DNA from: Candidatus Pacearchaeota archaeon
Lineage (GTDB): Archaea; Nanobdellota; Nanobdellia; Pacearchaeales; GW2011-AR1
Assembly (NCBI GenBank): GCA_016188825.1
Contig: JACPHA010000011.1
Coordinates: 80,317-144,316, forward strand
Reading direction: 5' to 3'
DNA length: 64,000 bases
Each line of letters opens with the position of its first letter. Position 1 is the stretch's first letter. Below the pieces are notes generated by a model. The model was given only the letters and a program-made list of their open reading frames with translations. It was not told where the DNA came from and did no database searches. Shown here piece after piece: positions 1-64,000 of this stretch. The position numbers and the translations under genes are program-made.

Positions 1-2268
1 AGGTTTAACTCGAATTCTGGAAAGAGAATTTTTTCTATTGACACGCCACCGCCAACGCTGTCTGGAAAAATGCACATGGGGCATGCTTTTTCTTATTCGC
101 AGGAGGATTTTATTGCACGATATAAGAGAATGTCAGGGTTTGAGGTTTTTTATCCTTTCGGAACCGATGATAATGGTTTGCCTACCGAAAGATTGATTGA
201 GAAACTGAAAAATGTTAAGAGCAAATTGATGCCGAGGCATGAATTTGTTGAATTGTGCTTGAGAACATTAGAGGAAGTAACTCCGGGGTTTGTTCATGAT
301 TGGAAAAGTCTTGGGATAAGCTGTGATTACGGAATTTATTATTCAACAATTGGCGAAAACTCTAGAAGAATTTCGCAGAAATCTTTTTTAGAGCTATATG
401 AGAAAGGATTGATTTATAAGGAAGATTTTCCTACCATTTATTGTCCTGAATGCCAGACACCGATTGCGCAGGCAGAACTGGAAGATAAGCAAAAAAGTAC
501 ATTTTTTAGCACATTGAGATTTAAAGTTGGCCGGGAAGATTTGCCGATTGCAACTACGAGGCCGGAATTGCTGGGGGCCTGCGTTGCAGTTTTTGTAAAT
601 CCGCAAGATAAAAGATATAAGGAATTTGTTAGGAAAAAGGCAAGAGTGCCGTTGTTTGAGCATGAAGTTCCAATTATGGCGGACGAATCTGCAAATGTAG
701 AAAAGGGAACAGGAGTTTTGATGGTTTGTTCTTACGGCGATAAGTACGATGTTGACGCAATTAAAAGACATAAATTAGAGCCGAGAGTGATTTTTAATAA
801 TAATGGAACTTTGAAAATTGAGCCCTATGAGGGTTTGAGCATAAAGAAAGCAAGGGAGAAAATTTTAGAGGATTTGAAAGTAAAGAAATTGATAATTGAA
901 CAAAAGGAAATTGAACATAGCGTGAATGTGCATGATAAATGCGGGACTGAAATAGAATTTCTGCCTGTTGAGCAATGGTTTGTTAAGATTCTAGATAAAA
1001 AAAGCGAGTTGATAAAGCAAGGGAAGAAGATAAATTGGATGCCGAAACATATGTTTAAGCGATATGAGAATTGGATTAAGGGTTTAGAGTGGGACTGGTC
1101 TATTTCTAGAGACAGATATTTTGGTGTTCCAATCCCGATTTGGAGCTGCAAGAAATGTAAAGAGATAATTCTAGCCGACGAAAGTGAACTGCCCGTTGAT
1201 CCAATTAATGTGAAAAAATTTTGCAAAAAATGTAAAAAGGAAGCAGAGCCGGAGAGAAAGGTTTTAGATACTTGGGCAACATCTTCATTGACGCCGCAAA
1301 TAACTGCTTCTTTAGTTGGAAATAGAGTCAGGATTCCTTTTTCTTTGAGACCGCAGGCGCACGATATAATTAGAACGTGGGCTTTTTACACTATTGTTAA
1401 ATCTTATTTACATGAAAATGAAGTTCCATGGAATAATATTGCCATTTCTGGTTTTTTGACTTTGCAGGGAGAGAAAATGTCAAAGAGCAAGGGAAACGTT
1501 GTTGCGCCGCAGAGAATTATTAATAGCTATGGCGCAGATTCTTTAAGATATTTGTCTGCATCTTCTAAACTTGGGGAGGATAGAGATTTTATTGAAGCTG
1601 ATGTTGTTGCTGGAAAAAAATTTGTCACAAAAATATTAAATGCGGCAAATTTTGTTTTTATGAATTTAGAATATCAGGAAAAAATGCCTGCGAAACTTGT
1701 CGAAACAGACAGATTGTTTTTGACAAGATTGAATAATTTAATTGCCGATGTTACAGAAGCTTTTGAGAATTATGATTATGCAAGGGCAAAAATAGAGACA
1801 GATAATTTCTTTTGGAAGGTTTTTGCAGATAATTATCTGGAAATTGTCAAGGGCAGGGTTTACAATGGCAATGAGGAAGAAAAGGCTTCTGCTTTCTATG
1901 CTTTGTATCAGGGATTATTGGTAATTTTGAAGTTAATTGCTCCCATAACGCCGTTTGTTGCAGAAGAGATTTATCAGAAACATTTTAGAAAATACGAGGA
2001 GGGGAATTCAATACATTTGGAAAAATGGCCGAAAAAAATTGGAGTAAGGGAATTAAGACACGATGAAAAAGTTTGGGACAAATTTATTGAGATAATTGCT
2101 AAGGTCAGACAGGCAAAATCAGAGTCAAAGAAGGCGATGAATTCTTCTGTTTTTTTGGCAATCACTAGAGAGGAGATGAAAGAACTGAAAGATGTTTTAG
2201 CTGATTTGAAATCAGTTACGAACGCGAAGGAAATTAAGGAAGGGAAGTTTGATGTGAGAGTTTCGTGA
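1..2268 (+). CDS. valS: Valyl-tRNA synthetase (class I aaRS), 5' end truncated by window edge
   Basis: Frame is open from base 1 (..IDTPPPTLSGKMHMGHAFSY: PPPT-SG and HMGH class I signature typical of archaeal ValRS); KMSKS motif (KMSKSKGN); 732+ aa. Confidence 0.7.
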   Translation, partial: RFNSNSGKRIFSIDTPPPTLSGKMHMGHAFSYSQEDFIARYKRMSGFEVFYPFGTDDNGLPTERLIEKLKNVKSKLMPRHEFVELCLRTLEEVTPGFVHDWKSLGISCDYGIYYSTIGENSRRISQKSFLELYEKGLIYKEDFPTIYCPECQTPIAQAELEDKQKSTFFSTLRFKVGREDLPIATTRPELLGACVAVFVNPQDKRYKEFVRKKARVPLFEHEVPIMADESANVEKGTGVLMVCSYGDKYDVDAIKRHKLEPRVIFNNNGTLKIEPYEGLSIKKAREKILEDLKVKKLIIEQKEIEHSVNVHDKCGTEIEFLPVEQWFVKILDKKSELIKQGKKINWMPKHMFKRYENWIKGLEWDWSISRDRYFGVPIPIWSCKKCKEIILADESELPVDPINVKKFCKKCKKEAEPERKVLDTWATSSLTPQITASLVGNRVRIPFSLRPQAHDIIRTWAFYTIVKSYLHENEVPWNNIAISGFLTLQGEKMSKSKGNVVAPQRIINSYGADSLRYLSASSKLGEDRDFIEADVVAGKKFVTKILNAANFVFMNLEYQEKMPAKLVETDRLFLTRLNNLIADVTEAFENYDYARAKIETDNFFWKVFADNYLEIVKGRVYNGNEEEKASAFYALYQGLLVILKLIAPITPFVAEEIYQKHFRKYEEGNSIHLEKWPKKIGVRELRHDEKVWDKFIEIIAKVRQAKSESKKAMNSSVFLAITREEMKELKDVLADLKSVTNAKEIKEGKFDVRVS

Positions 2269-2633
2269 CAAGAAAAATGGCCTAAAGAAAGGTATAACTA
2301 GTAACTTTATAGCTGTATTTTTATGGAAAGAAGAACGCTGAGCGAAAGACTTGTAAACCATTTCGTATTTGGAGCTATAGCTTTGTCTGTATCATCTTCA
2401 GCATATTTGATTGGAAATTACTGTTTGTTAAGAATAACTGCCGATAAAATCGTAATTAAAGAAAGTAAAACCCCGATTCAAAGTCGAATAGTGTTTTACG
2501 GGTTTGATAGGGATGGAAAGAACTCATAATAAAAACGATGACGGATTTGATGAACCAAAAAGACTTTTTGGGTAATAAAATCCTCTTATTTTTTTACAAT
2601 CTCGGATAAATTTATAAGCTTAAAATATCAATA

Positions 2634-2858
2634 ATGAATATGAAAAGAATAGTAATTGACGGAAGAATAAGACACGGAAAGCCGATAATAGAAGGAACAA
2701 GAATTTCAGTAGAGGACGTATTGGAAATGCTCGAAAGCGGCATGAGTTATGAAGAAATTGAAGAAGAGTATGGTTTGACTAAAGAAGATATTTTGGCTGT
2801 TATAAAATATGTTGCATCACTTTTACGTGGGGAAGAAGTTCATGAGTTGTCAAATTAA
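2634..2858 (+). CDS. DUF433-family small protein (antitoxin-like)
   Basis: 74 aa; GKPIIEGTRISVEDVLEML..GMSYEEI motif pattern of DUF433; immediately followed by DUF5615-like gene. Confidence 0.5.
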   Translation: MNMKRIVIDGRIRHGKPIIEGTRISVEDVLEMLESGMSYEEIEEEYGLTKEDILAVIKYVASLLRGEEVHELSN

Positions 2859-2860
2859 AA

Positions 2861-3220
2861 ATGAGATTTTTATTAGATGAGAATATTCCTCTTTCTATAC
2901 TTAATCTATTAAAAAATCTTGGGCACTCTGTTAAGCATATAAAAAATATTTTTCTATATAGCAAGTCTGATAAGGAAATATCTGAATATGCAAAAAATAA
3001 AAAAGCAATTTTAATTACTAGAGATTTGGAATTCGGTAGCACCATATTGTATCCAAAAAATTCACATTACGGCGTGATTGTTTTACGCTTACCTTACTAT
3101 TTTAATGCAGAACAAATTTCAAAGTCACTAAAGGAGTTTATTAGTTCCGTAGATAACAAAGATATGACAGGCAATCTTGTTATACTGGAGCTAAATAGAT
3201 ATAGAATAAAAAAACTTTAA
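2861..3220 (+). CDS. DUF5615/PIN-like small protein (toxin-like partner of DUF433)
   Basis: 119 aa, starts MRFLLDENIP (acidic N-terminal PIN-like motif), 3-bp spacing after upstream gene. Confidence 0.45.
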   Translation: MRFLLDENIPLSILNLLKNLGHSVKHIKNIFLYSKSDKEISEYAKNKKAILITRDLEFGSTILYPKNSHYGVIVLRLPYYFNAEQISKSLKEFISSVDNKDMTGNLVILELNRYRIKKL

Positions 3221-3251
3221 AAAAATAAACTTTATTAATCATGTTTTTTAA

Positions 3252-3330
3252 TAATTACAGAGAATTGCTAAGCAATTCTCTGTTTGTCCAATTGTGAAAT
3301 GAACATATATAAAACACGCAATTGTCCATA
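3252..3330 (+). repeat. R1 family copy (shortened/degenerate)
   Basis: attacagagaattgc-taag-caattctctg ... gcaattgtccata. Confidence 0.5.
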
Positions 3331-3335
3331 TTAAG

Positions 3336-4862
3336 ATGAACGAGAAAGAAATAATCGAGAAGAAGAAGAAACAGGAACTTGAGGAATTGATTGAGATACT
3401 TGGAAATATAAAAGGAAGACATACGGAGCTTGTTAGTGTGTTAGTGCCTGCTGGTTATAATATTAATTCTGTTACAAGACAGCTGGAGAGCGAGAAGTCT
3501 ACTGCTGCGAATATTAAATCAAAGCAGACAAGGAAAGCAGTTACAGACGCGCTTGAAAGAATAATAAGAGAATTAAAAGGAATGAAGGAAACTCCTCAAA
3601 ATGGACTCGCAATTTATTGCGGGAATATTTCACAAAAAGAAGGAGAAGTTGATATACGACTTTGGGTTTATGAACCTCTTAAACCATTGAATGTCAGGAC
3701 ATATAGATGTGATCAGGAATTTGTTATTGAGCCATTGAGAGAGATGGTTGCTGTAGACGAGGTTTATGGTTTGCTTGTGATTGACAGACAGCAGGCAACG
3801 ATTGGTTTGCTCGAGGGAAACAACATAAAAGTTTTGCAGAGATTGACTTCTGGAGTTCCAGGGAAGGTAAGGGCGGGAGGACAATGCTTGTCGCCGGATG
3901 CACTCCTTGTTAAAAAAAATAAAGGAGAAATTAAATTAGAGGAAGTTAAGAAAGGAGATTTATTGGAAGGAATAAATTTTGATACAATGAAAAAAACATT
4001 TAATAAATGCATTAATAAGTGGTCAGTTAATAAAAAAGAAAGTTTATTAATAATTACGAATGGCGAATTTCCCTCTTCGCATATTGACTGCTCTATAGAT
4101 CACACTTTTTATGTTTATAATAAAAACAAAGTTGCGAAGAGAATTGCCTCGCGTTTGAAGGTGGGCGACTTTTTTATTGGAGTGGAGGGTAAATTAATTA
4201 AAATATTATCTATAGATAAAGCAGCATCTGGTCGACAGTTAATAGATATTGAAGTTGAGAATAAAAACTTTTTTGCAAATGGACTTTTAGTGCACAATTC
4301 ATCTCAGCGTTTTCATAGAATTACGGAGGGGTTAGCAAAAGAATTTTATAGGAGAGTTGCGGATGATATGAAAAGGCATTTTTTTGACATGCCTAAGCTA
4401 AAGGGAATTTTGATTGGGGGGCCAATACCAACAAAAGAGGATTTTCTTGCAGAAGGAAATTTAGTTACAAAGCTGAAAGAAAAGGTTATTTCGATAAAGG
4501 ATCTGGGCTATGTTGATGAGCACGGCTTAGAGTTATTAGTTGAAGATTCTCGGGATGAAATTAAAGAGCAGGAATTAATTAGAGAGAAAAATTTTGTGAC
4601 AAAGTTTTTCGAAATTTTGGGCAAGGACAGCAAGATGGCTGTTTACGGTTATGAGAAAGTTAGAATTGCTTTACAAAGAGGAGCTGTTGCACTTTTACTT
4701 ATTTCAAAGGGTTTTGACAGACAGAAATCACAAGAGCTTGAAAAAATGGCTGAAAATATAAGTTCAGAGGTAATTTTAATAAGCGAAAATCATCATGACG
4801 GAGAGCAATTTTATCATTTGACAAAAGGTGTTGGAGCAATATTGAGGTTTGGGCTGGAATAG
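3336..4862 (+). CDS. prf1: Peptide chain release factor aRF1 interrupted by a mini-intein
   Basis: 508 aa; aRF1 N-domain, GGQ motif at aa 181-183 immediately followed by Cys-initiated insert ending HN|S, then SQRFHR continuation. Confidence 0.8.
   Translation: MNEKEIIEKKKKQELEELIEILGNIKGRHTELVSVLVPAGYNINSVTRQLESEKSTAANIKSKQTRKAVTDALERIIRELKGMKETPQNGLAIYCGNISQKEGEVDIRLWVYEPLKPLNVRTYRCDQEFVIEPLREMVAVDEVYGLLVIDRQQATIGLLEGNNIKVLQRLTSGVPGKVRAGGQCLSPDALLVKKNKGEIKLEEVKKGDLLEGINFDTMKKTFNKCINKWSVNKKESLLIITNGEFPSSHIDCSIDHTFYVYNKNKVAKRIASRLKVGDFFIGVEGKLIKILSIDKAASGRQLIDIEVENKNFFANGLLVHNSSQRFHRITEGLAKEFYRRVADDMKRHFFDMPKLKGILIGGPIPTKEDFLAEGNLVTKLKEKVISIKDLGYVDEHGLELLVEDSRDEIKEQELIREKNFVTKFFEILGKDSKMAVYGYEKVRIALQRGAVALLLISKGFDRQKSQELEKMAENISSEVILISENHHDGEQFYHLTKGVGAILRFGLE
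3885..4298 (+). other. Mini-intein (138 aa, Hint domain only, no homing endonuclease) inserted directly after the GGQ motif of aRF1
   Basis: Insert starts CLSPDALL (block A), internal T/S-x-x-H, ends NGLLVHN followed by +1 Ser; host protein without it reads GGQ|SQRFHR as in standard aRF1. Confidence 0.75.
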
Positions 4863-4910
4863 TTTTATTAGAACAACAAACAATATAAATGTGTTTTTTT
4901 ATGATATTGC

Positions 4911-6947
4911 ATGGATGGAGTTGAATTAAAACCGAGGCAGAAACTGAAGCAGGAAGATTTGATCTTGGAGGCGAAGAATTTTTTTGATGCGCACAAGAAA
5001 GAGATAGGGGAGTCGATAAGGAAAGAGGGAGGGACTGTTAAGCTGTTTTTTCCGCAGCTTGCTGCTTATTCTCCCTTGCTCTCGGAAAATTTGATTGAGC
5101 TGCCCGAAGAAACTTTAGCGATTCATGAGCTTGCTTTGGAGGAATTGGAGCTAACGAAGAAACCAAGGGTCAGGGTTTTTGATTTGCCGAAGAGCTGTTT
5201 TATTAAAATTCGAGCGATAAGAGCGAAGCATCTTGATAGATTGGTTTGGATTGAGGGAATTGTTCGACAGGCATCCGATGTTAGGCCACAAGTAGTAAAT
5301 GCAAAATTTGAATGCCCGAATTGCGGAGCGATTTTGTCTGTTTTGCAAATAGAGAGAAAGTTTAGAGAGCCGTCGAGATGTTCATGCGGGTGGAAGGGTA
5401 ATTTTAAACAGTTATTAAAGGAGATGGTTGATGCACAGAGGCTTGTGATAGAAGAGTCTCCAGACTCGCTTGAGGGAGGAGAGCAGCCAAGAAGAATTAA
5501 TACTTTTTTAAAAGAGGATTTGGTTGATCCTAGAATGGAGATTAGAACCACGCCAGGAAGCAAAGTAAGAGTTTATGGAGTTTTAAAAGAAGTGCCAGTT
5601 CCGTTGCAAACAGGAGCAATTTCTACAAGGTTTGATATCGCTATAGAAGCAAATAATATTATTCCGATGGAAGAATCTTTCGAGGAGATTGAAATGAGCG
5701 AGGAAGATGAAAGGCAGATAAAAGAGCTTGCGAGCCATCCTGAAGTTTTCAGTAAACTTTCTAAAAGCATTTCGCCGAGCATTTATGGTTTTGATTTGAT
5801 AAAAGAGGCAGTTTTGCTGCAACTTTTTGGAGGGGTTAAAAAAATAAAATCTGATGGCGGATTGGCAAGGGGAGATATTCATATTTTGCTTGTTGGAGAT
5901 CCCGGAGTTGCAAAGTCTGTTTTGCTGAAATATGTTTCGGGCATTGCGCCTAAGGGAAGGTATGTTTCTGGGAAAGCGGCGACGGCGGCGGGATTAACTG
6001 CCGCAGTAGTCAAAGATGAATTTTTACGCGGCTGGGGTTTGGAAGCAGGTGCGATGGTTTTGTCTAATAAAGGAGTTGTTTGTATTGATGAAATTGAAAA
6101 AATGGAGGAGCACGATAGAAGCACGATGCACGAGGCAATGGAACAGCAAAGTATTTCCATATCTAAGGCAAGCATTCAGGCAACTTTAAGAGCAGAAACA
6201 ACTGTTTTAGCTGCCGGGAATCCGAAGCTGGGGAGGTTTGATCCTTACACACCGATTCCGCAACAAATTGATATTTCCCCCGCGCTATTGACAAGATTTG
6301 ATGTTATTTTTGTTATAAGAGATTTGCCAAATAAAATACAAGATGAAGCAATTGCCTCGCATGTTTTGGATGAGCATAAACAAAAGATGGATAGATATAT
6401 TGTTGAACCTGGCTTGATGCGAAAATATATTTCTTATGTCAGACAAAAAATTAAACCTAAATTGACAGATGGAGCAATAGAAGAAATTAAGAATTTTTAT
6501 ATTAGACTGCGGTCGCAGCCTGGCAGGGCTGATTCTGAGATAAAGCCGATTCCTATTACTGCGAGACAATTAGAAGGTATTATAAGACTCAGCGAGGCGC
6601 ATGCAAAGATAAGGCTCAGCGATGAGGTTACAAGAGAAGACGCAAAGGCGGCAATTAAACTTTTGAAAACTTCATTGATGCAAGTGGGCTATGACGAGGA
6701 AACAAAGTCTTTTGATATTGATAGAATCACAACAGGAATAAGTTCCTCGAAAAGAGGAAAAATACTTCTTGTCAGAGAAACTTTGTCAAAACTTGAGTCA
6801 CAATTAGGAAAATTGATTCCAATTGAAGAAATACAAAAAGCTCTTCAGGGAAATTTGTCAGATGCAGAGCTGGAAGAAGCTCTCGAACAATTGTCGAAGG
6901 CGGGGGATATTTTCAAACCAAAGAAAGGATTTGTACAGAGACTTTGA
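4911..6947 (+). CDS. mcm: MCM replicative helicase
   Basis: 678 aa; Zn finger CPNCG..CSCG, Walker A GDPGVAKS, Walker B/arginine finger region, S-T-A...GNPK; no intein. Confidence 0.85.
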   Translation: MDGVELKPRQKLKQEDLILEAKNFFDAHKKEIGESIRKEGGTVKLFFPQLAAYSPLLSENLIELPEETLAIHELALEELELTKKPRVRVFDLPKSCFIKIRAIRAKHLDRLVWIEGIVRQASDVRPQVVNAKFECPNCGAILSVLQIERKFREPSRCSCGWKGNFKQLLKEMVDAQRLVIEESPDSLEGGEQPRRINTFLKEDLVDPRMEIRTTPGSKVRVYGVLKEVPVPLQTGAISTRFDIAIEANNIIPMEESFEEIEMSEEDERQIKELASHPEVFSKLSKSISPSIYGFDLIKEAVLLQLFGGVKKIKSDGGLARGDIHILLVGDPGVAKSVLLKYVSGIAPKGRYVSGKAATAAGLTAAVVKDEFLRGWGLEAGAMVLSNKGVVCIDEIEKMEEHDRSTMHEAMEQQSISISKASIQATLRAETTVLAAGNPKLGRFDPYTPIPQQIDISPALLTRFDVIFVIRDLPNKIQDEAIASHVLDEHKQKMDRYIVEPGLMRKYISYVRQKIKPKLTDGAIEEIKNFYIRLRSQPGRADSEIKPIPITARQLEGIIRLSEAHAKIRLSDEVTREDAKAAIKLLKTSLMQVGYDEETKSFDIDRITTGISSSKRGKILLVRETLSKLESQLGKLIPIEEIQKALQGNLSDAELEEALEQLSKAGDIFKPKKGFVQRL

Positions 6948-6979
6948 AAGAATTGCAGAACAATAAATAATTTAAATGC

Positions 6980-7639
6980 TTGTTTTTTCATGTCGTAATG
7001 GAAGAGAGCCAGAACGCAATTTCTTTAGGAGAAAAGAATTTTAAGAGATGGATTGCTTATAAATTTAGGATAGGAGACATTATTTCTGGCAAGACAATTT
7101 TGGAAGGTGATAGAGTCAGGGCTTTGGAAATTAATGGAAAACAAGTTGGTAGGGTTAACATTATTGCGAATGTTGTTGACAAGTATGTTCAGGAAGGCGA
7201 GAAGAAATACGGGACATTAACTTTGGATGATGCAAGCGGGCAGGTAAGAGTCAAATTTTTTAGAGATGATGTTGAAAAGCTGAATGAATTTAACCAAGGG
7301 GATACTGTGATGGTTATTGGTTTAATTAGATCGTGGAATAACGAGCTTTATTTGACTCCTGAAATAATAAAGAAAAAAGATTCTGATTATTTGTTAGTAA
7401 GGAAACTTGAGCTGGAATTGGAAAAGCCAAAGGTTCTTGACAAGGAGAAAATGGCTGAATTAAAAGACAAGATAATTTTGATGGTTAAAGAGGCTGATGG
7501 AATTGGTGGGATTGACGTTGATAAAATAATAATGGAGCTGAAAGAGTCACCCGAAATTATTAATCAGGAAATTAGAAGATTGCTTGAGGAGGGAATTGCT
7601 TATGAGCCCAGGCCGGGGAAGTTAAGGTTTTTGGGCTGA
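6980..7639 (+). CDS. OB-fold plus C-terminal winged-helix protein, RPA2(RPA32)-like ssDNA-binding candidate
   Basis: 219 aa; OB-fold-like segment (RVNIIANVVD..TLTLDDASGQVRVKFF..GDTVMVIGLIR) and C-terminal wH; directly downstream of mcm. Confidence 0.4.
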   Translation: MFFHVVMEESQNAISLGEKNFKRWIAYKFRIGDIISGKTILEGDRVRALEINGKQVGRVNIIANVVDKYVQEGEKKYGTLTLDDASGQVRVKFFRDDVEKLNEFNQGDTVMVIGLIRSWNNELYLTPEIIKKKDSDYLLVRKLELELEKPKVLDKEKMAELKDKIILMVKEADGIGGIDVDKIIMELKESPEIINQEIRRLLEEGIAYEPRPGKLRFLG

Positions 7640-7908
7640 CATATAAATATTCAAAAATAGACATAGAATTTTTTTCTAAACCTGCAAGTGTTTTTTGTTT
7701 TTCAGGAAGAAATGAAAAAGAAGGAGAAAACTCAGCGGAGAGGTTAAAAAAGTGTGGTTTTGCTAATGTAGAAATAATTCCATGCATTCCGGAGCCGCCT
7801 GGTCACCCTTCTTTTTTTATCTACTGTAAGGGAGATTTTATTAATGGAAATAGAATTAATCATTTTTTAGAGCATGCAAATCAGTATGCTGAAAGAGAAT
7901 TTTGATTT

Positions 7909-8427
7909 TTATTTTCTTATTTTCTTTACTCTTTTGTTTAATCTTAATGCAAGATAAATTAACAATACTAATGCAAGGAACAAAAGCGAAAATCTCCAGA
8001 TGTTTGAGAAATTACGCCAGTTAATTGCGCTGCCCCAGAAAATTGCCCAGATGCCAGAGCCGATTAATGCGCTTCCTACTGGCTCGACGCTTAGGACTCC
8101 ATAGCCGGCGATTAATGCTATGATTCCGACTATCAATGAAACAATAAATACGATTTTTGCATATTGATCTTTAGCAGCGTCGAGATCTTTTTGGCAGTAA
8201 AAGTTATAATCACAATAATTATTTATCCATTTCCCGCTCCGTTGTTCGCAAGCAGTTTGATTAATCAGGGGCGCGCCATTTGGAGAAGGGGCATCGTAAA
8301 ACTCTCTGCCTTGACAGAAATCTTCATATTGCGGCGAAGGGTAAAAGGCTTCTATACCCTGCCAAAGCGCCAGAGCAAATACTATTACAATACCAATTCC
8401 CAAAACAAGATTTTTTATGTTTAACAT
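7909..8427 (-). CDS. Membrane protein (N- and C-terminal TM helices, Cys-rich extracytoplasmic loop)
   Basis: 172 aa ORF with hydrophobic helices at both ends. Confidence 0.45.
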   Translation of the reverse strand: MLNIKNLVLGIGIVIVFALALWQGIEAFYPSPQYEDFCQGREFYDAPSPNGAPLINQTACEQRSGKWINNYCDYNFYCQKDLDAAKDQYAKIVFIVSLIVGIIALIAGYGVLSVEPVGSALIGSGIWAIFWGSAINWRNFSNIWRFSLLFLALVLLIYLALRLNKRVKKIRK

Positions 8428-8477
8428 ATTGAGATGTTGGCAAACAAGTTTATAAAGTCTTCTTTGAGATTAGAATT

Positions 8478-8888
8478 ATGAAAACATACGAACAATTATT
8501 GGATCGGGCTTATAAGGAAGTTAAAGTAGTTGAGAAAAGTTCTGGCAGGTTTGAAATACCAAAAGTTATAGGAGAGGTTTCTGGTAACAATACCTTTATA
8601 ACGAATATTTATCAGATAGCAAGTTATTTGAGAAGGCCGGTTGAGCATTTGGTTAGATTTTTACAAAAAGAGTTGGCTGTTTTTGGAAAACTCGCCAACA
8701 ACAGACTTGAGCTAAAAACAAAGCTGAATTCATCTAGAGTCAATGAGAAAATAGAAAAATATGCGAAGGAATTTGTTATCTGCCAAGTATGCGGGAAGCC
8801 GGATACTGAAATGACGTCGGAAAAAGGAATAAAATACAAGCACTGCTTGGCTTGCGGAGCGAAATCGCCGATAAAGTATCATTTGTGA
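8478..8888 (+). CDS. eif2b: Translation initiation factor aIF2 beta subunit
   Basis: 136 aa; conserved aIF2b core and C-terminal C2-C2 zinc ribbon (CQVCGKPDT...CLACGA). Confidence 0.75.
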   Translation: MKTYEQLLDRAYKEVKVVEKSSGRFEIPKVIGEVSGNNTFITNIYQIASYLRRPVEHLVRFLQKELAVFGKLANNRLELKTKLNSSRVNEKIEKYAKEFVICQVCGKPDTEMTSEKGIKYKHCLACGAKSPIKYHL

Positions 8889-8902
8889 TAGTCCAGGAAA
8901 AA

Positions 8903-9211
8903 ATGTCAGACAAATTTTATATAAAAATCCACAGAGCTTATAGGAATGTGGTCGCTGTTTGCGATTCTGATATTTTAGGAAAAACATTCGAGGAAGGCAA
9001 GATGCAACTTGAGGTTAGGGAGAGTTTTTATAAGGGAGAAGAAAGAACAACAGAGGAAGCGATTGAAATATTAAAGAGCGAAAAAATGAATGATTCAACT
9101 TTTAATATAGCTGGGAAAAAATCTGTCATGCTTGCAGGGGAAGCAGGGATAATTAACAAAGGAAATGTAGGAAAAGTGCAGGGAATACCATTTGCTTTGG
9201 TTTTGATTTGA
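8903..9211 (+). CDS. Conserved small archaeal protein (DUF424-like?)
   Basis: Start placed at MSDKFYIKIHRAY.. just after aIF2b stop; 102 aa. Confidence 0.4.
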   Translation: MSDKFYIKIHRAYRNVVAVCDSDILGKTFEEGKMQLEVRESFYKGEERTTEEAIEILKSEKMNDSTFNIAGKKSVMLAGEAGIINKGNVGKVQGIPFALVLI

Positions 9212-9231
9212 GCTTTTATTTATAGATTAAT

Positions 9232-9329
9232 TATGGACAATTGCATTACTTATGTGACATTTATTTGCAATTGTACAGACAGAGAATTGCAAAAAACATG
9301 AGACATATCCTATGCAATTCTCTGTAATA
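9232..9329 (-). repeat. R1 family copy (full, inverted orientation)
   Basis: reverse complement of attacagagaattgca(loop)tgcaattctctg tctgtacaattgcaaataaatgtcacataagtaatgcaattgtccata. Confidence 0.7.
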
Positions 9330-9405
9330 ATTTTTTAAGGAGATGACTATTTTTAGTATCTGTCAAAAAGAATAATTTAAAAAAGTTTGTTTTTCTTATG
9401 TTAAG

Positions 9406-9915
9406 ATGGAATCTTTTTATCTTAGCTCAAAAGGAATCAGGGAAACAGCAAAAAGCAAGGAAAATTTAGAGAGAAAACTAAGTATTAAAATAAAGATAGA
9501 GAACAATCACGTTTTTATCGAGGGAAAGCCAATGGCGGAGTATGAAACATCCCTCGTTTTTAATGCTATTAAGTTTGGTTTTTCTGTTAGCAAAGCGTTG
9601 TTGCTTAAAGGAGAAGATATGGCTTTTAGAATAATTCATATAAGGAAACATACGAAAAGGAAACTTAAAGATATAAAGGCGAGGTTGATAGGAACAAAGG
9701 GAAAAACAAGAAGAGTTATGTCTGATATTTCAAACTGCGAGATTTTGATTAGAGAAAGTGACGTGGGGATTCTGGGAAGCTTTAAAGACGTGGAAAATGC
9801 AGAAACAGCGATTATTAGTTTAATTAAAGGATCGAAACAAGCAAATATGTATAGATATTTAGAAAAAATGAATAGAAGAAAGAAAGAAGAGGACGGAATG
9901 ATGAATATTAAATAA
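9406..9915 (+). CDS. KH-domain RNA-binding protein (Dim2/Pno1-like)
   Basis: 169 aa; KH type I motifs IGTKGKTRRVM and ILG.. GS. Confidence 0.55.
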   Translation: MESFYLSSKGIRETAKSKENLERKLSIKIKIENNHVFIEGKPMAEYETSLVFNAIKFGFSVSKALLLKGEDMAFRIIHIRKHTKRKLKDIKARLIGTKGKTRRVMSDISNCEILIRESDVGILGSFKDVENAETAIISLIKGSKQANMYRYLEKMNRRKKEEDGMMNIK

Positions 9916-10110
9916 TAAATTAAAAATAAAAATTTTAATAAAATTTTACCTCTTTCTTCTCTTCTTCACCGCTTTTTTCTTCTTCGCCATTTTTTTACCT
10001 CTTTTTTCTTTCATTAATCAGGAAGTTTTTGTTTATAAATTTATCTACAAATTTTATTTCAAGGAACTTGACAGAAAACCACACACTTTAGTGTGTGTCG
10101 TTCCTTGAAC

Positions 10111-10188
10111 ATGTCAAGAATTTAATTGTCAGAATTCTTGGTGTCCAAAAGTCCAAACACACACAAGGACTTTTTGATTTTCAAGAAA
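10111..10188 (+). repeat. R2 family copy (~70 bp, two hairpins)
   Basis: atgtcaagaatttaattgtcagaattcttggtgtccaaaagtccaaacacacacaaggactttttgat. Confidence 0.7.
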
Positions 10189-10209
10189 AAAATAAAATTT
10201 GCTATTTAT

Positions 10210-10272
10210 CGTGAATTCTGATAATTATAGCACAGATTTATTCAGAATTCCCGTGATAGACAATTCCCAAAA
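10210..10272 (+). repeat. R4 repeat copy (hairpin gaattctg/cagaattc)
   Basis: cgtgaattctgataattatagcacagatttattcagaattcccgtgatagacaattcccaaaaa. Confidence 0.55.
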
Positions 10273-10479
10273 ATCTGCTTCAAGCAAGTGAGCTATCTAT
10301 ATTTTTACCGACGGAAAAATATTTTTCATATCGACTGGAGAAGGCATTATCCCCCATTTTGTTGCAAAAAAAACAAAGTAAGGACGATTTTAATTTTGTA
10401 AACTCCCCTTGGATTATTTTATGACAGAGGCATAGTTTGTCCTTTAAGTTAAGCAAGGAAGAAGTTTTATAAAGCCATA

Positions 10480-11268
10480 TTGTTATTTTTGTTAACGTAT
10501 CTAATAATAAAAAAGGGAAAATTGAGAGAAATTCTATCTATAGCATTTCACAAAGCCGGAAATATTAGGAAGCTTGAAAAAATTACCGGAATACCTAGAG
10601 CCACTTTGTCTGCGTATCATACGGAAAATAGGTTGATTAATCTTAAAAACTTAGAAAAGATTGTTAAGTATCTTGCAATAAAATTTCCCGATAAAGAAAT
10701 AGTAAAGAGATTGCCTCCTAATTGGAAACAGGTCAAAGGAGGTAAGAACAGCGGGGCTATTAGGAAAAGAGAAGGCACATTTGAAAAGCAAATGTTATTG
10801 TGTAGAAAAGGAAGCTCTAGATATATGAAGCTTTGGCATATTACTATGAAGAAGTTAAGCCCGGAGAAGTATTATTCTTCGCAGTTTGAGAAGTTTAAAA
10901 AAATCGGTTTATATAAATTTGAGACCATCGGAAAAATAAAAGTAAGGAATGTTCTTGAGAAAGAGATTGGAGATATTCTTGAAAAGATTAGAGTTGATTA
11001 TAAATATGAAACTCTCGTTAGAGTTGGAAAAAAAGTATTTTTTCCTGATTTTTTTATAGGTGGTAAGGTGATAGTTGAATGTACTATGTGGAGAGGCTTT
11101 GATAAAGCTATAAAATTAAAGGAGAAAATTAAATATTTGGAGAAAAAATATAAGGTTTATGTAGTAATCCCAAAAACTTTAAATAGGTATTACAAGATTC
11201 TTAATCGCAATCTAGTCTTAGGACCGGATGAATTTGTCCCGGTAGCTCAGACTTTTCCTAAATTATAA
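10480..11268 (+). CDS. Hypothetical protein, N-terminal HTH-like and C-terminal PD-(D/E)xK-like region
   Basis: 262 aa ORF; FPDFF..VIVECT..K pattern; last 11 codons overlap the 5' exon of tRNA-Asn. Confidence 0.4.
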   Translation: MLFLLTYLIIKKGKLREILSIAFHKAGNIRKLEKITGIPRATLSAYHTENRLINLKNLEKIVKYLAIKFPDKEIVKRLPPNWKQVKGGKNSGAIRKREGTFEKQMLLCRKGSSRYMKLWHITMKKLSPEKYYSSQFEKFKKIGLYKFETIGKIKVRNVLEKEIGDILEKIRVDYKYETLVRVGKKVFFPDFFIGGKVIVECTMWRGFDKAIKLKEKIKYLEKKYKVYVVIPKTLNRYYKILNRNLVLGPDEFVPVAQTFPKL

Positions 11269-11346
11269 AAAATTTGGATAAGGAGCAATTGGCAGAGCAT
11301 ATGGCTGTTAACCATAGGGTCAGAGGTTCGAGTCCTCTCCGGGACG
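11236..11346 (+). tRNA. tRNA-Asn(GUU) with a ~38-nt intron in the D-loop (non-canonical position, about 11251-11288)
   Basis: 5' exon gtcccgg-ta-gctc-ag; 3' exon ttggca-gagc-a-tatgg-ctGTTaa-ccata-gggtc-agagg-ttcgagt-cctct-ccgggac-g; acceptor stems pair perfectly only across the insert. Confidence 0.55.
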
Positions 11347-11362
11347 TTTTTTCTTAATTTTT

Positions 11363-11605
11363 TCAAGATTTTCTTAGAAAAATTGCTACCAAAATTATCA
11401 AAATAATTATCACTGCAATTATGATTAGTGTTTTAATTTTTTTATTTCTTTTTTCTTTTCTCTTTCTTTCATAATACTTTTCATAAGCCTCTTCGATTTC
11501 TTTTTTTTCCTCGGCTTTTAATTTTGGTGCTTCATGGTTTTTTGAATATTGAAAAGTCATTGTGCCGCCGGTTTGAACTTTTTCTGTCATCTTTATAATA
11601 AACAA
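11363..11605 (-). CDS. Small K/E-rich protein with C-terminal TM anchor
   Basis: 80 aa; C-terminal LIIIAVIIILIILVAIFL. Confidence 0.35.
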   Translation of the reverse strand: MFIIKMTEKVQTGGTMTFQYSKNHEAPKLKAEEKKEIEEAYEKYYERKRKEKRNKKIKTLIIIAVIIILIILVAIFLRKS

Positions 11606-11667
11606 AATAGAAATATAAATTTTACCATTGGCGTTTAATTTTTATAGTTATTTTTTTTAATGAATAT

Positions 11668-12789
11668 ATGAAGAAGGAAAAGAAAAAAGTTGTTGTTGGC
11701 ATTTCAGGCGGGGTTGATTCAAGTGTAGCTGCGCTTTTGTTGAAAAGACAAGGATATGAAGTTATTGGAGTTTTTTTGAAAAATTATTCAGAGACAAAGA
11801 ATAAACTTGGAGGAGAATGCAACTGGATTGAAGAGAGGAGAATTGCGCAGAAAATTGCGGCAATGCTGAAGATTCCTTTGGTGACTGTGGATTATGAGAA
11901 AGAATATAGAAAACTGGTAATAGATAAAATGTTTAATGATTATAAGAAAGGTTTGACGCCAAATCCGGATGTTTTATGCAACAAGGTTAATAAATTTCCA
12001 GGATTGTTAAGAGTTGCTAAGGGGTTTGGAGCAGATTGGATTGCGACCGGACATTATGCACGAATAAAAAATGGTAAAAAAGGATTTGAATTGCTGGCAG
12101 GAAAGGATAGAACAAAAGACCAGTCTTATTTTTTGCATCAACTGGGCCAAGGAACATTGAGCAAAGTTATTTTTCCTTTGGGAGAATATAAGAAAGAGAG
12201 AATTAGAAAAATTGCGAAAAACAAGGGATTTCCAAATTGGAACAAGAAAGGAACAAGCGGAATTTGTTTTGTTGGCAAAGTTGACATGAAAAAGTTTTTG
12301 AAAAAGAAGATTAAAGAAAAACAGGGAAAGGTATTTTCTCCAGAAGGAGAAGTTATTGGAAAACATTCGGGGACAATGTTTTTTACAATTGGCGAAAGGG
12401 CCGGCGAGAAGAAGGGTTTTAGGGTTGATGAAGAATATAGGAAGAAATTTTCTGGAAAAAAACTTTATGTTGCGGAAAAGAGAAAAGGAAATGTTTTGGT
12501 TATTGCGCCTGAGGGGAATTCTGCATTGCAAGCCAAGGAGGTTTTTATTAAGGATTTTCACTTAATTAATCCACGGGAAAAAATTCCTGGAAAAGGATTG
12601 AAGGCAAGAATAAGACATTTGGGGAAATTGAATTCTGGAAAGCTAAGAAGAGAGAAAGGAAGATGGAGTTTTAATTTTGATAGGGGAATTTTCGGGATTG
12701 CTGAAGGGCAGTTTATTGTCATTTATAAAGGTGATAAAGTCATTGGTGGGGGAGAGATTAGGAGAAAATACAACAGAGAACATAAATAA
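11668..12789 (+). CDS. mnmA: tRNA-specific 2-thiouridylase MnmA-like (PP-loop ATPase)
   Basis: 373 aa; SGGVDSS PP-loop, conserved Cys, MnmA-like overall layout. Confidence 0.7.
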   Translation: MKKEKKKVVVGISGGVDSSVAALLLKRQGYEVIGVFLKNYSETKNKLGGECNWIEERRIAQKIAAMLKIPLVTVDYEKEYRKLVIDKMFNDYKKGLTPNPDVLCNKVNKFPGLLRVAKGFGADWIATGHYARIKNGKKGFELLAGKDRTKDQSYFLHQLGQGTLSKVIFPLGEYKKERIRKIAKNKGFPNWNKKGTSGICFVGKVDMKKFLKKKIKEKQGKVFSPEGEVIGKHSGTMFFTIGERAGEKKGFRVDEEYRKKFSGKKLYVAEKRKGNVLVIAPEGNSALQAKEVFIKDFHLINPREKIPGKGLKARIRHLGKLNSGKLRREKGRWSFNFDRGIFGIAEGQFIVIYKGDKVIGGGEIRRKYNREHK

Positions 12790-12864
12790 TTGAGCAGATT
12801 GCCTGTTGTTATAGTTTGAAATAAATTTCGACAACTTTTTATAGATAATTTTCTTTGAATTAAA

Positions 12865-13446
12865 ATGGATTTTGATGAGGTTGTTAGGAATAGGAAATCA
12901 GTGAGAAGCTTTACTGACGGGAAAGTGGGTTGGAGGAATATCATGGACGCTGTTGATTCTGCTTTGCAGGGTCCATTCGCCGGGAACCAAAACAATTTGA
13001 AATTTTTAATTGTTGAAGATAAAGAAAGAATAAAGGAAATTTCTGCTGTTTGTGAGCAGATATGGATTGCAGAAGCTGGAGCTTTGATTGTTGTCTGCTC
13101 AGAAGAAACACATTTAGAGAATGCTTATGGAGAAAGAGGAAGAATTTACTGCAGGCAGCAGGCAGGAGCGGTAATTCAGACTGTTTTGTTTAAACTGATT
13201 GATATTGGCTTGTCGGCTTGTTGGATTGGAGCTTATGACGATGACGCTTTAAGAAGGAAATTAGAAATTCCGAAAGAAATTTTGATAGAGGCGATTATTC
13301 CCCTCGGCTATCAAAAAGGGGATGTTAAAAAACCAAACAAGAAGTCTTTAGAAAGCGCATTGTTTTGGGAAAAATGGGGAAAAACCAAAAGGACAGGAAT
13401 TTTTGAAGAGGAAAAGGAAGATTACAGACCAATGAGAATTGGATGA
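12865..13446 (+). CDS. Nitroreductase-family flavoprotein
   Basis: 193 aa; RKSVRSF N-terminal motif typical of the nitroreductase fold. Confidence 0.55.
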   Translation: MDFDEVVRNRKSVRSFTDGKVGWRNIMDAVDSALQGPFAGNQNNLKFLIVEDKERIKEISAVCEQIWIAEAGALIVVCSEETHLENAYGERGRIYCRQQAGAVIQTVLFKLIDIGLSACWIGAYDDDALRRKLEIPKEILIEAIIPLGYQKGDVKKPNKKSLESALFWEKWGKTKRTGIFEEEKEDYRPMRIG

Positions 13447-13633
13447 TTTTTGTTGCGAATATCCTATTAATAGTTATGATAATTAGCCCTTATCAAAAAC
13501 AATTTATTAATTTCATATTTATAACGCGCCGGTACAACGGATAAATCTGTTATTCCAAATAACTCAAATTATTGGCAATAAGAAAAAAATTTGAAAAGAA
13601 AAAAAGAAAAAGAAAAGATTGAAAATTAAAAAA

Positions 13634-14716
13634 TTATCTGAAGACTTCGATGCCGAGATCTGTCATTTCTGGCCTCATAGTTTCTGTTTCTTTGAAGCCT
13701 GCTTTTCCTAGGACATAAGGTGATTTGACACCAGTCATTATTGTTATGACTCTTACTTTGCCGCCAAATTCTTTGTTGATTCTTGCTCCGATAATTACTT
13801 GCGCTTCTGGGCTTAGGTTTTCTGTTACGAGTTCTCCGACGCCAGAAAATTCTTCAAGCTTGAAATCTGGACCGCAGGTTATATGGATTAAAGCTCCTGT
13901 TGCTCCGCGGTAATCAACGTCAAGCAAAGGTTGTGTTAATGCTTGTCTTACAGCTTCGTCCACTCTTGTTTGTGATGCATCAGACTCGCCGACTCCGATA
14001 ACTGCCACATCACCGTTCTTCATAATTGCGGAAACGTCTGCGTAGTCAAGATTAATCAATGATGGCAAAGTAATAGTTTCGACTATACCTTTAATCATTG
14101 TGCTAACTAACTCATTAGCTACCGCAAAGGCTTGTTCCATTGGCAAATTACCTGCGATATCAACCAGTCTGTTGTTGTCAATTAATATCGCCGTGTCGAC
14201 TACTTCTGTTAACTCTTGTAGACCAAATTCAGCTTTTTCTTGTCTGGCTTTTTCACATTCAAAAGGCAACGTTGCGACAGCAATAACCACTGCTCCTGAT
14301 TCTTTTGCTAGTTGAGCTACTACCGGAGCCGCACCTGTCCCTGTTCCTCCTCCAAGTCCTACAAGAATGAATGTCATATCAGCCCCGCCTGTTGCTTTTT
14401 TCAAGTCGGATAAAGCTTCTTTTGCAGCTTCTCGTCCTTTTTGAGGATAGCCACCACAACCAAGACCTCGAGTTAACTCTTTTCCTATTAGAATTTTCTC
14501 GTCGGATTTTGAAATACTTAAGTGCAAGGCGTCGGTATTGACGCTATAAACACTTGCTCCGTTGATTCCTTTGTTGAAAAGCCATGTTGCTGCATTGCAA
14601 CCAGCTCCGCCGATGCCAAAAACCTTGATGTTTGCTTTTCCAGCCCTTAGTTCAGAAAAATTAATGCTGTGTGTTGCGGCATTTTGTATTGCTTCTTTCG
14701 CGAAATCAAGTACCAT
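13634..14716 (-). CDS. ftsZ: Cell division GTPase FtsZ
   Basis: 360 aa; GIGGAGCNA and tubulin signature GGGTGTGAAP. Confidence 0.9.
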   Translation of the reverse strand: MVLDFAKEAIQNAATHSINFSELRAGKANIKVFGIGGAGCNAATWLFNKGINGASVYSVNTDALHLSISKSDEKILIGKELTRGLGCGGYPQKGREAAKEALSDLKKATGGADMTFILVGLGGGTGTGAAPVVAQLAKESGAVVIAVATLPFECEKARQEKAEFGLQELTEVVDTAILIDNNRLVDIAGNLPMEQAFAVANELVSTMIKGIVETITLPSLINLDYADVSAIMKNGDVAVIGVGESDASQTRVDEAVRQALTQPLLDVDYRGATGALIHITCGPDFKLEEFSGVGELVTENLSPEAQVIIGARINKEFGGKVRVITIMTGVKSPYVLGKAGFKETETMRPEMTDLGIEVFR

Positions 14717-15212
14717 TTATTTCTTACCTCCTTTCATTTTTGTTTTTTGTTAAATTTATTTGAAAAATTATGTTAAGAGGACTTTAAATATTTGATTGTT
14801 GTTGAAAATTATGTTTATTGTTATTTGAAAATTGCAAAATTTTAGAAAAATTGAGGATTTTTGGTAGGAAAATGGAAAAATAAATATAAATTTTAATAAA
14901 AATTGATTACACTATTATTATAATTGACAAATATTTTTCTAGGTGATTAATGCATTAACGAACCAGATTGTTTATATTTATAGACGATAAAATAGTGAAA
15001 AATATGTGCAAGCAATTAAAATGCGAACTTTAATAAAATCAATATAAAGATAGTTATCTTACATCGGGGATTTATCGACGTTATTTACTAATTATTGAAA
15101 TGAGTTGAATAGTTTTATAATCTCTTTAAAGAGGCAGTTTAGTTCGGAATTGACCTAGTCACCTTTTTCTATATGACAACAAAACTTAAAAACCAACGCT
15201 CTCTAAAGAATT

Positions 15213-15509
15213 ATGGCAGATGATCTTCCAGAAATTTTAGATAAAGCTAAAGGAGTGATACTTGAGATTAACACAGAACGCGTTTATGTAAGTTTATATC
15301 GCGGCGAGGACGAATATGTTACTGATTTAGACAGAAAATATTTTGAAGAAAATAACGTGCCTTTAAGACAAGGCGAGGGATTTGATTTTGAGGTTGAAAA
15401 ATATAGTAATGGTAGAGAAGAGATAATAGTAAAGCCGCATCTTCATCTACCTATAACTCCGGAAGTTAAAGAAAGAATAGAAAAAGAAATAAGAGAGTTA
15501 TTAGACTAA
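15213..15509 (+). CDS. Hypothetical acidic small protein
   Basis: 98 aa ORF with typical composition. Confidence 0.35.
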   Translation: MADDLPEILDKAKGVILEINTERVYVSLYRGEDEYVTDLDRKYFEENNVPLRQGEGFDFEVEKYSNGREEIIVKPHLHLPITPEVKERIEKEIRELLD

Positions 15510-16177
15510 ATTTTCTCGAGAATTTGCGCTTTGACATTTAAATCGTTACAGAGCTTGATGAATTTTTCTGCATCTGCGAGAGTTCCCGCGACGCCTGCGC
15601 CATAGTGCATGGGTATTGCGAGGTCTGGGCTTAATATATTTGCAACTTCAGCTGCCTCATCTGAATCCATCACATAAGTGCCAGAAACTGGTAAGAGGGC
15701 TACAAAAAAATTGCCATGTTTTCCATAACCAGTCAATTTTTCCATTTCGGGAATTTTGTCGGTGTCTCCTGAATGATACAAAACAACATTATTTAGTTTG
15801 ACAACGTAGCCCAGCCATTCTTCTGATTTGGGGTGAAATTTTTTATCGACATTGTATGCACTCACTGCTTCAATTTTAAAACCATTGAATTTAATTTCAT
15901 CTCCTATTTCTATTAGCTGCATCTCAATATTTTTTATTTTTGTTATTTTGCTCTGCGCATCTGCTGGAATAATAATTGTTGTTCCTTGCTTGGATAATTT
16001 TTCGATGTCTTTGATGCTGCAGTGGTCGTAATGGCTGTGCGTGATTAGGATTAAATCAACCTTTGGAACATTTTCTGAAACATTGTAAGGATCAATGGCT
16101 ATTTTTTTGCCTTCGTTACAACTAATTAAAAAGCCAGAATGGCCTAAAAATTCCAATTCAATATCATCGATTTTCAT
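15506..16177 (-). CDS. MBL-fold metallo-hydrolase
   Basis: 223 aa; HxHxDH motif (ITHSHYDH). Confidence 0.65.
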   Translation of the reverse strand: MKIDDIELEFLGHSGFLISCNEGKKIAIDPYNVSENVPKVDLILITHSHYDHCSIKDIEKLSKQGTTIIIPADAQSKITKIKNIEMQLIEIGDEIKFNGFKIEAVSAYNVDKKFHPKSEEWLGYVVKLNNVVLYHSGDTDKIPEMEKLTGYGKHGNFFVALLPVSGTYVMDSDEAAEVANILSPDLAIPMHYGAGVAGTLADAEKFIKLCNDLNVKAQILEKI

Positions 16178-16249
16178 CTTTATTCATGATAAAAAAAGGA
16201 TTTAAAGTTAATTGTTTTGCAGAGGATTTATATATAATCAGAGTGTTGG

Positions 16250-16642
16250 TTGCTTATGAATGTTCCAATATTAGTCACTGCATCAATTATGAAAAATAAT
16301 GGTAAATATTTGATAACACAGAGGCCTGAAAATACTCATAACGGTTTGAGATGGGAATTTCCTGGGGGGAAGCTTAATTTTGGTGAAGACCCAAGGAAAT
16401 GTTTGAAGAGAGAAATAAAAGAAGAGCTGGGAGTTGATATTGAAGTTTTGGACATCTTTGAATATTCATCTCATGTTTATGAAAATACAAAACATATTGT
16501 GTTATTGGCCTTTATTTGCAAATATCGTGGTGGAGAAATAAAAAAATTACACATTAAAGATTATGCTTGGGTAACAAAAAAAGAAATGAGCAAATATGAT
16601 ATAACACAAGCAGATTTGCCTTTTGTGAGGAAATTGGGATGA
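16250..16642 (+). CDS. Nudix hydrolase
   Basis: 130 aa; Nudix box GGKLNFGEDPRKCLKREIKEELG. Confidence 0.75.
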   Translation: MLMNVPILVTASIMKNNGKYLITQRPENTHNGLRWEFPGGKLNFGEDPRKCLKREIKEELGVDIEVLDIFEYSSHVYENTKHIVLLAFICKYRGGEIKKLHIKDYAWVTKKEMSKYDITQADLPFVRKLG

Positions 16643-16648
16643 TTAATT

Positions 16649-17212
16649 TTAGGGTTGCCATTCAATATGTCTGAAAATGCCCCTGCATCGACCTATTTTT
16701 CCGTCATACATTAAAATTTTAATATTATTAACTTTAAGAAGATGAAATGCATCTCTGAGTTCTGGCCGCCAGTCTTCAAGAGTTCTGTCAACCATTTGTT
16801 TATGGCATACTAATTTATTGATGCCTGAGTAAATGATTGCGTTTGCACAAGGAAGGCAGGGAGCCCAGGGCATTATCATGATAAGCCCTTCGGTTTTTAT
16901 TCCTTTTTTAGCTGCTTTGTATACTGCTGCTCTTTCAGCATGATTATTTATTGTATATTTTTTTGGCCTTTCTAATGCCCCTGGAATTTGCCCTGTTCCT
17001 GGAGGAAAATGGTTATTTGTCTTCACAAGAATTTTCAATTTTTTATCAACGAGCAGAACACCCGTTTTTGTAGAATCATCATCGCTATGATACCAAGCTT
17101 GTTTATACGCTTCTCTTAATAAATCACTAAATTTCTTCTCGGTTGTGAATGTTACGTACTCTCTATACCAATTATTTTCAGCTGTGTTGTTCATTGCTTG
17201 TTCTAATGCCAT
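16649..17212 (-). CDS. dCMP/cytidine deaminase family protein
   Basis: 187 aa; zinc-binding HAE ... PCLPC motifs. Confidence 0.65.
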   Translation of the reverse strand: MALEQAMNNTAENNWYREYVTFTTEKKFSDLLREAYKQAWYHSDDDSTKTGVLLVDKKLKILVKTNNHFPPGTGQIPGALERPKKYTINNHAERAAVYKAAKKGIKTEGLIMIMPWAPCLPCANAIIYSGINKLVCHKQMVDRTLEDWRPELRDAFHLLKVNNIKILMYDGKIGRCRGIFRHIEWQP

Positions 17213-17250
17213 TTTGTTTTTAAAAGTTTCTTTTTGGTTTTAATTAGATA

Positions 17251-17814
17251 CTATAAAAACCAAATAAGTGATTCAAATTTAGATTCAAGTGATTCAAACT
17301 TGGATTCAGGAAAGTCGGACTCAAATTTTTCTTCTTCTCTGCAAGCCTCACCCAAAGAGCCCATAACTTTCGACCAAAATCTTTTACTTTCTTCTATTTC
17401 TTCTTCCCTTTCTTTAGGGATGGTTTTTCTTATAGATATATAATTATCATATGAAGCGGCACATTCTTCTCTTATGAAATCTCCGTATTTTTCTATCAAA
17501 GCATCATATCTTCCAAAAAAACGATCCGTATTATTGTCTTTTAAGGATAATTTACAAAGAGGATGAAATTTTACAGCAGCTTTGCATTTTTCAGTAAGAG
17601 TTTCTAAGCCTTCTTCCAAGTTTTCGTAATTTGCATATTGTTTTCTTTTATTAAAAAAATCTCCTGGTCTTTTTTGCGTCATTCTTCCAATCATGCTTAA
17701 GACCGCCAATGTTATTTTAGAACCTAGGGGAACACAAGAGTATTCTTTCTTAATGGCTGCTTCATAAAGCACCGATGCTGCTGCCAGTGCGTTATATTCG
17801 TTTCTTTTTCTCAT
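17251..17814 (-). CDS. Hypothetical protein with C-terminal ESKFESL tandem repeats
   Basis: 187 aa ORF; 3' end contains ~21-bp tandem DNA repeats (gattcaaa(t/c)ttggattca..). Confidence 0.35.
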   Translation of the reverse strand: MRKRNEYNALAAASVLYEAAIKKEYSCVPLGSKITLAVLSMIGRMTQKRPGDFFNKRKQYANYENLEEGLETLTEKCKAAVKFHPLCKLSLKDNNTDRFFGRYDALIEKYGDFIREECAASYDNYISIRKTIPKEREEEIEESKRFWSKVMGSLGEACREEEKFESDFPESKFESLESKFESLIWFL

Positions 17815-17911
17815 TTTATTTTTCTTATTAAACTGATAGAAACAGAATAAAAGTCTATTTTTAAATCTTCCGTTTTCGTTATTACTTTATAGAAATTACT
17901 TATTTAACTTT

Positions 17912-18301
17912 CTACTTCACAAATTTAACATTTGGAAGGGTTTTAAAACCGTCATCGCCTGTGAGAAATTTAACATTATGAGATTTTGCTACAATATAAC
18001 CAAGGCAATCAAGATAGGACAATTTTCTTTTTATTTCTTTAAATCGGAATTTTGCTGCCTTTTTTATATGCTCAGAATTTATTTCAACACAAGAGCTTAT
18101 TAATCGATTAAAAAAATTTTCTGCGAGTTCCAAATTATTATCTCTCATTAGAGTATAATAAAGTTCGTAGAGATTCATTATGGTTGTTATTATCGTGTAT
18201 CCTCCTGTGAACCCCTTATAAGTATTTTCTCCAGTTGCTATTGCATAAAGCGCATAGGTGTCATAAAACAAGACTTTACGACCATCCTTTTCTTGATTCA
18301 T
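17912..18301 (-). CDS. vapC: PIN-domain ribonuclease (VapC-like toxin)
   Basis: 129 aa; acidic PIN residues (FYDTYAL.., LDCLGY.., FLTGDDG). Confidence 0.55.
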   Translation of the reverse strand: MNQEKDGRKVLFYDTYALYAIATGENTYKGFTGGYTIITTIMNLYELYYTLMRDNNLELAENFFNRLISSCVEINSEHIKKAAKFRFKEIKRKLSYLDCLGYIVAKSHNVKFLTGDDGFKTLPNVKFVK

Positions 18302-18488
18302 CTTTCATTTTTTGAGGAGTTTTGCTAGTTTTTAATTTGCCAAAAAGGTCGCTTAAATCTGTGGTTTTTTCGATGGTAATTTTAACTTTGTCTTTTGGTT
18401 TTATTCTTGCTAATTCAACAATTTTTTTTGGTATGATTACTGCTATCGAATCTCCCCATCTTCTAGTCAACGCTTCTATCTGTGTCAT
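18276..18488 (-). CDS. vapB: AbrB/MazE-type antitoxin (VapB-like)
   Basis: 70 aa; SpoVT/AbrB swapped-hairpin motif (GDSIAVIIPKKIVELARIKPKDKVKI); overlaps downstream PIN gene. Confidence 0.5.
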   Translation of the reverse strand: MTQIEALTRRWGDSIAVIIPKKIVELARIKPKDKVKITIEKTTDLSDLFGKLKTSKTPQKMKDESRKGWS

Positions 18489-18661
18489 GATATGATATAT
18501 CTCATGATATATTTAAATCTTTGGTTTTATTAATGATTTTTTATTAATAAAAACAATTAGTGATAATAAAAATGTATAATCAATAATCTCTTCGACAATT
18601 CATAAAAATAAATAATATAGAGAGTTTTGACAAACCCTAAAAATCTTCAAAACTCTCTAAG

Positions 18662-18746
18662 AAGGACTCAAAGAACAAGTTCTTTGATACATTCAACTGG
18701 AAGTTGAAGTCTTTGAAAAAATCAGAAAAATAGAGGTTATTCAAAG
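18662..18746 (+). repeat. R3 85-bp direct repeat (left of gatA)
   Basis: aaggactcaaagaacaagttctttgatacattcaactggaagttgaagtctttgaaaaaatcagaaaaatagaggttattcaaag. Confidence 0.7.
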
Positions 18747-18773
18747 TCCTCTATAATAAATAGGCATCTTGTT

Positions 18774-18842
18774 ATGTCAAGAATTTAATTGTCAGAATTC
18801 TTGGTGTCCAAAAGTCCAAACACACACAAGGACTTTTTGATG
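18774..18842 (+). repeat. R2 family copy
   Basis: identical to 10111-10180. Confidence 0.7.
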
Positions 18843-18888
18843 ATTAATTGAATTTCTTGAAAATATAGGTTATTCCAAGTTTTCTATT

Positions 18889-20184
18889 TTATAATTCCTC
18901 AACTTTCTTTGCAATGCTTAACATCTTGGCATCTTGGTTTTTTGCACAGGTAATTTGTAAGCCGATTGGTATGTTATTGAGGGTTCCTGCGGGAATTGAG
19001 ACAGCACAGACTTCTGCGAGATTTGCAGGAATTGTTAAGGCGTCACTTAAATAAACTTGCTCTGGCGTCATTTTTTTTGTTTCGCCAATGTTCCAAGGCA
19101 AGAAGGGGACAGTTGGGAGGGCAATGCAGTCAACATGTTTAAAGGCAGATTCGAATTCTTCTTTAATTAATTCTTTAACTTCGAGGGATTTTCGATAATA
19201 CGCACCCTCTAATTCAGCGCGGGTTATTTCCTTTCCTCCGAGAATTCTTCTCAAAACTTCGGAACCACAGGCATCTTCAATTTTTTTCCCATAGCGTCTG
19301 CCGTCGAATCTTCGTGTTGCCGAGAAAAATTCTGCATAAACTAAGGGTATATAGGTTTGAACAGCCAATTCAATGTGATTTATTTTAATTTCTTTTGTTT
19401 GCCAGTTATAATGTTTTTCTAACTCTTCTATTTTTTTATTAATTATTTCTTGGATTTTTTTGTCAACACTCGGAATTTTTAATACACCAATACTTATTTT
19501 ATCTATTTTTTGTGGTTTTATTGGTTCAGAGGCAAAAGTTGTTGTATCTTTGTCGTCTTTTCCTTTTATTATATCGAGTAGAAGAATTGCGTCATCAACA
19601 TTTTTTGTTAATGTTCCAATTTGGTCTAGGCTCATTGCCAAATCAATTAAACCATATCTTGAGACTAAGCCATAGCTTGGTTTTAGTCCTACAATTCCGC
19701 AATATGATGCAGGGTTTCTTATGCTTCCTCCTGTATCACTGCCCAAGGCAGCGTCGCAAAATTCTGCTGAAACCGCTGCGGCAGAGCCAGAGCTTGAGCC
19801 GCCTGGAATTTTTCCTGGCAAGAGCGGATTTTGTGTTGGCCCGAAAGCGCTTGTTTCTCCGGACGAGCCTGCTGCAAATTCATCGCAATTTGTCATTCCG
19901 ATAATCAAGCCATCTTCTGCTTTTATTTTTTCAATGACTGTTGCATTGTAAGTTCCATAATAATTTTCCAATGTTTTAGATGCGCACGTGATTGGAAGGC
20001 CTTTTACATTTATGTTGCTTTTTACGCCTAAAACATAACCATAGAGTCTGCCTTTATTATTTTTTTTGTCTATCTCAATAGCTTCATTTATTGCATTTTT
20101 ATTTATGTGCAAGAAGGCATTTATTTTTTTATCTTCTTTTTCTATTTTTTCCAAATAATGCTTAACTTTTTCTGTCAGGCTCAT
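18889..20184 (-). CDS. gatA: Glu-tRNA(Gln) amidotransferase subunit A
   Basis: 431 aa; amidase signature GGSSSGSAAAVSA, GatA-like layout; flanked by 85-bp direct repeats. Confidence 0.8.
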   Translation of the reverse strand: MSLTEKVKHYLEKIEKEDKKINAFLHINKNAINEAIEIDKKNNKGRLYGYVLGVKSNINVKGLPITCASKTLENYYGTYNATVIEKIKAEDGLIIGMTNCDEFAAGSSGETSAFGPTQNPLLPGKIPGGSSSGSAAAVSAEFCDAALGSDTGGSIRNPASYCGIVGLKPSYGLVSRYGLIDLAMSLDQIGTLTKNVDDAILLLDIIKGKDDKDTTTFASEPIKPQKIDKISIGVLKIPSVDKKIQEIINKKIEELEKHYNWQTKEIKINHIELAVQTYIPLVYAEFFSATRRFDGRRYGKKIEDACGSEVLRRILGGKEITRAELEGAYYRKSLEVKELIKEEFESAFKHVDCIALPTVPFLPWNIGETKKMTPEQVYLSDALTIPANLAEVCAVSIPAGTLNNIPIGLQITCAKNQDAKMLSIAKKVEEL

Positions 20185-20306
20185 GTTTTTTTATATAAAC
20201 GTATAATAATTTGTATATTTATAGAGTTTTTGCTACGGAGATAGCGTAGAGTTATATAGAAAGTTTTTTTATTTATTATTTGTTTGCAGTTAAAAAATAG
20301 ATATAG

Positions 20307-20391
20307 AAGGACTCAAAGAACAAGTTCTTTGATACATTCAACTGGAAGTTGAAGTCTTTGAAAAAATCAGAAAAATAGGGGTTATTCAAAG
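20307..20391 (+). repeat. R3 85-bp direct repeat (right of gatA)
   Basis: same sequence with 1-2 mismatches. Confidence 0.7.
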
Positions 20392-20771
20392 ATGATATGA
20401 GAATTCTTAAGAAATAGTTTGTTTTGGCAGAAATAAATACAAAAATAAATAAAATGCAAAAACTTGAAATATTAATAAATGAAAGGAGGAAAATTGTGAT
20501 ACTTAAATCATAATCCTATGACGATAGGAAAGGCGACCCTGTTCCAGACATTAACCATCAAGGTTGTTTCTCTGATTAGGGCACCTCTCAAAAATAAAAC
20601 ATAACAACGACTTGTCATAGTGTGGCATAGACCACGAATAGGTGTATGTCGAATTTTTTTATCACCATAAAACTTATTAACTTTAAAGATTTTATTGAAG
20701 AAGATTGGCGGAGTTCTCATAGATGGACAATTCGAATGAACTGGAATATATTAACAACGAATTCTCCATAT

Positions 20772-20868
20772 ATTACAGAGAATTGCATAGGATATGTCTC
20801 ATGTTTTTTGCAATTCTCTGTCTGTACAATTGCAAATAAATGTCACATAAGTAATGCAATTGTCCATA
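20772..20868 (+). repeat. R1 family copy (full)
   Basis: two hairpins: cagagaattgca/tgcaattctctg and acaattgca/tgcaattgt. Confidence 0.7.
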
Positions 20869-20881
20869 ATCGCGTTATTAT

Positions 20882-21322
20882 TCACTGTTTGCTGAGAAAT
20901 TTTTCAATTTCTTCAATTATCAAATCAAAATCCTCTAACCCGTTTTTAATGTCAGAATATGCTTTCTCGTTATCAATTTCTACATATTTATGAACTAAAA
21001 TGTTTCTGAATTTCTTTATCTCTTTTATTTTTGAGAAAAAATTTTGAGAAAATAATTTTTTATTTTCAAGTTTGAAAATTATGTCGTCTTCTACTTCCGG
21101 CGTACCAAGATGCATATCAGCGTTTATTATGGCCAAGATATCAATAAATAATTCTATAATCCCTTTAACTTCCTTGTATACGGCATCCCTTATCAGACGC
21201 GAATTTTTGAACTCTTCGATATCAGAAGGGAAGTTTTCTTTTACTACAAGTATCAAATCTACTGCTTTTTCAAGCTTTGATTTTATTAGTTCTACTCTCA
21301 ATTTAAAATCTTCCTTCTTCAT
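20882..21322 (-). CDS. HEPN-domain protein (HepT/DUF86-like toxin)
   Basis: 146 aa; R-x4-H motif (RNILVHKY); 4-bp overlap with upstream MNT gene. Confidence 0.6.
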   Translation of the reverse strand: MKKEDFKLRVELIKSKLEKAVDLILVVKENFPSDIEEFKNSRLIRDAVYKEVKGIIELFIDILAIINADMHLGTPEVEDDIIFKLENKKLFSQNFFSKIKEIKKFRNILVHKYVEIDNEKAYSDIKNGLEDFDLIIEEIEKFLSKQ

Positions 21323-21696
21323 TTCATCCGCTCCATTTTTATATAATCATAATAATACTTCTTAAAATAGCTAAATTCTTTTATTGTTTTATATGCGATA
21401 TCGTAAACAAAGGTTATATCTTTTGCGTAAATTACCTTTCCCCTAAAAACTTCTTTTTTAATAAACAGAGGAAGGTCTTGAAAAACTTTTGCATCAAAGC
21501 GAATGTTAAAGTTAGCATTGAGCATGAACTTAAATCTATCTTTGTCATTGCCTTCATAATAAACGGCAAAGTCATAATCTGACATTTTATTTGCTCTCCC
21601 TTCTGCTTGCGAGCCGAATAGAATTACAAATTTCACTCTATAAAAATCGCTCATTTCTTTCAATTTTTTCATAAATAATTTTATATTTTTGTCCAT
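21319..21696 (-). CDS. Minimal nucleotidyltransferase (MntA-like antitoxin)
   Basis: 125 aa; GS-x9-SDYD motif (LFGSQAEGRANKMSDYDFAV). Confidence 0.6.
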   Translation of the reverse strand: MDKNIKLFMKKLKEMSDFYRVKFVILFGSQAEGRANKMSDYDFAVYYEGNDKDRFKFMLNANFNIRFDAKVFQDLPLFIKKEVFRGKVIYAKDITFVYDIAYKTIKEFSYFKKYYYDYIKMERMK

Positions 21697-21882
21697 TGGT
21701 ATTAATATAAAACAAGATTTAAATATCTATAGTTGAATTGGTCCTGTAATAGACCAGAATATACCGAGAATTACAATAAAGATATTGCCTAAAATTTCAC
21801 TGTCTTCGTAGCAATCTCTAATTGTCAAATTGACAACGCAGCAAGCTGTGAGGTATTAAACCCAATTTGACAATAACGATTG

Positions 21883-21953
21883 AACATATCCTATGCAATT
21901 CTTTATCTGTACAATTGCAAATAAACATCGCATAAGCCAGGCAATTGTTTATT
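21883..21953 (+). repeat. R1 family copy (5'-truncated, diverged)
   Basis: gaacatatcctatgcaattctttatctgtacaattgcaaataaacatcgcataagccaggcaattgtttat. Confidence 0.5.
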
Positions 21954-21955
21954 GG

Positions 21956-22261
21956 TTACCACTCAATTTTTTTTATGGGCTTTTTGTTGTAAATTATTTC
22001 ACTTAGTTCATAGAATTCTATGCTATTTTCAATGTTGTCTGAAAAGTATCTTATTTGATAGTCCTTGTCTGTTTTTTGGTCAAAAAGTTCGATTGCCATT
22101 TCTTTTGTCGAGCCATGATCCAATAATATGTATTGGGAATCAATTTCTAAAGCGAGAGAATCAACTTTTACTTTGTCGCCTTTTTTTAACTGAGAGATTG
22201 GTTTTGAGGAGCTTATTTCTATTTCATTGATTTCTTCAAGTTTTTCTGATTTGTTTTTCAT
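21956..22261 (-). CDS. Hypothetical protein
   Basis: 101 aa ORF, K/E-rich native composition. Confidence 0.3.
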   Translation of the reverse strand: MKNKSEKLEEINEIEISSSKPISQLKKGDKVKVDSLALEIDSQYILLDHGSTKEMAIELFDQKTDKDYQIRYFSDNIENSIEFYELSEIIYNKKPIKKIEW

Positions 22262-22368
22262 CTAATATTTTTGAGAAAAATATGTTTTTAAAGGTTTTTG
22301 ATTTTTTCTGCTTAGAAAAAAATTATTTTTGGCACAGTATCAATAAATTATTGCACCCCCATCAAAAT

Positions 22369-22466
22369 AATTACAGAGAATTGCATAGGATATGTCTCAT
22401 TTTTTTTGCAATTCTCTGTCTGTACAATTACAAATAAATGTCACATAAGTAATGCAATTGTCCATA
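22369..22466 (+). repeat. R1 family copy (full)
   Basis: near-identical to 20772-20868. Confidence 0.7.
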
Positions 22467-22706
22467 GTATAGGATACAAATTCTGTTCTAAACATTTGAT
22501 TATCAAATCTTGATTATGATTAATATAAAATATTTTATCGTTGTGAATTATTGATAATGATTGAAAACAAAGAATCTTCATTGGACTAATTTAGAATATA
22601 TCATTTTTGACTCCTGTCAATAAGTAAATTTGTTACTTTAAAGAAGCAAAAGATTTAAAAACCGAAAAAGATATAAACTTGAGAGTATATTGGAAATACA
22701 CAGAAA

Positions 22707-24779
22707 ATGGGATTAACAAAGTACTTGAGTGGGGTTGGAAGAAAAGTAGCGATAGTTGGAGCTGGGCTGGCTGCGGTGTTTTATGGGGGCAATGCAAGAG
22801 CAGTTGATAGAAATATACGCCCTAATTGGACATTTCAGGAAATTAACAACTATTTAAATTCAGGCACCTGCGCAGGTATGTCCTATCCGGGAGGAGAAGC
22901 TTGCCCAGTAGCAGGAGACACAATAATATTTAATGGTAATGGAGATGGTAGCGAAGGAGTTTATACTCCGCCATCAGGACCTCCGGTGCAGAGCTATGAA
23001 TTAAGAACTAATAATGTTAATATAACTCATAACAATGCAAGATTCCAAGGAGGCGATGCAAATTCGCAAGTTTTGTTTAGAACATTTTCGGAAGGTAATA
23101 CAATAAGCGGATGCAGCTTTTATGCAAGAGATAACTCAAGTCAGTACGGAATATTTGCAGAAGAGGGGTTTAAACCAGAAAATCCAGTAATTTTAACTAG
23201 CAATAATTTTTATAATTTTGATGTTTCAATTTCTTTTGGCCATATATCAACGAATGGAATTAACAATGTTGCAGGTTTTAGGGTAGATGGAAATTATATT
23301 GAAAATACTGTTATTGGGACTTTTTTTTCCGAAAAACCAGAACCAACAAATAATACAATAATATATGGAGTTGTTAAAAATAATACTCATAAAAAAGTAA
23401 AGGGCCTGGGATTTAAACTATTAATGTATGTCGATCCCGGTCAACAAGCAGGAGCCACCACCACAAGAATTGCTCCAGGCATAAACGAGTTTGATGGTAA
23501 TATTTTTGTTGATTGTGATGGTACTCCTTTACCATCGGATGCCTACAATGCCGTCCCTCCTTCCCCAAGCGGAGTTGCTGCTACGATGGGCAATCCTGAT
23601 AGCAACATGGAGTTTGATATCGCTAGAGAAGCTTTTCTTGGAGGAACTAATTGCCCAACAGGTCAGGAGGATACATGCTTTGTTGACTACATGCAAAATG
23701 TTTGGCCTAATTCAGACAACATTGCTGGAGCTACAGCAACCGAAGCAGGATTAAATTGGGCTTTGAGACCCAAGCCAGGTAGCCCAGCCATACCAAGAAA
23801 AGCAGGTGCATTTACTCCGGTTTTCTATACAGGACCCAGAACAGGAGACTGGCAGGTAACAAAGACCGATTTTACAGGCTCAAATGGATTTAGAAGAGCG
23901 TTTTATTTATCATCTCAAGGAAATTTGTCAGCTAGCTTAAAAAATATTCATGATGTAGACGGGGATAATTTAGTAGAATGGTATGATTTTGATAATACTC
24001 AGGACGGAGGATTTTTGCAAGCCTGTATTGATTGCAATGATGATTTGGATAACAATGGCATAAATGATTTAGAAGACATATTGAATGGAGATTTGCAAGG
24101 ACAAAATCTAGACAGAGATGATAATGCAGTTTTAGACTCTCATCAATCTTGTTTTATAGCACAACCACTCCAACTCGAACCAAACCACGTAGTAATGAAT
24201 AGATATTTATCTTTTGGTTCGGGAAATCCAGATGAGATGGTTGCGGTAAGGCTTACGAGAGATGATGGACAGACAAGATATATCCAGGGGTTAAGGCAGG
24301 TTTCAGAGCTGTCAAGCCAAAATGGCTCAACACCGGCACCGACATTTACTTTTGCTAATCTTGGTTGTGAGCCATTTTTCCAGGTTTTAGGAGCAAATCC
24401 AATTTATGTCGGAGGGGAAGAAATTATCCCGGGCAGAAATTATCAAAGTCAAGCAATTATAGAAGGATGTTTATTGGATGAAGGTAATTTTTCTGCTCCA
24501 TTGACAATATCCACTGTAACGAAGTGGGGAGATGTAGCTGGCCCTTTCCAAAATGGAGCATATACTTCTCCAGACGGGAGAGTCGACATCGCTCCCGATG
24601 TTTTGGCTATTCTAGATAAATTCAGCAATAAACCCACTGCTCCTAGCAAAACAAGAGCAGATATTGAACCACGCATTCCAGATCAGAAGATTAACATAAC
24701 TGATATTTCTCGCGACCTGGACGCATTTAGAGGACTGCCTTATCCATTTACAGGAGCAGATCCGAACGAATGTCCTTAA
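22707..24779 (+). CDS. Secreted parallel beta-helix protein with C-terminal acidic dockerin/Ca-binding-like repeats
   Basis: 690 aa; signal peptide; NNxxN beta-helix-like repeats; DCNDDLDNNGINDLEDILNGD acidic repeats; K-poor, G/N/T/D/P-rich, visibly higher GC than neighbours. Confidence 0.55.
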   Translation: MGLTKYLSGVGRKVAIVGAGLAAVFYGGNARAVDRNIRPNWTFQEINNYLNSGTCAGMSYPGGEACPVAGDTIIFNGNGDGSEGVYTPPSGPPVQSYELRTNNVNITHNNARFQGGDANSQVLFRTFSEGNTISGCSFYARDNSSQYGIFAEEGFKPENPVILTSNNFYNFDVSISFGHISTNGINNVAGFRVDGNYIENTVIGTFFSEKPEPTNNTIIYGVVKNNTHKKVKGLGFKLLMYVDPGQQAGATTTRIAPGINEFDGNIFVDCDGTPLPSDAYNAVPPSPSGVAATMGNPDSNMEFDIAREAFLGGTNCPTGQEDTCFVDYMQNVWPNSDNIAGATATEAGLNWALRPKPGSPAIPRKAGAFTPVFYTGPRTGDWQVTKTDFTGSNGFRRAFYLSSQGNLSASLKNIHDVDGDNLVEWYDFDNTQDGGFLQACIDCNDDLDNNGINDLEDILNGDLQGQNLDRDDNAVLDSHQSCFIAQPLQLEPNHVVMNRYLSFGSGNPDEMVAVRLTRDDGQTRYIQGLRQVSELSSQNGSTPAPTFTFANLGCEPFFQVLGANPIYVGGEEIIPGRNYQSQAIIEGCLLDEGNFSAPLTISTVTKWGDVAGPFQNGAYTSPDGRVDIAPDVLAILDKFSNKPTAPSKTRADIEPRIPDQKINITDISRDLDAFRGLPYPFTGADPNECP

Positions 24780-24944
24780 AACCGGTTAGAGAGTTGTAAT
24801 AATCTTTTAGATATTTTTGAGTAAGGCTGTTATTTTAAGATAATTTTAAACGATAACAAAGCCCAGTTATTTTCATGTTAACTTTGGAGAGATTTGTATA
24901 ATAAAAGTAGAAATATTTAAATAGTTGAGAGTGATAGTTGTGTT

Positions 24945-25058
24945 ATGGCGATAAATATTAGTATTGACGAAGTAGCAAAAAAGGAACTGAACGAATTAGT
25001 CGCGATGCTTAAATTATCAAAATCGAAACTTGTAAGGATGGCGGCACAAAAATTTTAA
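24945..25058 (+). CDS. Possible 37-aa ribbon-helix-helix (CopG-like) micro-ORF
   Basis: MAINISIDEVAKKELNELVAMLKLSKSKLV.. resembles an RHH beta-strand plus helix; not in ORF track (<60 aa). Confidence 0.2.
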   Translation: MAINISIDEVAKKELNELVAMLKLSKSKLVRMAAQKF

Positions 25059-25080
25059 GAAATAGAAAGATTTCTAAGAT

Positions 25081-28000
25081 TTAGGAAGGCATTAAAATAA
25101 ATGTCAAATTTGTACTTTTTGTTAAATTCAACGATTGCGTTCCTGTCACATAATCGACTTTGCTTGCATTAATAGTATAGTTTGTCTGATATGTTCTTGC
25201 AGAACCATTTACAGTATATTCTGTAACATTCTGCCTTACAATGTTTCCTGATGAGTTTGTTGTTATATTATGTGTTAATCCTCCAGTGTTGTTGTAAAAT
25301 AAAACTCTTGCTCCGCTTAATGAGTTATTTAAGTGGTCTTGAACACGAACATCGACGTACCATTGTTTGTAGAGAGTGCCGTTTATGACATTGTGTGTGG
25401 AATGGTTTGTATTTATTAAGTAAATTTCTTGATTGCTTGAAACGACTACATTTTCTAGATTAGAGCCGGAGATGTTAGAATCGATTATTTTGATGTTACT
25501 ACAAAAAGTACAGTAAATATTAAAATCAGTGACAGTACCTCCTCCTAAGTTTCCCAAAAATTTAGAGCGAATAATAGAAATATTTGAAGACAAGAGTTCT
25601 AAATCTGATACTTCTGCATTACTTAAAGTATTATTTTCGAATATAACATTTGATGTATTTATAGCTAGACCTCTTTTTAGATTGGCGGTTGTACTGCCTG
25701 CGTAACTAACATATGAATTCTTTAATATGAATTCTGAGCCAGTTAAAACTTGAAATTCGTGTCTAAAGGTATTGGATCTAGTTATGTTTGAATAGTTGGC
25801 TGAGAGATTTCCTGAGACATAAATACTATTTTCTGCATCTCCGATAGAGTTATTCATCTCCAAAGTACAACTTTCCATAATTAGTTTTCCTGTGGAAGTT
25901 ACATTAATATCAGCAGTGCTGACATATCTGCAAGGTCTAGAAGAGTCTGAAAGATTGTTAAAAACTTGGGCATTATTAACTCTCGTATAAATATCATGTA
26001 AGGTTTCTGTCGTTGTTACTTCTATTACATCGATAATGGGGGAGATTATTTGAAATTGTCTTGTTCCATTAAATCCTGTTGAATTGCCGTCGCTTGCATT
26101 CACATTCCAAAAATAAGTTTGTCCTTGATTTAATTTATATAAATTATCTACTTCTGCTGGTGATAATGTTCTATTCCAGATTCCAACTTCATCAATTACT
26201 CCTAAGAATGTGCCTACTCCAACTTCATCATCTCCAATCCATGTTGTTTCAGTATCTTGCCATGCGGTTATATTAATTGTTTTAAAATTGCAGATTGTTG
26301 AATTTACCGTTGTTATTATATTATTAACGTATAAAGATAAATTTCCAGTTGAATTTTCCCACGTTCCAGTAACCATTCTCCATTCTTCAAGAGTCCAGTT
26401 TTGAGCAGTAACAGAACAAAATGTGCTGTTTCCATTCTCTCCTATATCAAATATAAAACTACCTGGGCTTGAAGTTCTAAATCTAAAAAATCTATTATTT
26501 GTTGTTCCCGAAGTCCCCCATCTTGCTAATATTATATTTCCCGTCCCACTTGTTTTCTTTTTAACCCACATTGAAAAGCTGCATCCATTATTGCATAAAT
26601 CTTTATGGGCGGTTTGATTTAAAATATTAATTCCTATAGAGCCCGTGAAATTATAAGCTCCTCCCAAGATTCCAGAGAAATTATCATATCTTATATTTGC
26701 AGGTTCGCTTGGAGTATCTCCATCAAAATTATGGCTTGAAAAATCATGGATTATTCCTGTTGTTAAACCTTCTCCGCTTTCATTAAATTCTTTTCTATTG
26801 TCAAAATGATACAAGCCCCACATAGTTCCATCATCAATTAATGGCGGAACAGACCAGTTATATGTTTGCTCAATAAAATTAGTCCCATTTCCTCTAAATT
26901 TTTTTCTATTTATTATGCTTTCATCTATTTTTGTTAAATTGGAATTTCCATAAACAATGCTTTCAATTGTATTATTTTCTATATCTCGAACACTCCAATT
27001 TAGCAGCGTATATCTCGTATTTATGATTGAATTATTTGCAGGAGCATTAAGATTAATATTTGGAGGATTTCCGAAAATTCTCGTAAAATTCAATCTTACT
27101 TGAACTTGGTCAACTGCGGCAATTCCTGCTGTGCCACCATTATCTGTAAAATTAAGTCTTACTCCGAACTCTTGATTTGTTAATTCTCTTTTACTCCAAT
27201 TTCTTCCCCAATCATATGTTAAATTTCCGTATATAATTGTTGTTTCTGTGCAACCAAAAGTGTTAATAACTCTTCCTGATGTATAAGAAATATTAGAGCT
27301 TAAATTATAATTTAAATCTACGCCGATATCTGCCTGTCTCCCAGCAGCACAGAAACTTACTGCAGACCTTCCTTCCACGCTTACTTCTATGCCGTGAACA
27401 GTCCATGATTCATCTAAATTTTCTGTTGGTGAGATAAAACTAAAATTATGTGCGTGCATTACTTCGTATAAAGTTGATTCATCAGCTCTTGCATTGTCGG
27501 AGACAAAAGTATTATTACAGTTTGCCCATTGTTGAGTATTTGTGTCGCATGCTGACGGAGATTTATAAGGTGTTATTTCAGGGTCTAATCTTATTGTTAA
27601 ACCATTAAGAAACATAGAATTTTCATTTGTTAAACCTAAAGCGACTATTGAGCCATCGTAATAACCAAAAATGCTACCATTTCCAATATAAATATCTGTA
27701 ATATTAAATCCCGAATTAATTAAATCTCCAAATCTAAACTCATAATCGTAAAAATCAAACTTTGGAATTTTATCATTAAAACTCCCTCTTAAATGAACGG
27801 TTTCATTTTTTCTTAAAGTGCGTTCTTCGTTATCATAAATCAATCTTGTTCCTTCGCTTAACACATTAACATACCAAAATTTTACGTTTGTTAAATTATA
27901 ACCAAAATTATTTGTTATTGAATGCTTTAATTTAGCTGCTTTTTTTGGATGAAATTCTAAAATCTGTGTCCAACGAAAGTTTTGGTGGTTGTTGTAGTTT

Positions 28001-28314
28001 GTTAAAACATCAACAAGATATGAAATATTTGTGGTTTTGTTTATTTGTTCTATTGAAGTGTAATTTGAATAGATAGAATTCCAAATAAAATCTTCAGAAT
28101 TGTAGGTTTTGTTTTCTCTATTTACAACTCCTGTTACGACAAATCTTAGAGACCCTAAGGACTTTCCTTCTTTGTTTATCCCTATTTCCCCAGACGATGT
28201 TAACTGAAAGTTCAAACCATCATTGTGTGTAAATAAATCTTCAGCCCCTACGTCGTAAATTATAATTATAACAAAAAATATTAGGAAAACCCAAACTATT
28301 TTTCCTTTATTCAT
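25081..28314 (-). CDS. Large secreted surface protein (1077 aa) with LamG/ConA-like domain and beta-helix-like repeats, N-glycosylation-sequon rich
   Basis: Signal peptide; LamG-like block (..WGTSGTTNNRFFRFRTS..LYVNN..); many N-x-S/T; shares near-identical segments with the giant gene 31544-40384. Confidence 0.6.
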   Translation of the reverse strand: MNKGKIVWVFLIFFVIIIIYDVGAEDLFTHNDGLNFQLTSSGEIGINKEGKSLGSLRFVVTGVVNRENKTYNSEDFIWNSIYSNYTSIEQINKTTNISYLVDVLTNYNNHQNFRWTQILEFHPKKAAKLKHSITNNFGYNLTNVKFWYVNVLSEGTRLIYDNEERTLRKNETVHLRGSFNDKIPKFDFYDYEFRFGDLINSGFNITDIYIGNGSIFGYYDGSIVALGLTNENSMFLNGLTIRLDPEITPYKSPSACDTNTQQWANCNNTFVSDNARADESTLYEVMHAHNFSFISPTENLDESWTVHGIEVSVEGRSAVSFCAAGRQADIGVDLNYNLSSNISYTSGRVINTFGCTETTIIYGNLTYDWGRNWSKRELTNQEFGVRLNFTDNGGTAGIAAVDQVQVRLNFTRIFGNPPNINLNAPANNSIINTRYTLLNWSVRDIENNTIESIVYGNSNLTKIDESIINRKKFRGNGTNFIEQTYNWSVPPLIDDGTMWGLYHFDNRKEFNESGEGLTTGIIHDFSSHNFDGDTPSEPANIRYDNFSGILGGAYNFTGSIGINILNQTAHKDLCNNGCSFSMWVKKKTSGTGNIILARWGTSGTTNNRFFRFRTSSPGSFIFDIGENGNSTFCSVTAQNWTLEEWRMVTGTWENSTGNLSLYVNNIITTVNSTICNFKTINITAWQDTETTWIGDDEVGVGTFLGVIDEVGIWNRTLSPAEVDNLYKLNQGQTYFWNVNASDGNSTGFNGTRQFQIISPIIDVIEVTTTETLHDIYTRVNNAQVFNNLSDSSRPCRYVSTADINVTSTGKLIMESCTLEMNNSIGDAENSIYVSGNLSANYSNITRSNTFRHEFQVLTGSEFILKNSYVSYAGSTTANLKRGLAINTSNVIFENNTLSNAEVSDLELLSSNISIIRSKFLGNLGGGTVTDFNIYCTFCSNIKIIDSNISGSNLENVVVSSNQEIYLINTNHSTHNVINGTLYKQWYVDVRVQDHLNNSLSGARVLFYNNTGGLTHNITTNSSGNIVRQNVTEYTVNGSARTYQTNYTINASKVDYVTGTQSLNLTKSTNLTFILMPS

Positions 28315-28900
28315 TCGAATCCTCCACTAATTTTCTTATTTTTCTTTTCTTTCTAATTATTAAAACGACCGTAATTATTATCATTATTATTACAATTCCA
28401 ATAATTATCCATTTATTAATTGGTTTTTCTTCCGGTGCCAACAAGACTTCAACAGGTTTTTCAACAACCAACACAGGAATTGGAGTGTCTATTCCTGTTG
28501 AAAGAGAAACTCCTCCAGTACCTCCTGGAGCAACCTCAATAAAAGAAACAACTATTTTATATGTCGTGTTTATAGGAGTGTTTTCTGGAATTGATACTTC
28601 TATGGGGATAGGGATATCTTTGGTTTTTGCCTTCACTAAGTAATCTTTTTCATTCACGCTTGCAATTTCACTTCCTTCTATTAATTTGACTCTTATTGTA
28701 ACGTCATCTTCTCCAACCATGTTTTGCAAACCTAAATTAATAGTTCTTGTTTCTCCTGGATAAAAAGCAGCAGGAGTGTAGTCAGGTTTGTACCAATACT
28801 GCGAAGAAACTCCGAAAGCGTCGATTGAATTTAAAAATAAAATATTTGAGAATAAAATTAAACTCATTGATAAAATTAATTTTGTTGTTTTTTTTACCAT
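28307..28900 (-). CDS. Membrane-anchored small surface protein (signal peptide plus C-terminal TM and KRK tail)
   Basis: 197 aa; 8-bp overlap with downstream 1077-aa gene suggests co-transcription. Confidence 0.45.
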   Translation of the reverse strand: MVKKTTKLILSMSLILFSNILFLNSIDAFGVSSQYWYKPDYTPAAFYPGETRTINLGLQNMVGEDDVTIRVKLIEGSEIASVNEKDYLVKAKTKDIPIPIEVSIPENTPINTTYKIVVSFIEVAPGGTGGVSLSTGIDTPIPVLVVEKPVEVLLAPEEKPINKWIIIGIVIIMIIITVVLIIRKKRKIRKLVEDSNE

Positions 28901-28909
28901 TTTAAATTA

Positions 28910-29866
28910 TTATGTCAGTTTCACAAACCAGCTTCCTCCCGTGATTGTTGAATATGTTTGCGATGATATTCCTGACGGCACGGTTCTTAGGCAGTAATAA
29001 AGTTCTTCTTGCCCTGAAGTTTCATTTCCGTAATTTAATGTGTTGTTTCCTCTATTTAAAATTGTGTTCCCTAGTTGTCTGTCTGTTGCATTTTGCAATG
29101 TTGGAGTTGACAGAGCGCATTCTGCTGGAGGAGAGCCTCCGGTGCTGTTGCCAATGCTAAAGTTTCCCACACCGATGAATTGTGCAGGAGTTGTTTCGCC
29201 GTGAAGGTTAATTGCATTAACTGTTAAGTTCGGCGAGTTATAATTTCCAGTATTGTTAACTAAAGTTGGGTCGTTGCTTGCTGTCTGGTTTGTTGCTCCA
29301 ATGTTTACGGTGAATGTAAGAGAATTAGGTGATATTTTAAGGGCTTGCAATTGTCCATAACTAAAAGTCATGGAGGTGTTATGAATTCTTGTTGTATTTC
29401 CTAAGTCTGTTGCGCTTGCTCCGATATTCCAAACAGCATTTTCATCAAAATACCACATTTGAATTGTACAGGAATAATTTGCGCTTGTGGAGTCTATGTC
29501 TGCAACAAGAGAACAGCTTGTGTTTTGTCTCAACGGTTCTCCTGAATTAGTAAAGTTTGCCTGTACACTTGAATCATTTATGTCGTTAACTCCGTCGGAA
29601 TCATTGACAGTAACATAAAAAGTGAGACTAGTAAATGTATTTTCTGTTGGACCTGTTCCAGATAGAGTGCCATTAAACACATTGACTGTTACAGGATTTA
29701 TTCCAGTTAGTGTTACAGAAACATTTTCTGCCTGTTGTGTGGCTTTGCCTGTTATTTTAGTAAACCAGTCAGTTATTCCAGCAGAAACAAAATAACTGAA
29801 AATAGAAATAATAAAAATTATGATGATAAACATAAAAATTACAAAAAACACCTCTTTTTTTTCCAT
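28910..29866 (-). CDS. Surface protein paralogous to the distal ectodomain of the giant protein (N-terminal TM anchor)
   Basis: 318 aa; NFTNSGEPLRQNTSCSLVADIDSTSANYSCTIQMWYFDEN.. about 80% identical to giant protein segment; nucleotide blocks near-identical. Confidence 0.55.
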   Translation of the reverse strand: MEKKEVFFVIFMFIIIIFIISIFSYFVSAGITDWFTKITGKATQQAENVSVTLTGINPVTVNVFNGTLSGTGPTENTFTSLTFYVTVNDSDGVNDINDSSVQANFTNSGEPLRQNTSCSLVADIDSTSANYSCTIQMWYFDENAVWNIGASATDLGNTTRIHNTSMTFSYGQLQALKISPNSLTFTVNIGATNQTASNDPTLVNNTGNYNSPNLTVNAINLHGETTPAQFIGVGNFSIGNSTGGSPPAECALSTPTLQNATDRQLGNTILNRGNNTLNYGNETSGQEELYYCLRTVPSGISSQTYSTITGGSWFVKLT

Positions 29867-30083
29867 ATTTAAATTTTAAGCCAGCCCTGTTTTTAAATAT
29901 TATTGCACAATTTCTTTACTTTAAATAGGTAAAGATTTCTATGCATCAAGTCCAAGAGGGATTTTTAATGTTTTTATAGACAATTTGCTTGATTATGTTA
30001 CTCTTTTGCAAATTGTCTTATTAGAGAGTTTACATAAGATAAGTAACTCAATTATGTAAATTCTCTATAATCATCTCCACAAA

Positions 30084-31337
30084 TCACTCTAATCCGCAAA
30101 AGCAAAATTTCCACAGAGGAATAAATGAGTTATCTCCTATTTTTCCGCCCACATTTTTTGTGATAATAAAAGATTTTTTTATTTTTAATTTCTTTCCATA
30201 TTTTTTTAAAAAATAATTAATCCATCTCAAATCATTTTTATTGATTTTTGATGTGTATTTAACTTCTACTGGCATATTGTTTTTTAGGAAATCAATTTCT
30301 TTTTCTTTATCTCGCCAATAGTAATTTGTATTTAACTCGAAGAAAACCAAATTTTCAGCATATTTTTCTTCTGGAATATTGAAAGGTAACGAAAGCGCAG
30401 GGTGATACGCATAAACCCTGGAAAGCTTTCTTGACGCAATTCTTATAGAGGGCCGAAAATTTAAAATTCTTTTTATTAAAAAAGAAAATTCTAAATAAAA
30501 TAAAGCCTTATAGAGAGTGGTTTTCGTTCTTTTTAGTTCTTTTGCTAGTTCGTCTAGATTTAGGTATTGACCGGGATTTTCAAGAAAGATTTTTGTAAGT
30601 GTTTCAATTAAAAGTATGTCCGCTTCTTTAAATTCTTTAGGAATGTCTTTTAATATAATAGGATCGATAATGGCATTCCTGATGTAATTCTTTATAAAAC
30701 TAATATCTTTTTCGTTAACAATTTCAGGAAAAGGTCTAAAAAGAAATTTATCAAATTCTTTTTCCAATAAATCTGCGTGGAGAGAAACTTCTTTTTTTTC
30801 TATTTTTATTCCCTTAATTTCTAGAAATTCTCTGAATTTTAAAGGCCTAAGTTCATAATAAATGATTCTTCCCGCCAGAGTTTTTTTCGAGTTTGTCAAA
30901 ATATCTAATGAAGCCGATCCGGATACGAGAATTTTAATATTTTTAAAATTATCATAAATCAGTTTTATGCTCTCAACCCAATTTTTTGACTTTTGTGCTT
31001 CATCTATAAACAAATAAATTTTTTCCTTTTTATAATCAATATTGGTTATTTTAGAATAATCTTTTAAAATTTCTTCTATTCTTTTTTCTTGCAGGTCCGG
31101 TTCGTCAAAACTACAATAGAATATATTTAATGGGTTAATTTTCTTACTAATTAATTTGTTTATTAACTGATAAAAAATTGTTGATTTTCCTGTTCTTCTT
31201 AGTCCTATTAAAGCTTGAATTTGTTTCCTACCCAGGTCTTTTTCTATTATATGGAATAGGTCTCTAGGTGTTTCTGGAATAAAAGAGTCTTTTACTTTTT
31301 TTTCTGTCCACCAATGATTAAGTTCTATAATATCCAT
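30084..31337 (-). CDS. AAA+ ATPase of the DUF4143/AAA_14 archaeal family
   Basis: 417 aa; Walker A GLRRTGKST, Walker B LFIDEAQ. Confidence 0.65.
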   Translation of the reverse strand: MDIIELNHWWTEKKVKDSFIPETPRDLFHIIEKDLGRKQIQALIGLRRTGKSTIFYQLINKLISKKINPLNIFYCSFDEPDLQEKRIEEILKDYSKITNIDYKKEKIYLFIDEAQKSKNWVESIKLIYDNFKNIKILVSGSASLDILTNSKKTLAGRIIYYELRPLKFREFLEIKGIKIEKKEVSLHADLLEKEFDKFLFRPFPEIVNEKDISFIKNYIRNAIIDPIILKDIPKEFKEADILLIETLTKIFLENPGQYLNLDELAKELKRTKTTLYKALFYLEFSFLIKRILNFRPSIRIASRKLSRVYAYHPALSLPFNIPEEKYAENLVFFELNTNYYWRDKEKEIDFLKNNMPVEVKYTSKINKNDLRWINYFLKKYGKKLKIKKSFIITKNVGGKIGDNSFIPLWKFCFCGLE

Positions 31338-31424
31338 ATTCGTTTTTTATAAAAACTAATATTTAAACTTTTCGTTTTTTAAGAAAACGAATGTATAGTT
31401 AACAATTACTAACTTTTATGATAT

Positions 31425-31489
31425 CGTGAATTCTGGAAATTAGGATAAATTTTTGTCCAGAATTCCCGTGATGGATAATTCTCAAAAAA
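31425..31489 (+). repeat. R4 repeat copy
   Basis: cgtgaattctggaaattaggataaatttttgtccagaattcccgtgatggataattctcaaaaaa. Confidence 0.55.
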
Positions 31490-31543
31490 CTAATCCAATC
31501 AAAAGAATTGTCCATAATTGAATTTATCAGTTATGGCTAAAAA

Positions 31544-34500
31544 TCATTCTTTTAATTTTTTTATCGCTCTCGAGTGTAAAGTCCAGATATTTCTTGGATC
31601 ACGATCTAATATCTTCGCTATTTCTATATTCCTCAGACCTTTTTCTTTCCAATAGTAAACTAAAGATTCTAGGATGCTTAATTTTCTATTACTAAATATT
31701 TCAAGAGGCGCAAATCTCTTTTCTTTTACAATTATTTTTTCTTTCTTCTTCTTAATGGCGTTGTTGTAATTAATCCAGACTGTTCTTTGGTCTCTGTTTA
31801 GTAATCTTGCTATTTCGCTGAATCTCAAACCAAGGTTTTCTTTTAGATACTTGCACAATGCTTCTGCCGCGCCCATTTCTTGAGCAAATATTTCTAGTGG
31901 AATCTTGAGCTCACTTCTTTTTACACTGATTAGTAGCTCATGCAAGCCCAAACCATATTTTTCTTTTAGTAATTCATCTAGACTTGTGCCGTATCTTTCC
32001 TTAAGTTTTTCATCAAGAACTTCGAGAGAATTGTTTTCGCTCAATTCTCCTAATTTCTTCTTTCTTCTTCTTGCTCTTTCGCCTAGAGCAAAGGCGGCGA
32101 GGGCGATTGTTCCCTTGATAAGCCAACTTCCTGCTGTTGAAGTTGAATATATTTGTGAAGATATTGTTGAAGGCACTGTTCTTAAACAATAATAAATTTG
32201 CTCTTGTCCTGTTGAGCCGTCGTTAATAGAATTATTTCCTCTGTTCAGAACAGTGTTTATTATTTGCCGGTCTGTTCCGTTTGTTAGTGTGGTGGCTCCC
32301 GATTGTCCGCATTCTGGGTTTGAAGCTCCAGTATTATTTCCGATACTGAAGTTTGCAATATCTATATAAAACGTAGAGACAGATTCACCATGAAGATTAA
32401 TTGCATTCACAGTTATATTTGTGAAATTGTAATTTCCAGTGTTGTTAATTAAAGTCGGATCATTAGTTGATGTTTGATTTGTTGCTCCAATATTTACGGC
32501 GAAATTAATTTGAGCTGGAGAGATTTTAAGGGATTGTAATTGAACATATGAAAAGTTTGTTGTTGTGTTTATTGCAGATAACCCTTCTACATCTTCTCCA
32601 TAAACAGTTATGTTCCACACTCCGTTTTCATCAAAATACCACATTTGAATTGTGCAGGAATAGTTTGCGCTTGTGGAGTCTATGTCTCCAACCAAAGCAC
32701 AGCTTGTGTTTTGTCTCAACGGTTCTCCAGAACGAGTGAAGTTTGCTTTGACACTTGTGTCAGCTAAATCATTGACACCATCATTATCTTTCATGATAAG
32801 GTAAAAGGTAACATTAGTTGTGCTGCCTTCAGTTGGGGAGATGCTTCCGATAGAAGAAACAGAAGTTATTTGTGGAGCGGTGTTATTAACCGTAAGCTCT
32901 CTTGTTTCAGACTCGTTATTATTTCCTGCAAAATCGGTAACATTGACTTTCCAGAAATATTTTCCTACATTTAGCCTATAAAGATTTTTTATTTCTGTAG
33001 CTGTCAGAGAGCGATTCCAGACAGCAACTTCGTCTATGGTGCCGTTGAAATAACTGTCTGGAATCCCATCACCGTTTCTGCCAATATTTATATAATCAGT
33101 AGAGGAAAGGAAACTAACTGAGGTAGTGGCATTAATAACAAAGGCTCCATCAACATATAATTCTTTTTGCGCGTTATTCTTGAAAACTCCCACTATATGA
33201 TGCCAGTTTCCTCTTAAGTCAGTTGTTCCGCCGACAGAAGTAGAAGTTCCGTTATGTGCTGATATAAGTGCTTGTCCACTGGAATTTATATTTATATGAA
33301 AATATCTGTTTTGTGTACTAGAGTCGGCAAGAGAGACGATTACTCCATTCGTAGTGTCATTTGCCTTTTTTACCCATGCAGAAAATGTAAAAGGATAAGA
33401 GTTTATTCCTGCGTCGGAAACTGCTTGTATATCAGAAACTCCAGCTTGGGTTCCTAATCCTATATAATCATCCACACCATCAAATTCATAGGCGCCGCCG
33501 AATTTTCCTCCTGAAACATTATAGACAGAAGCTGTTGTATTAATAATTTGGTTGGTAGTTGTCCAACTATTAAAAACTGTTCCGTTATTTCCTTTATCAG
33601 AGAAGTCATAAATCTTGCCTCCATAAAATAAAACAACTTGGACGAAGTCTAAACGCGGTACGGCGTTGTTGTCAGAATTGCCTGTATAATTAAGTCTTAC
33701 TCTAAAATTAGCATTTGAAAACTCAGTTGAACTCCATGTTCTTCCCCATGTATTGCCAATGCCCCCGTAATTTATTAGAACATCTGACGAAGATGAAAAA
33801 CTTTCTTCTATTGGTGTGGTATAGCTTGTTCCGTTGTTCCAGCTTAGGGCAACTGCAACACCCGGATTTCCACAGGGTGGGCCTATACAACTTTGTTTTC
33901 CTTCCAAGACAACAAGAATTCCTGTTATGTTTACACCGGAAGGAATGCTAAAACTATAATTACTTGTGTCTAGCATATCTCCTGCCGTGCTTTCATTAGC
34001 GTAATTATCATCGGAGGATTTTACATTTTCTCCAGTCGTCCATTGATTTGAAGGATATCCAGTATCGCTTGGAGATTTTGAGCCGCTATCACTCAAAGAA
34101 GATTCGTTAAATTCTTTCCTGTTATCAAAATGGAACAGGACAAGAGTGTCATTGTCTGGGATTGTAACAGGAGAAGTCCAGTTGTAAGTGAATGATGTTC
34201 CAGAGGAAAAGTTTATATTTTGGTATAGTAAGCCGTGCTTGTAGAAATTAGCTGTTGAAGTTGAATTTACACCGTAAATAGCTACGTCTACAAGGTCATT
34301 GAATTGGTCGGTAACACTTGCGTTTAGTGTTATATTAAAAGTGCCCACATGAAAGACAGAAGTATTGGCCGGGGTGTTTAATGTAATAGAAGGAAATATT
34401 GTATTGTTTATTGTAAACGTGAAATTTCTGCTGCTTGTTAAGTTCACAGAAAGAGAAACTTCTTGATAGCCATATTGACTAGCGTTTATCGTGTAATTTG

Positions 34501-37500
34501 TTTGGTATGTTCTTGCCGTGCCATTAACAGTGTATTCTGTTACGTTTTGTTGGATTATGTTTCCAGAAAAGTTTGTTGTTATGTTGTGTGTTAGCGAGCC
34601 GGTATTGTTGTAAAAAATAACTCTGGCTCCGCTTAATGAGTTATTTAAGTGGTCTTGGACACGAACATCGACGTACCATTCCCTGAATAGCTTTCCACTT
34701 GCCTGAATATTATCATTTGTGTAGTTGGAATTTCGGATTGTTATGTTTCCTGAAGCGACGAAAATGTCCTCAAATTGTGCATCAGAAATATTAGAGTTAA
34801 CAACAATACTATTGTTACTGCCAGAATAAATATTATAGTCGGTTGAAGTGGATGAAGCACCTAAAAATAAAGAATCTTGTATATAAATTCCATTGGCTTG
34901 CAAATCTAAGTTTGCTGTATCTGCTCCCCTGAGAGTATTATTTCTAAATACAACGTTATTTGTGTTTAATGTAAGGCCTCTTCTATTTTTTAGATTAGCA
35001 GATCCTGTGTTTGAGACATATGAATTCAATATAGTCAAGTTGGAGTTTGTAGAAGTATAGAAGTCATATCTAAAGCTTCCAAAGCTAGTGATGTTTGAAT
35101 AATTTGCAGTTAGTCTTCCTCCAATTTCAATATCATATTGACCGCTAACAGTGCTATTCATCTCAAGTGCGCAGCTTTCCAAGATCAAATTGCCCGTAGA
35201 AGTCACATTTATACTTGCTTGGCTTGAATATCTACACGGCCTTGTTCCATCAGAAAGATTATTGAAAACATCACTGTTTCCAACTCTTGTAAAGATATCA
35301 TGTGGTGTTTCGGTCGTTGTTACTTCTATTACATCGATTAACTGCAAAGTTAAAGTTACAATAGAATCAGAAGTTATATTTCTAGAAGTTCCATTTGAGA
35401 CATATCCTGCTTTTGTGGCATTTATAGAATGATTATTTTGGTAAACTTTTCCAGAGCCAGTGTCTTTGTATTGAGTTAAATTCCTGAAAACAGCGCCTGC
35501 AGAATCTGTCAAAGCATTGAAAACAATTGCATTGGAGACGTTTCTGATTGTTACATTTGCGCTTCCTAGTGGTTGCGGAACTGCTCCGGTGTAAACAGAA
35601 ACGTTAACTCTAAACATTCTTTCTAGAGAACCGCCCGCAATTGTATAATTAGATGTATCACTGGAATTTAACAAAACAGTTGTGTTTTCAATGTCAATTC
35701 CGTAGAAGTTTATGTTTGCATCAGTTATGTTTAAAGCATTTCTAATATTTGAGAAGCTGAAGTTACCGTAACTGCCTCTGGGAAACGGATCAATAATTAT
35801 TGATGTAAAGTTGAATTTATTTGCAAAGGCGGGTGTTGTTACATTTCCTCCTGTTAAATTTAATCCTTGAGGAGAATGGATGAAAAAGGAGTATCTCCCA
35901 TCATTGGCAGTTGTGTTGAAAATTATATTACAAGTTGAATTTAGAGTTAGTGTTTCACTTGGAGTTATGTTCAAGTCAATGTTTAAGCCCACGCAGGTTG
36001 TGTAAGCGCTTGTGCACGCATAGCCCTGTTTTGTTGCAATGGCCAATGATTTTAAGTCATCGCAATTTAACGGCTCTACCACTTTTAGCTGGTTATCTGT
36101 AACGATAAACTCCCTTGCTTCTGATTCATTGCTTCTGCTTGTTGAGTCTGTGACATTTACTTTCCAGAAATATTTTCCTGCTTTTAATCTGTAAAGATTT
36201 TTTATTTCGTTTGCTGTCAAAGCTCTATTCCAGACAGCTACTTCATCAATTGTTCCGTTGAAATACAATCCTCCAAAGAGGTCGCCTTCTGCGCCGACCC
36301 TGAATCTGTTTGTTACAAGATTAAAAGTAACGCTTGTTGTTAAATTAGCAACAAAATTTCCATCAACATAAAGCGACTTTCCGGTGTTAGACTCAAAAAC
36401 TCCAACAACATGATGCCAGCCATTTCTTAAATCTATTGTTCCTCCTGCTGACTGCCTTGCTCCGTTGTCTTCTGCTATAATTCTTGCCTGTCCAGAGCCA
36501 TTTATTTCTATTCCATAGAGAGGGTCATCGGCAAAATCACTTCCTAATGAGGCAATTATTCCTTCAGTACTTCCTGTTTTATAAGCCCACCCTGAAAATG
36601 TGAAAGGATAAGCAGCCAAACCTAAATCGGACTCTTGCGTTATCCAGTCATTAACACCGTCAAATTGAACTCCATAGCCAAATTTTCCGCCATCTCTTGA
36701 AGTGTTGTAAACTGCTCCTGAAAATGTTCCGTTGTTATTATTGCCTGAAAAATCATAGGAATAAGTATCGTTTTCTCCTTTTGAAGATAAATTATCAAAA
36801 TGATACAACAATACCAAAGAATTTGAATTATTGCTAACAGGTAAAGCCGTGAAGTTGTAAGTTATTTCTGTGCCGTTTGTAACAGCGAGTTGTTTGTATA
36901 ATAGGTAATTATAGAAGTTTGAAGTTTCTTTTGAGTTTACACCATAAAGCAAAACATCAATTGTATCATTGTCTAAGTCATAAACTGTTGAGTTTAATGT
37001 TATGTTAAAGACATCTATTGCAAATGTAGAATCATTTGTTGGAGTATTAAGTGTTGTGTAGGGATTATTATACAAAGTATAATTAACCTGCGCCCAAATA
37101 GCATCTACTCCTGGATTAAAGCTTCGAGGGCTTTGACAATCGTTGCATGCAACCTGCATTATTCTTAATCTAAAACTTGAGTTTGAAAATTCACTCGCAT
37201 CCCATTCTCTTCCCCATTTGTCTGTTAGTCCTGTTAGAGTATTATTAGCATCTGTACATGTAGTCCATGTGGCTTGTTTTTCTGTTGTATAACTTGTGCC
37301 ATTATTCCAGCTTAAACTGACATTCAACACCGCCTGTCTGTCTATCCCTATGCAACTTGTACCATGCCTTGCTTCTACCTTAACTAAAATACCATTAATT
37401 GTCGCCCCAGCAGGAATGCCGAAACTATAATTACTTGTGTCTAACGCTTCTCCGTTTGTTGTTTCGTTTGCATAATTGTTATCCGAGACTTTAACATTTT

Positions 37501-40384
37501 CTCCTGCAATCCATTGATTTAATGGATAACCAGTGTCTGTTGGAGAAACTAAACCAGTTAGCTGCGGCTCTGCTGGGTCAATGATATGGTCAAGCTCTAT
37601 ACTACCATTTAAAATTCTTAAATCGAAGCTATCTTGAGTAATGTTATCTCCTAAACCAGTTAAGAAAACTTTATTGTATTGGTTGTCATTTATTGAAGAA
37701 AATTCTGCAATTAAAACAGAGCCATTAATTTCATAAACTTCAATTTTTGGAGTTCCATTGACTGTTCTTGGGAATAATGTAATATCATTCTCTTTTGTAA
37801 GATTTCTTTCAAACTTAACTCTTATGTAATGCGCTTCTGGGATAATTTCACTCCAGTTGTTGTCCAATTCCCTAACAGAGTCATAAATATCAGAAATAAA
37901 TTCACGAGTCTCATTTAAATGCTCTGCTTTTGTTATTACAATAATTTCAAATGTTTGGTTGCTTAATTGTGGGGCAATCCATTCTATATAGTCATAAATG
38001 CCATTCAGGTCAAGGTCAGAAATATTTGAAGGAATAATATAACTATCATTTTCAACCCAGAAAATTCTGATTTTTTTAGGATTGGTAACTGGGAGAGATT
38101 CTGGTAAATTCGTGAAAGCTAAAACATTTTCGTAGTGCACATCATCAGGGCCGATGATTTGAACTATTTTTCCTCTTGTCGTGTCTTCTTCTATTGCATA
38201 GGGAGCAGGAGTTTCATACACTACTTCAACTCCTGATTCATTGGAACTGATTTCTACAATAATTTCTATTGTTTCATTTTGTTCTTCGCTGACTGTAAGC
38301 CCGGTAAATCTGAAAAATGTGAATATTTTTTTAAACCAATCCATTAATCTGAAGAAAATTCCTTTTTTTCCAACTTCTTGTTGAAAAATTATATTTCCAT
38401 TTATGTCAACCTTTATTTTTTTAGAGCGCTTATTTTCATAAATTGATTGTCCTGTTATTAGAGAGCCATTAACAGTTTCTTCTGGTATTCCTTCATTTTC
38501 AAAATTAGACTGTGTTGTTTTTTCTAAAACACTTTCAGTTTCGTTAATTTCATTAGAAGTTTCATTAATTATTGAAGGATTTTCTTCAATAGAAGTTTGA
38601 TTTTGTTCTTCTTCTTGAATTTCTTCTGATATTTCTTCATTACTTTCTTCTATTCCTTCTATTTTCTTGATTTTTTTTACACTGATATTTTTAGCGCTTT
38701 CTGGCAGCTCAATTGTTACATTAGCGGGGCCAGTGACATTAATCGTTCTTGCCCATTTAACTGGCTGTCCTAAAACAGCTTTAAATTGTGTGATATTTGC
38801 TGTAAGATTTGATATTATTGTAATATTGGTCTGATTAGTTGGCGTAATCAAAGTTTCATTAATTAGTGTTTCGTTTGTTGGAGGGGTGATTGTTTCATTT
38901 AATTTAGGAGGGATAGTTATGTTTTCTTCAGGTAGAGTTATATTTTCTAATGGTTCAGAGACATTTTCTGGAATTTCCGGAGCCGGAATAGTAATATTTT
39001 CTGCCAGCTCTTTTTCAATTCTTATTTCATATTTTATTTTATCTAATTTTAATTTAGCATTTGTTATTTCTATTCTTAGAGTGTAAGAAGTTTTGTCTAA
39101 ATCAAATTCTTTTAAGTCACAAGTTTCTTTGCAAAAGTCCTTGAATTCTTTTACTGGGATTTCAAGTTCTTCTTTTTTCTTCTCCTCTTTTGGTTTTTCT
39201 TCAGTTACATTCTCTTCTACTGTTGGTTCTTCTATTGGCTGTTCTGCTCTAGGCTCTTCCGACGGGAGTTCTTCTTGAGGAGGCTGTTCGGCTTTCGGCG
39301 GTTCTTCAACCGGAGGCTCTTCTTGGACTGGCTTTTCTTGAGGAGTTGGTTCATCTGTTGGTTCTTCACTGCTGCTAGTTGTTTCAGAACTTTCTCTTGT
39401 TGAAGCTGAAGAATCAGAAGAATCTGTTGAAGTGGAAGAACTAGTTTCTTCATTTCCTTCTACGTTAAATCCTGTAATTGTTCCACTGGTGATTGTTTTT
39501 TTTCCAGTAACTTCGATTTCATTGCTGTCTAAAATTAAGAAATCATCAAGATAAATTTTTACTTCTCCTTCGCCTTCAATTTCTCCAGAAACCCTTAGCC
39601 AATTTAAAACCCCTTGTTTGTCTAGGGTAAATTCTTGTTCTATGCTTTCTTTAAAAGTTAAATCAACATTTTTAGTGTGAACTTCGTCAGCCAATTCAAC
39701 TGTCAAACCTGTCAGACCCAATTTGTCAGAATAGATATAGAGTAAGAATAACAAAGCAGTAAATAAAACAAAAGCAAAAACAAAGCCAGAGGCCCCTATT
39801 GCAATTCTTTTTATATTTTCTTTTCTAATCTCCGCATCGCAAATTTCTATTTGTTTTTTGCATTGTTCTATATAATTATTATAATAATCGACCCATTCTT
39901 GCGCCGTCTTGTTTTGTAAAGTTTCTTTTAATTTTTTTTCACAATAATCAGAAGTTATTTCTTTATTTTTATACTTCAAGAACAATTCATTAGCAAAAGA
40001 AATAATTTTTTTCTTGTTGTATTCTGCTTCTTTAATCTTGGTGTATAACGACTTTTTTCTTTCGTCTAAATGGCTCAGCTTAATTTCCCTAATTCCGGTC
40101 GCGTTTTTCTTTTCTTTTTCTATTTCTTCATTATACCATTCTAATTGGGCTTTGTGCGTCCTTAATTGGATGTCATAATGGCTAGTCCATTGCTCTGCCG
40201 TTAGGTCCTTGAAAATTTCCCCATATTTTTTTTGATATTGCTCATAGTTTAATAATCCAATATTATACTGAAAATTTAGTTTTTGTAAAATATTTTCAAT
40301 TCTTTCTTTTTCTAATTTACACAGTTCAATTTTTTTTAAAATTTCTCTTCTTTTTTCTTCAAGTTGTTTTAATTTATCTTCCAT
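31544..40384 (-). CDS. Giant (2946 aa) two-TM surface protein: N-terminal cytoplasmic coiled coil, TM, S/T/P/E-rich stalk, 2 LamG-like domains, beta-helix-like repeats, second TM, C-terminal cytoplasmic tandem sigma70-region4/LuxR-like HTH repeats
   Basis: Uninterrupted ORF; TM1 IAIGASGFVFAFVLFTALLFLLYIY; LamG blocks with ..WHH(V/I)VGVF..LYVDG..GTIDEVAVWNR; TM2 SWLIKGTIALAAFALG followed by RRRKKK; tail repeats GLRFSEIARLLNRDQRTVWINYNNAIKK / GLRNIEIAKILDRDPRNIWTLHSRAIKKLKE. Confidence 0.65.
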   Translation of the reverse strand: MEDKLKQLEEKRREILKKIELCKLEKERIENILQKLNFQYNIGLLNYEQYQKKYGEIFKDLTAEQWTSHYDIQLRTHKAQLEWYNEEIEKEKKNATGIREIKLSHLDERKKSLYTKIKEAEYNKKKIISFANELFLKYKNKEITSDYCEKKLKETLQNKTAQEWVDYYNNYIEQCKKQIEICDAEIRKENIKRIAIGASGFVFAFVLFTALLFLLYIYSDKLGLTGLTVELADEVHTKNVDLTFKESIEQEFTLDKQGVLNWLRVSGEIEGEGEVKIYLDDFLILDSNEIEVTGKKTITSGTITGFNVEGNEETSSSTSTDSSDSSASTRESSETTSSSEEPTDEPTPQEKPVQEEPPVEEPPKAEQPPQEELPSEEPRAEQPIEEPTVEENVTEEKPKEEKKKEELEIPVKEFKDFCKETCDLKEFDLDKTSYTLRIEITNAKLKLDKIKYEIRIEKELAENITIPAPEIPENVSEPLENITLPEENITIPPKLNETITPPTNETLINETLITPTNQTNITIISNLTANITQFKAVLGQPVKWARTINVTGPANVTIELPESAKNISVKKIKKIEGIEESNEEISEEIQEEEQNQTSIEENPSIINETSNEINETESVLEKTTQSNFENEGIPEETVNGSLITGQSIYENKRSKKIKVDINGNIIFQQEVGKKGIFFRLMDWFKKIFTFFRFTGLTVSEEQNETIEIIVEISSNESGVEVVYETPAPYAIEEDTTRGKIVQIIGPDDVHYENVLAFTNLPESLPVTNPKKIRIFWVENDSYIIPSNISDLDLNGIYDYIEWIAPQLSNQTFEIIVITKAEHLNETREFISDIYDSVRELDNNWSEIIPEAHYIRVKFERNLTKENDITLFPRTVNGTPKIEVYEINGSVLIAEFSSINDNQYNKVFLTGLGDNITQDSFDLRILNGSIELDHIIDPAEPQLTGLVSPTDTGYPLNQWIAGENVKVSDNNYANETTNGEALDTSNYSFGIPAGATINGILVKVEARHGTSCIGIDRQAVLNVSLSWNNGTSYTTEKQATWTTCTDANNTLTGLTDKWGREWDASEFSNSSFRLRIMQVACNDCQSPRSFNPGVDAIWAQVNYTLYNNPYTTLNTPTNDSTFAIDVFNITLNSTVYDLDNDTIDVLLYGVNSKETSNFYNYLLYKQLAVTNGTEITYNFTALPVSNNSNSLVLLYHFDNLSSKGENDTYSYDFSGNNNNGTFSGAVYNTSRDGGKFGYGVQFDGVNDWITQESDLGLAAYPFTFSGWAYKTGSTEGIIASLGSDFADDPLYGIEINGSGQARIIAEDNGARQSAGGTIDLRNGWHHVVGVFESNTGKSLYVDGNFVANLTTSVTFNLVTNRFRVGAEGDLFGGLYFNGTIDEVAVWNRALTANEIKNLYRLKAGKYFWKVNVTDSTSRSNESEAREFIVTDNQLKVVEPLNCDDLKSLAIATKQGYACTSAYTTCVGLNIDLNITPSETLTLNSTCNIIFNTTANDGRYSFFIHSPQGLNLTGGNVTTPAFANKFNFTSIIIDPFPRGSYGNFSFSNIRNALNITDANINFYGIDIENTTVLLNSSDTSNYTIAGGSLERMFRVNVSVYTGAVPQPLGSANVTIRNVSNAIVFNALTDSAGAVFRNLTQYKDTGSGKVYQNNHSINATKAGYVSNGTSRNITSDSIVTLTLQLIDVIEVTTTETPHDIFTRVGNSDVFNNLSDGTRPCRYSSQASINVTSTGNLILESCALEMNSTVSGQYDIEIGGRLTANYSNITSFGSFRYDFYTSTNSNLTILNSYVSNTGSANLKNRRGLTLNTNNVVFRNNTLRGADTANLDLQANGIYIQDSLFLGASSTSTDYNIYSGSNNSIVVNSNISDAQFEDIFVASGNITIRNSNYTNDNIQASGKLFREWYVDVRVQDHLNNSLSGARVIFYNNTGSLTHNITTNFSGNIIQQNVTEYTVNGTARTYQTNYTINASQYGYQEVSLSVNLTSSRNFTFTINNTIFPSITLNTPANTSVFHVGTFNITLNASVTDQFNDLVDVAIYGVNSTSTANFYKHGLLYQNINFSSGTSFTYNWTSPVTIPDNDTLVLFHFDNRKEFNESSLSDSGSKSPSDTGYPSNQWTTGENVKSSDDNYANESTAGDMLDTSNYSFSIPSGVNITGILVVLEGKQSCIGPPCGNPGVAVALSWNNGTSYTTPIEESFSSSSDVLINYGGIGNTWGRTWSSTEFSNANFRVRLNYTGNSDNNAVPRLDFVQVVLFYGGKIYDFSDKGNNGTVFNSWTTTNQIINTTASVYNVSGGKFGGAYEFDGVDDYIGLGTQAGVSDIQAVSDAGINSYPFTFSAWVKKANDTTNGVIVSLADSSTQNRYFHININSSGQALISAHNGTSTSVGGTTDLRGNWHHIVGVFKNNAQKELYVDGAFVINATTSVSFLSSTDYINIGRNGDGIPDSYFNGTIDEVAVWNRSLTATEIKNLYRLNVGKYFWKVNVTDFAGNNNESETRELTVNNTAPQITSVSSIGSISPTEGSTTNVTFYLIMKDNDGVNDLADTSVKANFTRSGEPLRQNTSCALVGDIDSTSANYSCTIQMWYFDENGVWNITVYGEDVEGLSAINTTTNFSYVQLQSLKISPAQINFAVNIGATNQTSTNDPTLINNTGNYNFTNITVNAINLHGESVSTFYIDIANFSIGNNTGASNPECGQSGATTLTNGTDRQIINTVLNRGNNSINDGSTGQEQIYYCLRTVPSTISSQIYSTSTAGSWLIKGTIALAAFALGERARRRKKKLGELSENNSLEVLDEKLKERYGTSLDELLKEKYGLGLHELLISVKRSELKIPLEIFAQEMGAAEALCKYLKENLGLRFSEIARLLNRDQRTVWINYNNAIKKKKEKIIVKEKRFAPLEIFSNRKLSILESLVYYWKEKGLRNIEIAKILDRDPRNIWTLHSRAIKKLKE

Positions 40385-40475
40385 TTTTGATTAATTTTTT
40401 AAAAAGAAAGGAAAGGCTGTCTCAGGGGAATTTTTTAACTCCTAGGGTGTTTTGAGACAGCCCCTTTCTAAGAAA

Positions 40476-40571
40476 ATTACAGAGAATTGCATAGGATATG
40501 TCTCCTGTTTTTTGCAATTCTCTGTCTGTACAATTGCAAATAAATGTCACATAAGCAATGCAATTGTCCAT
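40476..40571 (+). repeat. R1 family copy (full)
   Basis: near-identical to 20772-20868. Confidence 0.7.
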
Positions 40572-40972
40572 AGCTTGAAAATCGGAATGAAGATTGTACG
40601 AAAAAATTAGTGAAACATTTGATAATTTGATTAAGAAAATTCTTGCTAATTCTGCTAGTAGATTGATACCCATTCTTAATTCCCCTTAACACCCTATGAT
40701 TACTTAATTTGTGTTAAAATTAGCTTATAAATCTTGCTGTTTTAAGGTTTATTTTACTTAATTTATATGATAAAACAAAGAGGAAAATTAGTGGAAAACG
40801 CACTAACTTTTAGTTATTATGTGTGGTTTAAGACCCTTTATTGGTGCTAAATCCCGCGCAATTACCATGAATTAATATCTTAAACTTATTGAGATAATCT
40901 TACGATTAGTGATGATAGAATTCTGTTTTATCACAAACCGGCTTAGCAACACTAAAAACAGAGTTTAAGCAA

Positions 40973-41359
40973 TCAGTTAAAAAATCTTCTAGATTTTTTC
41001 AAATTCTCGAATTTTTGGTATAACAATTCAACATTTCTTTCGCAGACATAATCGTGATGTCGAAATCCACCACCGAAGCTTTTTGGGATATGCATGAGTT
41101 CATGTATTATAACTTTGTCTTGCTCCTTTCTGCTTAATTTTTCAAATCTTTCAAGAAACTCAATTGCATAAAATGCATTTGTTTTCATTGCTTTTTGCAT
41201 TAATTTTCCTAGCGCATGGCATCTTGCAATTGTTATTCTTGATGAAGAGCCAAAACTTCTTAAACATTCAATTCTATCTATTTCCAGATGAAACATGTCT
41301 AATGTTTTGGCAATGTCAGTCATTCTTTCTTTCAAATCTGGCGCATGAACATATTTCAT
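40973..41359 (-). CDS. Putative zinc metallopeptidase/metal-dependent hydrolase (HExxH)
   Basis: 128 aa; HELMH motif. Confidence 0.4.
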   Translation of the reverse strand: MKYVHAPDLKERMTDIAKTLDMFHLEIDRIECLRSFGSSSRITIARCHALGKLMQKAMKTNAFYAIEFLERFEKLSRKEQDKVIIHELMHIPKSFGGGFRHHDYVCERNVELLYQKFENLKKSRRFFN

Positions 41360-41577
41360 TCTATTTTTACCTCAATTAGTTTATATTTAGAAGAGGGATT
41401 TTTAATCTTTATTGCGCCGTGGTTTATTTTGAATAATTTGGCTAGCAAATTAATTATTCTTATATTTGCTTTGTTATTTTTTGCAGGCTCTTTGAGCTCA
41501 ATAAAGTACTCATTTTCTGAAATTTTTTTTATTGCCTCTTTATTTGAGTTTGGCTTTACTTTAATTCTTATTATCAT
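41356..41577 (-). CDS. DUF167 (YggU/UPF0235) family protein
   Basis: 73 aa; IKVKPNSNKEAI...KANIRIINLLAK pattern. Confidence 0.5.
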   Translation of the reverse strand: MIIRIKVKPNSNKEAIKKISENEYFIELKEPAKNNKANIRIINLLAKLFKINHGAIKIKNPSSKYKLIEVKIE

Positions 41578-42130
41578 TATTAAATCCTAATTGGCTTGAA
41601 ATTCCTTGCAGGGAGCCGATTACCAAATCAAAATGCTCGTTTTCATTTACTTCAAGCTCTGCAATTCCTTTTATTATGTCCTCTCTATTTATATTCTTTG
41701 CAAAATCTTTTTTCTTCAGAGCTTTTTTTACAGATTCTTGAGTCATTGTTTTGAAATTGTCAGGGCGGACTTTTGCAAGCGCGACAATTAAGCCGCATAG
41801 TTCATCAACGGCAAACAAACACTTTGCCATTTTGCTATTTCTTTTTATTCCTGTTTTTTCATTATGAGCGAGGATTGCTTCTACAATTTTTTCATCATAT
41901 CCTTGTTTTCTTAACTCTTTGCAGCCTTCAGCTGGATGAATGTTTACGTCAGGGAATTTTTCATAATCCATATCATGAAGCAAACCACACATCCACCATA
42001 AATCTTTGTCTTCGCCATATTTTTTTGCATAAAATTCCATTGCGTAGGCCACAGCGAGGCAATGCTTCTTTAAACTATCAGAGGAAACCCACTCGTTCAG
42101 TAATTTTAAGGCGTCTTGTTTTTGGGGCAT
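41561..42130 (-). CDS. HD-domain phosphohydrolase
   Basis: 189 aa; H..HD metal-binding motif (LLHDMDY). Confidence 0.55.
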   Translation of the reverse strand: MPQKQDALKLLNEWVSSDSLKKHCLAVAYAMEFYAKKYGEDKDLWWMCGLLHDMDYEKFPDVNIHPAEGCKELRKQGYDEKIVEAILAHNEKTGIKRNSKMAKCLFAVDELCGLIVALAKVRPDNFKTMTQESVKKALKKKDFAKNINREDIIKGIAELEVNENEHFDLVIGSLQGISSQLGFNNDNKN

Positions 42131-42132
42131 TT

Positions 42133-43329
42133 TTATTTTGTCATGATTTCCAGACCATCTCGATGCTTTAATTTATAATCTTTTCCGACTGCTTTTTTTG
42201 TTCTTACATCAATTGCTTTCACGAAATTATTTCCAATGTCAGAGTGAAGGCGATAAGCGAAGTCTAGAGCTGTTGAGTGAGGAGGCATTAAAAAGCAATC
42301 AGGGAGGACATTTCCCTTGCTGTCTTCTAATTTATCTCCTGCCGGGAAAATTGCCAGATATTTTAGAATGTCGAGGACAATTTTGTTTAATACTTCTTGG
42401 ACACCAGTATAGCCGAATTCATCAAGGAATTTTTGTATCTGCTCTAATGCAGAGCGCTGTTTTTCATTTAAATTTTTTTTAATTTCAAACTTATTATTTC
42501 CGGGCAAATATTCAATTAAGCCTACTTTATCTGCTTCTCTTAATGCTAGTTCGCCGTCGGCAAAGCATGGGACTATAGGGTATGAGAACTCTTCTTTTAT
42601 TTTTTTCAGATTTTCCTTTGAATTTTTTTTGTCCATTTTATTTGCAGCGATTATCATCGGCTTGGTGTGTTTTCTTAACTCTCTAGCAAATTTGAATATT
42701 GTTTCATTACCCCATGATGCAGGTTTTTCCACATTGAAATTATTTTTTAAAATAACTTCTTTCACTTCATCTGCTTTGACTTTTAAGCCAGAAAATTGAG
42801 AAGCTACAGATTCAGCAAAATTTTTTTTCTTCATTTCTACAATCCGAGAAAAAGTTTTCCAGATTTTCATTAAAATTCCCAGATACCATAAATCTAATTC
42901 ATGCTCAATAACTTTTATGTCTTTTCCCGGATAATAATTTTCTGTTGGTCTTCCTTCTCCGTCTGTTTCTCCGCTCATGTCAACAATATGGATGAAAGCG
43001 TTTGCGCCCGCCAGATCATTCAAGAATTCATTTCCCAAGCCTTTGCCTTCGCTTGCTCCTTCAACTAGGCCAGCAACATCCATTAGTTCAAAAGGAACGA
43101 AGCGCCATTTTCCTTTTTCGCCTTTGACAAAACCTTCTCGTGGATTGCTTATTTTTCCGAATTCGGGAGCTAAGTCTAGAATTTTTATGTATGCAATGCC
43201 GTGGTTTGGTTTTATTGTTGCAAATGGGTAGTTAGCAATTAAAACATCTGATAGAGTTGCTGCTTTGAAAAATGTTGACTTGCCGCTGTTTGGTCTTCCG
43301 ACGAGGCCGATTAACATACAAAAAGACAA
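42133..43329 (-). CDS. ychF: YchF/OLA1-like Obg-family GTPase/ATPase with C-terminal TGS domain
   Basis: 398 aa; GLVGRPNSGKSTFF P-loop, ANYPFATIKPN, TGS-like C terminus. Confidence 0.75.
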   Translation of the reverse strand: MSFCMLIGLVGRPNSGKSTFFKAATLSDVLIANYPFATIKPNHGIAYIKILDLAPEFGKISNPREGFVKGEKGKWRFVPFELMDVAGLVEGASEGKGLGNEFLNDLAGANAFIHIVDMSGETDGEGRPTENYYPGKDIKVIEHELDLWYLGILMKIWKTFSRIVEMKKKNFAESVASQFSGLKVKADEVKEVILKNNFNVEKPASWGNETIFKFARELRKHTKPMIIAANKMDKKNSKENLKKIKEEFSYPIVPCFADGELALREADKVGLIEYLPGNNKFEIKKNLNEKQRSALEQIQKFLDEFGYTGVQEVLNKIVLDILKYLAIFPAGDKLEDSKGNVLPDCFLMPPHSTALDFAYRLHSDIGNNFVKAIDVRTKKAVGKDYKLKHRDGLEIMTK

Positions 43330-43373
43330 AAACGAAACTTTAAATAACTTATCTTTGAATCATAATATAAAAT

Positions 43374-43515
43374 GATCCCGTAGCTTAGCCTGGTCAGAGC
43401 GCCGGTCTTATATGACGTGCGTTTCTTCCTTGCTTAATTTGGGGAAGCAATGCAGAGCTTTATCGAGCAATTCGAAGAAAGCCGGAGGTCGGGAGTTCAA
43501 ATCTCCCCGGGATCA
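43374..43515 (+). tRNA. tRNA-Ile(UAU) with ~67-nt intron at canonical 37/38 position (about 43413-43479)
   Basis: Acceptor gatcccg/cgggatc + A73; D-arm; anticodon stem ccggt/gccgg across the intron with loop c-t-TAT-a; T-arm gggag-ttcaaat-ctccc. Confidence 0.5.
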
Positions 43516-43550
43516 TTTTTTTAATAATAAAGCTTTAATATCGGATTGGT

Positions 43551-44072
43551 TTGTTAATTACGATGAGTTTGCGTAACTTTTTAGATGATGCACAAGAATC
43601 TTTGTTTAGATTCGAATCTCTTCAGTATTATGAGATTGAAGAAGAAAAAGAATTTTTTCAGGACTACCTTAAAACAGGAAAGATTGATATTGTTGTTCTT
43701 AAAAACTGGCATGAATTTATTACTAGAAAAATGAGTCAAGGCGTAATTATGGAACGGATTAGATTAGTAAATCTTCCTTTGACAGATTATACAAAATGCG
43801 AGATTATGGTTTATCTAGAAAATATCAAACATGGAGAAGATATACGAATTATTACAGAGAAGGAATTTAATTCTTTTGATATAGAACAAAAAGACTTTTG
43901 GCTCACTGATGATAAAATAGTTATCAAAATGAATTATAATTTAAAGGGAGAATATTTAGGATCTGATTTGGCGTTCGATAACGATATAAAAAAATATGTA
44001 AATTATAAAAAACTTTTAATTAATAATTCTGTTTTATGTAAAAGATTTTGTAAAACGAAACATTTAAAATAA
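43551..44072 (+). CDS. Hypothetical protein
   Basis: 173 aa ORF. Confidence 0.35.
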   Translation: MLITMSLRNFLDDAQESLFRFESLQYYEIEEEKEFFQDYLKTGKIDIVVLKNWHEFITRKMSQGVIMERIRLVNLPLTDYTKCEIMVYLENIKHGEDIRIITEKEFNSFDIEQKDFWLTDDKIVIKMNYNLKGEYLGSDLAFDNDIKKYVNYKKLLINNSVLCKRFCKTKHLK

Positions 44073-44107
44073 ACTTTTTCTTGATCATATGATAAAAAAG
44101 AAGGAAA

Positions 44108-44392
44108 ATGGCCAAGAAAAAAAAGAAGAAATTTGTTAAGAGGCAGACAGATAAAACAAGGACAATGGCGATAATCGGACTTTTGCTGAACATATTGATT
44201 CTTCCTGGCGTTGGAACGCTAATTGCGGGAAAAACAAAAGAGGGAATTTGGCAGATTGTTTTGTCAGTTATAGGTTTAATATTTTATTTTGCCACATTTG
44301 GTTTGTTTAGAATTGGTGTTGTGTTTTTGTTTGTCGCATGGATTTGGGGTTTGATTTCTGGGGTGAAACTGATTGAGAAATATAAGGGATGA
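44108..44392 (+). CDS. Small membrane protein (TM2-domain-like)
   Basis: 94 aa; K-rich N terminus then two hydrophobic helices. Confidence 0.4.
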   Translation: MAKKKKKKFVKRQTDKTRTMAIIGLLLNILILPGVGTLIAGKTKEGIWQIVLSVIGLIFYFATFGLFRIGVVFLFVAWIWGLISGVKLIEKYKG

Positions 44393-44577
44393 TTAATTAA
44401 TTTTATCACAAATTAAATATTTTGAAATAAAGGACATGTACACAAATTACAAAGACAGATCAATTATTAATATTTTTAAATTAATTAATTTCCAAAATCT
44501 ATTTTATATCATGGTTATAGTGATTATTTAATCACCCTACTGAAAACAGGTATTTATTTCCGATAATCACCCAAATT

Positions 44578-45519
44578 TTATTTCTGGCACAAAATCAAGG
44601 CATATTCATTGGCTTTGTCCTTGACTAATTTAACTTCTTTGAAGTACATTTTGCAAAAATCTTGAAGTTCTTTTGCATAGTACTTGTATAAAATTGCGAC
44701 GATTATTTCGTCTCCTTTTTTTATTTTTATTTTATTTCCTTTGTACAGGAGAGTTTTATCTTTTTTTACTTTGAAGAAACATTCAACACGCGAGTTTCCG
44801 AATCTTGTGTCGTATTCAACTTCTCTTGGTTTAAAACCAACTTCTCTGATAAGATGAATCAGCCATTTTTTAAATAATGGGTGCCGGTACGATTTGATAT
44901 TTTGAAGCCTCTCTCCTGTTCTTATACCATTGCCTATTATTATTCTGTCTCCATTGAACATTGCCTGGCTTAAATTAAACAAGTAATCGTGAATTTCATA
45001 GCTTGCGATTATTGAGCCCAGAAGAAGAATTAGGTTTTTTTGATATCGGCCATTTTTCACCATGCTCGACACTTCTCCGAGAGATTCTAAATCAGCAAGG
45101 TGAGGATAATATTCTATTATATTGCTGAATCTTTTTTTATTCATTTTTTTACTTATTAAATCATTTAAATATCTGTGAGGGTTTACGGGGCAGAAACGCA
45201 TCTTAAAATTTTTCCCTATTGATTTAAGGAAAAATTCTACTTTTTTTCCGTCACCACAGCCCATCACTATTAAATTGAAAGGCTCTTTTTCAAGACCGCC
45301 AAGAAATTTTTTTGCATGTTTTTTTATTAATGAATCTTCTATTTCGATAATTGTTTTTTTGTATCTTGGATGGTCTCTTACTCGGAGAGAAGCTTTTGCG
45401 AGGTTTGACGTCATGTAAAGAAAACTTCTGTTTGCGAGGTTCCAGACTTTGTTATTCAAATTATTTTTTGCATATCCATTCTTTACTAGATGCTGGAATA
45501 GGGATTCTTTGAGTTCCAT
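44578..45519 (-). CDS. Putative SAM-dependent methyltransferase-like protein
   Basis: 313 aa; LIVMGCGDGKK glycine-rich motif; family assignment uncertain. Confidence 0.35.
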   Translation of the reverse strand: MELKESLFQHLVKNGYAKNNLNNKVWNLANRSFLYMTSNLAKASLRVRDHPRYKKTIIEIEDSLIKKHAKKFLGGLEKEPFNLIVMGCGDGKKVEFFLKSIGKNFKMRFCPVNPHRYLNDLISKKMNKKRFSNIIEYYPHLADLESLGEVSSMVKNGRYQKNLILLLGSIIASYEIHDYLFNLSQAMFNGDRIIIGNGIRTGERLQNIKSYRHPLFKKWLIHLIREVGFKPREVEYDTRFGNSRVECFFKVKKDKTLLYKGNKIKIKKGDEIIVAILYKYYAKELQDFCKMYFKEVKLVKDKANEYALILCQK

Positions 45520-45786
45520 TTTACCATATTTAACTAACGTATCTTATCTTTATAGTTTTTTCTATAAAATTTTCATCAATCTTGATAAAGAGCAATCTGT
45601 AGGCTTTTTAAAATTAACTCAACACTCTGAAATTATAGTTCAGGACTTAAATTTTTAACTGCCGCTATTACGTTCCGCGAATATGTCTAAAGTTTGTACG
45701 ATGGGTAATTAAGGACTTTAGTTATACTTCATAGAATTTTTTTGAAAAGCAAACTTTTAAAAGTGAATTTCTCCAGTTTTTTAAAA

Positions 45787-45830
45787 GCCCCTGTAGTCTA
45801 GAGGCCAAGGACACGGCCCTTTCGCGGCGG
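45787..45830 (+). other. attL: 5' half of host tRNA-Glu(UUC) (acceptor, D-arm, 5' anticodon stem, anticodon loop) fused to element-derived arm
   Basis: gcccctg-ta-gtct-agaggccaa-ggac-a-cggcc-ctTTCgc then ggcgg (non-tRNA arm); no T-arm follows. Confidence 0.7.
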
Positions 45831-45910
45831 AGAAGAAAAATCGCCACCCGTGAAGGGCGGAGAAAGCTAGGCGAAAAGCCCTTAAAGGGCGGAGAAGATA
45901 GAAACCACAT

Positions 45911-45983
45911 GCCCGATTAGTCTAGTGGTCAAGGACGAGGCCCTTTCGCGGCCTAAACCCGGGTTCGAATCCCGGATCGGGCA
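45911..45983 (+). tRNA. tRNA-Glu(UUC), intact, element-borne (diverged from host copy)
   Basis: gcccgat-ta-gtct-agtggtcaa-ggac-g-aggcc-ctTTCgc-ggcct-aaac-ccggg-ttcgaat-cccgg-atcgggc-a. Confidence 0.8.
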
Positions 45984-45991
45984 TTATTATT

Positions 45992-46984
45992 TTGAAGTCT
46001 TCGGACCAAATGAAAAGAGACGAAGAAGTTCAAAAAAAGAAACAGAAAGCAGATTTGAACCTAATAGTGTTCAAACTTCTAGAGAGAGGCGTCAGGCCAT
46101 CGAAGATGTGCGAGGTGCTGAATCTGAAAAAGACAGCGCTTCAATATTATTTATCAACGCTAAAGAGAAATGGATTTATCAAAAAAGTTGGATATGGCGT
46201 TTGGGAAATTACCAAGAATTATGATCCTAAAGAAGTTCAAAAGTCAACACAGGTAGCTCCTGCTGTCATTGGTGAAGATTTGAACTTGTTAAAAGAAGAT
46301 TACGTGCGAGCTCACGCTTTCATGTTTACTTTGAAAATTCCAGAAATAAAAGACTGGAACCGCAGGGAAGAAATTTTGGATAACCATGCTATCAAATATA
46401 TTTCTCTTGGCAATCTGGGCGGTGGACAGAAACTCGTATTTAAGGGCCGCAATGTGCATCTCAAGAACAATTCAATTATTGTATACGAAAAATCAAGCTA
46501 CTTTTCGCAGTTTGCAAAAAAGGCGCAACAGCACTCTGTGTATGACTATCTGAAGCTAATCAGGAGCTTGGAGAAGTTCCTAGGGATTGATTTCTCGTTC
46601 AAGGGGCATTACAAGTTCAAAGTTTCAAGACAACATTATTCTCTGGTAAAAAACGCTCTCGCAAAGCAGTATGATGAGGAAGGGAAGAAATTGAGCGTTT
46701 ACAATGCGCAAGGGCTATGGTTCATCATTGATAACTCATTTAATTTGCATGAAGCGGAAGCCATCCATCCAAAAACTGCTCTCGAAGATATTGAGAAAGT
46801 ACAGGATTTCTTTAATGAACTAAAAATCAATCCGATGACTACAACGGAAATTAAACAGAACTTCACCGAAATCAATGAACTTCTAAAGCAATCTTCAAGG
46901 AGCCAAGTTGACACGGCCATGGTTTTGCAACAACTTGATGGCAACGTAAAACAAATTGTCAAAATACTAGGAGAGAGAAAATGA
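45992..46984 (+). CDS. Element protein with N-terminal winged-HTH DNA-binding domain
   Basis: 330 aa; wHTH-like N-terminus (VFKLLERG..PSKMCEVLNLKKTALQYYLSTLKRNGFIKKVGYGVWEI). Confidence 0.45.
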   Translation: MKSSDQMKRDEEVQKKKQKADLNLIVFKLLERGVRPSKMCEVLNLKKTALQYYLSTLKRNGFIKKVGYGVWEITKNYDPKEVQKSTQVAPAVIGEDLNLLKEDYVRAHAFMFTLKIPEIKDWNRREEILDNHAIKYISLGNLGGGQKLVFKGRNVHLKNNSIIVYEKSSYFSQFAKKAQQHSVYDYLKLIRSLEKFLGIDFSFKGHYKFKVSRQHYSLVKNALAKQYDEEGKKLSVYNAQGLWFIIDNSFNLHEAEAIHPKTALEDIEKVQDFFNELKINPMTTTEIKQNFTEINELLKQSSRSQVDTAMVLQQLDGNVKQIVKILGERK

Positions 46985-47232
46985 AAGATTCAATATACTT
47001 AATATTCAATAGACACGGAGTTAGAGGATTCAGAAAAACTCTTCCTAAACTAAGTTCTGGAGAATTTGCAACAAAGCTAACTCTAAAGGTAGATGACAAG
47101 TTCTTCAAACAAATCGTTCCAGAAGCAACAATGGAATTAGATGATAAGTTCATTATTGAACCGAAAATAGAGTTATCGCCAGAAGTGAAGCTAGAGGAAA
47201 CAAAGAGGGCAGAACATGAAACAGGACCATAG
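46981..47232 (+). CDS. Small element ORF
   Basis: 83 aa, overlaps upstream stop by 4 bp. Confidence 0.3.
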   Translation: MKDSIYLIFNRHGVRGFRKTLPKLSSGEFATKLTLKVDDKFFKQIVPEATMELDDKFIIEPKIELSPEVKLEETKRAEHETGP

Positions 47233-47413
47233 AAGAATAAGCAAAGAAAAGCATGAAATAGCATACATCAGAAAACTAGCCAGAGAAGAACTACAGGCAA
47301 GCTCACGTACAGGAAGGTCGGAAAGGATCGCAAGAGCATTTCTCAAAGTTACTAGGGGGTACTCAAAGAAACGCTGATGGAAGAGGAAGAAGAATTGATG
47401 CCTTGGGATGTAG

Positions 47414-47902
47414 ATGAAGAAAATGATGCTAGTGAGTCTGACGAAGACTGGGAGAGTGATGAAGATGACTGATAAGAGCTGGAAGCAATTGGAAAGGAGA
47501 GTTGCACGATGGATGGGCGGAGTAAGAGTTCCACTAAGCGGAGCAAATAATAAGTTTAGATCGGGGGATGTTGATCACCCTTCTTTATTCATTGAAGTTA
47601 AGCAACGTGCCAACTTAGGCTTCTTGAAATGGTTTGAGAAAGCGCAGGAAGATAGTGAAAAAGAACTTAAGGGTGTACCAAAACAAGAACAGAAAAAGAT
47701 CTTGCTTGTAGTTCACGAAAAGAAATCTCATAAGGTCTTTGGTATGATGAGATTACTTGACATTTGCCAATGGGACGCAATGGAGCAAGCTCTCTATAAA
47801 TTGAAGCAAGAAAATCCCCAAGCCTATTCTGCTTTCTTAGAATCATATGCTAATGAAATGCAAAAGAGGTGCCCAGGTGAAGAACGAAAATCAGGAAATT
47901 AA
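47414..47902 (+). CDS. Hjc/VRR-NUC-like PD-(D/E)xK nuclease (Holliday-junction resolvase-like)
   Basis: ..ERRVARWMGGVRVPLSGA..GDVDHPSLFIEVKQR.. matches Hjc E-R, S-G, D, E-V-K catalytic pattern. Confidence 0.45.
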   Translation: MKKMMLVSLTKTGRVMKMTDKSWKQLERRVARWMGGVRVPLSGANNKFRSGDVDHPSLFIEVKQRANLGFLKWFEKAQEDSEKELKGVPKQEQKKILLVVHEKKSHKVFGMMRLLDICQWDAMEQALYKLKQENPQAYSAFLESYANEMQKRCPGEERKSGN

Positions 47903-48030
47903 AAAAATAAACAAAACGCTGGAAAGCATTCGAACATTCATCATAGCAGAGGCTCAATTAACAAAACAGATTAATCTCGGCATTCAAGAAGTAATTCGAG
48001 AATTGAAAGCTCTAAAGGGGGTGGCTGAAA

Positions 48031-48318
48031 ATGGTATTTCAATACCTAGTAAGAGAGAGGTATCATAAGATGTTAAAATACATTAGGAGAAGAAAGCCGA
48101 ACATGAGGCAGATTGCTAGAGAAACGCATTTTGCATATCAATGGGTGAGAGAGATCATGCTTGAATTTGAAAAGAGTGGATTGATTGATCCAGTCTTTAA
48201 CAATCCGGAATATGAGAAAAGGGATTACAATATTTCTTTCACAGAAAAGGGGCTCAAGTTGTTGGACTATATAGAATCAATACAAAAAATAACGGAGGTG
48301 AAAATAAAACATGACTGA
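48031..48318 (+). CDS. Small winged-HTH (MarR/TrmB-like) protein
   Basis: 95 aa; MRQIARETHFAYQWVREIMLEFEKSGLI. Confidence 0.4.
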   Translation: MVFQYLVRERYHKMLKYIRRRKPNMRQIARETHFAYQWVREIMLEFEKSGLIDPVFNNPEYEKRDYNISFTEKGLKLLDYIESIQKITEVKIKHD

Positions 48319-48751
48319 TGAAAATGAAGGGGTTAAGCTTTCTTATGATGAGCGAAGAAAGGAATTGACTCGCGAAGTTACAGCCGAAAAGGAAGATGAA
48401 ACAACTCTGTGGAAGATTACTCTTAAAGAAAATGGAATCAAGAGAATCTTTGATGGTTTAAAGAACGATAAGAAAGATCTTCAAAGAGCATTAGGCAGAC
48501 AAGAGGATCTTCTGTCACAATTGACAAAACAAGAGAGTGATGTCGAGAAAGTTGAGCTTACCGAGGAGCAGATTAAACTCAAGGAAAACATCATCGCTTT
48601 GCAGAAGGATGACAAGTACAATAACTGGAAGAAAAAAGTCGACAATACAAATGAACAGTTAGAGAACATCAAGAATGAAATCAAGGAGAAAAATAAACTG
48701 ATTCAGGAAATAAAAAACAAAGCGAGGAACCTGAACTTGAGCGATATTTGA
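48311..48751 (+). CDS. Coiled-coil protein
   Basis: 146 aa, E/K-rich heptad-like. Confidence 0.3.
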   Translation: MTDENEGVKLSYDERRKELTREVTAEKEDETTLWKITLKENGIKRIFDGLKNDKKDLQRALGRQEDLLSQLTKQESDVEKVELTEEQIKLKENIIALQKDDKYNNWKKKVDNTNEQLENIKNEIKEKNKLIQEIKNKARNLNLSDI

Positions 48752-48757
48752 GGTAAA

Positions 48758-49306
48758 ATGGCAAAGGAACTTGAAATAAAATACATTGAACTTTCCGAGA
48801 TAATTCCATACGAAAGAAACCCGAGAAAGAACGATAAAGCGGTTGATGTAGTTGCAAAATCAATTAAAGAGTTGGCTGGAGATAGAGAATTGGTCAGCAC
48901 AAATTATTATGTTGCTCCATTAGACATAAAAGCCGATGAAGAAAAGTACTGGGCTCATCAAAGGTTTCTCAACAAGTTGAGACAAATTCCAAAGTTTGAA
49001 GTTGTATTATGCACTCTAAAGAAATTAAAAGCAGACGGTGGAAAATACGTATATGTAGTGAAGGGAGATGATGTAAAGATGTCAAACGCTTTGCTTATGG
49101 GAGCAGTCGATAATTTATACGATACTGCAATAGTAATTAGCGGTGACGAAGACTTTATTGATTCAATAAACATTGTAAGAAAGAGATACAAAAAGAAAAT
49201 AGGGAATGCTTATTTCAGTAAAAGTTCTTCATCAAACTTAAGAAATGCATGTGACTTTACTATAAACTTGGATAAGATCTTAGATAAAATTGTAGATAAG
49301 AAGTGA
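48758..49306 (+). CDS. ParB-like N-terminal domain fused to NYN/LabA-like nuclease domain
   Basis: IELSEIIPYERNPR (ParB/Srx motif) and ..VYVVKGDDV..AIVISGDEDFIDSINIVRKRYKK (LabA/NYN pattern). Confidence 0.4.
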   Translation: MAKELEIKYIELSEIIPYERNPRKNDKAVDVVAKSIKELAGDRELVSTNYYVAPLDIKADEEKYWAHQRFLNKLRQIPKFEVVLCTLKKLKADGGKYVYVVKGDDVKMSNALLMGAVDNLYDTAIVISGDEDFIDSINIVRKRYKKKIGNAYFSKSSSSNLRNACDFTINLDKILDKIVDKK

Positions 49307-49735
49307 ACATGAGAGCTCAGTATTGCCGAAGCCATACTGAGCATTAACAATAAACTAGAGTTTTAGAAATTTATAAACCTTCCGCTTTCGCATATTTCCA
49401 GCCCATGTGCTCGTATATCTCCTCTACTATAGCCAACTGTCCTTCTCCTTCTTCGGTCAGGTCTTTCTTCTTTCTTAAGTTTAGACAGTCCTTGCGGCAC
49501 TCTTCCAAATACTTCTTTAGCTTTTTTAATTCTTTGTCCATCTTTGTTCCTATTAACCATAGCTCCTATTATACCTTATTTGTCTGCTCGCTCCTTAGCC
49601 ATTTTTTCAAATATAACTATGAGTGTTTTGACTTCTATAAAATCACGAGAACTTCTAGTATTGCTTTTTAAGGAATCAATAACACCTTGAAGATCTGATG
49701 AAACAAGTCGATATTTGATATTACTAAAAGCCGCT

Positions 49736-49924
49736 TCAATATGTCCTTTTTTCATGATTATAACCTCCCTTCTCTAATTTGTAATAAATAAAGCAAACCC
49801 AAGTGCCGTCTTTTTTTTGTATTGGTTGGGAAGCAAAGAAATCTTTCTCACATTCGTTCATCTTTTTGATGAGCTCAAACTCATTGCTAGCAACTATGGC
49901 AAAGACTCTTGTATCTTTAGGCAT
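49736..49924 (-). CDS. Small protein upstream-overlapping integrase gene
   Basis: 62 aa, overlaps integrase start by 8 bp. Confidence 0.3.
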   Translation of the reverse strand: MPKDTRVFAIVASNEFELIKKMNECEKDFFASQPIQKKDGTWVCFIYYKLEKGGYNHEKRTY

Positions 49925-51326
49925 AATTTCGCACCTCTATTCCATTAACGGCCTTTTCAGCTAAAAGCGTGGCCATTCTTTCTCTCATTTTAGACAATTC
50001 TTCATTCTGCCTTTCTACGAGTTTCATCAAGCTTTCGTTAACAGAAGGCTCCTCATTGAGCATATCTTTAGAGATTCTACCATCAAGACCAAGGAATTTA
50101 GTATAATAATCAATTCGTTTGAAGGTCTTCCAACCACCTCTGACCCTTAAGGTATCTAAATTGATTCTCTTGCTTCTTAGATAACAACAACCAGAGTGTC
50201 TGAAGCTATAGCCGGTAATATCAGAAAAGGCCTTGCCTCCTTGAGTTACCTTATTTCCAAATACTTTTATGAATGCTTTTTGTAGATGTTTATTGAATGT
50301 TTTTGGGAAGTAGTGAGGAAATAATCGATCTTCTGGATAAAGTCTATTTTTTCGGATATGCTCTTTGATAATATCCCCGCATAGAATCAAGTTAAACTTT
50401 CTTTCATAGGTTTTAGATATCTCTTTTCTAACATTTACCCAAACCTCATCGTTTTCGAAGGTTAGATCATTGACATAAATATTAGCGATTTCATTTGGAC
50501 TACGAACAATAGAGTCGAAAAGAAATAGGGCAAGAGCTCGGTCACCCTCATCTAATTCAGGAATAACCATTTTTAGCTCTTCATAAGTAAAATAGGTAAA
50601 GTTGTTAGTGTCCATAAAATCGCCTCTAGAAAGATATTTTACGAGATCCGGAACAAATGTCTTTTCTTGTTTTTCTTTACTATCTTCATTCTGTCTATCA
50701 ATTCGTTCGTTTTCTTCATCAATAACCCTCATATACCAGTTCCAAAAAGAAATGAAGTCTTTAACAAAGTCTGGTGTGCTTTTGTAAACCTCGCCGTTTT
50801 CTTTAGCAATAGTGCCATTGCTCATTTCTTCAAAAAACTCATGAACTTCTTCCCTTGTCAAACAACTCTTGGGGCGGCCTTTAGTCATGATCAGATTCTT
50901 GTTAAAACGTTCCTCAAAGAACTTCGCCAGCTTAACCATATGAAAGGCCAAACCACCAAGTCTTCTGGGGCTCCTTTTGCCTTTTTTTGATCGTTTGCCC
51001 GTATTAAGGCCTCTTTCCATGTCGCTCAAGTAGCTAAGAATAATGTCTGAATTGATCTTGCTTATTCCTTCAATACCCTGTTTATGCTTTTCTTTCCAGC
51101 TAGTCCAAGCTTGTATTTTCTTAGAAAGATCCACCACCTCGTTTTTGTTAGAACCTGCTGATTCCATTTTAAAGCTTTTAAAGATCAGGCCCGTGTTTAG
51201 AGGAGTTTCTATAAGCGAGCTATGAACCTTTAGGGTATCAGTATTTTCAACTTCAGATATTCTTGGGTTCATTTGTTGCCAAAGCTGGGCGTTTTTTTCA
51301 ACATTCGTAACGGCGGGTGATTTCAT
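49917..51326 (-). CDS. int: Tyrosine recombinase/integrase (intact, pNOB8-type arrangement)
   Basis: 469 aa; C-terminal catalytic region with R..HxxR (GYSFRHSGCCYLR) and ..RVRGGWKTFKRIDYY (Tyr). Confidence 0.7.
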   Translation of the reverse strand: MKSPAVTNVEKNAQLWQQMNPRISEVENTDTLKVHSSLIETPLNTGLIFKSFKMESAGSNKNEVVDLSKKIQAWTSWKEKHKQGIEGISKINSDIILSYLSDMERGLNTGKRSKKGKRSPRRLGGLAFHMVKLAKFFEERFNKNLIMTKGRPKSCLTREEVHEFFEEMSNGTIAKENGEVYKSTPDFVKDFISFWNWYMRVIDEENERIDRQNEDSKEKQEKTFVPDLVKYLSRGDFMDTNNFTYFTYEELKMVIPELDEGDRALALFLFDSIVRSPNEIANIYVNDLTFENDEVWVNVRKEISKTYERKFNLILCGDIIKEHIRKNRLYPEDRLFPHYFPKTFNKHLQKAFIKVFGNKVTQGGKAFSDITGYSFRHSGCCYLRSKRINLDTLRVRGGWKTFKRIDYYTKFLGLDGRISKDMLNEEPSVNESLMKLVERQNEELSKMRERMATLLAEKAVNGIEVRNYA

Positions 51327-51506
51327 TTGTTTTTCCTTGTTTTATTAATCTATACTTTAGTAGTTTAATATATTTGTAGTTCAATAGATGGTCTATTTAA
51401 ATACTTCTATTCTCCAGTTCTATTAAGTTGTATATCTATTAATATGCGAAAGTTTTAAATAATAGAACCAATTAAATTGTTAATGGTCGGTAAAAGGGAA
51501 GGAAAA

Positions 51507-51632
51507 ATGAAGACGGTAACTATAAAACCAAGTGTTTGGAAGGAATTGTATCATATCAAGGGAAATGAAGGTTACCAGAGTATGTCCGATGTTATTGAAG
51601 ACTTGTTAAAAAAGAGGAAAGGAACCAAATGA
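51507..51632 (+). CDS. 41-aa ribbon-helix-helix-like micro-ORF adjacent to attR
   Basis: MKTVTIKPSVWKELYHIK..SMSDVIEDLL; RHH-like; not in ORF track. Confidence 0.25.
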   Translation: MKTVTIKPSVWKELYHIKGNEGYQSMSDVIEDLLKKRKGTK

Positions 51633-51779
51633 TCAAAAATATAATGCTCCTAAAAACGGAGGAAAGACTAACAAAATAAGAATGCGGAGTTGACCATTAT
51701 GGCCCAAGTGCTCCTCCCTTCAAGGGCGGGGAAAACATGGGTAAGTTCCCTTCAAGGAGAGGGAATAGGGTATGTGGCT

Positions 51780-51825
51780 CCGCCCTTTCGCGGCCGTAGC
51801 CCGGGTTCGAATCCCGGCAGGGGCA
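51780..51825 (+). other. attR: element-derived arm plus 3' half of host tRNA-Glu(UUC)
   Basis: ccgcc-ctttcgc-ggccg-tagc-ccggg-ttcgaat-cccgg-caggggc-a; 3' acceptor caggggc pairs with gcccctg at 45787. Confidence 0.7.
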
Positions 51826-51884
51826 TTTCTTCAAAACGAAAATACGTCCACATAGAAAGATTTATAAATATTGTGCCCCCCATA

Positions 51885-52349
51885 ATGTTTATGACATATA
51901 CTGAAATTAAAGAAAAAAATAGTGGAAAATATTATTACAGAGTTAAGAGCATTAGGAACGGAAAAAAATTTAGAAAAAAAAGAATTTACCTTGGAAAAAA
52001 TATATCAAAAGAAGACTTGATTCTGAAGGAAAAAGAGTCAGATGATAAATTAAAAACAGTAAAAAAATTGAGAATTTTAGAGAAAATAAAACCGAAAATT
52101 ATGGAAATTCTAAAGAAAAATAAAATAAAAAAAGCAGGAATTTTTGGAAGTTATGTAAGAGGAGAAGAAAATAGAAACAGCGACATTGATATTTTAATTC
52201 AGCCGACAAAAAATATGGGTTTTAAATTTTCTGGTTTAGAAATTGAATTATCAAAAAAATTAAAGAAAAAAGTAGATTTAGTGAGTTATAATGGTTTAAG
52301 TCCGCATTTGAAAAATAAAATTTTAAGTCAAGAGGTAAGGATAATATGA
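51885..52349 (+). CDS. Minimal nucleotidyltransferase (MntA-like)
   Basis: GIFGSYVRGEENRNSDIDIL motif; true start placed at M after tRNA remnant (track ORF 51690 N-terminus is read-through of attR). Confidence 0.6.
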   Translation: MFMTYTEIKEKNSGKYYYRVKSIRNGKKFRKKRIYLGKNISKEDLILKEKESDDKLKTVKKLRILEKIKPKIMEILKKNKIKKAGIFGSYVRGEENRNSDIDILIQPTKNMGFKFSGLEIELSKKLKKKVDLVSYNGLSPHLKNKILSQEVRII

Positions 52350-52696
52350 GTGATAAAAATGATCTGGCGTTTATCGAACATATTTTGGAAAGCATTAATG
52401 CAATAAAAGATTTTTCTAAAAAAATGAATAAACAGAAGTTAATTTCAAACAGATTAAAACAAAGCGCGATTATCAGAGAAATCGAGATTATAGGAGAAGC
52501 AGTCAAGAATATTTCTGATAGCCTTAAAAATGAACATCGAGAAATAGAATGGAAAGAAATTGCAGGCACAAGAGACAAAATGATTCATCATTATTTTGGT
52601 ATCGATTTGGATATTGTTTGGAACATAATAAAGAAAGATATTCCCATGTTAGAAAAGAAAATCAAGAAAATAAAGAAAGAATTAAAGAAAGGATAA
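52346..52696 (+). CDS. HEPN-domain protein (HepT/DUF86)
   Basis: 116 aa; R-x4-HH motif (RDKMIHHY); 4-bp overlap with MNT. Confidence 0.6.
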   Translation: MSDKNDLAFIEHILESINAIKDFSKKMNKQKLISNRLKQSAIIREIEIIGEAVKNISDSLKNEHREIEWKEIAGTRDKMIHHYFGIDLDIVWNIIKKDIPMLEKKIKKIKKELKKG

Positions 52697-52735
52697 AAAC
52701 AAAATATTTTTAATCTGCCTTGAGCTTTAATAATC

Positions 52736-52945
52736 ATGATGGGAAACTGGATTATTTTCATTGCAATGGCTTTTTTGATAGGAGTCGGGATTTATGCTAT
52801 ACAGTGGAATGATTTTTTGGCTGCCGGACTTTTGATTTCTGCTCTTTTGCTCATCTCTTTGACTTTTTATTTCAAGAAGAAAATAAGAGAAAATAGAATA
52901 AAGGATTCATTGCCGGAGACAAGATATTCCTACAGCGCGAAATGA
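52736..52945 (+). CDS. Small two-TM membrane protein
   Basis: 69 aa. Confidence 0.35.
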   Translation: MMGNWIIFIAMAFLIGVGIYAIQWNDFLAAGLLISALLLISLTFYFKKKIRENRIKDSLPETRYSYSAK

Positions 52946-52946
52946 T

Positions 52947-53525
52947 TTAATAATTTTTTCTTATTTTTCTCCCGTAAAATTTTCTCAATATAAATCCGAA
53001 AAAGAAACCGAAGAACATTCCTGATAGATGGGCTATGTTTCCTGTGCTGTCTATCGGGTTGCCGGCCAAATAGCCATAAGTTCCTAGAATGTCTCCGATT
53101 GCCCATAAAATCCCCGCGATAAAAATCGGCATGGGCATGCCGAAAGCCCAGATGACCATTAAAGGACGGACAATTATTAAAGTGCCGATAATACCGAAGA
53201 TTGCGCCGCTTGCTCCGAGAGAAGAATCATAAAAAAGAACAGAAATTAGATTTGCTAAAATTCCTGTTGAGAGAAAAATCATGAGGGTTTTTTCTGAGCT
53301 AATTAATCTTTCGAGGATGCTTCCGAATAGTGCGAGTGCAAACAGGTTTAAAATTAAATGTGCCCCGCTACCGTGAAGGAAAATTGATGTGAGAAATCTC
53401 CAAGGCTGTTCGAAAGAAAGTTTGTTTAAAATAAATAGGCCTGTGAATGCAGGGAAAATAATTTGAAGAATAAATACTATTATTATCAATAAACACAGTT
53501 TGAGCGAGTAATATTTGAATTTCAT
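52947..53525 (-). CDS. Rhomboid-family intramembrane serine protease
   Basis: 192 aa; multi-TM, GASGAIFG (GxSG) and downstream His (AHLSG). Confidence 0.65.
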   Translation of the reverse strand: MKFKYYSLKLCLLIIIVFILQIIFPAFTGLFILNKLSFEQPWRFLTSIFLHGSGAHLILNLFALALFGSILERLISSEKTLMIFLSTGILANLISVLFYDSSLGASGAIFGIIGTLIIVRPLMVIWAFGMPMPIFIAGILWAIGDILGTYGYLAGNPIDSTGNIAHLSGMFFGFFFGFILRKFYGRKIRKNY

Positions 53526-53761
53526 TTTTTATTTAGGGAAATTGAGAATAAAAAGTTAACTGAAATTTTAAAACCATTGCAGAAAACTTTAAAAAGCAGT
53601 TTGATTGCTTATAAAAATGGAAACAAAAATGTTTAGGGGGTTTCCCCACGAGCCGGAATGAAAATTCTAGTCGTAACTTTGTTTCTTTAAATAATAATTA
53701 TTTTCTTTACAATCTTTCTTTAGATAATGTTTTTATAGAGTCAATGCTAAAAAATAAATAT

Positions 53762-53833
53762 GGCGGTTGTAGTTTAATGGCAGAACGTCAGACTGTGGCT
53801 CTGAAGACGAGGGTCCGATTCCCTCCTACCGCT
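53762..53833 (+). tRNA. tRNA-His(GUG) with genome-encoded G-1
   Basis: g-gcggttg-ta-gttt-aatggca-gaac-g-tcaga-ctGTGgc-tctga-agac-gaggg-tccgatt-ccctc-ctaccgc-t; immediately upstream of hisS. Confidence 0.55.
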
Positions 53834-53856
53834 TTCAGCAAAATCGGAGAAGAAAC

Positions 53857-54042
53857 ATGACAAAAAAAATAAAGTTTAAGTATAAAGCGATAGATATTCC
53901 TGAAGATTATTGTTGGGTAGTTGGCTTAAGCTTAATTATTGCTGGAATAGTTTCACTAATTAACAACTCTGTAGCTCTTTTTGTCACAGGAATTATAATA
54001 GCTGCTGTTGGTGTTTTTCTTAAAGGGAGGATTAGAAAATGA
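53857..54042 (+). CDS. Small membrane protein
   Basis: 61 aa; 4-bp overlap with hisS start. Confidence 0.35.
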   Translation: MTKKIKFKYKAIDIPEDYCWVVGLSLIIAGIVSLINNSVALFVTGIIIAAVGVFLKGRIRK

Positions 54043-55265
54043 TATTTGAACCGGAAACGGTTAAGGGTTTCAGGGATTTTTTGCCGCCGGAATCTTTGAA
54101 GAGAGATGCGGTGAAAAAGATAGTTGAAAAATGGTTTAGACTTTATGGATTCATGCCAGTTGATACTGCGATGGTAGAATTTGACGAGTTGATGAAGCCA
54201 GATAACTTGCCCAACGAAGAAGAAGATGAGGCCATTTCTGACAGATTTAGGCTGCAGGACAAGGGAGGAAGAAAGCTTGGTTTGAGATACGAATTTACTT
54301 TTCAATTGGCGAGAATTTTTAGAGAAAATCCCAATATAAAATTGCCTTTTAAGAGATATCAGATAGGAGAGGTTTTTAGGGATGAGCCTGTTTCAGCGAG
54401 GAGATTCAGACAGTTTACGCAATGCGACGCAGATATTATCGGGGATCAGACAATAAATGCTGATGCAGAATGTCTGGCTTTGTTTTCTGATATTTTGAAA
54501 GAGCTGAAAGTTAATTTTGAAATTCAAATTAATAACAGAAAATTGCTTAATTCTATAATTGAGAGTGTGGAAATAAGACAGATAAAAAATGTGATGAAAG
54601 AGGTTGACAAGATTGATAAAATAGGAGTTGATGAAGTGAAAAACAATTTAAAAAAATATGCGGACACGAATCAGATTATAACTTTGTTAAAACTGCTTGA
54701 GAAGGATATTAAGTTTTTCAAGGAAAATGCTTTTTCTGGGATTGATGAATTGGAAGAGCTGATTGAGGACTGCAAATTATACGGCATAAGCTTGAAATTC
54801 AATCCGCTTTTGACACGCGGTTTTGGATATTATACTGGAAATATTTTTGAGATAGTTGAAAAAGGAAAAAAAGATTCGATTGCGGGAGGGGGGAGATATG
54901 ACAGGACAGTCGGGAAATACGCAGGAAAAGAAATTCCTGCAGTGGGCATTTCTTTTGGGTTGGAGAGACTGACAGAGAGCGCAAATGTGAAAATTGAGAA
55001 TTTGCCCCAAGCTCTATTGATTTCAATAAACCAAGATGTAATTTCTGCTGATTTGGCGAAAAAATTAAGGAAAGCAGGAGTTTCATGCTCTATAGAGTTC
55101 GGAAAGCCGAGCAAGGGACTTGATTATGCAAATTCATTAAAGATTCCTTTTGTTGTTTTTATCGGTGAGGAAGAGGTTGGGAATAAGAAATTTAAATTGA
55201 GAAACATGGAAACTGGAAAGGAAGAGCTTTTGAGCGAGAAACAATTGATAAGAGTTTTATCTTGA
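54039..55265 (+). CDS. hisS: Histidyl-tRNA synthetase
   Basis: 408 aa; class II motifs incl. RRFRQFTQCDADIIG. Confidence 0.8.
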   Translation: MIFEPETVKGFRDFLPPESLKRDAVKKIVEKWFRLYGFMPVDTAMVEFDELMKPDNLPNEEEDEAISDRFRLQDKGGRKLGLRYEFTFQLARIFRENPNIKLPFKRYQIGEVFRDEPVSARRFRQFTQCDADIIGDQTINADAECLALFSDILKELKVNFEIQINNRKLLNSIIESVEIRQIKNVMKEVDKIDKIGVDEVKNNLKKYADTNQIITLLKLLEKDIKFFKENAFSGIDELEELIEDCKLYGISLKFNPLLTRGFGYYTGNIFEIVEKGKKDSIAGGGRYDRTVGKYAGKEIPAVGISFGLERLTESANVKIENLPQALLISINQDVISADLAKKLRKAGVSCSIEFGKPSKGLDYANSLKIPFVVFIGEEEVGNKKFKLRNMETGKEELLSEKQLIRVLS

Positions 55266-55667
55266 TCTTGATAGATAGTTTTCTATTCTAGTGAATGTTT
55301 CATCTTCAGTGACGATTTTGAATAAGTCTGTTAGACCTTTTATGTCTTTAGTTTCAGAAACTAATCTATCAGACTCTTCTAAAAACCCATCTTCACTTTT
55401 AATTTCTTCGGCGTTTAGCACCACGGCTATTTTTCCTTCTTTGTTTCTTGCAAAACCAAAACCCTTTCCATTTGAATTTGCTACTTTTTCTTTTAGAAGA
55501 TATAAATCAGGCATACCAAATCTTTGAAAAATTCTTTCAGATCGAGAATCTGGATTTAAAAGTTCTGCCGCTGAAGACATTACCCGATAAGCATTTCTAG
55601 TTGCTTTTTCATATTCAGTTATATCTTCACCGATGCTGTTTAATGCTCTATTAGCATTTGGATTCAT
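55257..55667 (-). CDS. Hypothetical protein
   Basis: 136 aa. Confidence 0.3.
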   Translation of the reverse strand: MNPNANRALNSIGEDITEYEKATRNAYRVMSSAAELLNPDSRSERIFQRFGMPDLYLLKEKVANSNGKGFGFARNKEGKIAVVLNAEEIKSEDGFLEESDRLVSETKDIKGLTDLFKIVTEDETFTRIENYLSRSR

Positions 55668-55741
55668 TTTATTTTTTATTATCTCAATAATATCAAGAAT
55701 TAAAAATTTTTAAATATATATGTGATAAATAAGACTTGTTT

Positions 55742-56653
55742 TTACCTTCCTTTTAGGTTTTTACCTGTTTCTTTCAGTTCTTCGATTTTTTCCATTTCTG
55801 CTTCCTGTGCTATAGTTTCTTCGACTTCTTTTCTCATTTTTTCTAGTTCTTTTGCATATTTTTTATTATGGTGCTGTTTTAGCCAAATCCATATTTCATC
55901 AAGATGATTTTCCTGTTCCAGAAGAACTTTGTGCTGATAGTCGAGGTGGAGTAAAGGCACAAAGGTTGAAACTTTTTCTCTTCCGTTATGCTTGAGAAAT
56001 TCTGAAAACGCAACTCTTTCTTCTTTGCTCGAGAATATTTTTTTCAGCTTTGAGTAAATTTTTTCTATTAAATCTCTGATATTTATTCTTCTTTTTGGCA
56101 GAGCAAGGGCAACTTCCATTTCGCGCTGTTTCAGAACAATAGATCTTCTGATTCTTCTGTTTTCGGTCTTGATTGCTTTGCCCAGTGCTCTCATTAATTC
56201 CTGCAATGTGACTTTTCTAAATCTAGGGAGAGGAGTTTTTTGAACAAGCTCTGGAATTTCTTCATCGAGCTCAATTCTTTCTTGAATGTATTTTTTCTCT
56301 TCTTCTTTCTTGCCGAATAAAATACTATCTAGACTTGGAATGTAGCGATCGAGTAAGATTTCTGATTTTATTCTTAAAAGCAAGGAAGCGGCGAATAGAA
56401 CTTTGCTAGAGACGAAAAGATTTGCTTCTTCCAGTTCTCTGATTCTTTCAAGGTATTTGTTCGTCAATAAAACGAGGTCAATGTCCCAGGGCTCTAATTG
56501 GTTTGTGTTTATTAAATCATAAATGATTGCCTGCCAACTAAGCTGTTCTCCGAATAACAAGCCGTGAATTTGCTCCTGGCCGACTTTGGTAGTTTCAGTT
56601 TGTTGATTGCTGTTCGAGTTTTTTAAATTAATGTTTTCTTCGTCTAAATCCAT
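55742..56653 (-). CDS. scpA: Segregation and condensation protein A (kleisin ScpA-like)
   Basis: 303 aa; N-terminal ..WDIDLV..YLERIRELEEANLFVSSKVLFAASLLLRIKSEILL pattern. Confidence 0.6.
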   Translation of the reverse strand: MDLDEENINLKNSNSNQQTETTKVGQEQIHGLLFGEQLSWQAIIYDLINTNQLEPWDIDLVLLTNKYLERIRELEEANLFVSSKVLFAASLLLRIKSEILLDRYIPSLDSILFGKKEEEKKYIQERIELDEEIPELVQKTPLPRFRKVTLQELMRALGKAIKTENRRIRRSIVLKQREMEVALALPKRRINIRDLIEKIYSKLKKIFSSKEERVAFSEFLKHNGREKVSTFVPLLHLDYQHKVLLEQENHLDEIWIWLKQHHNKKYAKELEKMRKEVEETIAQEAEMEKIEELKETGKNLKGR

Positions 56654-57225
56654 GGCTTATATTGTAAAGTTTGGTTTAAATCTTTTTTTGTTATCCAAAA
56701 TTATTTCACAACGACAAAAATCATATAACGCCCTCAAACAAAGCTGTTATTTTTTCTAATTATTTTCTAACTCGTAACCATAGTTTTTAATATTCTCATG
56801 GATTTCCAATGGCAGTTTAATGAAGGTTTGTTTGGGATAGAATAGCCATATCAATAATTTAAAAGTTCGTTTAAATTTCTGTCGTCGGAAATTTTATAAT
56901 TATAATGAAATATCTTTTTGAATATAATAAAATTTTTAAATTGTGCGAACTTCAAAAGAAGAATTATGCAAGAAGTTGGTTGAGAATCACTGGAAAAGAC
57001 AACTGATATGGGTTCCCATTAAGAAGTTACAACAAACCGAAAAGTTTAAATATAGTAATATACATATATAAGTTCACCTCTTTTTGCCCGGGAGAGGACG
57101 TTTGATCCATCTGTTTCAGCTTGGGTTAAACCTCCTCTTCAAGGGTTTGTATTTGTAGGAGGTTTAATGCTATAGAGAAAAGAGATAAATAATCCTGTCT
57201 AGAATCAGGCAATGTTATTTCTTTT

Positions 57226-58014
57226 TTATTTAGAATAGGTTTTAATTAGGTCCTTTATTATCCAATCATCAATTGATATTATTGCATCTTTACAATCTCC
57301 GGCACCATAAGTAGCAAGACCTATTCTACTAGAATTATCTACAATAGGACTCATAATACTTCTGTTTTCTTCGGTATGTTCATAGCCGAAAACATGTAAT
57401 ATCTCATGAATTTCTAAATCAGGATATCCACATCTACCAACCGAAAATCCAGAAGGTCCGATATTGTGAGTTTCTGCAAAACCAGCTAATCCAATTAATT
57501 CTATTTCAGCCTTTAGAATTCTATTATTTTGAAATTCAGTTATTTGCGCATAGCCTGCGTCATAACCACAAATTTTTTCAGTTATTTCTTTAGTATAAGA
57601 GTCAGATCCCACATTTCCCATATCAATTTTTTTTTCATAACAGTCCTCAATAAAAGAGCATCTTATTTCAATATCTGGGGAATAATCAATTTTTTCGAAT
57701 TTAATAATCCCTTTCGTGGAATTTTCAATTTCATTAAATGCTTTTTGAATCATTCTACTTTCATAAGTTCCGCATTCTTTCTCGTTAATTATTTTATAAG
57801 TAATTGGGGCATGTGTCCAATGAGGAAGATTGATATTAGAAAATTCATCTTCTATATTATTTGAGAAGTCTCCGTATACATCGCTTTTGTTAATAAAGTC
57901 AGTTTGAAGTTCTTCTGTATAATCTTCTCTTTCAGATACAAAAATATGAATAACTATACTAATTGCAATTAAAACAACGATAAAAGCCATTACATTTTTC
58001 AAATCTTTGTTCAT
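57226..58014 (-). CDS. Secreted/membrane-anchored metzincin-type zinc protease
   Basis: 262 aa; N-terminal TM; HEILHVFGYEH (HExxHxxGxxH). Confidence 0.6.
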   Translation of the reverse strand: MNKDLKNVMAFIVVLIAISIVIHIFVSEREDYTEELQTDFINKSDVYGDFSNNIEDEFSNINLPHWTHAPITYKIINEKECGTYESRMIQKAFNEIENSTKGIIKFEKIDYSPDIEIRCSFIEDCYEKKIDMGNVGSDSYTKEITEKICGYDAGYAQITEFQNNRILKAEIELIGLAGFAETHNIGPSGFSVGRCGYPDLEIHEILHVFGYEHTEENRSIMSPIVDNSSRIGLATYGAGDCKDAIISIDDWIIKDLIKTYSK

Positions 58015-58061
58015 AATAATAATTTGTCTGATTATATTTTAAACTCTTCTAAATGTCCTTT

Positions 58062-58286
58062 TCACTTCTTCTCAAGAAATTCAGTATAATAACATTTGCC
58101 GCAGGAAAGCCTTGTTTTGTGGTTTGCGAGGAAAACTCCTGCACCGCATCTTGGGCAGTGTTTTAATTTTCTTTTGATAGAATCATTTTCAATTGCGTAA
58201 TGAGAATATTTTTTGCTTGTTGGCTTGTTTTTATGCGGTTTTTTGCCTTTTTTAACTCCAGTTGCTCCGCCTTTTGCTGTTGCCAT
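58062..58286 (-). CDS. rps27ae: Ribosomal protein S27ae (eS31)
   Basis: 74 aa; C4 zinc ribbon CPRCG..CGKC. Confidence 0.75.
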
Positions 58287-58570
58287 TATTCCTTTCCTCC
58301 CGCTTTTTTGGATTGCTTTTCTTTTTTAAATTTTGGTTCTATTCTTTCTTTGTCTACTTTTGAATCATAAATAAATGATTCAATTAAAAACTCTCTTGTT
58401 CCGAAATTATTCTTTACTGATTTTACGACAACATTTTCTTCAGGAGCTTTTAATTTTTCTACAATTGATTTTTTTGAATTTTTAAATCCCGGATTGCTGT
58501 TTGATTCTATGACAAAAGTGATTTCTTTTCTTCTCAACAAATTGTTTTTAATTTCTTTAAGCACTTTCAT
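58286..58570 (-). CDS. rps24e: Ribosomal protein S24e
   Basis: 94 aa; conserved S24e N-terminal region, operon context. Confidence 0.7.
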
Positions 58571-58752
58571 ACTTTAATAGCGTATTCGCCTTTTTCTTTT
58601 AGATTTAGATTTTTTGCAACTTCTGATTGCTCAGGATTGAAGATTACGACTTTTCCTTTGAATGAATCAGAGCTGTCTTCGGAGCCGCACTTTGGGCATT
58701 TTACTCCAGAATAAATTGTTTTGCAATTTTTGCATGCTTTTTGTTTTGACAT
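58567..58752 (-). CDS. spt4: Transcription elongation factor Spt4 (RpoE'')
   Basis: 61 aa; CKNC..CPKCGS zinc ribbon and ..GEYAIKV C terminus. Confidence 0.75.
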   Translation of the reverse strand: MSKQKACKNCKTIYSGVKCPKCGSEDSSDSFKGKVVIFNPEQSEVAKNLNLKEKGEYAIKV

Positions 58753-58755
58753 TTT

Positions 58756-59355
58756 TTATTTTTTGTCTCCCTTGCCTTTTTTATCGAATTTCCTTTTTGG
58801 TTTTTTCTTTGCTTTTTCTTTCTTTTCTTTGTTTTCCTGCAGCCATTGCAGCTTTCCTAAACCTGGCTGGCGCATTGTAAGTCCAATTTTAGGAGAGCCG
58901 GCTTTGTAGCTTATAGCGACAATTCTCACGATGCACTCGTCTCCTTTTGATAGACTCTTTCTTGAGGATTTTCCGGCAAGAGTTCCGGTTTTGCTTAATG
59001 TGACATAGTCTTCCATTGTTTGAGAAATGTGAATCATGCCTTGTGCAGGGCCAATTTGCATGAACGCACCAAATGTTGTTATTTCTGTTATTGTTGCGTA
59101 AACTAATTCATGCAGTTCCGGCTTCCAGACAAGCATCGTGAATTCTGAGTTATAGTAGGCAGCCCCATCGCCGGGAATTAGAACACCGTCGTCTATTTTT
59201 CCGACTGAAAGCACTGTTATGATATAGCCAAATTTTTTTGTTACTTTGTCTACGTAGTCTTCGTTGAGCTGTTTTTCAATTGCTTCCTTTGTAGGCAAAC
59301 CAAAGTGCCTTGGCTCAACTCTGACGTGATCTTTAACATTTAATAGGTAGAACAT
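58756..59355 (-). CDS. rpoE: DNA-directed RNA polymerase subunit E' (Rpb7 homolog)
   Basis: 199 aa; N-terminal RNP fold then S1 domain; conserved rpoE-spt4-S24e-S27ae gene order. Confidence 0.75.
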   Translation of the reverse strand: MFYLLNVKDHVRVEPRHFGLPTKEAIEKQLNEDYVDKVTKKFGYIITVLSVGKIDDGVLIPGDGAAYYNSEFTMLVWKPELHELVYATITEITTFGAFMQIGPAQGMIHISQTMEDYVTLSKTGTLAGKSSRKSLSKGDECIVRIVAISYKAGSPKIGLTMRQPGLGKLQWLQENKEKKEKAKKKPKRKFDKKGKGDKK

Positions 59356-59426
59356 TTTATTTTAATTTATAATTTGAAAAACAAAGAAAAAGATGGTTTA
59401 AAAAGTTTGCTTTCCGTTGATTTTTA

Positions 59427-59553
59427 GCCCGGATGGCACAATGGTACTGCGCCGGTCTCGAGAAAGCCCCGGCTAGGAAGAAACTGCAATAGTAGTTTGT
59501 TCGAGCAAACCGGTTTCCTTCGGGATTTCCAGGTTCGATTCCTGGTCCGGGCG
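59427..59553 (+). tRNA. tRNA-Ser(CGA) with ~45-nt intron at 37/38 (about 59464-59508) and long variable arm
   Basis: gcccgga...tccgggc + G73; anticodon stem ccggt/accgg spanning intron, loop ctCGAga; variable arm tcc-ttcg-gga; T-arm ccagg-ttcgatt-cctgg. Confidence 0.5.
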
Positions 59554-59646
59554 TTTATTTTCAGGATTAATTTACGTATGGGAGGGTTATATTTTTATAT
59601 CGAATAAACGATAGTTTTAAAAATAGATTTTAAAACACATAATAAT

Positions 59647-60693
59647 ATGGAAAGCTCAAAAAAAGAAAGGCTTGAGGAAATGCTTAGAGCTATACAAGAT
59701 ATTAAATCACAGAATGATGGTTTAGTAGGGACTAAAGATATTTGGGATATGATAAAAGAACATAGAAACATACGAGAAGTTCCTGAAAAGTTAGCTGAAG
59801 AGATTAATAAAGAAATTAAAAAAACTTTTTCTGGTGTTACATACGAAGCAACTCCACAGAGGATTTATGGTTTATTTTATGGAATATATCTTCCAGAAGA
59901 AGAACAAGTTGAAGGATTGTATGAGTATGAGATATTAGCTAAAAATGGGGCTGTAAGATTTGGTCGTGATTATATCTCATTTTTAGATCCAGAAGAATCT
60001 GAGTTTAGAAGGGCTTTTAATTATTTTCTACCATTTTTTTTAGAAGCAAACCTTGAAAATATTACAAGTGATGAAGAGATTGGCTCTGTAATTGCAGAAA
60101 TATTTAGAAGAGAATATGATGAAGTTCGTCATAAAATAGATGAAGATATACAATATAAACTTGATGACTATGTTCAAAAGATTTTTAGAGAGATGAGTGT
60201 TACTGATTGGAAAGAGAAGATGTGCAGAAAATCTCAAATTCAAAGTGAAAGTTTTCATACAAGAATTATTATCGAAGATGCGTTTCTCATTAGAAATATG
60301 GTTGAAAGAGTTAAGAAAGAACAAGCAGAACATAAGTTGGAGTATCGTAGAGGTATTTTAAGTCATGTCATTTCTCATCTAAGATATAGTGACTTACTTG
60401 GAATACCAAAAACTTGGGAGACTCTAGTAGCAAAATATAATATGATTGTGAAAAATTTAAGAAAAAAAACGGAAGATCTAATAAAGTTTAGAGAAGGTAG
60501 AGATGTACCAGAAGATTCATCTGCTGTAAGGGACTACAAATCTTATGTTGAACGTTCTAAAAAACTAGGTTATGAACCTCAATCATTAGATAAAAGGATA
60601 GAAGATAATCGGCTTTTTCTAGATATGAATATTTTTGTCAGACGCTTGTTAGGTCAAGAAAAAAATTGGCTTAACAAAATTCTAAGAAACTAA
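59647..60693 (+). CDS. Hypothetical protein
   Basis: 348 aa. Confidence 0.35.
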   Translation: MESSKKERLEEMLRAIQDIKSQNDGLVGTKDIWDMIKEHRNIREVPEKLAEEINKEIKKTFSGVTYEATPQRIYGLFYGIYLPEEEQVEGLYEYEILAKNGAVRFGRDYISFLDPEESEFRRAFNYFLPFFLEANLENITSDEEIGSVIAEIFRREYDEVRHKIDEDIQYKLDDYVQKIFREMSVTDWKEKMCRKSQIQSESFHTRIIIEDAFLIRNMVERVKKEQAEHKLEYRRGILSHVISHLRYSDLLGIPKTWETLVAKYNMIVKNLRKKTEDLIKFREGRDVPEDSSAVRDYKSYVERSKKLGYEPQSLDKRIEDNRLFLDMNIFVRRLLGQEKNWLNKILRN

Positions 60694-61009
60694 GAGAAAG
60701 ATAAAAATACGACTTTTTCCTAAACAGATCAAGATAAACAAAAAAGAGTCTCATTGAAGGAGACATTAAGGGGGTTCTGTTTGGTCCGGGCGCTTTACCT
60801 TCTTGAGCATTTTGTTAGAGCATTTAAATCGTTTTTATAGCGTAATATGTAGGAAACTACTAATAAGACATAGAACAGCCAAAATTTATTTAAGCCTAAA
60901 GATTATGTAACAAATATATTCTCCGGTATGGTCTCTGACAATGCCGGGCCTTTATTCTAATATTCGTCTTTAGAAAGCTTTATATATTTAAAGTAACTAA
61001 ATTTACCGA

Positions 61010-61600
61010 ATGGTAAAAAAAATTACTAAAGTTAAAATCATAGCTCAATATGTAAGTGATTATGGTAGGAAATACTATTTAAGGGAGATTGGATCTTTAT
61101 TGAAAAAGCCCCATCAAACAATAAAGCCCTATATAGAAGGGTTGGTAAAAGAAGGCATTCTTACAAAAGATAAGAGAAAAAATATAGTGGAATACTGCCT
61201 TAATTTTAAACATAAGGGTGTTTATGATTATTTAGTTATAGCTGAAAAAGAAAAGTTAATAGAAAGAATTGAAGAGGAAACTCTCTTAAAAGTAATCTAT
61301 GAAAAGCTTTCTCTATATTTTGTTAATAACACTTTTATTATTTTTGGCTCTTCAGTAAATAAGATAGAAAAAGGATCTGACATTGATTTGTTAATAGCTG
61401 GGAGGGCAAATATAAATAAAGTAATACATGAGTTTCAAGAAATTTATAATAAAAATATACATAGAGTTCAGATTAGCAATTTTAATAAGCTAACTCATAC
61501 TTTAATTAAAGAAATATATAAAAAACATCTTATCCTTAACAACACAGAGCAGATTGTAAGGTTTTTTGGAGAACAGCATGAGCAAAATAAGTTGGTGTAA
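61010..61600 (+). CDS. Winged-HTH plus nucleotidyltransferase (MNT-like) protein
   Basis: 196 aa; IIFGSSVNKIEKGSDIDLLI NTase motif. Confidence 0.5.
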   Translation: MVKKITKVKIIAQYVSDYGRKYYLREIGSLLKKPHQTIKPYIEGLVKEGILTKDKRKNIVEYCLNFKHKGVYDYLVIAEKEKLIERIEEETLLKVIYEKLSLYFVNNTFIIFGSSVNKIEKGSDIDLLIAGRANINKVIHEFQEIYNKNIHRVQISNFNKLTHTLIKEIYKKHLILNNTEQIVRFFGEQHEQNKLV

Positions 61601-62045
61601 AAAGCAAAAAGATGGAATTAAAATTCAAGAGCCAAATGATAATCTTAGTCAAGAATACTATAAAAATGCAGAGGAAAGTCTAAAGGTATTAAAAAGTATA
61701 AGGGAAACACAATCAAATATGTGGCTTGCTACTACTAAATATTACATTGAATATTTTGCTGCTTATTCTGTTCTGATGAAAATAGGCATTAAATGTGAAA
61801 TACATGACTGCACAATCACATTAATAAATTTCTTAGAAAACGAAGGAATTATAGAAGAAGGTACTACTAAAATGCTTGAAAAAGATAAAGAGTTAAGAAT
61901 TGACAATCAATATTATCTAAAGAATAAGCAGGTAAATATAGATTTTGATAAACTTTCTAATTTTCTGCTCTCAATAAGAAAATCTCTTGATCAACTTGAT
62001 AAGAATAAGATAGAAGAATTAAGAGAAAAGATTAGAGCTTCCTGA
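61566..62045 (+). CDS. HEPN-domain protein (partner of upstream NTase)
   Basis: 159 aa; HEPN-like helices (..YYIEYFAAYSVLMKIG..IHDCTI..). Confidence 0.45.
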   Translation: MENSMSKISWCKKQKDGIKIQEPNDNLSQEYYKNAEESLKVLKSIRETQSNMWLATTKYYIEYFAAYSVLMKIGIKCEIHDCTITLINFLENEGIIEEGTTKMLEKDKELRIDNQYYLKNKQVNIDFDKLSNFLLSIRKSLDQLDKNKIEELREKIRAS

Positions 62046-62135
62046 CATTTTTGTCTCGCACCTGCTCCGGGCGTATTACCATTACACTATTTTAAAAATA
62101 GCAAAATTTAAATACTTTGTAATGGTAATTTATGC

Positions 62136-63011
62136 ATGAGAATGGTAAGAAGAAAAAAAGGAAACAAAATATATTTTTATCTGCAACACTCATTTAGAAA
62201 ACAAGGAAAAGTCAAAACAGTAGAAAGATATCTTGGGAAAGCCGAAGAACTATCCGATAAAGATATGAAGATAAAGATTCAGGAAATGGCTGATGAGATA
62301 TTGAAAGAGTCTAAGGGTGGGCTCTATAAAAAACTTGATAAGATAAAAGAGAATTTTCAAAAAGAATGGAAAAAAATTCCTGAAAGTGCAAAGAAGAAAG
62401 AGCTCGAAGAAATAGCGATTGCCTTTACCTATAACACAAATGCAATTGAAGGCTCTACAATTACTTTAGAGGAAACAAGAGAAATAATACATGACAAAAT
62501 GTCTCCCAATAAACCACTGAAGGATGTAAAGGAAACAGAAGCCCACAGTAGAGTATTCCTAAATATTCTTAATAAAAAAGAAGAGATTAGTAGCGAGCTT
62601 TTATTAAAATGGCATAAAGAGATATTTGGAGAGACAAAAGAAGACATAGCCGGGAGGTATAGAGACTATTTAGTTAGAGTTGGTCCTTATTTAGCTCCGG
62701 ATTGGCAAGAAGTCGCGAAAATGATGAATGAACTCATAAGGTTTATTAAAAAAAATAGAAAACTTAATCCTGTTGAATTGTCGGCTAGAACACACTATAA
62801 ATTTGAGAAGATACATCCGTTCGGAGATGGAAATGGAAGGATAGGCAGACTTTTAATGAATCAAATTTTATGGCATTCTGGATACCCCGCGATTATTATA
62901 GAGTATAAAAAAAGAAGAGCTTATTATAGATCTCTACAAAAAAATGAAGAGGGTTTTGTTTCATATTTTATTAGAAGATATTTATCGATTCATAAGAGAA
63001 GGTATTCCTGA
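62136..63011 (+). CDS. Fic/Doc-family protein (AMPylase-like)
   Basis: 291 aa; Fic motif HPFGDGNGRIGR. Confidence 0.75.
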   Translation: MRMVRRKKGNKIYFYLQHSFRKQGKVKTVERYLGKAEELSDKDMKIKIQEMADEILKESKGGLYKKLDKIKENFQKEWKKIPESAKKKELEEIAIAFTYNTNAIEGSTITLEETREIIHDKMSPNKPLKDVKETEAHSRVFLNILNKKEEISSELLLKWHKEIFGETKEDIAGRYRDYLVRVGPYLAPDWQEVAKMMNELIRFIKKNRKLNPVELSARTHYKFEKIHPFGDGNGRIGRLLMNQILWHSGYPAIIIEYKKRRAYYRSLQKNEEGFVSYFIRRYLSIHKRRYS

Positions 63012-63107
63012 CCGTATTATTGTCTTGCACTGGTCCCTGCGTTCTTCCCAATGAGAAACATATCGGATAACCGATAGTTTTAAATACCTCTGGATTTCTT
63101 TAGAGAG

Positions 63108-63725
63108 ATGAAACCGTATGATACTAAAAATGAGAGAAAGCCAGATTATGATGTTGATAAAATATTTATTGATAGATGGAGCCCAAGGTCTTTGAGTCCT
63201 GATTTGAGTGAGAAAGAACTGATGAGTTTATTTGAGGCAGCCAGATGGTCTCCTTCTTCAAGCAATGGAGAGCCATGGAGATTTTTGTATGCTAAAAATG
63301 AGAGCAAGGAGTGGGACATTTTTTATGATTTATTAACAGATTTTAATAAAATATGGTGCAAGAATGCGGCTTATCTGATTGTTTTATTATCGAGAAAAAA
63401 TTTTCAACCAGATGATAAAGGAAATGAAAAAACAGACAGACATCACAGTTTTGGAGCAGGCACCGCATGGATGGCTTTGGCTTTGCAAGCGAGAATTAAA
63501 GGATGGATTGCGCATGGCATGGCAGGATTTGATATCGAGAAGGCTAAGAAAAATTTAGGGATTCCTGAGAATTATCATATCAATTGCATGATTGCAGTAG
63601 GCAAGCAGGGAGAAATTGAAAAAAGCATTCCAGAAAGAATGCAGAAATCTGAGAAACCGAACGAAAGGAAAAAAGTTAAAGATATTGTGTATGAAGGCAG
63701 GTTTCCTAGAGATAAATGGAAGTAG
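63108..63725 (+). CDS. Nitroreductase-family protein
   Basis: 205 aa; RWSPSSSNGEPWRFLY motif. Confidence 0.5.
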   Translation: MKPYDTKNERKPDYDVDKIFIDRWSPRSLSPDLSEKELMSLFEAARWSPSSSNGEPWRFLYAKNESKEWDIFYDLLTDFNKIWCKNAAYLIVLLSRKNFQPDDKGNEKTDRHHSFGAGTAWMALALQARIKGWIAHGMAGFDIEKAKKNLGIPENYHINCMIAVGKQGEIEKSIPERMQKSEKPNERKKVKDIVYEGRFPRDKWK

Positions 63726-63790
63726 TTTTTTAATTAAATAGATTGATTAATAAGATTTACCATTAAATTAGTTACATATAGAACTTTATT

Positions 63791-63860
63791 ATGTCAAGAA
63801 TTTAATTGTCAGAATTCTTGGTGTCCAAAAATTCAAACACACACAAGGACTTTTTGATTT
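63791..63860 (+). repeat. R2 family copy
   Basis: 2 mismatches vs other copies. Confidence 0.7.
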
Positions 63861-64000
63861 TAGAAATTATAATTATCATCTCATTTGTCAATTAGGTGTA
63901 GCTAAAATTCATTAATGTGTAACAATAATTAAATAACGGATTTTTATCTTAATTTAAAATTTTTTGACTTCAATTTTTACAGGATTTGTTTTCATTTGTT

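Follow-up and report, generated by a model that had tools for sequence, protein, structure and literature searches.

A 6-kb integrated element of a Pacearchaeota archaeon that probably destroys its target tRNA-Glu gene and brings a replacement

A 64,000-nucleotide stretch of DNA from a Candidatus Pacearchaeota archaeon (assembly GCA_016188825.1, contig JACPHA010000011.1; hereafter the window) holds a tRNA-Glu(UUC) gene whose two halves lie about 6 kb apart, with an intact tRNA-Glu(UUC) gene between them. How was this gene divided, and what is the role of the intact copy? The first-pass annotation had described the split, and all its features were found where it had placed them. In our analysis, it is highly probable that an element integrated into the tRNA-Glu gene, destroying it and bringing its own replacement tRNA-Glu.

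The split tRNA-Glu gene and the intact copy

All features lie on the forward strand unless noted otherwise. The 5' half (tRNA positions 1-31; 45787-45818) is preceded by a TATA-like AT-rich stretch and comprises the acceptor strand GCCCCTG, the D arm, and the 5' strand of the anticodon stem, CGGCC (45814-45818). It continues into a copy of the 7-nt anticodon loop, CTTTCGC (45819-45825), the presumed overlap region of strand exchange, and with this loop its last base is 45825. The 3' half (51792-51825) follows a second loop copy (51785-51791); from that copy on, positions 51785-51825 read CTTTCGC and then GGCCG-TAGC-CCGGG-TTCGAAT-CCCGG-CAGGGGC-A, which includes the T arm and ends in the acceptor strand and discriminator A. 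When the halves are joined, ARAGORN calls a canonical 73-nt tRNA-Glu(UUC). The first 25 nt of the 5' half recur in an intact tRNA-Glu in L138. A homologue of the flanking methyltransferase adjoins an intact tRNA-Glu(UUC) in two distant relatives (L022 and L126), and this conserved neighborhood identifies the position of the 5' half as the ancestral tRNA-Glu locus.

The intact tRNA-Glu(UUC) (45911-45983), called by ARAGORN and matched over its full length by the Rfam tRNA model (66.5 bits), starts 85 nt after the attL loop. Its acceptor pair is GCCCGAT/ATCGGGC, its anticodon stem is AGGCC/GGCCT, and it is identical to the reconstructed host tRNA at 60 of 73 positions, which agrees with its earlier description as intact and diverged. 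The order of intact tRNA, element, and 3' fragment is that of classical integration, in which 45911-45983 would be a regenerated hybrid, 51785-51825 the displaced 3' end, and the 5' half an unrelated relic; in the more distant members of the integrase family an intact tRNA mostly adjoins the integrase, the usual arrangement, and about 21 such cases (integrases 31-38% identical) also fit this pattern. The acceptor stems refute it: the downstream CAGGGGC pairs perfectly with the upstream GCCCCTG but has three mismatches with GCCCGAT, and therefore the intact tRNA is not a hybrid. This tRNA is moreover self-consistent internally, and the 5' half directly abuts a conserved element arm both in the window and in the relative L012. 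We give the classical explanation almost no credence; as first proposed, the host tRNA was left unregenerated.

Attachment sites and gene content of the element

The proposed core sequences, attL = CGGCC-CTTTCGC-GGCGG and attR = CCGCC-CTTTCGC-GGCCG, were reproduced base for base. The exact direct repeat, or common core, spans 13 bp (GCCCTTTCGCGGC, at 45816-45828 and 51782-51794). The arms on the element side form the perfect inverted repeat that had been predicted for attP, and it extends to 7 nt (CTCCGCC ... GGCGGAG). The P' arm (45826-45910) starts with the core arm GGCGGAG (45826-45832) and contains two boxes of the arm type with a spacing of 32 bp, CCCGTGAAGGGCGGAG (45847-45862) and CCCTTAAAGGGCGGAG (45879-45894). 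The second box includes a TATA-like element, TTAAAG, ~28 nt ahead of the carried tRNA, and no oligo-T run occurs across the whole P' arm. The P arm (51716-51784) has the same design: CCCTTCAAGGGCGGGG at 51716-51731 and CCCTTCAAGGAGAGGG at 51748-51763, again 32 bp apart, are followed by the core arm CTCCGCC (51778-51784). The motif AAGGGCGGRGAA occurs three times against 0.43 expected, each time inside the att arms.

The element (45826-51784; 5,966 bp from loop copy to loop copy) has a GC content of ~0.37 compared with ~0.30 in its flanks. The 469-aa tyrosine recombinase (49917-51326, reverse strand) is encoded by a full open reading frame, as annotated before. It passes the Pfam cut-off for Phage_integrase (PF00589; 31 bits, cut-off 27.1), matches the phrog_1 integrase profile, and has the invariant residues R275, R376, H377, W399, and Y407/Y408, K305 being nearly invariant; its best solved relative is 4a8e_A, deposited as 'probable tyrosine recombinase XerC-like'. 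Three small ORFs of 56, 59, and 62 aa lie downstream of the integrase (49371-49924, reverse strand). Throughout the clade (L007, L012, and the group with 44-54% identical integrases) they are conserved together with it, and they are candidate directionality or regulatory factors. A 51-aa VapB-antitoxin-like or ribbon-helix-helix-like protein (51477-51632; VAPB_antitox, 29 bits) is likewise found beside the integrase throughout the clade.

The other predicted products are (i) a 330-aa winged-helix protein (45992-46984) with weak HTH matches and 408 homologues, those at ~58% identity being encoded first in the gene order of head-tailed Woesearchaeota proviruses of ~40 kb, (ii) a 162-aa Holliday-junction resolvase-like or PD-(D/E)xK nuclease-like protein (47414-47902; phrog_2002, E 1.4e-6, and a weak DUF6955 match), (iii) a 95-aa winged-helix protein (48031-48318; HTH_45, E 1.2e-4, under the curated cut-off), and (iv) a 182-aa protein with an NYN domain and a ParB-N-like N-terminus (48758-49306; NYN, E 1.2e-12). 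Pfam and PHROG-type profile matches revealed no recognisable capsid, replication, or transfer genes in the element, which may be a satellite or a stranded remnant.

An assembly chimera or sequencing artefact, which would also yield reciprocal arms, has a negligible probability. Logan contigs from other sequencing runs do break within the internal tRNA (45935-45966); this 32-nt stretch is probably common to another tRNA-Glu of the community. On the other hand, independent Logan assemblies of other runs agree with the window at 99.97-100% identity and cover the whole element (L001), attR (L006), and attL (L002-L004), and the 11.1-kb contig L001 alone runs from attL through the element into attR at 99.99% identity. 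An empty attB was not recovered: all six Logan contigs with the flanking methyltransferase stop before the junction or carry attL.

Relatives and their target tRNA genes

A search of related genomes gave one other complete element, in L012, and integrase-side junctions in L007/L014, L233, and L174. With the window this makes five independent integrase-side junctions, the four relatives having 70-98% identical integrases. All five keep the element arm and the 7-nt anticodon loop, and the host 3' half is different in each. Three variants of tRNA-Glu (CTTTCGC-GGCCG-TAGC...CAGGGGC in the window, CTTTCGC-GGCCT-AAAC...CGTGGGC in L007/L014, and CTTTCGC-GGCGC-AAAC...CAGGGGC in L233) and two of tRNA-Asp (CTGTCGC-GGCCA-AGAG in L012 and CTGTCAC-GGTTG-CGAC in L174) are represented. 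The P-arm boxes and the arm are conserved in L007, L012, and L174. This comparison makes the proposed reciprocal arm swap convincing, although in the window alone it amounts to one differing base per loop side; it also bears out an anticodon-loop crossover of an integrated element. These junction sequences show that the same integration module has moved into five different tRNA alleles.

The 4.2-kb L012 element (integrase 81% identical) is built in the same order. The 5' half and its loop lead into a P' arm that has the same boxes, then come an intact tRNA, the genes, and the integrase, and the P arm is followed by a second loop copy and the 3' half; the loop, like CTTTCGC in the window, is present at both junctions. 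Its target is tRNA-Asp(GUC), and the intact tRNA carried at the same position is also tRNA-Asp(GUC). Thus, the carried tRNA is cognate to the target in both complete elements (Glu/Glu and Asp/Asp), a match that rests on two attL junctions, those of the window and L012; for L007 (>11 kb) and L233/L234 (>20 kb), two relatives of larger size, the sequence covers the integrase side and ends short of attL. The P' arms of the two elements are ~92% identical and are followed by different tRNAs, again target-matched, which supports the reading that the replacement tRNA belongs to the element. In three relatives with 46-48% identical integrases, a tRNA-Glu(CUC) lies within the integrase module and the integrase-side junction is at the T-stem/acceptor boundary.

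In Nanoarchaeum equitans, tRNA genes are split around the anticodon loop, as in the window, and the host lineages are related, several of the relatives being recorded as Nanoarchaeota. Its tRNA halves, tRNA-Glu(UUC) among them, have complementary GC-rich flanks (PMC3491384). A split tRNA of this type, made from separate half transcripts that pair through GGCGGAG/CTCCGCC and are trans-spliced, is nevertheless very unlikely here. In silico, the half transcripts cofold at -58.6 kcal/mol, with pairing in both the acceptor and anticodon stems and in the 7-nt arms, and the host splices tRNA introns, one of them non-canonical. However, the junction forms a symmetric 7x7 internal loop without the bulge-helix-bulge motif, the would-be central helix (CTTT against CTTT) has 0 of 4 pairs, and the complementarity covers only 7 nt. 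The duplicated loop is predicted by a recombination overlap and not by trans-splicing, and no TATA-like element was seen by eye before the 3' half. An intact isoacceptor gene 85 nt away, the integrase-bearing element between the halves, and the same arms adjoining five different tRNAs, with an integrase present every time, further distinguish this locus from that of N. equitans.

Proposed mechanism and comparison with known systems

Under the preferred explanation, the tyrosine recombinase carried out recombination between attP and the host tRNA-Glu(UUC) gene at its anticodon stem-loop. The attP core, CTCCGCC-CTTTCGC-GGCGGAG, mimics an anticodon arm, with four direct arm-type boxes flanking it, and strand exchange would occur inside the 7-bp loop or at its borders, the cleavage positions presumably flanking the loop. 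Since attP and attB share only 13 bp, neither junction rebuilds a tRNA, and the host gene remains as two dead halves. The carried tRNA lies immediately behind the decapitated host promoter; no oligo-T terminator separates the two, and the tRNA has its own TATA-like box ~28 nt upstream. It could thus replace the lost gene in place. We infer that it is expressed and that the host needs it to complement the destroyed gene.

A different role for the carried tRNA, given the same anatomy, is unlikely but deserves some weight: it would be dispensable, either because the host has a second tRNA-Glu(UUC) or because the element is a stranded remnant, and would be ordinary cargo that, e.g., serves codon supply or counteracts tRNA-targeting defences. 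The view of the host genome is confined to 64 kb, tRNA cargo occurs in other arrangements (the tRNA-Glu(CUC) mentioned above), and no excised form with a circular attP junction was recovered by an IMG/VR scan for the attP core, which matched only bacterial-type tRNA genes. Against this stand the target-matched tRNAs of both complete elements and their equal position relative to the P' arm. DPANN genomes are, in addition, small, and their tRNA genes are usually single-copy.

Crossover in the anticodon loop is ordinary among tyrosine integrases (PMC8371274). In the archaeal virus SSV1, the overlap region of the tyrosine recombinase is also a tRNA anticodon loop, but in SSV-type integration attP lies within int, which is split (PMC8371274), whereas int stays intact here and the attP core lies ~450 nt upstream of its start codon. 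Archaeal integrations are stated to restore an uninterrupted tRNA gene (review PMC8371274), unlike the present one. In Caldiarchaeum subterraneum, a tRNA-Thr fragment at the side of a mobile element adjoins an intact tRNA of the same anticodon, and Sugahara et al. (2012) proposed recombinase-bearing insertion as a route to disrupted tRNA genes (PMC3293823); the insertion in that case, however, spans 1.8 kb, resembles a transposable element, and is accompanied by intron gain, and for it neither a defined att core nor an element-borne replacement tRNA was claimed (PMC3293823).

The combination with tRNA cargo, first taken as unusual, is indeed so and is apparently new for Archaea, but its principle, a short common core that rebuilds no tRNA plus a cognate tRNA on the element, is known as tRNA-dependent lysogeny, demonstrated experimentally in actinobacteriophages by Guerrero-Bustamante and Hatfull in 2024 (Fionnbharth/K4, cluster L, Cain/K6, BrutonGaster and OneUp/CQ2, Mollymur/DL, and Gaia/X; PMC10865867). 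Shared features are (i) a tyrosine integrase with attB within a tRNA gene (PMC10865867), (ii) a short common core, of 13 bp here and 8-17 bp in the phages, flanked by arm-type sites, with no tRNA rebuilt at either junction, (iii) an element-encoded tRNA of the same anticodon, (iv) a joint switch of target and carried tRNA among close relatives (Lys/Ile2 in phages, Glu/Asp here), and (v) near integrase relatives arranged otherwise (tRNA-rebuilding in phages, integrase-adjacent tRNA or T-stem junction here). The phages are ~40-kb temperate phages of Actinobacteria, whereas the present elements are of 4-6 kb, lack virion genes, and reside in DPANN archaea. Here, furthermore, the carried tRNA starts 85 nt past the crossover, directly adjoins the P' arm, and comes to stand behind the promoter of the host tRNA, and the attP core is a near-perfect anticodon-arm mimic. 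The need for the tRNA was proven genetically in the phages (PMC10865867) and is inferred here. The Lactobacillus johnsonii prophage Lj965, as cited in PMC10865867, similarly has a junction without tRNA rebuilding and encodes the cognate tRNA, although it is a bacterial prophage.

The strategy itself is therefore not new, fitting both the actinobacteriophages described in 2024 and Lj965. What appears to be new is the archaeal host, the small element free of capsid genes, and a replacement tRNA set directly against the attachment site, a short distance behind the host promoter that has lost its gene. The element may still be able to excise, and excision would restore the host tRNA gene exactly. 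In the 6-kb Pacearchaeota element, the mycobacteriophage tRNA-dependent lysogeny reported in 2024 appears to have its first archaeal counterpart.

A tRNA-Glu gene divided at its anticodon loop

The 5' half of a tRNA-Glu gene lies at 45787-45825 of the window (GCCCCTG-TA-GTCT-AGAGGCCAAG-GAC-A-CGGCC-CTTTCGC). It runs from tRNA position 1 through the end of the anticodon loop and is followed at attL, directly 3' of the loop, by the non-tRNA sequence GGCGGAGAAG. The 3' half is contained in the segment that starts at 51778 and ends at 51825 (CTCCGCC-CTTTCGC-GGCCG-TAGC-CCGGG-TTCGAAT-CCCGG-CAGGGGC-A), where the attR copy of the loop is directly preceded by GGCTCCGCC. When fused at the common loop, the two halves listed in the first-pass annotation give a 73-nt sequence that ARAGORN calls as a canonical tRNA-Glu(UUC) with all stems perfectly paired; neither attL nor attR yields a tRNA call with ARAGORN or Rfam. 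The two junctions share an exact 13-bp repeat, GCCCTTTCGCGGC, and the loop is flanked on the element side by arms that are perfect inverted repeats of 7 nt (CTCCGCC ... GGCGGAG), in keeping with the inverted repeat proposed for the attP core.

A second, complete tRNA-Glu(UUC) at 45911-45983, detected by both ARAGORN and Rfam, starts 85 nt past the first loop copy and is identical to the reconstructed host tRNA-Glu at 60 of 73 positions, in agreement with its earlier description as an intact, diverged gene. In a classical integration, this gene would be the regenerated host tRNA; however, the acceptor strand of the downstream fragment finds its pairing partner in the upstream half rather than in the internal tRNA, which excludes classical regeneration and upholds the earlier statement that the host gene is not restored. 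An assembly chimera is likewise contradicted by independently assembled Logan contigs from six other sequencing runs, which match the window at 99.97-100%; one of these contigs covers attL, the entire element and attR, and the others cover one junction each. The split tRNA-Glu is a real feature, and the first-pass interpretation of it is correct.

Logan contigs of several runs break within a 32-nt stretch of the carried tRNA (45935-45966): the last base is 45966 in L002 and L004 and 45947 in L003, and the first base of L006 is 45935. A tRNA-Glu of identical central sequence is suspected in another member of the community.

No empty site was found from close relatives: of the contigs with an identical copy of the flanking methyltransferase, all either contain attL or stop short of the junction. 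A homologue of this methyltransferase in each of two distant genomes (L022 and L126) is followed by an intact tRNA-Glu(UUC), and an intact tRNA-Glu at a further locus (L138) has the same 25-nt 5' end as the 5' half in the window. The excised form was not found in IMG/VR: a degenerate pattern of the attP core gave 52 matches, none with an integrase homologue, and the two-box pattern of the P' arm gave 0 matches. Each of the 52 matches is either a tRNA-Asp/Glu gene of bacterial type or a tRNA-like fragment, with CCGCC/GGCGG as the anticodon stem. Since the core pattern matches nothing else in viral contigs, the attP core mimics an anticodon arm, and it is indistinguishable from that of bacterial-type tRNA-Glu and tRNA-Asp.

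Attachment site and gene content of the element

The attachment site contains four 16-nt boxes with the consensus CCCTTnAAGGGCGGrG, all in direct orientation and arranged as two per arm with a spacing of 32 bp: 51716-51731 and 51748-51763 in the P arm, and 45847-45862 and 45879-45894 in the P' arm. The 12-mer AAGGGCGGRGAA occurs three times in the window (0.43 copies expected), each time inside the att arms, and the arm boxes are kept in relatives. The presence of boxes in both arms gives a reconstructed attP of about 180 bp, which consists of the P arm, the core and the P' arm, with the tRNA gene immediately after. The reconstructed attB and attP sequences are GGACACGGCCCTTTCGCGGCCGTAGCCCGGG and GTGGCTCCGCCCTTTCGCGGCGGAGAAGAAAAATC, respectively.

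This arrangement bears on the expression of the carried tRNA. The P' arm lacks an oligo-T run, and thus no terminator is evident ahead of the carried tRNA after integration. The carried gene is 124 nt downstream of the transcription start region of the host tRNA, and the second P' box includes the motif TTAAAG, 28-29 nt before the first base of the carried tRNA both in the window and in L012, the other complete element. As judged from this layout, the fused replacement tRNA probably lands behind the promoter of the gene that it replaces, and it could be expressed either by read-through from the host tRNA promoter or from its own TTAAAG.

Two other readings of the attachment region were rejected. 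A derivation of the attP core from the anticodon arm of the carried tRNA finds no support, as the stems differ in both complete elements (core CCGCC/GGCGG vs carried tRNA AGGCC/GGCCT in the window; CCGCC/GGGGG vs CGTCC/GGACG in the second element). On the minus strand of the P' arm, Rfam gives a match to suhB/mmgR below the cut-off (23.6 vs 41 bits, E 0.2), which was dismissed because it arises from the palindromic arm boxes. Covariation is seen between the core arm and a tetramer downstream of it, with GGCG...CGCC in the window (45826-45849) and GGGG...CCCC in L012 (reverse complement, ~4150-4175); in these two sequences, the covariation could reflect a hairpin, a second inverted binding site or a coincidence.

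The 5,966 bp between the loop copies have a GC content of ~37%, vs ~30% in the flanks. The element encodes a tyrosine recombinase of 469 aa (49917-51326, minus strand), accompanied downstream by three small ORFs and, in the interval up to attR, by a small VapB-like protein, as well as an NYN-domain protein, a resolvase-like nuclease and two winged-helix proteins. The integrase is intact, as first described, and passes the PF00589 cut-off (31 vs 27.1 bits); it matches the phrog_1 integrase with an E-value of 3e-13, and its nearest solved structure is 4a8e_A, deposited as 'probable tyrosine recombinase XerC-like' (profile match, E 2.4e-6). In an alignment of 25 homologues, R275, R376, H377, W399 and Y407/Y408 are invariant, K305 is nearly invariant, and Y373 occupies the position that is usually His. 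By their order and spacing, these residues would correspond to the tyrosine-recombinase signature R...K...(H/Y)xxR...(H/W)...Y.

No capsid, portal or terminase genes were detected in the 6 kb with Pfam and PHROGs, and GenBank records of phages and viruses contain no match to either the integrase or the winged-helix protein. The winged-helix protein, of 330 aa, has homologues that are the opening gene of ~40-kb head-tailed proviruses with portal, Mu-F, S78 protease and HK97-type capsid genes, and thus the 6-kb element may be a satellite or a cut-down derivative.

The flanking genes are ordinary archaeal genes, including those for an Obg-like GTPase, HisRS, a rhomboid protease and an MNT/HepT pair. 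The latter toxin-antitoxin pair (MNT nucleotidyltransferase and HepT; 51894-52696, plus strand) is directly outside attR; the MNT gene call (216 aa) extends back across the tRNA 3' half and is probably too long. Two other host tRNA genes in the window are interrupted. The first (43374-43515, plus strand; Rfam tRNA, 55.3 bits) has a 68-nt intron after the anticodon loop and is missed by ARAGORN with default settings; the Rfam loop CUUAUA suggests the anticodon UAU (Ile), and the Ser(tga) assignment from the ARAGORN intron mode is unlikely given the short variable loop. The second, a tRNA-Asn(GUU) at ~11235-11345 on the plus strand, contains a D-loop insertion of ~37 nt, that is, an intron at a non-canonical position; Rfam sees only its 3' part (11282-11341, 29.7 bits), and ARAGORN calls tRNA-Asn when the insert is deleted in silico.

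Relatives of the element and the integrase family

Close homologues of the integrase number 29 in a set of 5.8 billion proteins. The wider family has 238 members in species-representative genomes, and the best 80 of these are mostly from genomes named Woesearchaeota, Pacearchaeota or Nanoarchaeota. The clade in which integrase identity is 70% or more provided five readable integrase-side junctions, each consisting of the conserved P arm, a C[T/A]C[C/A]GCC arm, the 7-nt anticodon loop and a different tRNA 3' half. Three of the targets are tRNA-Glu genes: CTTTCGC / GGCCG-TAGC...CAGGGGC in the window, CTTTCGC / GGCCT-AAAC...CGTGGGC in the Woesearchaeota MAG L007/L014 (integrase 97% identical) and CTTTCGC / GGCGC-AAAC...CAGGGGC in the Logan contig L233 (98%), whose host has HisRS and rhomboid neighbours in common with the window host. 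The other two are tRNA-Asp genes: CTGTCGC / GGCCA-AGAG in L012 (81%) and CTGTCAC / GGTTG-CGAC in L174 (70%). The constant arm and loop combined with a varying host half are as predicted by site-specific integration with exchange in the loop. The first-pass annotation had placed the boundary at the loop on account of the swapped arms in the window; this placement is supported by the five junctions, whereas the arm swap in the window itself amounts to a single base and is far weaker evidence.

The same junctions bear on the possibility that the window contains a trans-spliced split tRNA. The two half transcripts would indeed pair, but their junction forms a symmetric 7x7 internal loop with 0 of 4 central-helix pairs and lacks even the relaxed bulge-helix-bulge motif of Nanoarchaeum-type split tRNAs. 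Furthermore, the loop is duplicated, no promoter-like element was seen ahead of the 3' half, and five different tRNAs are joined to the same arms along with an integrase. Trans-splicing is therefore unlikely.

A search for the element in related genomes yielded four relatives with the same arm and loop, of which L012, a 4.2-kb contig, represents a whole small element. The visible anticodon-stem strands of its two tRNA halves pair with each other (TGGCC/GGCCA) and not with those of its internal tRNA (CGTCC/GGACG), and the internal tRNA-Asp is a real distinct tRNA rather than a Glu gene with an altered anticodon. Target and carried tRNAs agree in isotype and anticodon in both complete elements (Glu(UUC) in the window and Asp(GUC) in L012), and the carried gene is located in the same place inside the element boundary; the replacement tRNA suggested initially for the window is thus a property of the element. 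An automated search of 94 sources for split tRNAs (orphan T arms, the same 7-mer loop elsewhere, and ARAGORN on the joined sequence) found only the window and its duplicate L001; the halves in L012 were missed since they are cut off by the contig ends, and they were found by eye. The Rfam E-value scan of the relatives' loci returned no tRNA fragments, as tRNA halves score too low. Neither att boxes nor a tRNA were found in 11.9 kb of L007/L014 or in 20.9 kb of L233 and L234, both stretches ending before attL.

Over 26 nt, the host tRNA 3' half in L007 and the carried tRNA of the window are identical, in line with an origin of the carried tRNA by capture from a related host. In L233/L234 (Logan SRR29054608_172033), the module with the 98% identical integrase is accompanied by more than 20 kb of cargo, including an N6/N4 methyltransferase, a DEAD/ResIII helicase, DndB, a reverse transcriptase and many small ORFs, and thus the att-integrase module moves very different cargoes. 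A second GGCAGGGGCA fragment in L233 (~9330-9400, reverse complement), ~60 nt beyond the 3' half of the split tRNA-Glu, is probably a 3' end displaced by an older classical integration at the same gene.

The clade with 44-54% identical integrases has the same module of vapB, int and small ORFs, and its integrase-side junction consists of CACCCCCGG followed by the 3' strand of a tRNA acceptor, which places the crossover at the boundary of the T-stem and the acceptor. In relatives with 31-38% identity, the integrase is preceded on its own strand, at a distance of 34-165 nt, by an intact tRNA at ~21 of 80 genome loci, and these tRNAs are mostly Asp, Glu, Gly or Ser. The non-restoring anticodon-loop type appears to be confined to one sub-clade, other family members mostly looking conventional, and our impression from this comparison is that it is derived. 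A similar patchwork has been reported for mycobacteriophage integrases (PMC10865867).

Further tRNA genes were observed near such integrases and proviruses. An intact tRNA-Glu(CUC) is located in the module between the o59 and o56 homologues in three relatives with 46-48% identical integrases (L095, 2894-2967; L096, 2651-2724; L100, 4571-4644), with the junction at the T-stem/acceptor boundary. Another tRNA-Glu(CUC) (L176, 1764-1935) adjoins a Woesearchaeota head-tailed provirus and contains a 103-nt intron at position 37/38 with a good bulge-helix-bulge; it is missed by ARAGORN and has one acceptor mismatch (positions 7-66), and the intron was worked out by eye. In L180 (9480-9690), an array of six reverse-complement tRNA 3'-end fragments (CCCGG-NNNGGGC-G) closely precedes the winged-helix gene of a head-tailed provirus, as if integration at a tRNA 3' end had occurred there repeatedly.

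Known integration systems and a possible origin of split tRNA genes

The closest known system is tRNA-dependent lysogeny (Guerrero-Bustamante and Hatfull 2024, PMC10865867), in which a tyrosine integrase uses an attB within a tRNA gene with a core of 8-17 bp, the tRNA is not rebuilt, and the phage-borne cognate tRNA is required for survival of the lysogen. Sibling phages switch the target and the carried tRNA together, and prophage Lj965 appears there, by citation, as an earlier case. The window element likewise has a tyrosine integrase, an attB in a host tRNA gene and a short core (13 bp), no functional tRNA is rebuilt at attL or attR, and both this element and L012 encode a tRNA of the disrupted isotype and anticodon. 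As read from sequence, it has every structural feature of tRNA-dependent lysogeny; the requirement for the tRNA is genetic there and presumed here. Alternatively, the carried tRNA could be dispensable cargo in a host that has another copy, the analysis having covered 64 kb of the host genome. In contrast to the phages, the element is not demonstrably viral, lacking the virion genes named earlier. It would seem to work like tRNA-dependent lysogeny, although the strict label 'lysogeny' goes beyond the gene content read here.

The element also differs from SSV-type integrases, for which attP is located within the int ORF and integration partitions this gene (PMC8371274); in the window, int is intact and the attP core halves are outside it (51778-51791 and 45819-45832). 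In SSV1, the overlap region corresponds to the anticodon loop (PMC8371274). According to a 2021 review of archaeal tyrosine recombinases, an uninterrupted tRNA gene is restored upon integration (PMC8371274), and the window element is thus a counter-example. Literature using the term tRNA-dependent lysogeny included no title on Archaea among the matches listed. The mechanism is a variant of a known principle and not a new one; it is distinguished by a DPANN archaeon as host, an apparently non-viral element of very small size and the fusion of the tRNA to the attachment site.

Non-restoring integrations of this type might also have given rise to the split tRNA genes of DPANN/Nanoarchaeota, a scenario that we consider improbable when taken with all its steps. 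The recombinase would cut a tRNA gene at the anticodon loop and, the attP core being an inverted repeat, each half would automatically be left with a GC-rich sequence complementary to the other. The resulting GGCGGAG after the 5' half and CTCCGCC before the 3' half would provide flanking complementarity of the Nanoarchaeum kind; in the window, this complementarity is perfect over 7 nt, shorter than the N. equitans stretches, and is explained equally well by the symmetry of the attP core. The element-borne tRNA would keep the cell alive until a later rearrangement and a few substitutions created a bulge-helix-bulge and thereby trans-splicing. If this were true, introns at position 37/38, as in other tRNAs of the host, would protect from the integrase. 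The link is speculative and testable.

Through this element, the range of tRNA-dependent integration is widened from actinobacteriophages to include Archaea. The element could be hard to lose from a reduced DPANN genome except by precise excision, since other deletions remove what may be the sole tRNA-Glu(UUC). Its compact layout (attP core, 85-bp arm and tRNA), together with the Glu and Asp variants, suggests a small retargetable integration cassette for organisms that currently lack genetic tools. Finally, it offers a concrete, datable case in which a recombinase splits an archaeal tRNA gene at the anticodon loop and leaves complementary flanks, and thus the idea of a connection between mobile elements and split tRNAs becomes testable with real intermediates.
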